DNA of 63,299 nucleotides, filler included, from Reticulomyxa filosa (lineage: Eukaryota > Protista > Foraminifera): NCBI GenBank assembly GCA_000512085.1. It is 23 parts of 23 records of this genome, joined end to end, with 100 filler letters (N's around TTAATTAATTAA, not from the genome) between each part and the next. Parts side by side here need not be neighbours in the genome. Positions count along the whole stretch, not along the records: positions 37,584 to 44,097 come from ASPP01005933.1; 22 more parts are not named here. One strand, 5' to 3'. Shown piece by piece: positions 1 through 63,299 of this stretch (within the stretch, counting starts at the first letter, position 1; each line of letters starts with the position of its first letter). The notes beneath the pieces are model-generated. The model was not told the DNA's origin. It ran no database searches and saw only the letters and a program-made list of their open reading frames with translations. The position numbers and the translations under genes were made by a program.

Positions 1-32
1 ATATGTTTTAGATGTTCAATTTTCTTTGCAAC

Positions 33-350
33 CTACTGTATTTGAATCTTTCGTACAAGGTTAACATCTTGTGCTTCCATCGAGGAATCAATTGTCATGC
101 CTTCTCCACTTGACTCCCCAACCAGTTGAATAGTTATGTGCTCGACTGTTGGGTCAGTAATTCGGTAGTACATATTCTGACAACTAAGATAACCAGAGCA
201 TGTTAATTTGCACGTTTTACTGTTTCTGCACGCTACTACTTCGTTACGACACTCGTAGGGTGCCTTGCATTCGATTTCAGCAACTTCAAACGCTTTTATG
301 AATGCATTAAAGAGTGAAATCGCACAGATTAGGTTACAGAACCATTTCAT
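33..350 (-). CDS. Secreted cysteine-rich protein, first exon (continues past window start)
   Basis: MKWFCNLICAISLFNAFIKAFE is signal-peptide-like, followed by Cys-rich IECKAPYEC...ACRNSKTCKLTCSGYLSC. Head-to-head with the cyanophycinase gene. Confidence 0.5.
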   Translation of the reverse strand: MKWFCNLICAISLFNAFIKAFEVAEIECKAPYECRNEVVACRNSKTCKLTCSGYLSCQNMYYRITDPTVEHITIQLVGESSGEGMTIDSSMEAQDVNLVRKIQIQ

Positions 351-603
351 TTTTTTAAAATAAGTAAAACAGAGAGCAAACAAAACCGTCGTTCCTATGT
401 ATAAGAAAAAATTGATACAATTACCACTCCCCTAAAACAGTATTGTGCTTATATAGTTTCATCCGTTGAACATAATTTTTGCTGATCAATGTTTATTCGT
501 AAACAGAAGTGTTTTTCAAAGCAGTTGTGTCGGTCTGTTTTTTTTGCTTTAGTGGGATACTCCACCAGTTCATTTTTTTTTCCTGTCTCTGTTTGGTGGC
601 TCG

Positions 604-1937
604 ATGTATTTTAGTGGATTTTTTGTCGTCTTTTCTTGGTCAATTACAACAATCTTGTGCGACACGATTCCTGATTATGTGTACTACTGCACAGGCAACT
701 GTAATAAACCAGTAACCACTCAAACGCATCCGGGGCTGATATTAATGGGTGGCGGCACGGACGTGGATGCAGCGTTCATTCAACAAATAGAATGGAGTGG
801 ATGTGGAGATTTCTTGGTGCTCCGAAGTGACAACGACGACAAATACGATAGATACGTGTACAACTTGGACTGCGCGAATAGTGCAGCTACCATTTGGGTA
901 CGAAATCGCGACGGAGCGAATAACCCCAATGTCACTGACTATATCAATGGTGCAGAGGCAATTTTTTTTGCAGGTTCGAATAATTTAAAAAAATTTACAA
1001 AAAAAAAAAAAAAAAGACCAGTAAAAAAAATGTTTGGCATGTTAAAAAAAAAAAGGTGGTGATCAAGCAACATACCTACAAGATTGGGAAGGAACAGCAT
1101 TGCAAACAGCAGTACAGGCGGCAGTGAAGCGTGGTGTTCCAATCGGAGGAACGTCAGCAGGTTGTGATATCCAATCATACTTTATCTACAGCGCGACAAA
1201 TGGATCAGTGAACAGTCCAGAGGCATTGGCCGACCCTTACAATAAGCTGATGACATTTGCAGGGTACTTTTTAATTCAAGGTGATGATAACATTTTAAAT
1301 AATACTATCATTGATACCCATTTTGTGACACGTGACCGCTTTGGACGATTGATAACCTTTGTCGCTCGCATTCGCACGGATGCAGGTTTGGATAGATGTA
1401 TACATATATATATATATTTTTTTTAGAGATAATGAACAAGGAGGAAGGAAATTATTAAAAACATCTGGCACATATCAGCTGTGTGCATATATGTATCAAT
1501 TAGACTTAGGAAAAGGTCTACCAATAAAAGGAATCGGGATCAATGAACAAACTGCATTTGCAATTGATTTAGAAACAGGCTTGGCACAAGTGTTGGGGCC
1601 TGTCGACACAAGTGAGGCCTATTTGCTCATGCCGAGTCACGATCCTGAAGTTTGTGAGCCACTTACACCTTTGACGTATAAAAATGTTAATGTTCAGAAA
1701 GTCAAACCCGGGTATGTGCAGAGAGTTGCTTGTTCTTATGTGTGCATACGTATATGCTTTTTTTTCATAAATCGGTACTCTTCTTTGCAACTAATATACA
1801 AATTGACCTTATTGTCGTTGCCTTTGTTTTGTAATAGTGACGTATTCAATTTCAGGACATGGACCGGAGGTGAATCGAGCAGAAACTATGATGTCAGTTA
1901 TATTAATGGTGTTCCTCAAGAAGATCCTTATAATTAA
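604..1937 (+). CDS. Cyanophycinase / peptidase S51 family serine hydrolase with signal peptide, 4 exons
   Basis: Motifs GLILMGGG, AEAIFFAG|GDQ, PIGGTSAG (nucleophile Ser), IDTHF (His) and GIGINE (Glu). GT-AG introns at about 974-1055, 1387-1502 and 1712-1838 restore one frame ending in TAA at 1937. Confidence 0.88.
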
Positions 1938-2719
1938 AATGAGACTTAGCTCTCTTTAAAAAAAATTGTAAATAAATTTTCATGTTTAATTATCACGTCA
2001 ATTAATAAAATTTATTCCCAACGCTTTCATATGAATGCATCAGCATTTTATAAGAAGTGAGCCAAATTTAAATGTATTAATGTGTTTCATTCACTTAAAC
2101 AAAATTCAGCAGAGAAAATTGTAAATTGCAATTTGATGGAAAAAAATTTTTAAATTTTTATAAAAACTAGTTATCAATCAACAATTCTAAACAGCAAATG
2201 CAATCGAAAGTAACACTAAGATAAATTAGAGCTGAAGAAGTAAATATTGTTTTTGGTTTAACACAAGATAACAAGTAGTTAAAAAAAAAATTTTAGTCGA
2301 TGATCTTGTTCAATAACGTTTGTAAAAAACTTGCACCAGTTCTTAAATAAAGATTGCATAATTGATGTAGTTTGTTAAAAAAATACACTTTTAAAATTTT
2401 TTTTAGGTGTTGATTTATTTAGTTGCTTTTTTAAAATTTTGTTGACATTTTGAAATTGATTTGTTGAATCGACTAATAAGAAAAAGCTAAACTTGAAAGA
2501 TATTATGAACAAAGAATTTTACAACTAAAAAAAAGATTATAAAACCGATTTCATATAACTACAAGACTTAATATACAGTAGTTTGCAAAAAAAACTGTCA
2601 ACCAAAAAAAATAGCTTTTTTAGTTTTGACTTGTATATCTTTATTGAAAAGAGCTAAAGTAAAGACTATCTTTCCTCTATGTACTATCTTATCTATTGCA
2701 TTTATTTGAAAAGTTCTGC

Positions 2720-2819
2720 NNNNNNNNNNNNNNNNNNNNNNNNNNNNNNNNNNNNNNNNNNNNTTAATTAATTAANNNNNNNNNNNNNNNNNNNNNNNNN
2801 NNNNNNNNNNNNNNNNNNN
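2720..2819. other. Artificial contig linker N44-TTAATTAATTAA-N44 (first of 22)
   Basis: Identical 100-nt spacers start at about 2720, 5052, 7630, 8785, 9925, 11955, 15055, 16383, 17843, 19231, 26894, 28004, 29104, 32015, 33119, 34490, 35614, 37484, 44098, 51701, 53975 and 55421. TTAATTAATTAA gives stops in all six frames. Confidence 0.97.
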
Positions 2820-5202
2820 GAAAACTTCGATTTTTCTATAATAAGTTCAAAAAATTTTATGTTGTTCAATTTTAAAAAAAATTATAAAATTGATTTATTT
2901 TATTTTGATTTGTATTTATTCACTGTTTTTGATGTTTATTATTATTTTTTTCGACAGTGTTTTCAAAGGGATTTAGAAAAAACTATCTGATTGAATAACT
3001 TAATATCATTTGGAAAAAACGAAATTTTGTAGTTTTTTCATTAATTTAGCAATAAATAGAAAATAAGAAACGAAATGATTTGTGTTTTTGAGCAGTCCAA
3101 ACATGCATTGAGCCACACATTGAACTTTTAAAAAACGCATGGACGTTTGGATGAAAAAACTGACCAAAAAACGCGTGATTTTTTAGACAATTGCAACCTT
3201 GAAAATCACTCAGCAAAGACTGTGTTTTCCCTTTCTCAAGAGTATACTGCGTTCCGTCTTTTTTTCTGTCTTACGCACACCCTTTGGCTTTCTACTTTAT
3301 GATTTTCTTCAAAAAAAAACCCCAGTTTAAAAGTGTTTTGCTTTCTAAAAAAATGTAGTGATTGAACGCAAGTTGAAAAAGAGGGGAGATATGCCATTTT
3401 AGTAACAAAAAAAGTCATGCATCATGTTTTGAATGGTAAGAAAAATTTGTCAGTGTAACGAATATAAATACAAGCAGAAACGTTTGTGTTTTAATTCGTT
3501 ATTTTCTTTTGTATTTTCAAAACAAGTTAGTTACGTATTCACAAATATGTTTTTAACCTCCAAAAGATGGAGCCACTTCATACTTTTATGAAAACCTTGT
3601 GAATATACTTACTTTCAATTTTTTCAAAATTTCTCTTCCAATTTCTTGTGTCATTTGAAATCAATCAAAAGAACAGCACAACTCCAACAAATATTGTTGA
3701 AAGTACCGATATTGAAAATAATAGCAACGACGTTTATTACAAAAGACACCGTCGTCAAACAAACTTACTTTGTGTGGATTTTATGAGATAAAGTCTTATG
3801 TGCAGCGATCTCAAGGCCGAGTTGCAAAAGTGTATATAAGTAAACTGCATTATCTGAATGTTTGAATGAGGACAGCAAAGATTAAGTACTTGCTGTACTT
3901 TGCAAATGAATAACTCGATATTCACTCTAAGAAAGCAATTACAGAGAGTAATATGTCATTTGCATTATATCAAAAAAAATGCTATTATCCCTATTATAGC
4001 TTGAGTTTGTAGCATTTTATTTTTCGAGGACAGCAACAAACATGTTGAAAAGTGGTTATACGTTCCAAATAGTGTGTCGAGTTTTGAAGGCATTCATTAC
4101 CACCATTTCTTCCATCTCTCCTAAAATAACAATAAGAAATCAGATTATCAAGAAAAAAACATCTGCATCTATTATTTACTGCTAAATCATGTTCTTGAAT
4201 TGTAATAAGACAAATTGTTGCCTTTTCTGCTGTCTCCTTTGATAAAAAGATATTCGCAAACCATCTTTGATACGGTGTTTCACAACTCCAAACTTAACGC
4301 CTTTTCAAAATTTTGTGATAATAATTACGTTTATGCACGATTTTCATTTTGCTGTGTTTTAGTCCAAAATATCTCATTTGTGAAAAGATATTAAAATAAA
4401 ATGATAGATGTTATTCGAAAGTGCCAAAAGAAATTGACTTATTTCTATGTTTTGAATAATTTGTAGTTTAATCTTAAAAAAATCAAATTTCAGTATAAAA
4501 TTGGACAATACAAAATACTTGCTTGAAGTGTTTCTTTAGGAGTCTATTGTAGTTTGAGTATGATATATTCGTAATTGCAATTTTATGAAATAACGAAATT
4601 GTATTTTTACAAAGATTTCTTTCGTCATAATAAAAAAAATGAAAAGTGTCAGTGTGAACGTTTTTTTCCTTTTTTTTTTGAAACCGTTGCAACTTTGGCA
4701 GCGTCCAGGTACCAGTGAAGCGAGAAAAATGGCGATATTTGCGTCAATTTCGTTCGAGCAAAGGTAAACAAACAGTTTTTCTTTTTTTTTAGAACACTTC
4801 AACGTTTGGAGTTAAGATAATTTACCACAAAAAAAAAAGAAGTCGAAGCGCGTTTGTGGTGGAGTTTTGGAGTGATGGAAATTATTGTTGTGCAGATCGT
4901 GTGGAGATTATTCGTGGATTTTGGTATCAAAGATAGCATATGATATGTGGTATATTTGGAATGATGGTATTTGGAATGGTGGTATTGGAATATTTGGTCC
5001 TGAAATAAAGAGAGCCCATTCAGCCGTCGGCACATTAATACGCGCACACACNNNNNNNNNNNNNNNNNNNNNNNNNNNNNNNNNNNNNNNNNNNNTTAAT
5101 TAATTAANNNNNNNNNNNNNNNNNNNNNNNNNNNNNNNNNNNNNNNNNNNNTTTTTTTTGACTGTTTCAATGTAAACCAAAAATTTGTGTGTAAAAAAAA
5201 AA

Positions 5203-5813
5203 GACAGTGTCACAAGTATCTTTTGGAAGTGAGCCCTTTGCGAAATCAGTACTACGTATCCGATGGCCTCAAGGATGTACTGCAAGTCAAATTTAAAAGA
5301 AGATTACCCCAACAGATACAATTGAAAGGAATTTAAGACTTAAAACAATCTTTAGCTTGCGTTATTGGCCTACATGTATTTTCAAAACAGCGTGGAAGTC
5401 AGAAAGCATCAAGCACCGTATCAAATGATAATGAACATGCAACTATTCCCAATTTCAATCATAATGCTAATTCTAAGTCTAATTTGAATCATAGTCCTGT
5501 TGATAATGCTGACACAAACCTTAAGAAGAAGTCGGAAGATCGTCTTCTCAATGAAGGCACAAAAACTACTGCTGAACCACCTTTGGAAACGCAAGACAAA
5601 GAAAAAGATGAGAAAGAACAGCAGGACGAAAATGACTATTATAAGAACCACACGCAAACCGCTCCTTCTTCAGAGTGGGAAGAATCAATACAAACAGAGG
5701 CTCTCGATCACTTCATTGACTTAATCGTTAAGTGTTTAGCCTGGGATCCTTCGCAGAGATTGACGTCAAAGGATTTAATATAGCATCCCTTTTTCAGAAA
5801 AACTCGTTTATGA
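5203..5813 (+). pseudogene. CMGC (DYRK-like) protein kinase C-terminal exon with two in-frame stops
   Basis: FIDLIVKCLAWDPSQRLTSKDLI*HPFF is kinase subdomain XI. In-frame TAA at 5334 and TAG at 5781, terminal TGA at 5811. Confidence 0.65.
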
Positions 5814-8053
5814 TCTAAGGAATTTATTTCTTGTGTTGTGTGTGCGTATAATGTTTTTTCCGTTTGTCTTTTTTTTGTGCACATTTTTATTTTACTGTTG
5901 ATATCACTCTAATCTGTCTTTGAATTTTTTATTATTTCCATTTTTTTTTCATCTTTGTGAAACTAACAAATAACGATAGTTATTTTAAGTCGAAGCGGAC
6001 AAATCGTAATGAAAACACGGTGCAAGTTGCTGTTTTATTTTTTTTATAGCAGTTGTCAACTACGAAAGATTTGTGCCTGTATTGTCATGTTTGAATCATT
6101 TCAACTAAAAAAAACCAATCCATATTGAAATATCTTTCTTAAAAAAAAATGTAATCACTGTTGATATTGTATGATAGACTGCTTGACTTTTTTTTGTACA
6201 CGGGTTATACACCTGTTGTTGGATGTTGAAGGATGTTGTTGATGTCTGCGCCTGTATAAGCAATGATGTACCTTAATGATGATAAAAATAGTTAGACTTA
6301 AATTGTAACTTTTTATAATTATGTTGGAGACAGGTTGGAGGTTTGTTGTTGCGAGCTGGATGGTGGCCTGTATACGCGTGTTTTAGAAGCAATAATAAAA
6401 TTGTTATAATAGTATATAAATGAAACAAATAACCTTTTTTTTTTTGAAACGGGTCCTTATGACTAATTTGTGTATCTCTATTCTAGAATCCACATCACAT
6501 ACTATATTCTAATGTTCGCAACAATTTAAAAGGACTAGCCTATTTCATTGAAGAAGTTTGTAGTAATGAATAATGAATGAATTGTTCAAGTTTGAATTTT
6601 TTTTAAAAAATAGCACTTAACATATTGAAACAAATTTGTCAAAATCGCTGATCTACCCTGATTTTACATTTTCATTTCGAAGTCAATTTTCAATTATTTT
6701 CTTTACCGTTTTTTCTGATTTTTTTTTTGTCAAATCGTTTTAGTAGGTCTTGCTTCGGTTCAAGAGAAGAAAACTTACAAAAGATGATGTAGTCTTTTTT
6801 TTGTAGTAGTGGTACTCATTCTTTCATTAACTTTTCACAATTTAACTTTTGAGTCCCCTTAAACTGTACTTTTTTGGACAGACTACGCTAACAAATTATT
6901 CTTTAAAAGAAATATATTTTTTATATAAAATAAAACCAAAAATTATGCATTTCAACCTACAAACAAATCAGCAATCCGCATAAAGTACCTTAAAAAAAAA
7001 TTTTTTTGGATTGAAGAAAAACTATTAATTATTGCTTAAAGAATTAGTTTTGTTGATTTTTTTTAATTCATCGAATTTTAATTCAAACTTATTGAATATA
7101 AAAAAACCTTTTAAAAAAGTTTATTACAAACAAAAATAATAAGATCAACACGATCTAAATACTAAGAATATTTTTTAAAATGTTACTTTGTAAATATTTA
7201 TACTAATTCACTTTATTCACGTGATTAACAATCTGCAATTTATCATTTTTACATATTTAAAAGTTTAATTGAACAAGCAATCTTTTTGGACAATCAAAGA
7301 TAAATAACAAATTATTATAACCTTTATTATGTTGTTGGCTACACGTTTCATCCATGGTCACCTAATTTAGCATCTTCGGATAAGAACAAATGAATTTTAT
7401 GGTGTTTGAGAATATGATACTTCCACAATTATAATTTCATTTCTATGTATGGAACATCGCATATCATGAAGTGAGACCACAAAAAAGCAATATTTGAAAA
7501 AAGTTTGTCGCATTCTGGCTTGCCATTCGTTCTTCATTTATGTCAGCTATTTCCATCTTGATAAATGTGGCAAGTGATTCGATTTGTTTTATTTGTTCAA
7601 ATAAGAATAATGCATTTAAAAATTCTTTTNNNNNNNNNNNNNNNNNNNNNNNNNNNNNNNNNNNNNNNNNNNNTTAATTAATTAANNNNNNNNNNNNNNN
7701 NNNNNNNNNNNNNNNNNNNNNNNNNNNNNTTGCGACATATTTATGTTATTCTCAGTTTGTACATCCAATAAAAAAGAAATTTTTGTCTATTGTTGTTAAC
7801 ACATCATTATTTGAATTGAAAAAACTTAGTTCCGATTTTTTGTATTTTGGGAAATTGAAAACTTGCTTTCAGTGCATTTAGTCTAGTGAACAAAATAGTT
7901 TCAAAAGTGTGTTTGTTTCTTATTAAAAACGTATTGCGTTGTCAATTGACCCAAGACGCATTATATCATTGCTTCAGACAAACTAGCAAAAGAGGAATTT
8001 CTGAAGCGTGAAGGGTATATTATTCTAAATAATAAAAACATTTGATTATTAGG

Positions 8054-8784
8054 ATGGAAGAAAGCGAAAATCCAGGAGAAACAATTTCACCATTAGATAC
8101 ATGGATGAATGAAAATGATTTTGATGTGTCTCTGAAAAAGAAGCTATTAGAATCGGGGATGACGTTGGCGATGTTTTCACACGCCCAGTCAACAGATCTT
8201 CGGTAAGCAAGAAAGAAGGTAAGGGGAGGGATGCAAAGACGTGTGTTGTGTGAGAGAGAGAAAAAAAGAAACAGCAAACAAAAACAACAACAAAAAATGG
8301 AAAGAAAACTGTCGAATGAATTGCAATTGTCAACCCCGCAAATGTTGAAGTTGCTGACAGCAGTGTCAAAACTGAATACACAGAATGGCTCGGATATTAA
8401 AAAAGTGGACACATATAGTCAAATTTCGACAAGTTTAAAGCACAATAAAAAAAAAACAAAAACAAAAAGGTTAAAAAAGAGATGATATCAATTAACCTAA
8501 AACCAAAAAAAAAAAAAAAAGGAAACTGGAAAAAAGTGCAAAGCAGAGTATCGATCAAATCAACAAATGTATGGACGACTTAATAAAAAAGATAAACACA
8601 CGACGAGAAGAGCTGATCGAAGAGTGCAAGCAGACCAAACAGGAGACATTGGACAAATGTGTCGACATCGATGTTCATGAGATCGATTGTTGCGAACTGG
8701 TCGAAGATATCATTACTTTCGAAGATGACGCAGCGATTGCTTTGAGCAAAGTTTTTTTTTTTTTTAAATTTTAAAAAAGGTTAA
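8054..8784 (+). CDS. Hypothetical protein with SAM-like N-terminus and coiled coil (3' truncated, multi-exon)
   Basis: LDTWMNENDF...LLESGMTLAMF...DL|...LQLSTPQMLKLLTAVSKL resembles a SAM helical bundle. IDQINKCMDDLIKKINTRREELIEEC is coiled-coil-like. Confidence 0.4.
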
Positions 8785-8884
8785 NNNNNNNNNNNNNNNN
8801 NNNNNNNNNNNNNNNNNNNNNNNNNNNNTTAATTAATTAANNNNNNNNNNNNNNNNNNNNNNNNNNNNNNNNNNNNNNNNNNNN

Positions 8885-9924
8885 CAAAGACCAAATTGCA
8901 CATAACATTGAACACGAGAAAAAAGATAGATCCAACACCTCCCAACAATGGCCGACAGTTGGAACAGGACTTGAATATCATCGAACGCGAAAACGTAAAG
9001 ATCTTTCGCCAGGAAAACGTATACGACACTCAGTTTGACCAGTTCATGTTAAAACATTTGACCAAATTGGTCTCCGATTTCAAAAAGGAAAAGCACGAAC
9101 ATTTGGCTCTTTTGCCGACAGTACTGCTGAGTCACGTGCTAAATGTCGTCCCGTGCTCGCCGAACACTACAAAAAAAAAGACAGGTGGTTCGCCATGCTA
9201 ACTGATCTGTACGCAGCTGATATTGCCTTGGTCCAAGAGCTCATCGCAAATAAAGATTTGGTGCCATTGATACTCAATCTCACTATCAAATGTCCACATC
9301 AAAACATACGCTGTTAAAGACTTTGGTTTAATTCTATTTCTTAACACAATACATATCCCTTGATTTGCAATACAAATATTGTTATTAATATTATTATATA
9401 TGCATATACATATACATATATATTTAAAAAATAAAATAAAATAAAATAGAAAACAATACAACAAATGAAACGAGTATGCAGACATTATGCACGAAATTAT
9501 GCGAAGTCGTCGCTACATGTCACCGCATGATATGCCATTTATCCACACAAAAGAAGGAAAGCTGCTGCCTCTGGCACACGAAGTGTTTGTACTGCTAAAC
9601 TCTTTCATCAGCAAATCTGTCTATTTGACTCACTTCCATCAAAATAATCTTCTTGGCGAACTTGTCCATTTGTGCTGCAAAGGTAAAACAAATAAACCTT
9701 CCAAAAAAGTGTCCGATCAATCATTATAAAAAAAAGAAAAAGTTCAGGTGCCATTTTCATAACTCATTCGGAAAAGAAGGTTCATCATGACGTCAAACCT
9801 TCCTCATTTTCTTCCTCTTCCTTCTACTCATCTTCTTCTACGTCCTTTGGATCGATGTCGTCCTCGGCACAATCTCGTCAACGACATGCGCACGGAAGCA
9901 AAGACCAGTATCGACATCGCAAAA
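8885..9924 (+). CDS. Internal fragment of a large helical protein, weakly USP9X/USP24-like
   Basis: Exon-like segments separated by GT-AG introns. LNLTIKCPHQNIR recalls the USP9X LLECPSAEVR region. Apparent frameshift at the A-run near 9171-9179. Confidence 0.25.
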
Positions 9925-10104
9925 NNNNNNNNNNNNNNNNNNNNNNNNNNNNNNNNNNNNNNNNNNNNTTAATTAATTAANNNNNNNNNNNNNNNNNNNN
10001 NNNNNNNNNNNNNNNNNNNNNNNNTTTTTTTTTTTTTTTTTACTTTGTTAAAACTGATTGGTGTATTATTGCTACACTTTTACAACAAAAAAAAAAAAAA
10101 AAAG

Positions 10105-11522
10105 GAAAAGTTGGATCGTGTGAGAAGGGCAGCCGGAATGGTGATCGAGTACTTATTTTGCACGGATGATGAATTTGTATCCTCATTGCGGGTTCCTCAT
10201 GATGCCGAAATTCGAAGAATTTTTGGCGAGTTAATCCCAACGAAACAAATCTCTATCTCTTCATGCGTTCAAAACTTGGCCATTATTTGATTGCAAAATA
10301 CATTGGATGACATATTTTTTTTTTTTTTTGCATGTGTGCTTATTTGTTAAAATAAACAGTTGCAAAAAATTGGATTGGTCGTCAGGAAGTGATGTGTTTC
10401 CCTACTTAGTGCAAGTACTTGACTTGGAGGCGTATCGACGGGCAGTATTTGAGGGCCTATTGCAAAGCATGGGTGCACTTTCCAACTCAACGGTATCAAT
10501 TACATTTATTAATCTTGTCCACACTATTCACAAACGACTTTTATGTTTATGATGTGCGTGGTGTGTGTGTGCCAAATCTCTCAACACTTGATAATATCGT
10601 CAGATTCAAATGACTTTGAGTGCAGTCACTCCATATTTACACAAGCTCCAAGAAGCTGCAGACGAAAAAAAACACGAAGAAGCAGTTTGCGTGTGTTTTT
10701 TCTACTATTTTCTGATATATGTATACATATGGGTTGTGTGGAATGATTGCCAGGTGATTCAAATCGAAGCATTAGGCAATGACATAATCTATTGTTGCAA
10801 GAAACGATTCCACAACTCGTTGTTCATGGTGCCATTCTTAAAGGCAATTGGCACTTTGTTAACCACTGGAGATTATTTTTCAGTTTTGAAACAATCCAAG
10901 TATGCACATGTGTTTTTTATCTTTGTGTTTGATTCTGTGTACTGTCAGTATGTGTGTGAAAATTGTCTGCTCTAACAGATACAAATTTCCCAAGGAGTTG
11001 GCAAAGCAACTCAAATCGGAGTGCTATAATTCTGATGACATTGCGAAACTTATGGCGTCTGTTCAAGTGTATGTATTCAAGACTCGTCTTTGATTGAAAA
11101 AAATACAAATAGACCAAAATATATACATATGTATACACAAACATAAAAATGAAGATGGCTTGGTTTATCAACATTCCCACAAACCCGTGAAATGGCTTTA
11201 CAACGAATCCTCATTTATTTAGGCTATAAATATCCAGCACTTCGAAAGGAAACAGCTACACGCTTGTATGGAGCCTTGCAAACGTGGCCCGAAATTGGTG
11301 GAGACAATGCTGACACTATCGCAGAATTTTTTACAAGAGAGAACTTGGTAAAATATACCTATTTTTTCTATATTATACATATATTTCATAATTTAAACGA
11401 ATAAATATGATAGGGGAGGAAGCGAATTGGAGAAAATTAGAAAAGAAAGAAACGAATTATTTAAACTGTTTAAAATTGAAACTCCAATTTTAAACACGCC
11501 TGCCACCGCTGACAAGAAATGA
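10105..11522 (+). CDS. TBCD: Tubulin-folding cofactor D, C-terminal exons
   Basis: EKLDRVRRAAG, LDWSSGSDVFPYLVQVLDLEAYRRAVFEGLLQSMGALSNST and ALQRILIYLGYKYPALRKETATRLYGAL match the TBCD C-terminal region. Stop TGA at 11520-11522. Confidence 0.85.
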
Positions 11523-12059
11523 TGAAAATGAAAGGATTAACAGAATTTAAAAATTTTTTTGTTGTTTCTCAAATTTAATTTATAAATTTGCTTCAATACA
11601 AAGATATCTTGAACAATTCAAGAAATTACAATTTTCTTTTCAAATACTGAAAACAAAACATCTCCTTTCTTTAGCTTCAGCAATCTTTATCTGTAACAAT
11701 ATTAAAGAAAATTTTCTGATCTAACTGCTTTTTAGAAAAATAAAGAGTTAATGTACTTTTTAGCAAACCGTACAATTAAATAAGTTACAATCACAAAACC
11801 AGGCACTCTACCAGCAAGTCTTCAACAAAACAGTCCTCTTCTCAACAAGGACATTTATTTTTAAGTTTGAAAAACTACAAACAACAGAAATGGCAACTAC
11901 AGTAGGTTGCAAAAAAAACTGAACACCTAAAATGCCACCTTATGAAGATGATAGNNNNNNNNNNNNNNNNNNNNNNNNNNNNNNNNNNNNNNNNNNNNTT
12001 AATTAATTAANNNNNNNNNNNNNNNNNNNNNNNNNNNNNNNNNNNNNNNNNNNNTGAAG

Positions 12060-24656: not shown

Positions 24657-25705
24657 TTATTTGTACAAGCCTTGAGATCTCCATATTCGTATTGTTCTAT
24701 CACCAGAACCTGATATAATTGTATTACCATCAGATGAAACATCAACACATCTTATCCAATCTGAATGACCTTCTAATTTTTGTATTTCATTCCCTGATTG
24801 TACATCCCATATCCTAATTGTCATATCATTTGAACAAGATATAATTGCTTGGCCATTTGAAACATATTTTACTTCGTTCACAGAAGCAGAATGTCCTTTC
24901 AATATCTTTAATTGTTTTCCTAATGTTATATCCCATATTCGAATGGTATTATCTTCTGAACATGATACTATAAATTTACTATTAGGTGAAAATTTTACGC
25001 TCTTTACAGTACTAGTATGTCCCTTGAATTCTTTCACAATTTTACTTGATGATACAAATTGTAAACGAATTACATTATCAGTAGATGATATAATCATCTT
25101 ACCACTTGGTGAAAATTGTACGTTTCGTATATGATTTGAACGATCTACGAATTGTTTTATTTCTTTTCCAGACATTAAATCCCAAAATCGTATTGTTCTG
25201 TCAGATCCACCTGATACAATATATTTACCGTCTGAAGAAAAGTTTAAATCATTTATAGGACATGTATGTCCTTGCAATATTAATACCTCTTTTCCTAATT
25301 TTACATCCCATAATCGAATTGTATTGTCATGTGAACATGAAGCAACTATATATCCACTCGGTGAAAATTCTACAGCATTGATCCAATCAGAATGTCTTTT
25401 AAAACAGTGAGATTGTTTGCCTAATTCTGCATTCCATATTCGAGCTGTATTATCATGCGATGACGAAACAATATTACGGCCATCTGATGAAAATCTTATA
25501 GATGTTATTATATCAATATGCCCTCTTAAAACTTTTACCGATTCAAAATAGTTGCTCTATGTTTTAAATGTAGTAATGATATTAGAATCAATTAATTAAA
25601 AAAGAATTTCTTAACATATTTGACAACAATTTTGTTAAAATCATTTATCCATCCTAATTCAATATTCAAAGTTCGAACCCAATTTTGTATTACTAACAGT
25701 GGCAT
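24657..25705 (-). CDS. WD40-repeat protein with N-terminal family module
   Basis: LLVIQNWVRTLNIELGWINDFNKIVVKY exon, an intron, then an uninterrupted frame of 7 WD40 repeats from about 25556 to TAA at 24657. A further upstream exon is possible. Confidence 0.88.
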
Positions 25706-26993
25706 TGTTGCTCTTTTTTGGTTAGTATTAGTAAACATTATTTCAAATAATCAATAATGTGAAATTATACTTTGAGCTTTGGATGTCCTTGTTTTTATAA
25801 CTCAATTCTTAAAAGAAGCCAGGGAAATGTGCTATTTAATAAAAATTGTAAAAAAATTATATATCTGTATCTTGAGTTAATAGAAGATTTTTGATTATAT
25901 TTGTGTTTCATTGCAAAAAATATTAGTGTTTCCATTTCTTGAGTAAGCAAAACCAAAAACAAATTTCACAGTGCTAAGACGTGATAAATATCACTTCGTC
26001 TTAAATTGGTGTTGTTTTCGATACAAAAAAGCATCATTCCTTTTTTTCCATCCAATCTAATATGCTATGAACATATCTCATTAAATTATATGTTTCACAT
26101 GTACCCTTTTTAAGAAACTCTTCAACCAGTCATAATTTTATTTTTGTATTTTTCGACAAAAAATATCTTCATTTATCGAACTGTGAGTATTGTTATTTAA
26201 TCGGACTAAAATTAGATAAAATTAACTAAAACGGAAGTGTCAAGGGAGTGTAGTTCAATTTTTTTTATTTTTACTTGTGTAATGTTTGTCCTTTGACAAC
26301 AAACCACAAACTTGATACTTGCTTGCCCTTGTTAGGAATTAGTGAAAATAACTTTCGTGGGTACATGTGAAGTTTTGTGTTTTTATTTGTTTTGTTCAAA
26401 GACAGACTCCAGTTTATGTATAGCAATATGAAAAAAAAAAAGTAACCGCAATATATTCACTGGATGACGACAGAGTGAGAACAGCAACCATAGCAGAAGT
26501 TTCATTTCAACCGACAACAGCAGCATAGTCTTTGTCCGCGTTGCCTGCATTACCTCCATTGCAAAAAGCAAAGACAAGTTGAAAAGAAGACAAATATGAA
26601 TGAACCACAAGCAAAAGCAAAGTCGAAGTTATGATCGTGATGGCAATCAAAAGATAGACAAAGTAATAACAATTCGCAAAGCGCACGTGGAAAGACATTG
26701 TCCTCGAAATCCTCATTCTTCATTTGGTCTTGCAATCTTTGATGCAACCGACGCTTCCCTCTTTACTTCGCTCCAGATCTTGCTCTTGCGTGATTGCACA
26801 ATGCTTGAGTCGATCCCAGGAGAGGCAATTGAGCGAACACCGCGAGATCTACTGACGCTGGGATTGTTACAAAATCTATCAATATGAAACCACNNNNNNN
26901 NNNNNNNNNNNNNNNNNNNNNNNNNNNNNNNNNNNNNTTAATTAATTAANNNNNNNNNNNNNNNNNNNNNNNNNNNNNNNNNNNNNNNNNNNN

Positions 26994-28003
26994 TCTATCG
27001 TCCCAGAGTGGTTTTGTAATTTCAATTTTTCAAATTTGTATACCATTTTTTTTTATAAACACTTAAATCTTGAGTCATTGTTCATTAGGGTAATACAAAA
27101 CAAAATATCATATAATCCAACCAAGTGACATTTTGGAAAGAGGAACACTTGGACAACTCAAATATACTTTTTAGTTTCTATAAATTTTAATACAATTTCA
27201 TCATAAGTCAATTTTCAGTTATACTCACGTAAGGTCCCATAACATAGTCAAAACTGATTGTGGTCTAACTTTTTACCACACCGATATTTTTTCACCGGAA
27301 TTTCACAAATATGTTTGCAATATATTGGTCTATCATCCCAGATTGGTTTGGTCGTTTTACGTTTTTTTATATATTTTAATGTTGATATCAATACTTAGGT
27401 CCTTTTATACCCCGTAATTCTTCCTTCATCCCCCATTACAGTACTCCAAGGCTAAACATCACACAACCCAACCAAGTGGCGTTTTAAAAAGAAGAGCACT
27501 TGGATAACTCAAATATATTTATAAGTTTGTATAATTATTAATACAATTTCATTATCAGTCAATTGTAAGTTATACTTAATTAAGGCCATTACAGCCGAAT
27601 AAAAACTGATTGCGGTCCAACTCTGCGCCAAATCAATATTTTTTCACCGGAATTTCACCCCTGTGTTTGGAATTCATTTATCTATCGTCCCAGAGTGGTT
27701 TTGTAATTTCGAATTTTTCAAATTTGTATCCTATTTTTTTTTATAAACACTTAAATCTTGAGTCATTGTTCATTAGGGTAATACAAAACAAAATATCATA
27801 TAATCCAACCAAGTGACATTTTGGAAAGAGGAACACTTGGACAACTCAAATATACTTTTTAGTTTCTATAAATTTTAATACAATTTCATCATAAGTCAAT
27901 TTTCAGTTATACTCACGTAAGGTCCCATAACATAGTCAAAACTGATTGTGGTCTAACTTTTTACCACACCGATATTTTTTCACCGGAATTTCACAAATAT
28001 GTT
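26994..28003. repeat. Tandem satellite with a 687-bp period made of two diverged ~340-bp subunits
   Basis: 26994-27316 recurs almost identically from 27681. A diverged sub-copy starts at 27329 (TCTATCATCCCAGATTGGTTT). Confidence 0.9.
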
Positions 28004-28103
28004 NNNNNNNNNNNNNNNNNNNNNNNNNNNNNNNNNNNNNNNNNNNNTTAATTAATTAANNNNNNNNNNNNNNNNNNNNNNNNNNNNNNNNNNNNNNNNN
28101 NNN

Positions 28104-29103
28104 TGATTGGAATGCACACCATCCGGCATGGTTAGACCAGAAAACAGACGAAATTGGAGAAGCTATATTAGAATTTATAGTCTCAAATAACCTGCAAATA
28201 CTAAACAGCTTTCCATTTGACTACACCTTTTTAAAGGACGGAGCATCATCAAGTATCGACATAACATTATGCTCTCCATCACTTGTAACTTGTTGCAACG
28301 ACTGGAGAACAGACCAAGACGAATTAGATTTACATTCGGATCATCTCCCCATAACATTCAATATAAAAACGAGATGGGGAACCAAGCGAATAAAACGTCA
28401 AAAAATAGAAACATAGAATATACTTAGCAAAAATTGGGAGGCATATCGAAAAGAATTAGAAGCAAAATTAAAAATATGGGCGACAACTCTTCCACCACCC
28501 AATAAAACAAAAGAGGATCTAGATATAGCAGTGGAAAATTGGACAAATTGTGTGGTCCAGGTAGCAAAGGACACAATAGGGACCAAAGTAGTGTGGAAAG
28601 GGAATAAGCCATGGTGGAGCAATGCATTACACAGGCAAAGAAAAAAAGTGCATCACTTAAAAAGGTTATTCAGAAAATATAAAACAGAAATAAGCTACAA
28701 GAGATACAAAGATGCAGCTGGAATTCTTAAGCGGAAATTACGGCAAGAAAAACAAGAATACACGAAGACAACATGAAGAAATCAAGATGTATCATCGCTG
28801 CATTCAGCTATCTGAACAATTCCCAAGTCACAATATGAGCATAGCATATCGTTTGTGGAAAAAGAACCACGAAACAAAAAAGGATGAATTCTTTTGTTGG
28901 ATAGGAAAGTTATCACCATTGTCCAGAGTCTGCATCCATGCAGATGAACTCGATATACCAGATATGCCATATAAAACATGAAATCACGCACAAGCCTCAA
29001 TCAATAGGAAAAAAGAAAATACCACAATCAATAAAGGCTCCTTTTGTATATGGACAAGAGCCAACACAGGAAGAAATACTTGCATCAATCAACACTAATA
29101 CTG
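28104..29103 (+). mobile_element. LINE ORF2 fragment: APE endonuclease, linker and post-RT region; defective
   Basis: DWNAHHPAW, SSIDITL and HSDHLPI are APE endonuclease motifs; KPWW is in the linker. In-frame TAG at 28414. At about 28770 the sequence jumps to what looks like the region preceding RNase H, with no RT motifs. Confidence 0.88.
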
Positions 29104-29299
29104 NNNNNNNNNNNNNNNNNNNNNNNNNNNNNNNNNNNNNNNNNNNNTTAATTAATTAANNNNNNNNNNNNNNNNNNNNNNNNNNNNNNNNNNNNNNNNN
29201 NNNCGCCAACAGACCAAAGAAACAACAGAGACTAGTACAACGAATGTTAGAGCAAGAGAGCAAAAATAATAGTGATGATCGTGTAAAAGTTTATTCTCT

Positions 29300-29859
29300 T
29301 TTGGAACAAGAGATACATGGTCGCCTGATCCCAAAACTCCACCATTGCTTTTGATTCGTTCAGCATTTGACGACGACGACGATGGAAGAGTCACTATGTG
29401 GCTGAAAACGGTACGAAAGTACTGTTCCTTATGCATAACTAATCAGCGGAAGTAGTAGAAGATATCAAATTTTGCATTGATATATATAATAAGTTAGGGA
29501 CAGGCCAAGACAATGAAGTACTCACAACCGCAAAAAATATGCTTGCTGATACAATTAAGGAATGGACCATTTGCGTTGCAACGGCACTCTTCAAGCAACC
29601 TGATAAGTTGGGGACCCTTTCAGAACTCAGCAATCAAACTGTTATGTTGAAAGACATAACAGACCGGAGCAATCAGTTGGAAATGTTGGAAATTGTACAA
29701 AATATATTGAAAGAGACATGCAATGATAAGACGGCTGGCAAAACAGTTGTATTTGGAGGTGCTGGATCTAAGATCCTAAAACCTATCAATGCCGATACTA
29801 TACTTGTAGAACATCATGACTGTTCAAAAAAACTAAATCAAGCTGTAATACAGCCTTGA
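29300..29859 (+). pseudogene. Degenerate ORF upstream of the protease domain, unknown family
   Basis: The frame runs AENGTKVLFLMHN*SAEVVEDIKFCIDIYNKL...NQAVIQP with an in-frame TAA at 29440 and an upstream frameshift. Confidence 0.4.
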
Positions 29860-29989
29860 CTAATCAAAAAGTTGGCTGGAATGAGATAGGAGACATGTTT
29901 GAATCGATAGATCCAACAATAAAAAAAAAAAAAAAAAATTTAAAGATTATGTAAAAACTCATAAACGTACGGAAGGAAAGATTTGGTGT

Positions 29990-30502
29990 ATGTCGATGTT
30001 GGGCACAGAAGATAGTAATGACATGGATAACACCCCTTTTGGTGGCAGTACTTACAATCTCATTACTACTGAACAGATTTTGAAAGTAAGAATCAAGTCT
30101 CTTGGCTTAGTTCGCCAAGCTCAAGTCTTAGGGAAAGGATATTTCTTTAGCCAAGACATAAATAACATCAAAGAACTTATAAATAGTATCAAAACAAATA
30201 ACAGTATTTGCTATCAATTATTGCCTATTAATCTTCATGGACATTGTGTTGGAGTTATCATTTGTGGTCGTAATCAGGTATATTACATTGATCCAGAAAA
30301 TAATCCTATGCCAGATCAATTAACACACATTTTTCAACAAGCTGGTTTCAACACTCAACAAATCCTATCTGAACGACAACGATATGCACATAATTGTGCT
30401 CCTGTCTGGATTGAAACTTGTGTTATGTACTTGGGAGCAGATTCACTATCTCAAACTGAAGCTATTACTTATCATACAGAGTTACTTGGTTTATCTCTAT
30501 AA
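29990..30502 (+). CDS. CE-clan (Ulp1/C48-like) cysteine protease domain, intronless
   Basis: LLPINLHGHCVGVII (His), YYIDPEN (Asp) and RQRYAHNCAP (Gln oxyanion, Cys) appear in the CE-clan H-D-Q-C order. Confidence 0.6.
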   Translation: MSMLGTEDSNDMDNTPFGGSTYNLITTEQILKVRIKSLGLVRQAQVLGKGYFFSQDINNIKELINSIKTNNSICYQLLPINLHGHCVGVIICGRNQVYYIDPENNPMPDQLTHIFQQAGFNTQQILSERQRYAHNCAPVWIETCVMYLGADSLSQTEAITYHTELLGLSL

Positions 30503-31830
30503 AACATTTATTTGTTTTCAAAGCAAATTTAAAATGTTTATTTCTTTATTGAATTGAATTTTTTGTTGTGTAAACAAAGATGATTTTTTTTTTTAAAAAA
30601 ATATATAATTTTGAGTTGTTTTTTTTTTTATGTTGATATGTATATGTATGTACATTCTTATTCTGGTATATGCTTTGGTAATATTCCCTTTGTTTTTTCT
30701 TTTGTTACAGACTTTTTTATTTTATCATCATTTTCATAAATAACCTTATAACTATCAGCAAAATCTAAAATATTAATTTTCACTCTTTTATCTTACATTC
30801 TATTGTTTTTTCAAAGTTGTTCATCTTTTCAGCAGATATTCCACAATACTTTTTTTAAAGTTTTTATTAGTTAAAAAGTTGAAATACTTTTTTCAACAAA
30901 TTTTTTATTATTATAAAGAACGATTTAAATTTGAAATTTTTGCCCAGAAAAGATAAACTTCTATTTATGCAAGATTTAAACAAAATAGTATTGAAATGTG
31001 TAGAGTATTTTGTTGATATTTCTAAAATAGGATTGTTATCCGATCCTACTCTGAAAAAATTAGAGCGTTTCTTATACATTCAATAAAATCGGAGTGAAAC
31101 AAACAAAAAGGAAATTTTTATTGATAATGTCAAATAATAAATACAAATGATTGTTTTGTGGTTTTTGTGGTCAGTTACTACATTAGTAAATTTAATAATG
31201 AAAACTTATTTATTTGTTTTTGATGATATAACATGAATAAACATATTAGAAATCTAAATTCAAATTTTAATACAATAAAATTTTCTAAAATAGAAAAATT
31301 GTTCGGAATATACAAATCACTTTGCAATTTAGTTGCAAAGGCAGAAAAATAATGTGTTTAGTTTTTTACTGTTTGTTAATTAATAAAATCCAAGTCTTTA
31401 CTTTGATAGAAAGAATATTTTGGACAATATAATTTCACCAAAAGTAACATACATTTTTAGACTTAAATATTTATCCATAATAAATTGTAAAAACGGCACT
31501 CTACTTATGTATAATGATTTTGTTTCAAGAATTTAAAAACATCAAATAGTCGGCTTTGAGAAATATTTTTTCAAGTTTTTTTTTAAAGGGAACAAATGTT
31601 GTAATTACTTTGAAATAATTTTTTAAATAAATCAATTTTTACCTCAGACAGACAGTTGACTTTTTTTGGAAAAAAAGATACAAAATAGCAAGTATATATC
31701 TAAATGTTTATCTTAAAATATATTAAATACATTTTGCACGTTCCAAAAGTTTTACGGCATTTTTTTATTTTTCTAAGTCAGATCACTTCATAAAGTTTCG
31801 TAATCTTTTTTTACTGCTAAACTACTTCAT

Positions 31831-31910
31831 AGTCGTGCAGTGATTGGTGGGATCAATAATATTAGTGTATTTGATTTAAATACATTTCAATTTATTAAAC
31901 ATGATACAGT
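31831..31910 (+). pseudogene. Short Kelch-family remnant
   Basis: SRAVIGG..NISVFDLNTFQFIKHDT matches IRAIISG...NINVFDLNTFQFVKQDV of the 22072 gene, with an internal deletion. Confidence 0.6.
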
Positions 31911-32220
31911 AAGATAAAAAAGAAAGTTGACACCTAAAATGCCACCTTATAGAAATGATTGTGTTTCTCCATGAAAAAACAACATTTAATCAAAATTTTT
32001 TTTTATTTTAAAAANNNNNNNNNNNNNNNNNNNNNNNNNNNNNNNNNNNNNNNNNNNNTTAATTAATTAANNNNNNNNNNNNNNNNNNNNNNNNNNNNNN
32101 NNNNNNNNNNNNNNCCCCTTAATCATCATTGGCTAGCTAAAAGCCAACACGATTCGGCATCTCATTTAGATTTGAGGAAAGCACCCGCGCCAGCAACGTG
32201 CGAGGAGCCTCAGTCACTAA

Positions 32221-32385
32221 AACCAAAGAAAAGGCCACAAAAGGCCCGGAAACCGATGGCAAGACCCTGAAGGCCTGGAGACTAAAGAAAAGCCCCGAAA
32301 AACCAGGAAACCAAAGAAAAAGACAACAGAAGGACTGGAAACTAAATAATCAAAGAAAAGGCTCACGAAGGCCAGGAAACCAACT
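32221..32385 (+). repeat. Degenerate ~30-bp tandem repeat x5 (ACCAAAGAAAAGGCC...GAAGGCCNGGAA)
   Basis: Visible repeated AAAGAAAAG...GG(C/A)C(C/T/A)GGA(A/G)AC units. Confidence 0.7.
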
Positions 32386-32929
32386 ACTTGAAATGTTTCA
32401 ACAATTTTTATGTTTGTTTTGTTTTTGCAATAGTTTTGTTCAATTTTATAAGTGGATAGTGTTGAATTTTATCTATTTTAATTTGATTGAAATTTACCTT
32501 CGAAGCATAAGACGTCACCACTTGCTGAAGTCTCGTAGAGTCTGAGCGTGGTCCCAAAGTGACCCTTGGATTCCCTCTGAGCTGCACAGAGGTGAGTCAA
32601 GGCAATAAGCTGTGTGATGATCACAAAAGTTTTGGATTTTAAATTGAAATCTTTTTGAAATAATATAAAATAATGCACTTCCAAACAAAATTATTGCTTA
32701 AATGTTGAATGGTTACTTTTTGTAACGTATTGTATTCATGTTTGAGCGAAGTGCTTGTTTTACAATATTTCATATATCAATTGAACAAATTACAACGATC
32801 ATTCAATAACATGCCTGATATATTCAATGATTTGGTTATGAATCCTGTTGGGTGGAAATTTTATGCAAGAAAGCTTATCAATTGCAACCAGATTGATCCA
32901 GCAGCATAGATCAGCGACATTCCCGAATA

Positions 32930-33118
32930 ACCGTGGATTAAATCCATCCTTTACATAGACATTTGATTTGTGAAGGTATTGATAACCCAAGACATACAAT
33001 GTCACGATATTTCCTATCCAACCAGCTGCATTCATTGACATTTAGTGAACGCAAGATTATTCGTCAGTTGATTGCTGTCAAAGTTGGATTGAATGATTAT
33101 TTGTATAACATCCAAAAA
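32930..33118 (+). mobile_element. LINE ORF2 C-terminal fragment (decayed)
   Basis: LHSLTFSERKIIRQLIAVKVGLNDYLYNIQK resembles the motif just before the C-terminal zinc finger of non-LTR ORF2. Confidence 0.5.
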
Positions 33119-33314
33119 NNNNNNNNNNNNNNNNNNNNNNNNNNNNNNNNNNNNNNNNNNNNTTAATTAATTAANNNNNNNNNNNNNNNNNNNNNNNNNN
33201 NNNNNNNNNNNNNNNNNNTTTATTGGAGTGTGGTGTACATTATAACATATACATATATATATATATATATATATGTACATATATGTGTGTATATAGGAAT
33301 TATGTGCGAATAAA

Positions 33315-34360
33315 TCAATAAACAAAAGTAATCTGTGCCATGTCCGACCACCACTCCGAATTTCAATTGTCCTTGGAATTCCTCTTCCAAAATGTGGGCC
33401 AATACGTGACACTGCAGACGCTCTTGAACAAAGATTACCGCTTTTTGAAACTCTACGGGCTTGTTATTGTTGTACATCAGATACTCCGACTTTTCGTCGC
33501 AGACAAAGTTGTTTTGAAGCAGTCCGTCGCGGATAAAAGTAATGAGTTTTTCTACCTTCATGGAGTAGCGGTTACCAAAGCAACCCTTGTGTATCATATT
33601 CAAAAAAAAGTCTTTTTGGTTCATCACGTGGTCTTTGAAAGCCGAGTTGTCACGTTTCTGAGCCACCCGTACACCGAAATTACACAAACGAGTGGGCAAG
33701 GGGAAGGAGTGTGTATGTGTGTATGTGTGTGTGTGCAGAACAGCACAAGATAAACGCAACAAAGAAACACACAACCCAACTTTTGCTTCTCTCCATTGCA
33801 TATCAGCAAAGTTATAATTGAGTTTAGACTCATCATTTGATTCTGCCACAACAGGTGCTCGGAGCTGTTTATTATTATTATTATTATTATTTTGAATTAA
33901 TTCAAATCAACCAAAGTTCTTCAAACAACAACTTCAAAAAAAAAAAACAAAAAAAAAAAACAAACAAATAAACAAAAATTCATTGAATTAACGCTCAAGT
34001 GGTTTAGTTTTCGAAGAAACAATTGCAAGGCACAGTGACCACCATACAAACCAATACTATCGACAGTGCGACTGACCGAATTGATAAATTTATTGATCCA
34101 CTCCGTTCCCGTAAATTCAGAAGGAATGCCCCACTTGGGCAAATTGACACTCGGCACATACCACATTTGCACGATGGTGGGTTTGCCCATAATCTCTTCC
34201 AGCTCTTCTTTGTGCTCTTCCACGCGCATGATTTTGCAGTCCAAATATGCCTCCAGTGCATTCACTTGGTGATAGATTCTCTCAATTTTGTTTTCGTTGG
34301 TTTTGAACAACGACGCTGTCAACCCAAAGATTTTCGGTAGTTCAGTCACTCCTTTTCTAC
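33315..34360 (-). CDS. Dicer-type DExD/H helicase domain, internal fragment
   Basis: LPKIFGLTASL (motif III), LEAYLDCKI, SMKVEKLITFI, KAVIFVQER (motif IV) and VVGHG are typical of Dicer/RIG-I-like helicases. Spliced. Confidence 0.8.
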
Positions 34361-34590
34361 GTATACGCATGTATACGTGTATGTGTGTGTGTGCATTTTG
34401 TTTAAGCAAAAAAGATTGACTGCAGTAACAAACATATTATGTGGTGTCAATATTAACCTTTTTTTTTTTTAATTTTTTAAAAAAAAAAANNNNNNNNNNN
34501 NNNNNNNNNNNNNNNNNNNNNNNNNNNNNNNNNTTAATTAATTAANNNNNNNNNNNNNNNNNNNNNNNNNNNNNNNNNNNNNNNNNNNNT

Positions 34591-34639
<49 letters not shown>

Positions 34640-34694
34640 TATATTGTTCCACACACAGACAAATACTGTTACACTCCTTTGCTTTGACGTATAG

Positions 34695-35560
34695 AACTTT
34701 TTAATTATATTGGTCTTATTTTCAGCAGGGTTTGTTCTAGCATTGTATTATATTGTCGCGCATGACCTAGATACCGGATTGACATCCTTCCCTGAAGTCA
34801 TGCTGTTCATCGTTCAGACCCTGCTGGGACAAGAAAACTGGGATGCTGTCAACTCCATTGTTGATGAGAACAATAACCAAACTTTCAGGTTCAGTCCAGA
34901 TCGATCCAGGCTTGCACAAGGGGTTATTTTGCTGTATAGTGTCATTGGAACTATCATTTTGTTATTTTCTTTTTCCAAACAAACCGCATATCTAATATAT
35001 ATACATATATATATATATATATGTATACGTATACATGTGTATTTTTGGACGTATAGTAATGTTGTATGTGTATTGATTGTGTGCATTGAAGACTGAACAT
35101 TTTGATTGCCTTAATGGCAAACACGTTCAACAAAGTACATGAAATGTCGGTGTCGGAGACAAACTTTAATCGCATAAATGGAACTATTGATTTGGCGACG
35201 AGTCATGCAATGTTGGCGCCTCCATTTAACATGATTGTAATTGTGTTAATAGTATTTATCACTGTGATTGATTACATCATCCGTTGTCTTAGTGGAGGTT
35301 CATATGTTTGAACGCGGAATATTTATTTCCAATCGACTATTCATTGCAGCGTCGTCATATACCTTCCATATCCTCTTCCAAATCAAGCACAGCCAAAGCC
35401 TCTTCCGTGTCAGATAAACCATCTAAAAAGTCACCGTCACAAGACGAACACATATCCACGAATGCACGTGAAGCGCAACCTATGTTATCCCCAGCCGACC
35501 CCACTGAGTCGCAAGCAGTGGAAATTACTCCTCTACAGCGCAAGGACACTCTTGTTGAAC
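34695..35560 (+). CDS. TRP-family cation channel, S5-pore-S6-TRP helix fragment
   Basis: Hydrophobic S5, pore QTLLG, S6 IIL|LNILIALMANTFNKV and TRP box 2 LAPPFN. +T is needed at about 35308. Confidence 0.8.
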
Positions 35561-35713
35561 GTTGAACTTAAATTTTTTTTTTTTTTTTTATTTTCTAAAA
35601 AAAAAAAAAAAAANNNNNNNNNNNNNNNNNNNNNNNNNNNNNNNNNNNNNNNNNNNNTTAATTAATTAANNNNNNNNNNNNNNNNNNNNNNNNNNNNNNN
35701 NNNNNNNNNNNNN

Positions 35714-36196
35714 TGGATCATGGGATAAAACCATTCGAATATGGGATATTGAAACAACCAAACAATTGATTGTATTCAAAGGACACGAAAGTTATGTGAG
35801 AAGCGTAAAATATGGATCAAATGAATTAGTAAATACAATATTATCTGAACAAATGACTGCTGTGCTTGCTTATGGGATATTCGATCTGCCCAACAAATCC
35901 AAGTATTCAACGGACACAAAAGTGCTGTATATGCTGCTGAATATTCACCATTTGTAGTAGATAATATCAAATTTGGCAACTGTTCAAATGTGACATGTTC
36001 TGGATCAAGTGATAATACAATTCGATTTTGGGATATTCGATCGAATAAGAAAGAATCGCATTTGATTAAAGGAGATCAAGAAGATAGCGAAATAACATGT
36101 CTTAAATTCCTACAATTAAAAAAGAAAAGAGGAAATAGTAATTATATTACTTTGTGTTATGGTCTACTCAAGAATTATATTCGTATTTGGGGGTAA
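35714..36196 (+). pseudogene. WD40-repeat protein 3' part with frameshift
   Basis: GSWDKTIRIWD, KGHESYV, CSGSSDNTIRFWD and IRIWG*. Frameshift at about 35846. Confidence 0.75.
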
Positions 36197-37022
36197 TATC
36201 ATATTTCAAACAATAAATACTTAATTTCCCTTTGAGTAAATTAAGTAAAATAAGTTTACTTACTGATTGATACATATACTTTGAGTGCACCTTTCATTCC
36301 TTTGACTTGCACAAAGTTTTAATAAATGGTTCTAAGTCTCAATCTTGAGCTTTAATACATTTGAAGAAGCAAGCTTTTTCTGAAATGTAATGTTCAAGGA
36401 AAATTCTTTAAATCTCTCGATAAATCAACTTAAAGAAAAATTTTGGAAGAATATCATACTATAAAATAGAGACATTATTTTAAAGAAGTAATTTACGTGT
36501 TCAAAATTTCAATTCTTTGGTTACAAATATTAATAATTTCAACAAAACATATCAAATTCTGACGAATTAAATATTTTCTCTGAGAAACGGAAAAAAAGTT
36601 AATTTTCCAAAATTTCAAATTCAACTCCAAGTGTCAACTTTTTTATGTTTTTTTTGTGCAATTGACATTTTCATAAGGCAATAATATCAACAAAAAGTAT
36701 ATTTTTTTCAAAAACTACTAAAAAAGCCAGGCCAGTTTTTAAAAATATCTAATGACTTATCTATTTCTTCTTGCATCTCCTGTACAATCTCTATTTGTAA
36801 CCATTTACGTTTTTTCCTTTTCTCTATGCTTTTTATCAAACATTTTTTAAAAGGGAAGAGAAAATGTTTATTATTATTCATGATAGCGTTTTTTTTTTAT
36901 TTTGAAAATTGTTCAGAAAAATGTATCTTTTACTCTTTGAAGATTTTTCTTGGACGAGTTTCAAAAAAAATACTGCAAGCTAAATATAAATTTCATTACA
37001 AATTCATTCGTTTGTCATTAAA

Positions 37023-37170
37023 ATGGATCCAGGTGATACCAAAAAAGAAGATATTATTGACATTGACATGGAAAATAACTTTGAAGTCTTATCCTCTTTG
37101 CCAATTTCATTTCGAGATCCCAATGCATGGTTCACAAGTACGAGCTTTTCATTTGTGGGACTTATCCCAA
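37023..37170 (+). pseudogene. Truncated Kelch-family gene start
   Basis: FEVLSSLPISF..(+1)QCMVHKYELFICG parallels FEILTPLPVPLSCIQCVVHNHEIVICGG at 22072. It then runs into AT-rich noncoding DNA. Confidence 0.6.
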
Positions 37171-37583
37171 ACACTATTATCTTTCATAATTTTCAACAAA
37201 ATTTTGAAATTTTTAAAAAAAATTTTAATATTTAACATTACAAGATTAGTAGATATTTTTTTAAAAAAAATTAGGTTTAAATCTTATTTTTTATGAGAAA
37301 ATCGATTTTCTTCATATAGTGCCATTTATGTGGCGGGTTTTTTTTCAATCTACTGTAAGTGTAACATTTAATAATTGAACAATTGAACAATTAACAAATA
37401 ATTGATAATTTATATTTGATAATTGATAATTTGATAAAGACATTTGTATGTTTTTGCTTTCTATTAACTGTATACTACAATTTNNNNNNNNNNNNNNNNN
37501 NNNNNNNNNNNNNNNNNNNNNNNNNNNTTAATTAATTAANNNNNNNNNNNNNNNNNNNNNNNNNNNNNNNNNNNNNNNNNNNN

Positions 37584-38994
37584 AAGAAGAAGAGAATACT
37601 GATGAAAATGAAGAAGAACAAAGTGGTGTGAAAGGATTGAAAGAATTCAACCGATTGAAACGGGATTTGTTAGAAAAGGTCGGAAGTATTCAAAACTGGT
37701 GTTGGAAGCTGCACCGCATTCAACACGACTTGAACGACCAAGTTCAACAAGACAGTCCAAATGTGAGCAGTCCTAGCCATGGCTATGGGGATGATGATGA
37801 TGATGATGATGGCAATAGACACAAGGATATCCATGGGAATATGCGTGGCAATATAAACCATCGGAATCACACAACGAAGTTATCGGCGGTGATGCAACAG
37901 GTGTTTCCTTTCCTCATTGCTATGAGGGATTTGTTCTTTCGAAAGCAAAGTCAGATAGACAATGTTGACGAGTTTGAGTGCGTCCATTGGCTCACGCTGT
38001 TCATTGAATTGTTGCATGCGTGCGAGTTTTTCACGCTGAAGATTGAACAGGATATACACTATGGCAGATACAAAAGTAGTCGCTTTCCGTTTCACAGGTT
38101 TTTCAAACACTTTCCTTTTGCAGAGGAACACTTGACCCGCTTTGGAAAGCACTACGTCTATGGCTTGTTCTTTTGCTGCTCTTCCGTCGCACTACTCACG
38201 TACGGCCCTTGGAAGATCTCGCGTCCGCAATCGTGGTGGGGCTTTGGACCATTTGCTCGTCAACGCGTCATACAGCCTTTGGAAAATGCTTTCCATGGCA
38301 TTCGCGATGGTCTTCAAAATATCAGTGCCAATACCACTGTCGAGCAACACACCCCTATTGACAATGCGTCTTCACAAATCGAAAAAAAACGGTCGAACAC
38401 ATGCTAGTGAACGCTGGATATACCTCTGTGGAAGACTTGAATCATGACTTTGCCAATGAAGTCAAGGCTCCTGTGCGCAATTTCGTGTTCGGACATTTAT
38501 TCCAACATTGGCTTATCCAAATTCAACATTGGAAATATGAAATGGGCCGCATGAAACTCTCACTCGATACAATCAATGCCCAAAATCAAAAATTGTGGGC
38601 GTATGCTTTGGGTATTGTACCACTGTACTGGCTTGGCTATGGAGTTTTTAATACTTTGCAATGGGTAGTGTTGACATGTGCAAATGGGGCTCCTTGGTTC
38701 CGCGGCAGACAAGCTCAACTCTCCAAAGCCAAAATGCGTCGATGGTTACGCGAGCTACATAGTATTGTTGTTAAACATATCGGAAAAACAACCATCAGTA
38801 GCCATGATTGTGGGGTTTTTTTGCAAATTGTCAGAGAGATGAGTGCATCTGGTGTTGAAAATGCCAAAACTAAATTAATCACAGATGAAGAAAATAAGTG
38901 GCTCCAATTTGATTTGAATCATTTGGTCAGCCAGCAATTCACTGTACAACAATCCACTGCTTGGATTCAACGACTGGAAAGATATTACTTGTGA
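37584..38994 (+). CDS. NCA2-like (nuclear control of ATPase 2) protein, 5' truncated, one frameshift
   Basis: RVIQPLENAF, EVKAPVRNFVFGHLFQHWLIQIQHWK...LDTINAQNQ...LGIVP and the C-terminal DLNHL...QRL resemble the NCA2 family. The two ORFs join with +A in the A8 run at about 38382. Confidence 0.65.
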
Positions 38995-39414
38995 AGAGTT
39001 GTCCACAACCTTGTTTTCTTTCGGGTCTCCTTTTTTTTTAATAAACTTCTGCGATGGTTGCAAAAAAAAAAAACACAAAAGATGTGATAAAAATTTGGTC
39101 TTTGAGAATTATGACAAGTTTTATTTCATTTTGGAAACTGTCTTTTGTCTCTTCAAGACCTTTCATCTGCAGCATTTTTCTTTTGGAAAACCTCAATAAT
39201 CGAAGAATATTTTTTGCTCCATGCCACTTCTGTTTTTTTTACTTGCTTTTTGCTATTGATTTGCTCCCTTTTATTTGAAAAGTTGATATATGAATATTCA
39301 TCAATTTTAAATTTGTATAAAAATAGATTAGATGCAGAAGATGCTTATGTCAACACAAAACAATAAAAAATCGTAAACTGAAAGTCGAATAAAACCACGC
39401 AAACAACTTTCAAG

Positions 39415-40849
39415 TTATTTGGATTGGTCAATTGTTGACCATAACGAAACAACATCATTTACATGGCCATAAGCCTCTTCAAATTCTTGGACATTTATGT
39501 TTTCTCTGATATACCAGTCCAAGAATGCTTTTTGTGTATACATTTTGTTGAATTGGTTCGCTATTTTTTGGAAGGGGTGCTTCATGGACGTTTGATTACT
39601 AACCATAATAGCCTTAGAAAAGAGAGAGGGGGACTGTTGATCAACAAATATTTTCAACGCACTACTGTCAGAAAAAATTTTCTTGTTTATTAATTGTTGT
39701 TTGATCTCGTGTTTTGTCTGTTGCAATGTGATACCGTTCTCAAATCCATAATAACCACAAAGCATTCCTAATGACTTGAATGTACTTTTTTTTGGAGCAG
39801 TGATCAACCAGTTATCACTGGACAACAGTTGATCTGTTAGAATCGCTGTACTCTTTTTTTCTTGCTTTTTCTCAGCATCGACCGACAAAGAGCTATGGCT
39901 CAAAGTCAAATATTTAAGTATGGTCGAATGGTTTCGAGATGCGACGCAGTGTTGGTATATTGATTCCAAATCTGTAGTCTGGCAAAGAGTCGTCATTATG
40001 AGAGCAAACAAATCAGGCACAGTAGAGTTACTGGAAATTCGACGACTAATATTTGTTAAGGCCTCTATTTCCAAAAAAAATAATAAAAGAAATATGCAAT
40101 GCCAAGGGATATAACTAAGAATACATCAGCATGTAAACCAAAGTGAGAAAGGAAGTACGTAAAGTACCATAGTCAATTATGAATGATTGATGACACGTTT
40201 GAGACATAGAATGAATGGATAATACCGCGTCATACCATTGGAGATGGCTACTCGATGACGGCAGCATACTGCAACTTGTGCAAAGTACTTTGGGATACAT
40301 TTCGTGCAGCTGAACCATGACAGATGCCCCCAGACCCGATCCCAGGCCTTCTCCTAGGCTATTTATCACGAGGAATGACAATGGTGAACCGTTGGCTTCT
40401 ATTTCTTTTCTCACTAACTCCATGCTTTTCTTTACGTCTGAATTATTAAATGCTACTGGCCACAAAGCCTCTTCATCCAATGTCGTGATCAACCAATTGT
40501 GTTTCTCGATTATTGAGTCCTCCCGCTCCGATATACTGGTTACACAGATACTCCGTGGTGCCCATTCGTCCTTTCTTCTTTCTGTGTCTTTCACTGGCAC
40601 GAAGTAATCTTGCAAATAGTTGTTCAATTTATCTTGGATCGCATTGCTAACGCCGTTTCTATTTATCATCTGTTTCCAAAGCGGAGTTCCCAAGTCGCGT
40701 CCGATTTCCCCGAGCTGTAGACTTATGCAACTTCGGTGAACAAAAAATTTTTCAATCAGGTGGATGATATCTTGAGGGACAGACACATTATCTTTCTGCA
40801 TTTGTCTGCAGTAGTACATGACCAACATTTCACTTTTTACTTTTGACAT
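39415..40849 (-). CDS. Highly divergent tubulin-superfamily protein (beta-like C-terminus), 443 aa, 2 exons
   Basis: CISLQLG, WAPRSICV, NSLGEGLGSGLG, YDAVLSIHSM, DY|EAL across the intron at 40065-40167, and SNQTSM..F..IANQFNKMYTQKAFLDWY...EFEEA..VND. Confidence 0.85.
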
Positions 40850-41115
40850 ATTTCGTCGATATATTATTTAGAGGTAAAATAAAGCGATTTTCAATCAAAT
40901 TTTTTCTACTGCTTTGAGCCACCTTTTTCAAAGTTGAGCCAAAGTCTAAAGATGTATCTTTTTCTTCAGGTACAATGTGGTATCTGGCAAGAGCATCAAA
41001 GCTAAAACATAGAATTGCAGTCGTTTTGAGCGAGGAAAGATCAAACAATTTTTACTGCAAAAAAAGCAGACCTATTTGTTTTAAAGGTTTTGAATTTTGA
41101 CAATCAGTGCAAACC

Positions 41116-41645
41116 ATGGGCAGTATTCCATCAAATGTGGCAAATGAAGTGGCAAAAAGCATGTCCACAAACATGTCTAAGACCATGGAAGAAAACTCTC
41201 AACGTGCGGAGTAGTTCTTAGTCGGTCATACTTTTTGTTTTTCTTTTTAGAGCATGCATCCTAACAATACACTTCAGGAATGATTGAAAATCAAAAGCGA
41301 CTGGCAATGCAGCGCCGAGAAACGCAAATGGCTGTACAAACTGCATTTCGTCGAGACTTATTCTGGTGGTACACAAGCTTCACTTGCACAGTAGCAGGAA
41401 TGGGAACAATTGCATTTTTCAAGAAAGGTACACCAGTTGGCTTGATTCCGATGGTGCCTCTCTCGTTTCTTTGTGCATATCAATGGGATGGAGCGTACGG
41501 GAGTAAATTCAAACGCATACGTGCAGAGGCATCAAAAATTTTGGATGAAGAATGGAGAAAGGGAGAGGATAACAGATTTTTATTGCCAGATCATAACCTT
41601 CTTGTGTCTAGGGAAAAATATGATGAATACACAAAACGTACATGA
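41116..41645 (+). CDS. Plasminogen receptor KT (PLGRKT/DUF2368)-like membrane protein, 2 exons
   Basis: QKRLAMQRRETQMAVQTAFRRD.F.W and PMVPLSFLCAYQWDGAYGSKFKRIRAEA..ILDEE. Confidence 0.8.
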
Positions 41646-41995
41646 CAAATGGTTTAATGTACGACTTCATTTGGGATACCCTTAAGATCTTCAAAATTTT
41701 GTTTAATTTTCTACGAGTGTCTTCAAGCAAATAACACCTGTTTCTTGCTTTATCAAGCGTTTCTTTTTTTAATGTGACAAGATATGGATACCCTCCTCAT
41801 TTATCTCATGTAAATTTCTGTAAGACGCTTGGACGCTTTTTGTAATTGAGTAACCACATGTCTCACTAAATTATCAACAACATGTTAATTCTGCTCCAGT
41901 AAAACTAAACAAAAAAGAATGAGCGTCGACGTCAAAAAAAATCTTTTTAGATATCGTGAGGTTCACAATTTACATATTCGCCGATATTTATAGGA

Positions 41996-43042
<1,047 letters not shown>

Positions 43043-43936
43043 ACGTCAGATCACTATTGTTAGTTGTCGTGCTGGGGTGTTGTGTCTTTTTTTTTGTGCT
43101 TGCTTTGTTTGTTTTGCACTGTGGCGCATATTAAATGTAACACTAGGTGACAACAGAAAGATATAACTTTTTGTCCTGAAAGCAAACAAAAACGCACGAA
43201 AATTTCAAATTAACTCTTCTAACGCAAAATATATTTATTTGTTTGAATTGTCTTGTTTAAGTATTCTTTTTGTATCACTTTCCCTGATTAAATGATTTGA
43301 ATTACTGAGCCTTATTCAAATGATTTTCTCACTGAAAATTTTGAAGTAAAAATCATTTTTTTACTTTCATTGCCCGCTTGGTTGTGTAAAAAAAACTATG
43401 GTTGAAGAATATTTTTGTTATGGACGGTCGAGGAGAGATGTCTACTCAAATGGTTATACCACAAACAATGTCAGTGATAAAGCTATACTTGAAATTGAGA
43501 GAAATTGAAATTTATTAAGATATACAAACATAAAAAAACATTTCATGATATATCTGTCACAAGCACCATTCAATGGTTGCACTGAAAAACACAACCATGA
43601 TGTTGGTATGACAAATATAAATGCTTCTTTCTTTATCAAAGCATTTATTACATTATGTTGTAGAAAAGACTGAATACTAAAATAACACCTTATGAGATGA
43701 TCTTTTTTGTCCATAAAAAACAAACACTTGAACTAATTTTTCAAAAATCTAATATTGTAATCTTCTTAGAACGAATTTCTATCGACTTGAAGATAATTTT
43801 ATGTAATTAAATTGTATAAATAAATTTGAATGAATAGTTTAAAATACTTGACACTTCCCAATTACAATCAATCAAAAAATAAATATGATAATAACATTTC
43901 AGTGATGGAATTGATATCTCTTTAAAAAGGTGTAGG

Positions 43937-44097
43937 ACAAGCCCCTATTATACGTGGCTGAACTCTTACGGAACTGATGAGCTCCCTTTGGGTTAAACTT
44001 CTCCACAAACTTTCTTCACTTCTTGTTTTGGTCTTTCTTTACTTATTGAGTTATTCATTTTGGTTATTTAGTGTACTTTGTTTTACTGAAAGCCACT
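43937..44097 (+). repeat. Dispersed repeat family A, copy 2 (cut by contig end)
   Basis: Colinear with the reverse complement of 16064-16224. Confidence 0.85.
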
Positions 44098-45444
44098 NNN
44101 NNNNNNNNNNNNNNNNNNNNNNNNNNNNNNNNNNNNNNNNNTTAATTAATTAANNNNNNNNNNNNNNNNNNNNNNNNNNNNNNNNNNNNNNNNNNNNTGC
44201 CATTTAGGTATGGCGGTTTTTTTTGCAATATACTGTATATAATTATGACTTATATATATTATTTTATTATAACATATATGTACATATACATATATAAATA
44301 TATATGTATATATAGTAGATAAATTAGTCGTTAAAATATAATTTCCATTTATATAATACAAAATACACTTGTAATATAAAATTAATGAATATTTCTTGTT
44401 TGAATATCACATAACGATATTACACAAATGGATCTGTTAACTTATTCAAAGTTTGAAAAATTTAATTGTTCATATTGTCAATGAGTAATCATTTAAAAAA
44501 AAAGACTAGGAAAACAAAAATTATAATAAGATTACAATATCATGATTATAGCTGAAAAACAGCACAAATTTCGTAAAAATTTAAATAAATTGTTTTTATA
44601 ATTGCAATTTTTAAAGCAGCTACACATAAAATGGAACTTTATGAAGATGATTTATTTTCAATGAAAAAACAATATTTAATCAATTTTTTTTAATTAAAGA
44701 AAAACATTTGTAAATAGTGTAGTTCAATTTTTTATTTTATCTTTCAAAAAATAAAATGAAAAATTTCAATTTTTTTCAAAAATTTCGAACTTTTCGAGAA
44801 AGTTGACAATCACATTTTTTTTTCGTTTTTTAAGTTTCTTTATTCTGGTTCACACTCACTTCACTAATCAGTCTTTTGCTTGTTATTTTTTTCTCGTTAT
44901 TTAACAAATTTCGTTTTGTTGAACTTTTCGTATTACACTTTGTGCACACCCGTAGTCATGAAATTTTTTAAGCATTTTCGTAAAATATTTTCATTTTTTT
45001 AGAGATATTTTATAAAGTTTATCGATATTTTTTTTAGTGTTTTCATGTTTTTTTATTTATAAAAAGCACAATTAAGATAATTATGTCCACAGTTTTCATT
45101 TAGCACTACTCCAAACAAAAAATTATTTATCGTTCCAATGTTCCATAATTTTCAATATTTTTTTTTATTATTTTTAAAAACCGGGAAAAAAACTGACTAT
45201 AATTTTTTAAAAAGATTTTCCAAAGGATTCTTGTTGTTCCCTTGGTGTTTGAGTTTCTTTTTCCTGAGAATTTTCTTCCATTTATTTATCAGTTTTGAAA
45301 ACAAGGTAATTTTTATTTGTGTTAGTTGTATATTTATTAAGTTTATTTTGGTTGACTAATGTCCTTGAAAAATTCGTTTTTTATTTTTTTTTCCTGTCGT
45401 TTTTTGTTCTTGAAAGAAAAAAAAATGTGTGTTTGGACAAAAAG

Positions 45445-46287
45445 ATGAAAAATGGGAACGTTGCTGAAAAAGTCACGAACAAAGCAGCAATAATATTGGA
45501 AACAAAGGCATTTGAATTTTTGAGCGCAAAGGATGTGGCAAAGACGTTGGCATTAGTGTGTCGCGAATATTGCCACCGAATAAAGGGAAACACGAATTTG
45601 ACAATGAAACTGATAAGTTATGACTTTGGGGAGATCTTTGACAAATATGATGGACTAAAAAAGCAATTGCTGAGTCATGAAATCAACAGTTTACAGTGCA
45701 TACGACTTTTGTATTCGCAATTCGAGACATTGCACGATCTCAAAGTACCTAATTATAACTTGGCGTCAGTTCTCAACGCACCTTTGACAAAACACTCCCA
45801 CTTAGCAACAAAGGAAACAACAGAAGTGGAGAGCGAAAGTGCGGATAAGGAGAACATGAGTTTTGTTTTGAATAAGCCAAGGGCAACCAATCAAAAAACA
45901 GCTGAGGTTGCAGCAACGCAATGGGATTTCACGCACTTGATTGGCTTGAAAACATCGGGTTGCATACTGCATTGGTTGTCGTATGTTCAAAAGCTTTATT
46001 CAGTGTCTGGGCAATGTGGGATCCCTTGCGAACTCACGTGCGATAGCAATGGCATTGTCCAAATCCAACCCGTGGATTGTTCAAAGTACAGCAGCAGTGA
46101 TGACATTGCCGACGACAGCGAGAAAACCTTTGTCGATGAAGATGAAGTCATTGCAAAATCACAGAAAAAAATTGTGTTGTCTTGTGCTTTGGATTTGTGG
46201 AATTTGTGTTGGAAAAAAGGATTTACTTCAAAAGAATTGGCCAAATTGCAACAAGGATTGACACTGTTTGAGTTTCGTCGTTGGTAA
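45445..46287 (+). CDS. F-box-like protein
   Basis: ILETKAFEFLSAKDVAKTLALVCREY matches the F-box pattern F.FL...D....L..VCR.W. Single open frame. Confidence 0.5.
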   Translation: MKNGNVAEKVTNKAAIILETKAFEFLSAKDVAKTLALVCREYCHRIKGNTNLTMKLISYDFGEIFDKYDGLKKQLLSHEINSLQCIRLLYSQFETLHDLKVPNYNLASVLNAPLTKHSHLATKETTEVESESADKENMSFVLNKPRATNQKTAEVAATQWDFTHLIGLKTSGCILHWLSYVQKLYSVSGQCGIPCELTCDSNGIVQIQPVDCSKYSSSDDIADDSEKTFVDEDEVIAKSQKKIVLSCALDLWNLCWKKGFTSKELAKLQQGLTLFEFRRW

Positions 46288-46877
46288 GGCTTTGGTTGAT
46301 GATTTTTTTTTTAGTCTATTTTTTTTTTTTGGTTTTGTTTTTTGAGAACACAAACATTAGAGCCGTTTTGTTCCTTTTTCGGGCTTAGCTCTCTTTTCTT
46401 TATTTTTTTACATACTTTTACTTTTTATTTTTTTTTGGATACTTTGGCGTTTTTTCTTGTCTGATTGAATTTAATCCTTCTATTTCCTAGGACTCAACAA
46501 ATGTTATTGACGAAAAATTAGATGTTGTCTTTTTTTCTGTTTTGCTGCAAGTTTATCCATATACACTTTTTTCAAAAATTGCCATTAACACATTCTCAAT
46601 AAATTTATATAACGAGTGACCTCATTGGAATTAAAATTAAAAAGCGAGAAAGTTCACAAACATAGTGCGGAGAAATATACTGACGTACTCAAAATCAGGA
46701 TAAAAACAGAATTTAATGTGTTGTATTAAACTGATTTCAATTCATTAACATTAAAAACAGTTTCAGAAATGTTTTGGATTCTTTCTCTTTCCTTATTTAT
46801 AATTGGATATGAATTATGTTAAGAACATTTTAAAAAACATTGCAAAATAAGCCATGTAACGTCAGAAACGATTCAAA

Positions 46878-49426
46878 ATGAGTGCTCTCCTTCTGAAAAA
46901 GAAAAATAACAAAGCTGTCATAATGAGTTCTGGAAAACCGGCATATTTCGCACAATATATCCAACAAAATATTCAAGACCCGTTGGAAAAAGCTTTAACA
47001 GAGGCGGCCATTTGTCAACCTTCTGATCCTATCGAATTTATTGCTCAATTCCTTTTAAAGATTGTTAAAAGCGATTTTAAAAAGAAACAGGTGCGTATAT
47101 AGCAACTGACTTGGTAAACCGGCCATTTTCTTTCTTGGGCGTAACTTTTTTCTTTTGTCACAGACACAAGAAACTCAACGGAAATGGTCTGAAGAAGATG
47201 ATCAATTGCAACATTTCCTTGAACAGAAAAAAGAAAGAGAAAAGCAAAAAGAAATTGAAACTAGCACATCAATTCAAAGAGAAAATGAATTTTTTCAAAA
47301 TTTAGACCAGTTAGGTGTCAGTTTTTGTTTGGTTTTTTGAAATTCTTTTCTTCAAGTTTTCATTTAGAATTAAATAAACACAATAAAGAAATGAAGTAAA
47401 ATTACAAGCAATACAGCAATGGGTAAATTTTGTGGGAACAAAGTTCAATTGCAATGTTTACATAGCCCAAAAAGAAATATTCAAAGTTTTGTAAAAAAAA
47501 AAGACACATTAAGACAACATGTTAAGACATGAAGGTTTTCTACAGAATGTCGTTTTGGAGAACGTAGAAGAAAATGTGGACGAAAACCAGCCGGGAGAAG
47601 TAGAAGGATTAATATATAACGTTGTTTCGGAAGGAAAAGGGCAAGAGTTTATTCTTGATCAAGTTTTGATCAGTAAATCTCGCAAATTCCCTTTGGCCAC
47701 ATTGGATTTATTCCAAGTTTAGTGCTTTTGTTGTAAATTGTCTCTTAGATGTAATTCATTGGCATGACTGCTTTAAATTTACAAAGAGCCCTGCCCCAGA
47801 CAAAAATGAAAACAACGATCAAGAGCAAGACAAAACTGTGAAAATCGAAAACGCATTGACAGCAAGAAAAAAAGAAAATGTGTTCATGTTGACAACGTAT
47901 TACTCCCAGGAATTTATTCTAATAGATTGCAATTTTTTAAATATCCAAAAGTTGGTTCGTACTTAGCTTTTGAAGTAGTGATTCCAACATTCTTGCACCA
48001 CGAAGCTTTGCAACAAAAAAGTACATGACCTTGCACTTTTTTTTTTTTTTTTTTTTTGCATTTACGTCTGTGTAGGTGCCATTATTGTCATTATCAACGA
48101 GGCAAATTTTGTCAAAATGAAATGCAAAAAAGAATATTTCTTTATTGTTTTTTTTTTTTTTTTTTAAATGTATGGGGTATATGAAAAGTACGTAATGAGT
48201 GGCCTGCTCCTGCTCCTCAAGTAACCGAAGAAAAAAAACAAGAGGAAACAACTGCTACTGAAGTAGTCGAAGAAAACACGGAAGTGAAAGCAACAGATGA
48301 CCCAAATCAACAGACGGATAGTACGAAAGAGGAGCCTCTGCCTCCGGACCCAAAGCCTGTAGAAATGCGACTTGTCGCGTGCCTAGACACTTTAGGAACG
48401 TCAGAGCATTTCACTAAGTCACAAGTATGGAATATAAGAGGTTATAATTTAAAATAAATTAAAATGCTTTTTTTTTTTTTTTTTTGCAAATTGGACGGAA
48501 TAAAAAAGATTGCATGGGTCGATGAGAGCATTACCAAGTTGGAAAATGCTTTAATGAAAATTGATATAAAAGAATACTTACAACAAAGACAATTTATTGT
48601 TCAATTTGGAAATGAAATACAAGAATTTACTAAAAATCAAGAAAATTTAAACAAAGAATTTGAAAGTTGTTTTATTCTTTTTTTTTTTTTTGGCAAAATA
48701 GGTTCATATTTGCAGATGTTTTTAATTGTTGGGACAGATATAACGACACAAAATGCTTCAATGGGAGAAGAGATGGTTGAATTCAAGAAAAACCAGCTGT
48801 TAAGTTCATTTGTTCAATTTTATTAGCCTGTCTATACTGTCAACGTATTATAATTTTTAAAAATGCTTGATATGTTGTCAAGCGAGATGAAGTTGTGCCA
48901 CGGCATGTGCAAACTGCTTTCGAGTCACGCCTCAATTCCGAAGCAAGTTTTGCCAATAATTGTGTTAGTGATGATGTTATTGCCAAACTTCAATTTTCGC
49001 AAGGAACACTTGGATATTATAAGTCTTCGACAATGGCAACAATTAACTCAAGTAAAGTCTTTTTTTTAAAACTTAAAGTTCATATCCTTGTACAACAAAT
49101 CACTACGAGACAAATATATTTCTTTTCCTTCAAAGGAGCTCAAACTTATTCCACTGGAAAAAATTGTTGATTTCGATTGTGAAAAGCAGAGCTTTGATCA
49201 TACTTGGTTGTTATCGGTGATTGATAAGGTTGATCCCGGAGCTATGAAAGAAGGCATCGATTTGCTTTTTGCCAAAATGGCTAAGTTTGTTTCTTCAGGA
49301 TGCAAATTAAAAGGCGCATTGCTTGAAAAAAGCAAACAAAAAATAGAGGAAAGCAAACAAATAGAAGAAAACAGCCAAAAAATAGAAGAAAGCAACCAAC
49401 CTATTACTGAAAAGCCAAAAGAATAA
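46878..49426 (+). CDS. Multi-exon protein with N-terminal Dpy-30/RIIa-type docking motif and coiled coil (possibly axonemal)
   Basis: YIQQNIQDPLEKALTEAAICQPSDPIEFIAQFLLK is a Dpy-30 motif. Successive exons with GT-AG introns lead to a stop at 49426; exon chaining was not fully verified. Confidence 0.6.
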
Positions 49427-49799
49427 ATCCGTACTCTTTTCAATTTCCTTCTCTTCTGCACTTGTAGTGTAAAATGAATGAGTCGATACAATTTAAATGA
49501 AAATTTAAATTAAAATGTTAGCTTTTTTACTTTTAAAAACATCTGGTTCATTTTTTAATTGTTTGTCTCTTTTATCTTTTAAAATTGAATTTTCTTCAAA
49601 CAAATTTTATAATTTTTAACACAATAAAAATGTTCAATAAAGTCATTTAGTGATTAAACAATTGTGTGATCAGCGCACAGCTAAAAAAACCCTTTGTTCT
49701 GAGTTGAAGAAATTAGTCGTAACAAATCTCTTGTCAACTTCTAAAAAAACGTGTAGATATTTTTAGCCCCTTAGCTTTCATTTTGGTTAAAAAAAAACA

Positions 49800-50447
49800 A
49801 TGAATTTGAACGGGACGTTTACTCCAGTGCCAAAACATGTAACACCAATTCAAACCGCCACAACACACTTTGACTTGGAAGAGTATGAAGAATTTGAGAT
49901 TGAGAAAATGGAAGAAGAAAAAACTAAAAACGTGGAACCATCAGAGTCAGGGAACAGAAATAGTAACAAATATCAGCAAAAGCATGAAGACTACATGGCC
50001 CAATTCCAAAGTAAAATAGAGCGGAAGTATTTTCCACCAGAAGAGCTATATGGCAAGTATCGTTTTTTGCGTTACTTGGGTTGTGGAGCGTATGGGCATG
50101 TAGCGGAAGGAGTAGCCTGCACTGGCAAATCAAAGAAATCTTCGTCCCATGTATCCAACGGCATTATAGCTCAGTCAGTCAGCACTACAAAAGTTGTTGA
50201 AAGTAGCAATAACAATAACAATAACAACGACAACAACAACAACAATAGTTCATGTGACCCACCACAAATCCATGTAGCAATCAAAAAAATGTCTCATATT
50301 TTTCAACACGTGGTCGATACCAAAAGGATTCTTCGGGAAATACGTATACTGCGAATTTTGCAAAACCACCCTTCGATTGTGAAAATAATAGACGTATTGC
50401 CAAGCGTGCACAATAGCAATAATAAAAATAAAAATAAAAATGCTAAT

Positions 50448-50500
<53 letters not shown>

Positions 50501-51680
50501 TGAGAATCAAAGCAAAGATAAAATAAATGGTGAGAGTGATGCGGATGGAAGTGAAAATGGTTTGGCTGCATTATCTCGTACCGAGCAGTGGAAACCGTGG
50601 TACCATTCGATAATCGTCGTGTTTGAGTTTGTGGACACGGACTTGCAAAAACTGATTGAGTCGAACCAATATTTTTTAATGGTCCACGTGCAGTTTATAT
50701 TGTATCAACTGTTGAGCGCCGTCGCGTATATGCATTCCTATCACATTTACCATCGAGACTTGAAGCCGGCCAACATACTCGTTAACGAAAACTGTACCGT
50801 CAAAATATGTGATTTTGGATTGGCCAGATGCATACTCCCTTCGTCATCATCATCATCATCGTCATTATCATCATCATCATCATCATCGCCGCCATTATCA
50901 TCGTTGTCGTCACCGTATCCACACAATCGAACATTCCAAGGAAATGCATCCTCATTGACCAACGATCTGCTGTCCCAACAGTCTCTGAATCATGGCTACC
51001 CACAAACCACAAACGCCAACCCGCTTCAAACCAGTCACAAAAAAATAGTCAAAAAGTCCACTTGACCCAACACATTGTTACATGTCATTATCGAAGTCCT
51101 GAAGTCTTATTAATGGAACAAAAGGTCACATTCTTATATGGAATCGATATAGTTCGGACAGTGTCATTATATTGTGTTTTTTTTTTTTTATATATACGTT
51201 TGGCCTTGAGTACATTTATTTATATATACATATACACACATATATATGTAAATATGTATATATATGCATACATGTATATATTTTATATGTATAATATGTC
51301 ATAATCTTTAAGTTAATTTTTTTTTATTTGCTTTGTTCTATTTTTATTATAAAAAAAAAAAAAAAAGTGGTCGATTGGATGTATATTTGCGGAATTGTTG
51401 CAAATGATAAGAGAAAATTGCAGACAAATGGAACAAAGAAAGCCCCTATTTTCGTCGTATCATGGCAACGACTCCTTTACGCTGTCAGATCGCATCACCC
51501 AATTGGACGTCATCTTCAGCGTCATTGGGACACCTTCGCCGGAAGAGATTGAAAGCGTTATGATCTCCAACGAAAATAACAAAAAATATTTGCGCAATTT
51601 GTCGCGCAAAATTGAACCAATCAATTGGAAGCTGAAGTTTCCAGAAAATGAAAACGAGGAGGCTTTGTCGTTACTTAAAG
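49800..51680 (+). CDS. Atypical MAP kinase with Asn/Ser low-complexity inserts (3' truncated)
   Basis: [56 protein letters not shown] and DI|[11 protein letters not shown]. One 1-nt frameshift near 51040-51056. Confidence 0.9.
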
Positions 51681-53339
51681 GTTTTTTTTTTTTTTTTTTT
51701 NNNNNNNNNNNNNNNNNNNNNNNNNNNNNNNNNNNNNNNNNNNNTTAATTAATTAANNNNNNNNNNNNNNNNNNNNNNNNNNNNNNNNNNNNNNNNNNNN
51801 GGGGGTGGGGGGGTGTGCACAAGACTTTGCAGATACCACTTTCGCACAAACGTATATACAACTTTGTTGGATGTGGAAGAGCACAGCTTATGCCAATGAC
51901 ATGACGAACAAGAATGGGAAGAGCACCAACAACAATAAATAAAAAAGTGATAAGATAGACATGGATGAGCGGCAGCCATTGATGACATAAGTCAGGAAAT
52001 TAATAACATTTACTGCGAATTTGGACGACTGTGCAAACATTCCAAGCATATGCACTATCGACCCGAAACAAACAGCAAACATTCACGCAAGCCAAAATCG
52101 ACTCATTGCTGCTATCCAAAGACAAAGAAACGAATCACTACAAATTGGGTGATAGATATCGTCTACATGTCACACTGAATACCGACGTGATATCTCATGA
52201 TATTGCCGTCGATAATGGGCGATATCATGATACGCCCATATTGAATGTTGAAAAAAGAAAAGTGAACCTCGACATGATATTGCTCGTGACAGTGGCTTAA
52301 TACAATCTGCAACAGTTCTTTTCCCTGTGCAGACCATCGTCGCATCCAACACTATTGTAATTTTATTTATTTTTTAACAAAAAGAGATTTAGTGAATCAA
52401 ACACATATATATATATATATATGCATATATATATGCTATACGATAGACCTTTCCAAAGCAGTCAGTACAGATCTCGCAACTCCTTCAGACTTAATATATC
52501 CCAACCTGCAATTGAACAGACGCAACAAAAATCGATAGTGATGCAGACAAAGAACAAAACAAAAAAAATATTTAATTAAATAAACTTAAAAGTATGTACA
52601 GTTGTTGGTCATGTTTGTGTGAGTCTTTGGATGTGGTATCAACATCTTTAATTTCATATTTTATCGTAAATAAAAATTAAAACATTTTTATTAATGGATT
52701 TCATATATATTTGGCTTCTTTTACTATCATCAACAAGAAAGCGTTTAATTTTATGATTGATCCGAATGTTTTGAGGCATACTTTTAAAAAAAGAGTGTTT
52801 ACATTTTGATCAATACAACTATACATTGAAACATTGATGAAAATAACCAATTGAAATGAACATTTAAAAAAGAAATTCAATTAAATATTTAATTTAAAGG
52901 ACATAAAGGGAACAATGTCAAAATGTTACTAACTAAAAAAAAATAAATATGTTTCCTGAACAAATGATTTCATCTTTATTCCAATAAGCTTTCATTCTCC
53001 CATATGTGCCAAATTGTCCAAAATTCCTTGCACATTTTGCTTTTGTCCAAAGCTTGTGTATTCATGGCACTAATAACAATAGAATAATTGACCATCAAAA
53101 ATACAATACGACAATTTTTTTCTTCTTCGATTTTCGTGACACAATCGTTCAAAGGTGTTACGAATTGTTCATTGAGGCCCGTGTGTTGTTTCTCTTTATT
53201 CAAGGCCGAAATACACTCACATACACGGCAAATCGGACTGTCACAAAATGAGGAAAACTGCTGCCTTTGGAGGCACTCGATTTGCGTATTGGCTCAAGTG
53301 TTTCTATCGATTGGACGTTATTTTCAAATATAATTTTAA

Positions 53340-53700
53340 AATGAGTCCAAAGATTATATCAATTTATCAACAAAGGAGTCCACGAAGCTACTTTTCGTTC
53401 AATCATTTCAGCTGATTGCTTTGTATATTTGATTACACATATTTGACAATAAATCATTTGTTTACATATATGGACATATATATATAAATATATAAATATA
53501 TATAACTAGTTCCACCAAACAAATCATTAATAACTTTCCCTTTAAATGATCTTGGAATCCATCCAACATTTTTTCCATTTCCTCCAATAGACGATCACAG
53601 TTTTTGATTTGATTGTATGTGAACATAGTTTTGGATACTCCGTATTTCCATTTTACTTATGATGTTCACGTTCTTTTCTAGTGGCTCTTTCAAAAAAAAA
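53340..53700 (-). pseudogene. Vps52-like N-terminal fragment, degenerate
   Basis: YNQIKNCDRLLEEMEKMLDGFQDHL resembles VPS52 HNQITACDAVLERMEQMLGAFQSDL. VDSFVDKLI follows downstream, with stops and frameshifts around it. Confidence 0.5.
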
Positions 53701-54279
53701 ACACTGATATAAATTCTATTATTGTCAATACATAACTAGATAATAATACTCCGTCCTTCATTTCCTTACCACTAATGATGCGCTTTACCATTCGATCGTC
53801 CACTTTCAATATCTTTGAAATATTATTGACAAACAATATATTGGTCTTTGTAAAAAGACGTTGCGACTGAGCGATTTATTTTCTCTTGAGTGTTTGTTTT
53901 TCAAAGCTCTGATAATCAATATTTTTCGTGAAAAAAAGCAGATGTGATTTTGCTTATCATATAAGCGCGTAAAANNNNNNNNNNNNNNNNNNNNNNNNNN
54001 NNNNNNNNNNNNNNNNNNTTAATTAATTAANNNNNNNNNNNNNNNNNNNNNNNNNNNNNNNNNNNNNNNNNNNNTTATTGACAAAATTAATATATTTATT
54101 TTTATTTTTTTCATACATTATTTCATCAAAAATTACAAGCATTAATATTTAATGTTTTGATGTTGTTTCAACACAAATTTATTATTTATTAAAAAAGAAA
54201 ATATTTGGACTATGTATCAAATAATATAACTATCAATAAAATAAAAAATAAATTTAAAACATTTTTCTTTGATATAAAT

Positions 54280-54975
54280 TTAGCACAATAATTATCATTT
54301 ATTTTCTTTTTTTAATGATATAAATATAAGACAATATACTCCTTCATCATCTTTCTTGTTATCTCTTATTAAATATAATTCATTATTATTTAATTGAATA
54401 TTCGAAAAAACGAATTGTATTTATCACTGCTATTCTTTATTATAAATGGTAAATATTTAAACGAATACTTTATTTGTTCCATATTTTACACTCTTTTACA
54501 TAATCTTTATGTCCTTTGAATACAGTCAATTGTTTGCTCATATATGATCTAAAGTAAATGATGTATCCATTTTCATCAATACTATTACTTTGTAATACCA
54601 AACAATATGATTATGTTTGTTAAAAATATGTAATGAATTAGATATTTCAATATCATATAAGCAAATAATTTTATCAGCGGATCTTGAGCATAAATATTGA
54701 TCATCATTAAATGATGAAAATTCAATATCATAAACACTTTGAGTATGTTGATTGAATAATTTCAATTGTTGATAATATTCTCCAGAACAAATATATTAAT
54801 CATCATCGAATATTGAATAATCAATAACTAATATGTTCATTAAAAGTTTTAATTAATTTAAATGAAAGACAAAATGTGTTAAGCATTTTATATTATGATA
54901 ATAACAAATAAAACATAATATAATTGATAACAAGTTTGATTCATATCCAATATTTAATAATTACTTTAATTTTCA
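54280..54975 (-). pseudogene. Heavily decayed WD40-family gene
   Basis: LKLFNQHTQSVYDIEFSSFNDDQYLCSRSADKIICLYD, a remnant of the family module (IKVIIKYWI...KLVINY), and many stops and deletions. Confidence 0.75.
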
Positions 54976-55520
54976 TTTGATAGATTTATCTTAAATTATG
55001 TACAATCAAATTTAGAAGACAATCATCTTTCTGAAGGAGTTACTTTTTTTATTGACAGGATTACTCATTTTTTATTCTTTGCAGTTGATCAATAAAATCA
55101 ATTGCTTCATTCTTTTATGTAAGCGTGGATAATTTTGAAAATTTTATTTATTTTTGAATTATTGTTATGATATTTGGAGTTATTAAAAGCCTTTGTTGTC
55201 ATTTTTGTTTCCCTTATCCTTACTATGAATATAATTACCGTTTTAAAGTGATGAAAATGTGCGTCCTTCTTTTAGCTTCTGAATGGAAGTGAAAGAATAT
55301 ATTGCAATTTGTGGTATTTTGATTCTTTAAAAGAAGTTTACTCAGAAAATAAGTATCTAATGATGGATGATAATTATATTTTACTATTATAAAGAAAAGG
55401 TTATTTTGTTGTGTCAAATTNNNNNNNNNNNNNNNNNNNNNNNNNNNNNNNNNNNNNNNNNNNNTTAATTAATTAANNNNNNNNNNNNNNNNNNNNNNNN
55501 NNNNNNNNNNNNNNNNNNNN

Positions 55521-55882
55521 TTTTGAAGAAAGTTTTGACAATCGTTGATCGCTGTCTAGTAAATGATACTCAATAGTAATTTCAATCCAAATGGGTGGCA
55601 GCGTATTCTCATCACCCAATACTTGACCCGCCAATCGATCGTTGAGTGTCAAAAAAGGGTCGATGTTAGTTCCAACACCAATAAAGCCGCCGGGTGTGGC
55701 AAATTGTAAATTGTTTTTTTCACTGTAAAGTGAAGTGACTATTGATTTGATTGGTTGACAGGTGACTTTGCCTGTTCAATTAAAAAGAGGGAGAGTACAT
55801 AAACACACACATATATGCATATATGCATATATGTATATGTTTATGTATTGTGTGTATTATTCTACATAACTTACATTTGCAA

Positions 55883-55913
<31 letters not shown>

Positions 55914-57556
55914 GCAAACCAAACAAATTTAAAAAAAAAAAAAAACAAACAAACAACTAAACCCTGTTTGTCTTTGTGAACAATTCCCGGTCTCACCTCA
56001 ATTTTTTGTCCCACAGTCAACACTCCACGCAAAATGATTCCTCCGGCGATTCCTCCTTGCACTTCTTCGTAGTCCGTTCCGTTTTTATTTACATCGAATG
56101 ACCGAAGCACCAGCATGTAAACCGACGAGGTGTAGTCTTTCAAAGGAATTGGGATGGAATTGACAATGTATTCACAGATCACGTCAACGTTGATATTGTA
56201 CGCACTCGACTGGGGATAATGGGCGCATGTTCGGCCACGGTCCCTTGAACAAACTGTTGAATGGATCGACAGTGTTCGACGGCTTGTTCGCGGTTCAGCA
56301 TATCGATTTTATTTTGGACGATTATGATGTTCTTCACCTGCATGGCGTCGAGAGCAGCCAGTAAAGCTGCCGTCTATGCTATGCCAGTCCAGACAATTGG
56401 AACAAAACAGCAACCAAAAATTAGGAAAAAAAGAAGAAGAAAATGACAATAATGTGTTAAACAAGGACAAGACATATACATAAATATATAAATATAAACA
56501 TATAAATATAAACATAAATATATATATATATACATGTATATATGTATGTATGTATATACACACACAAAACATGTGGTTGAGGGCAAGGTTCATTGGCACC
56601 AATGACTAATAAAGCGGCATCCATAACCACAGCGCCGTTGAGCATTGCGGTAATGATGACATCATTCAACGAGCAATCAATGAGACACACGTGCCTGACT
56701 AACTTGAACATGACATCTTCGTCGCAGATATCGCGTCGACTGTTGTTTGGTTACTGTCACGTGTGTCCTGGCGCGGCGTTGTATGTCTCGAAAGAGCAAA
56801 CAGATCACATTTGTCACTTCCAAAGGATTTAAAGCACTCTGGCCTTTTGCATCCCTTCTTGGAAGATATCGCATTAGCACCATCACTACCTTTTGTTGTC
56901 GATGATGATTTTTCAATACTCGATTCATCATCTTTTTTTGGTTCTTTTTCTTTTTCTTGTTCTTTTTCTTGTTCTGTTATTGGTTCTTTTTTTTTTAGTT
57001 TGCTTTTTTCATTGTCCGACAAAGCCTTAAAAATTTTCGCATTTGCATAACACAATTTTATTGTTGCACTCTTTGCTCGTTCGGTGCGAAAACGTGGAGG
57101 ATTGACTGTCGACAACAACTTTACCAACGTTGACTTGCCGTGCGATAGGCTTCCTAATACTCCTATCGTCATCGTTGGCTGTCGCGACATTATCACACCA
57201 CTCAATGTATTCAATTCGTTTTTTTTTAAACGCAAACATGATTGCAATGATAAGTTGTCATCTGGATTCAAACGATAGCCTAATATCTCTTCTGCTCCTT
57301 TTATGCTGCCGCCACCGCTGCTACTGCTATTTTTCACATTTGATCCCTCTCCTTTTGGTGGGCCATTCTCATCCACATTCGGTACTACTACTCCTGATGC
57401 ACCGTCTTTTCGCTCCTCTACTGTCTTCGCTGCTTCACTTCTTTCACTCGTTGTCGGTGTCGGGCCTGTTCCTGTTGCACTGGGGCCTGCCCTCTGCTCC
57501 TTCTCTTCTTTCTCACGAAGAATCGAAGGTTTCCAACCGCCTTTTGACGACGACAT
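55521..57556 (-). CDS. Divergent translation initiation factor eIF2-gamma paralog (3' truncated, two 1-nt frameshifts)
   Basis: [62 protein letters not shown]|QT, QNKID, RSFDVNK, GGIAGG, IEVRPG and [13 protein letters not shown]...DRLAGQVLG. Confidence 0.9.
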
Positions 57557-57995
57557 GGACAAGATATTAATTTAGATCACTATTACGAGTTTGCTGTTTT
57601 CAGCCCGGTTCTTGAACTGTCCACGCCAACTACTTTGGGGATTTATGACAGAGCAGCTACAACAATTAAAAGCCTTACAGAGCGTTTCTTCCACCCCCCC
57701 TTGCTATTCTGTTGGTTTTTCTTTTTTTAAAAAGTTGTGAGAATTCTTGTTGTCTTTTATTACTTATCATTTATTTTTTTAAAAAAACAAACACTGATGT
57801 TGGTGCTCGTTTCTTTTGTGAGTACTACATTATCTAAAAGATCTTGCTACAATCTTTGAGTCTATTTTTTGTTCTAACTTGTCAAAACCATTTTTTTTTT
57901 TACTTTTGTAAAGCAAATTTCATGGATTAAACGACTTCGAAAGCAGTAAATAACTTTGTTCTCCTTGAGAATAGAACATAAGAATTAATCCTCCA

Positions 57996-60446
57996 ATGTT
58001 GGGAAGACATTGTTCACACATCTCAAGAAATGGAAGATTGGGTTGGGATTTTCATTTATGTGCAAGTAGCGGATTGAAATTGCCGTATGGAAGACATTCA
58101 CGCTTATTTCGCAGAAGTGACAGTGTGAAGTTGTTTTGCACGGAAGCATCTTCGAATTCCAATTCAAATCCAAATCCAAGTGCAGGCACAAGTGCAAAAA
58201 ACGAAATCGAGAAGAATACGACGAAAGAAGAGCCAAATCTAAAAAGAACGCCTCAAAAAGGGAGTAGAAAAGGGTTTTTTCCCGCTTTTGTAGTGTCTTT
58301 CGGGTTTGGTGTGGTAGCTGCAGGGGTATATTATTCGCTTTACCCAGACCAAGCGAAGCAAATCGCATGCGAAAAGATTCCTTTTTTGGTAAGATAGAAA
58401 ACGTGTGTTTGTTTGTTTTTGCAATGTATTGCAAATGTTGAAGAGAACATTTTATTTAATTAAATTTTTTGTAAGTACACACGCAATGAAAATGAATACT
58501 GATATGCATATGTTATGTATAGAAAATGTTTATTGGCAAAGAATGCAATCCATCAAAGAAAGTGCTGCCATCGTATGTTTGCATTTCAGTTACGACTCGA
58601 TCACTGTCGAAACTAAAAACAATTAAAGCATATGCAAATTCATAGTTTCAAAAAAAAAAACTCTTTATGTGTAGGAAAAAGAAAAGCAAAAATGAAAAGA
58701 AAAGATTAGAAACAGAAGAAAAACAAAAGACGCTGTTGGCGGTGGTGACGGCTTCAGATGCGAAGGAAGCAAAAGATGAGAAGGAAACAAAAGAGGTGAA
58801 GAAAGACCAGACAAGTGTGGAAACAAATGACACACAATCAACGGACACGCTGCAATTGCTCGCACACCGCTTGAAGGATATCAAACAACAATTGGCATCA
58901 TTGAAACAACAAAAGAGCTCCAATGTCAGTCATACTCCTCCCAAACATGATTCATCGTCTTCATCTGAGTCAACAACAATAGCAACAATAACACCAACAC
59001 CGACACCAGAATCAGAACCGAAGCCAACGGGAACAGATAAGGCAGTACCACCACAAGCACAGACACAAGTACAGATGCAAGCACAAGAAACGCAAACACC
59101 AATTTCCAAAGATAAAGTGCTGACAGCTGAGGATATCCAACGGCTTCAAGACTGGTATGACGCGCTTTGCAAGAATTATCAAATATTACAGCATCAAGAG
59201 GAACTCACACGATCTCTTGAATTGGTATGCACTTCTGTTTGTGTGACACTCACACACCCACACATTTGGGCGGCAATGGACGACTTGCTTAATTACTACT
59301 TCACAAATTCCAAATTTAAAAAAAAAAAAAAAAATGAAAGAATATAATAACTATGCAATATATGTATATACATATATGTGTATATATGCATAACGCGACT
59401 GCTTATTTGAATCTTTTTTTTTTGTGAAAAAAAAAGAAAAAAGAGGAAATTGAAATGCTTCGAAAGCAAGTGAAGGGACAAAACGAACGAATCAAAAAGG
59501 AGGTCGATAGTTTGCATAGCACAAGACTGTTATATGAGGAGTCCTTGCAAAAGTACGCGGATTTAAACGAACAAATGACCGAAGTGGTGAAGCAACAAAC
59601 GGAAACAATGGAAAATGAACGAAGACATCGATTAGACAAATTCGCCGATTTGGCAACTGACATTCGCATTTTGGAGCAATTGTTTGCTTGGCAAGACCAA
59701 CATAATGAACATTTTCAAAAGGCATGTCCTTATTGTAATGTTTTCATATAATATTATCCTTTACTCTTTCATACACATACATATAATCATAATTCATATA
59801 CGCTCTTGTGTAGATTGGAAAATTACATGGCGTGTTGGGTCGTTTGAAAAATCAATTGCAACATAGTCTTCTCGTTGAAGATGAGATTAATTATTTGCTG
59901 CAATATTTGCCTGAATACTTTTCGTCCAAAAAACTATTTGCGGATTTGCAAACCATTTTAAAAAATGAAAAAATCAATTCTGCTAATGCTCCTAATCGAC
60001 AAATTTTATATGATCGCTTCTGCCTATTAGAACAGGCTTTACGAGAAACTGCAATGACACCATCTCCAAAACCTACTTTGTTCGAAAATTTGCTTGCAAA
60101 ACTTGCTGGCTCCTTTCTGTTTCAAGAACACTTGCCACGGACCGGAAACGATCCTCAGGCCAGAATATCTAGAGCTGGATTTGCCATTCGGTCTGGGGAC
60201 ATCAAAGCCGGACTTGATGAATTAGAATACTTGGAAGGTCTTTTTTAAAAAAAGTGTTAATGTAACTTTCAAAAAAAAAAATCAGAAATTATCTTCTTTT
60301 ATGTGTGTTGACTTAAAGAATCGGTGCTATATCCTGCGCAAGACTGGTTAAAGAGCGCAAGACTGTGGGTTCTGGTATCACAAGCTGTGAATATGTTTGA
60401 AGCTGAGTTGTTGAGTGGAGGTGCTCATGTACTAAACAAAGATTAA
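57996..60446 (+). CDS. MIC60: MICOS subunit Mic60/mitofilin
   Basis: Arg-rich presequence, single TM helix (GFGVVAAGVYYSLY), coiled coil, and C-terminal mitofilin domain GNDPQARISRA...GDIKAGLDELEYL|...AQDWLKSAR. Confidence 0.85.
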
Positions 60447-61075
60447 TCAAATAAACCACATTTACATCTTTTTTTTACAGAGATTTGTTTTCTTAAACAT
60501 ACGTGATTGCTTTGTTTAGCAATTTTTTACTGATCACCAACATCCAAGTACAAGTTGTACCTTTAGAAGAATTTACCAACTTGATTATCGGATACCCAAT
60601 CTTAAAAAAACCAGCATATTTAGAAAAAAAAAGATCATTAGTTTTAATGACTGAACAAATAACACTAAATTGTTTTGATACTGAAGATTAAATGTAGACC
60701 TTTTTTGATTTCAAAAATTGTAAAAAAAATAGTGTCACAATCCCTCCGTACCATTTGCACCATGAGACGAATGTGGACCGCAGGCCCAAAACCCATCGGC
60801 ACTGAGTGACGATATGCAAAGTGCATACATTTTTTACAAATTCTTTTTCTTCAAATGGAGAACAATTTGCTGAGAATAGTAAGTAAATCAAGATTAGAGC
60901 GAAAACCAGTTTTGTCGTGACAAAAGAAAGAAGAACAAAACATCAACACAGAAAAACAAAAACAAAGATTTTTGGAATAGTTTTTGTTATATTACATTAA
61001 AACAAGACAAGAAATCTCAAAAACTTTCTGTTCAATTTCCAATTTTTAAAAAAATTATAGAGGTGAAAGCCCCTT

Positions 61076-63299
61076 TTATTGCTGATGGAACGAGGGAAAA
61101 AAGCTAGACAACACTGAGGCACCCTCTTTTGTCTGCCATCTTTTGAAATAGTCATCTAATGTTGCTCTTCTTTCACGAAATGATAAGCGAAACTTGACAT
61201 CTCGAGTCCTAAAAACATTACAAAATATAAACGGCTTGTAATGGCTAATCTAAATGAGAAAGAAAGAGAAGGAGGATTTCCTTTTTTTTTAAACAGAACT
61301 GTACAGTCCGGTTAGCTTCCAAAGCAGTGAGTCGCACCAATGGAGCCAATACATGCTGTCGAACAACCATGTTATTGGTCAATGGTCCAAAGTTGGCAAC
61401 ATTTCCTTTTTTGTGTATTTGAATTCGAAAGAGTCCATTTTGTAAAGGATAAATGACAATATTGACAGTATTAAAATCAGTGGAAATAGTGTCGGGCAGA
61501 TAAGTGCGAGTGTGTTCAGTCCACACAATATTGACATGATCATTTGCAACATGCCGTTTGCGTTCGGTGTGTCGAGTGTCTCCCTCACGGGTAAGCATAC
61601 GTGTGGCAACATGGAAAATCATTTCATAAGTTCCAGTGCCATAATAACATGCATAACGGCCACTGGAGCCAACACTAAGGCCACCAACGAAGCCCTCATG
61701 AACAGAAAGGTCAATTATCCATCCCAAATCATCGATTAATTTTTCGTAGCAATAGCTTCCCTCATTGTTTCCTAAAATGTCATGTTGTTGATCTTGATCG
61801 CGTCCAACAAACTCGACTCCAATTTTGTGAAACTCTCGACTTTTTTTTTTTTTTTTTTTACAAAAAAAAATTTATTTTTTTGTTTGTTTAATCTAATTTG
61901 CAAAAAAAAAAAATAAATAAATAAACGTTGTGTTTTGAGCTCGATCCATTAAGTCTAGTCGCTTGTGTAGTGTCTCAGCCTCTTGAATGGGTATAATGCC
62001 GAGCAATTGTTCTTGCAATTGAAGCTGATACCTTTCGACATCAATTTTTTGGACAGCGCTATCCCATCCAAGCAATTCATTGGCGTCGGTATCGGAACGG
62101 ACTTTGAGTGTGGGAGAACGAGATTGCAAAGTGGAAGACTTGGAAGCGCCGGACTTGTTGCGCGTTTCGATAAAGGAAAAATCAAAGTCTCCCATTCCAA
62201 GGACTTGTCCGGGCGTAAGTAAGCCCAAATGGGAAAACAAAAAGCGGCTGCAATCGAATTGATTCAAGCAAGTCATTGCCCCTTGAGGATACATTTCCAA
62301 ATTGAGTTCGTTCATTCGTTTCGGGGAGGCAGCGATGATATTGTCTTCCTGTGAAAGCGAGCCTCCTGTCAAGGCCGGCGTTGTGCTGGGGGAATTGGTC
62401 AGCGATGTTCTCGAATCTGCAATTTCGCTCGTCGCATTATAATTGTAATCGGACACGTGTCCATTTTTCGACTGGCGATCTCTGGTGAGTCTACTTTTAT
62501 CGTTCAATTGCTTCTCTTCCAGATCCTATCAAAAAAAAAAAAGCATTTTCGTCGGATTACGTATACATATTATGATATTATTATATGTGAGATGTGGGGG
62601 GGGAAGGGGAAAAATTCAGTGACGCAACATAATTGGATAAGTGCGACAGCAATTTTCCTCTTTCTTGTTCGGAGAGAGTTCCCCGTGGCAAAGCCCCGAG
62701 AGCAGAGTATCTTCGAATAGGTTGTTCATCTCCTGTATCCGTCGTACTTTTATTTGCATTTGCGCTGGCAAGACCTTGTTCGAAAACATTGTTCCTACGT
62801 TTCAATGTTTTGTCGTCGCCGTCAGTGGACGTATCTGTCTGATTGGCGTTGCTACTGACTTCTTCCTGCTTCTCTCGTCCATGTAACTTGCTTTCTACGT
62901 ATTTCAAGACCTGTGCCAATCCATCTGCCTGAGAGAACAAGTCGTAATCGAAAAGAGGCTTGCCTTGTAAGTAGCGATTCAAATTGGGCACCTCTGTTAT
63001 ATCACCCATCGATTCCAAATTATTTCCAAATTGAAAAATGATTAAGAACAAAAAAAAAAAAAAAGAGACAGAAGTGTAGTTATCAAGATTAGATAAATTT
63101 CTTTGATAATAGTAACACAAAGTTAGATGTCTTTTTTTGTTGTTACTTCAAAATCTAAACGTTGCGATTGGGTTCTTGTTCTTGCACTTTGACGAATTTC
63201 CGCAATTTCAGACTGAATGCTTTCTCTTGACTCGTGTCCCTTCATTTCATTGTACTGTTCCAGTGATTGCTTCAGCTGTTGTTGATGCTGCTGTTGCTG
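61076..63299 (-). CDS. RALGAPA: Ral GTPase-activating protein alpha-like (Rap/RanGAP domain), C-terminal exons
   Basis: REFHKIGVEFVGRDQ..ILGNNEGS..Y...LGWIIDLSVHEGFVGGL, EMIFHVATRM, KRHVANDHVNIVWTEH, IVIYPLQNGLFRIQI and FGPL...LVRLTALEANR. Confidence 0.85.

What the first reader, a model, noticed from the sequence alone, without database searches (positions are those of the whole stretch)
39415..40849. Pseudo-GTPase tubulin carrying the same N-terminal module as the WD40/Kelch family
Seen: an intact 443-aa two-exon gene whose nucleotide-binding loops are all altered. GQCGNQ reads GEIGRD, DLEP is lost, the GAGNNWAKG region reads EEALWPVA, and GGGTGSG reads GEGLGSG. The T7 loop is unrecognisable and there is no acidic tail, yet the outer C-terminal helices stay beta-tubulin-like. 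It starts with an extra EMLVMYYCRQMQKDNVSVPQDIIHLIEKFF, which aligns by eye with EMIIEHWIRSLSLKMGWIDDFNIIVTRYL at 23306. Known: foraminifera have unusual beta-tubulins and very fast microtubule remodelling. Inference: a new tubulin class in which the fold acts as a recognition or decoy domain on an F-box/SOCS-like adaptor. It might target tubulin, MAPs or motors for ubiquitylation, or cap polymers. This is my best candidate for an undescribed system.
Basis: partly seen in the sequence, partly recalled or inferred. Interest (0 to 1): 0.8.

Follow-up and report, generated by a model that had tools for sequence, protein, structure and literature searches.

The report
Degenerate tubulin with extra N-terminal module
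This is an intact Reticulomyxa filosa gene for a tubulin-shaped protein that has lost every GTP-binding motif. It carries a conserved 35-40-residue add-on also found on a few other foraminiferal tubulins, so it belongs to an apparently undescribed branch of the tubulin family, not to an F-box-type ubiquitin adaptor.

Summary
On the minus strand, 40849..39415 encode a two-exon, 443-codon tubulin-fold protein (Pfam Tubulin 9e-19, Tubulin_C 1e-6; both halves fold confidently). T1-T5, N206, Y224 and N228 are replaced, T7 is cut to three residues, there is no acidic tail, and 38 residues precede strand S1. It is GenBank ETO29637.1 (RFI_07485, Reticulomyxa filosa), whose deposited model is mis-spliced.

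The N-terminal module is real. A profile built from other proteins scores it 23.9 bits, against 0 of 5000 shuffles. It occurs on divergent beta-like tubulins of Bolivina argentea (two) and Nonionella stella, and on a near-canonical tubulin in a TARA scaffold. In a second Nonionella tubulin it sits as an insertion in the H1-S2 loop, which should lie next to the N-terminus in 3-D.

Those relatives keep most GTP motifs, so the R. filosa copy is the degenerate extreme. Pfam and PDB profile searches give no F-box or SOCS-box signal.

Best reading: a beta2-derived, nucleotide-independent, probably non-polymerising tubulin paralogue whose module acts near the lateral-contact face. Trees leave its position unresolved on a very long branch. 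Expression and any sharing of the module with WD40/Kelch proteins could not be tested.

The parts
39415..40849 (-). Whole gene RFI_07485: two exons, 443 codons plus stop
   Evidence: P0001 = ETO29637.1 matches at 99% over the shared parts.
40168..40849 (-). Exon 1: N-terminal module plus the tubulin nucleotide-binding (Rossmann) domain, residues 1-227 and the first base of codon 228
   Evidence: Pfam Tubulin 9e-19. AF2 pLDDT 84.5, pTM 0.83. Foldseek top hits are beta-tubulin chains, TMq 0.70-0.72.
40736..40849 (-). N-terminal module, residues 1-38. Motif 1 is EMLVMYYCR (40805-40831); motif 2 is VPQDIIHLIEKFF (40742-40780).
   Evidence: A profile from Bolivina/Nonionella relatives scores it 23.9 bits, with 0 of 5000 shuffles reaching that. 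Helix 26-36 in the AF2 model. No Pfam or PDB family match.
40694..40711 (-). Degenerate T1 loop, GEIGRD in place of GQCGNQ
   Evidence: Alignments.
40523..40543 (-). Degenerate T2 region, VTSISER in place of VDLEPGT
40451..40477 (-). Degenerate T3 loop, DEEALWPVA in place of GAGNNWAKG
40334..40354 (-). Degenerate T4 signature, GEGLGSG in place of GGGTGSG
40226..40261 (-). Shortened T5 loop, PSSSSHLQWYDA in place of PSPKVSDTVVEPYNA
40065..40167 (-). Intron, 103 nt, GT..AG, phase 1
   Evidence: The splice restores the tubulin DxEAL motif. The frame is closed if the intron is read through (ORF list).
39415..40064 (-). Exon 2: intermediate and C-terminal domains, residues 228-443 plus stop
   Evidence: Pfam Tubulin_C 1.1e-6. 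AF2 pLDDT 80.6, pTM 0.74, with the H7-H8-S7-H9-S8-H10-S9-S10-H11-H12 order.
39937..40023 (-). H7 (Y224 is V, N228 is F), a T7 loop reduced to about 3 residues, and H8
39850..39900 (-). Region at the M-loop position, lysine/glutamate-rich and unlike beta-tubulin
39436..39597 (-). H11-H12, the best-conserved beta-like stretch; it is followed by a 6-residue non-acidic end

Best explanation
RFI_07485 is a real, selectively maintained gene for a tubulin-fold protein. It belongs to a small group of retarian (foraminiferal) beta-type tubulin paralogues, apparently undescribed, that carry a conserved 35-40-residue module.

In most members the module precedes strand S1. In one Nonionella tubulin it is inserted at the end of the H1-S2 loop. 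From tubulin topology, S1 and S2 are neighbouring parallel strands, so both positions should place the module at the same spot. That spot is beside the H1'-S2/H2-S3 pocket that forms the lateral protofilament contact. This step is inferred, not shown.

The group looks derived from the divergent beta2-type tubulin of Retaria. Within it the R. filosa copy is the extreme:
- all nucleotide-contacting loops and base-contacting residues are replaced, many by bulky, hydrophobic or acidic residues;
- T7 is deleted;
- the M-loop is unrelated and the acidic tail is missing.

Shown: the fold, the motif losses, the homology of the module and the maintained ORF.

Inferred: it no longer binds or hydrolyses GTP and does not build a normal lattice. 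It would act as a nucleotide-independent tubulin-shaped subunit or regulator, for example a lateral binder, edge or cap element, or a partner of the foraminiferal helical-filament form of tubulin. Contacts would be made through the module and the retained H11-H12 surface.
For: Fold and gene:
-.
- Identity with ETO29637.1 of R. filosa.

Module homology:
- Collinear BLASTP from the module into the tubulin body with Bolivina P0004.
- Leave-one-out profile scores are 23.9 bits for ours, 16.5 bits for TARA P0121 and 13.1 bits for the internal copy in Nonionella P0150. Each is reached by 0 of 5000 shuffles.
- Species labels.

Kinship:
- Holding ours with the Bolivina/Nonionella trio gives trees 15 and 25 log-likelihood units better than the free quick searches, and the clade is not rejected (p-AU 0.755 and 0.815).
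- Ours lies outside the starred gamma, delta-like and epsilon-like clades.
- Both exons score higher against beta2-like tubulins (50.5 and 56.3 bits) than against canonical beta (34-38 bits).
- At 58 sites that distinguish the two, ours matches beta2-like 12 times and canonical 5 times. The trio gives 12:7, 15:6 and 13:3. The tree neighbours P0006 and P0132 give 8:17 and 5:19.
- Ours and the trio also share loss of the otherwise universal W-x-P motif before S10 and a Cys in the ENTDE-equivalent position.

Relatives keep most motifs: P0004 has GGGTGSG, NWAKG and VVEPYNA; TARA L001 has all motifs plus an acidic tail.

Selection for an ORF: probability 4.9e-14 of staying open by chance, across a branch of about 2.6 substitutions per site.
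Against:
- No R. filosa paralogue or close orthologue was found, so no dN/dS could be computed.
- Free tree searches place it on a 2.6-2.9 substitutions-per-site branch next to P0006, not with the trio, so clade membership rests mainly on the module and a few shared characters.
- The 12:5 diagnostic-site bias is weak on its own.
- The 'beta2-like' label rests on one Nonionella member and a TARA member. It was not compared with the published R. filosa beta2 sequence.
- Loss of GTP binding is inferred from sequence only. Tetrahymena BLT tubulins with altered GTP sites still enter microtubules (PMC3382179).
- The 3-D position of the module is deduced from textbook topology. In the exon-1 model, residues 1-25 are low confidence.
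Confidence: 0.55

Rival explanations
1. It is a specialised but still polymerising beta-tubulin isotype. It would pair with an alpha (alpha2) tubulin and enter a subset of microtubules or helical filaments, as the noncanonical beta-like tubulins of Tetrahymena do.
For: - It is beta-derived.
- Relatives with the same module look polymerisation-competent (TARA L001).
- Tetrahymena BLT1 and BLT4 have substituted GTP sites and interaction surfaces yet enter nuclear microtubules (PMC3382179).
- R. filosa has many tubulin copies (25 alpha2, PMC5455982).
Against: The degeneration goes far beyond what the BLT abstract describes (multiple substitutions in GTP sites and interaction surfaces). All of T1-T5 plus N206, Y224 and N228 are changed, T7 is deleted, the M-loop is unrelated, and identity to any beta is only 22-32%. 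Both longitudinal faces are therefore altered.
Confidence: 0.15
2. It is a decaying or functionless duplicate, a relic on its way to becoming a pseudogene. The motif losses would simply reflect relaxed constraint.
For: - Extreme branch length.
- Loss of every catalytic motif.
- No expression evidence.
- Only one such gene was found for R. filosa.
Against: - 443 codons stay open at a chance probability of 4.9e-14, with canonical splice sites.
- The hydrophobic core pattern is good enough for confident AF2 models of both halves.
- The module motifs are retained.
- A branch of about 2.6 substitutions per site under neutrality would have produced stops and frameshifts.
Confidence: 0.12
3. One reading: the module is a degenerate F-box, SOCS or BC-box that recruits a cullin ligase, and the tubulin fold serves as a decoy or recognition domain for tubulin-binding proteins.
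For: - By eye, hP-x-D-I-I-x-L-I resembles the start of an F-box, and h-x-x-x-C-R ... hP resembles a BC/Cul box.
- The module size (about 40 aa) is similar to a SOCS box.
Against: - No Pfam hit in six modules at E<=10.
- No F-box, SOCS or VHL chain among PDB profile hits.
- The Cys is not conserved (S or I in relatives).
- After the one predicted helix (26-36) the tubulin S1 strand starts.
- The module also occurs inside a tubulin loop and on a near-canonical tubulin.
Confidence: 0.08
4. The module is a general-purpose docking, targeting or oligomerisation element of Foraminifera, used on many unrelated proteins. Its presence on tubulins would only reflect localisation.
For: - It is a short helical motif that can sit at two positions in the chain.
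Against:
- A word search from the Bolivina module found no other carrier.
- The ESM Atlas returned nothing.
Confidence: 0.1

Closest known systems
Retarian type-2 beta-tubulin (beta2; Habura 2005 and Hou 2013, as cited in PMC5455982 and PMC4990898)
   Same: A lineage-specific, strongly divergent beta-tubulin of Foraminifera and Radiolaria; R. filosa beta is only 45% identical to bovine (PMC4990898). Our protein and its module-bearing relatives share diagnostic residues with a beta2-like set.
   Different: As far as the papers read here describe it, beta2 is a working microtubule subunit, and the beta2-like sequences in hand keep the GTP motifs, T7 and an acidic tail. RFI_07485 has lost all of these, is only 25-32% identical, and carries the extra module.
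Noncanonical beta-like tubulins (BLT1-6) of Tetrahymena thermophila (PMC3382179)
   Same: Lineage-specific beta paralogues with substitutions in GTP-binding sites, interaction surfaces and targeting motifs.
   Different: BLT1 and BLT4 still enter specific microtubule arrays, and their abstract reports substitutions, not an added N-terminal module. Here the loops are lost outright, T7 is deleted and a module is added.
Delta, epsilon and zeta tubulins, the six-subgroup scheme (PMC4202323)
   Same: Minor tubulin classes with a tubulin fold and specialised roles.
   Different: Ours lies outside the well-supported gamma, delta-like and epsilon-like clades in every tree and scores near zero against them in the C-terminal half. 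No zeta or alpha references were available.
F-box and SOCS-box substrate receptors
   Same: A short N-terminal helical motif followed by a protein-interaction fold; there is a by-eye resemblance at hP-x-[DE]-I-I-x-x-I.
   Different: There is no profile-level similarity, only one predicted helix, and the module can sit inside a tubulin loop.
Pseudo-GTPases and pseudoenzymes in general (own knowledge; examples include CENP-M and the p190RhoGAP pseudo-GTPase domains)
   Same: The fold is retained while the nucleotide-binding motifs are lost, and the ORF is conserved.
   Different: Those are Ras-like folds. I know of no described tubulin-family case with every loop lost; this statement rests on my own knowledge plus a limited literature search.

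Membership tests
Tubulin/FtsZ superfamily (fold) | An N-terminal Rossmann-type domain plus an intermediate/C-terminal domain, recognised by PF00091 and PF03953 | tested here: met
   Pfam scores of 68.9 bits (cut-off 33) and 29.2 bits (cut-off 26.6). AF2 models with pTM 0.83 and 0.74. Foldseek probability 1.00 to tubulin chains.
Functional tubulin GTPase | Intact T1 GQCGNQ, T3 GAGNNWAKG, T4 GGGTGSG, T5 and base contacts N206, Y224, N228 | tested here: not met
   All are replaced: GEIGRD, DEEALWPVA, GEGLGSG, a shortened T5, and Y, V, F at the three base contacts. Biochemical binding was not testable.
Functional tubulin GTPase | A T7 loop (GxxNxD) that completes the neighbouring subunit's active site | tested here: not met
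   There is an alignment gap of about 8 residues and a 3-residue H7-H8 linker in the AF2 model.
Beta-tubulin class | Closest to beta among solved and library tubulins, and groups with beta in trees | tested here: inconclusive
   The best 60 PDB sequence hits for each exon are beta-tubulin chains, with one Asgard tubulin among the exon-1 hits. The C-domain falls in the beta-like assemblage with SH-aLRT 87 in the quick tree, but its position is unresolved in the careful trees. No alpha references were available.
Retarian beta2-type tubulin | Shares the derived residues of the beta2 clade and groups with it | tested here: inconclusive
   Higher phmmer scores than to canonical beta. Diagnostic sites 12:5. 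Not resolved in the tree. Not compared with the published R. filosa beta2 (CAA65332), which was not available to the tools.
Module-bearing retarian tubulins (group proposed here) | The conserved module: aromatic-x-R, then 7-12 residues, then h-P-x-x-I/V-I-x-L-I/C-x-x-F/Y | tested here: met
   Leave-one-out HMM score of 23.9 bits, with 0 of 5000 shuffles reaching it. Collinear BLASTP with P0004 from residue 13.
Module-bearing retarian tubulins (group proposed here) | Monophyly of the tubulin bodies | tested here: inconclusive
   The constrained clade is not rejected and has a higher likelihood than the free quick trees. The careful free tree pairs ours with P0006 at 91/79, a probable long-branch artefact. 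TARA L001 and P0023 do not group with the trio.
F-box proteins | A three-helix F-box of about 45 residues detectable by PF00646, PF12937 or related profiles | tested here: not met
   No hit at E<=10 in six modules. No F-box chain in the PDB profile search. One predicted helix only.
SOCS-box / BC-box proteins | A BC box (S/T/P)LxxxCxxx(A/I/L/V) plus a Cul box, detectable by PF07525 | tested here: not met
   No Pfam or PDB profile hit. The Cys is not conserved across the module alignment.
Gamma, delta, epsilon tubulins | Placement inside the class clade | tested here: not met
   Ours lies outside the starred gamma, delta-like and epsilon-like clades. The delta and epsilon labels rest on N-terminal signatures, not on named references.

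The most novel reading that the evidence does not exclude
Foraminifera have evolved a portable module of about 35 residues that has been grafted onto beta2-type tubulins at two different chain positions, the N-terminus and the end of the H1-S2 loop. Both positions converge on one 3-D site next to the lateral protofilament contact. The module would be a built-in lateral-contact or luminal modifier, tied to the unusual foraminiferal behaviours of helical filaments and very fast assembly. RFI_07485 would be a derivative of this group that has become a GTP-independent tubulin 'pseudo-subunit'.
Probability: 0.3. Interest if true: 0.75.

Novelty: new variant of a known kind. Interest (0 to 1): 0.6.

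Why it matters
Tubulins are among the most conserved eukaryotic proteins. Family members that keep the fold but lose every nucleotide-binding loop are, to my knowledge, not described.

Foraminifera are the organisms in which microtubules behave most unusually, with reversible helical filaments and extremely rapid assembly. So far these behaviours have been linked only to beta2 and alpha2 tubulin. A conserved accessory module placed beside the lateral contact, together with a nucleotide-independent derivative, gives concrete and testable candidates for regulators of that behaviour.

The result also corrects a mis-spliced GenBank model. It shows that the appealing E3-adaptor reading is not backed by profile searches.

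Tried and rejected
- Joined spliced protein. In one search the two exon rows of one alignment were only read side by side to count diagnostic columns.
It lies outside my piece and has no reference, so it was left out.

**Searches that found nothing**
- Word search with exon 1: no hit in the 125-397 aa range.
- Profile word search with the Bolivina/Nonionella alignment: swamped by canonical beta-tubulins, with no new family members.
- Word search restricted to the Bolivina module: only the query itself.
- ESM Atlas with the module: no usable hit.
- Pfam on isolated modules at E<=10: nothing relevant.
- PDB profile search with the module: noise only.
- Metagenome scan with TARA residues 1-75: 80 loci, all ordinary tubulin starts with spurious 5' read-through and no further module.

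**Tools unavailable**

**Other**
- Complex prediction with two copies of the module: no verdict (score 0.02). This counts neither for nor against self-association.
- The free-tree pairing of exon 1 with P0006, from an ORFan-rich ENA contig, was judged a long-branch artefact. P0006 is canonical-biased at diagnostic sites (8:17) and lacks the module.
- The GenBank model P0001 was rejected. It skips residues 1-64 and 229-257 of the homology-supported model, reads through the donor site, and borrows upstream antisense ORFs that overlap the neighbouring gene.
Full report
**1. What is in the sequence**

The piece 37584-44097 is a complete 6514-bp contig of Reticulomyxa filosa. The library protein P0001 (ETO29637.1, RFI_07485) is 99% identical to the window product and sits on a 6514-bp contig.

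On the minus strand an ATG at 40849 opens exon 1 (40849..40168); an in-frame TAA lies seven codons upstream. A 103-nt GT..AG intron (40167..40065, 30% GC) follows. Exon 2 runs 40064..39415 including the stop. The split codon gives E228, and the junction reads IIDY-E-ALTNIS, collinear with tubulin IDN-E-ALYDIC.

The deposited GenBank model differs and is worse. It skips residues 1-64, reads through the donor site, skips residues 229-257, and adds upstream antisense ORFs that overlap the first exon of the neighbouring gene.

**2. Observation check**

Exon 1 hits Pfam Tubulin (9e-19, residues 41-226) and exon 2 hits Tubulin_C (1.1e-6). Against PDB sequences, the listed top hits for both halves are beta-tubulins, apart from one Asgard tubulin for exon 1 (1e-12 and 1.4e-10).

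AlphaFold2 with small family alignments gives confident models:
- Exon 1: pLDDT 84.5, pTM 0.83.
- Exon 2: pLDDT 80.6, pTM 0.74, with the canonical order of secondary-structure elements.
- Foldseek puts beta-tubulin chains on top, TMq 0.70-0.72.

| Element | Canonical | RFI_07485 |
|---|---|---|
| T1 | GQCGNQ | GEIGRD |
| T2 | DLEP | TSIS |
| T3 | GAGNNWAKG | DEEALWPVA |
| T4 | GGGTGSG | GEGLGSG |

They also add a T5 loop shorter by 3-4 residues, N206 to Y, Y224 to V and N228 to F. T7 is reduced to a three-residue H7-H8 linker. The M-loop position holds an unrelated Lys/Glu-rich stretch, and the protein ends in TIDQSK with no acidic tail. H11-H12 is the best-conserved part.

The ORF is not chance. 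The probability of no stop in 442 codons at this composition is 4.9e-14, and the other frames hold 13-19 stops per exon.

**3. Relatives and the N-terminal module**

A full HMMER scan of 1.84 billion representatives with exon 1 found only four proteins below 1e-10. These were the gene itself, two duplicated beta fragments, and P0004.

Inspection of the hits showed the same extra N-terminus in several proteins (for the labels):
- P0004 and P0014, labelled Bolivina argentea in EukProt.
- P0033, labelled Nonionella stella.
- P0121, a TARA Oceans scaffold.
- P0023, from an SRA assembly, in weaker form.

The shared pattern is an aromatic residue, then x-R, then 7-12 residues, then h-P-x-x-I/V-I-x-L-I/C-x-x-F/Y.

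Leave-one-out profiles show this is homology and not composition. In each case below, 0 of 5000 shuffles reached the score:
- Ours against the Bolivina/Nonionella trio: 23.9 bits.
- The TARA copy against ours plus the trio: 16.5 bits.

BLASTP with P0004 runs collinearly from residue 13 of the module through the whole N-domain.

A second Nonionella protein, P0150, is a beta2-like tubulin with an acidic tail. It carries the same module as a 39-residue insertion at the end of the H1-S2 loop, directly before GGHYVPRS. The profile scores this copy at 13.1 bits, again with 0 of 5000 shuffles reaching it.

In the tubulin fold S1 and S2 are adjacent parallel strands (textbook topology, sheet order 3-2-1-4-5-6). 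The N-terminus and the end of the H1-S2 loop should therefore lie side by side. Both would sit next to the H1'-S2/H2-S3 pocket that receives the neighbour's M-loop. This 3-D argument is inference; I had no structure jobs left to test it.

These species' published sequence resources are transcriptomic (PMC8153729). The relatives are therefore presumably expressed, with the caveat that field samples can contain other organisms.

**4. Where it belongs**

Trees were built separately for the two halves, with the module columns excluded. Ours sits on a very long branch, 2.6-2.9 substitutions per site for exon 1 and 1.5-1.8 for exon 2. It always falls outside the well-supported gamma, delta-like and epsilon-like clades. 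The delta-like and epsilon-like labels rest on N-terminal signatures; only two gamma references carried names.

The Bolivina/Nonionella trio is strongly monophyletic (99-100). The position of ours is unresolved:
- The careful exon-1 tree pairs it with P0006 (91/79).
- Trees constrained to ours plus the trio were 15 and 25 log-likelihood units better than the free quick searches, and the clade was not rejected (p-AU 0.755 and 0.815).

A set of tubulins abundant in marine metatranscriptomes starts MVREI and ends ...EYQDKQDA. It includes Nonionella P0150 and the TARA gene, and is about 59-67% identical to canonical beta. I call it beta2-like. This is a label of convenience, because I could not compare it with the published R. 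filosa beta2, which is 45% identical to bovine beta (PMC4990898).

Several observations tie ours to this set:
- Both exons score higher against it (50.5 and 56.3 bits) than against canonical beta (34-38 bits).
- At 58 sites that separate the two groups, ours matches beta2-like 12 times and canonical 5 times. The trio gives 12:7, 15:6 and 13:3. P0006 and P0132 are canonical-biased at 8:17 and 5:19.

The second point argues that the P0006 pairing is long-branch attraction.

Ours and the trio also share two derived characters: loss of the otherwise universal W-x-P motif, and a Cys in the ENTDE-equivalent position.

I conclude, with moderate confidence, that the gene is the most derived member of a beta2-derived, module-bearing retarian group.

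**5. Degeneration is specific to this copy**

The relatives keep far more of the GTP machinery:
- P0004 keeps GGGTGSG, NWAKG, VVEPYNA, DNEALY, Y224 and N228.
- P0014 and P0033 are intermediate.
- The TARA gene keeps all motifs, T7 (GKLNGDLRKM), WIPNN and a long acidic tail.

The module therefore predates the loss of the GTP pocket and is compatible with an ordinary-looking tubulin.

**6. The adaptor hypothesis**

Three findings weigh against the F-box/SOCS reading:
- Pfam finds no F-box, SOCS-box or any other family in the modules of six proteins, even at E<=10.
- A five-sequence profile of the module against all PDB chains returns only noise.
- In the exon-1 model, residues 1-25 are low confidence and only residues 26-36 form a helix before S1 begins.

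Together with the internal copy in P0150 and the near-canonical TARA carrier, this makes that reading unlikely. I could not test whether the module also occurs on WD40/Kelch proteins.

**7. Mechanism**

Shown: the tubulin fold, loss of all nucleotide and T7 motifs, a retained module, retained H11-H12, and a maintained ORF.

Inferred: the protein no longer binds or hydrolyses GTP. With both longitudinal faces and the M-loop altered, it does not form a normal lattice subunit. It most likely acts as a nucleotide-independent tubulin-shaped partner or regulator, with the module working at the lateral/luminal face.

Rivals:
- A specialised polymerising isotype, by analogy with the Tetrahymena BLTs (PMC3382179).
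- A decaying duplicate. The open frame argues against this.
- The E3-adaptor model.
- A general docking module.

**8. Novelty and limits**

The literature I could search describes alpha2 and beta2 of Retaria (PMC5455982, PMC4990898) and the six tubulin subgroups (PMC4202323). It describes neither a module-bearing group nor a tubulin with all GTP loops lost.

Limits of this analysis:
- No orthologue for dN/dS.
- Unresolved tree placement.
- No alpha or zeta references.
- No full-length fold.
- The complex job on module self-association gave no verdict.

**9. Context**

The neighbours are ordinary intact genes:
- An NCA2-like gene (to 38994, + strand).
- A PLGRKT/DUF2368-like gene (41116-41645, +, two exons).
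- A multi-exon Rab5-like GTPase (41996 onward, +).

Noticed in passing
window 40115-41186 (minus strand) versus P0001: The GenBank/UniProt model of RFI_07485 (ETO29637.1, 456 aa) is mis-spliced. It starts in antisense ORFs at 41186-40830 that overlap exon 1 of the neighbouring plus-strand gene. It omits the module, S1, T1 and H1 (residues 1-64), reads through the donor into GTLRTSFLTL, and omits residues 229-257.
   Followed up: yes
P0150 residues 64-102 (Nonionella stella, EukProt): The same module of about 35 residues (GYIRQ...IPSDVKLLCRDY) is inserted in the H1-S2 loop of a beta2-like tubulin, not at the N-terminus. The profile scores it 13.1 bits, with 0 of 5000 shuffles reaching that.
   Followed up: partly
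L001:225-1031 and L001:1063-1884 (TARA scaffold, sample ERZ28654238): A two-ORF, intron-split tubulin gene. Its N-terminus carries the module, followed by a further spacer of about 12 residues. The body is otherwise near-canonical beta2-like, with intact GTP motifs, T7 and a long acidic tail.
   Followed up: partly
P0183, P0186, P0189-P0267 (JGI metatranscriptome contigs of about 1.5 kb): A very abundant, coherent group of beta-like tubulins starting MVREI(V/L)H.QVGQCGNQIGN and ending ...KGEGMDEMEFQEADKNVRDLITEYQDKQDA. They are about 59-67% identical to canonical beta and are labelled only 'tubulin beta'. A Nonionella sequence falls inside the group, so it may be the retarian beta2 type. This was not verified against named beta2 sequences.
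   Followed up: partly
L002:6001-7359 (P0006, 99-kb ENA contig): An intronless divergent tubulin with a GGGLGSG T4 variant, in a gene-dense region of mostly ORFan genes plus EF-hand proteins. The organism is unknown. It attracts our long branch in the trees.
   Followed up: partly
window 41116-41211 and 41280-41645 (+): A two-exon gene for a PLGRKT/DUF2368-like small membrane protein (Pfam 2.4e-27 on exon 2). Exon 1 begins MGSIPSNVANEV.
   Followed up: partly
window 41996-42811 and beyond (+): A Rab5-like small GTPase split into at least four short exons (Ras family hits on each), with AT-rich introns that hold long T or A runs.
   Followed up: partly
window 37584-38994 (+): An NCA2-like (ATP synthase regulation) gene cut by the left edge of the piece. 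Two ORFs (to 38407, and 38401-38994) overlap in different frames, which suggests a short intron or a frameshift near 38400. There is a poly-Asp run near 37790-37810.
   Followed up: no
P0002, P0003, P0164, P0178, P0187, P0188 (library proteins): Many database 'tubulins' among the top hits are assembly or annotation artefacts with internally duplicated segments. This inflates their scores through two matched stretches.
   Followed up: no
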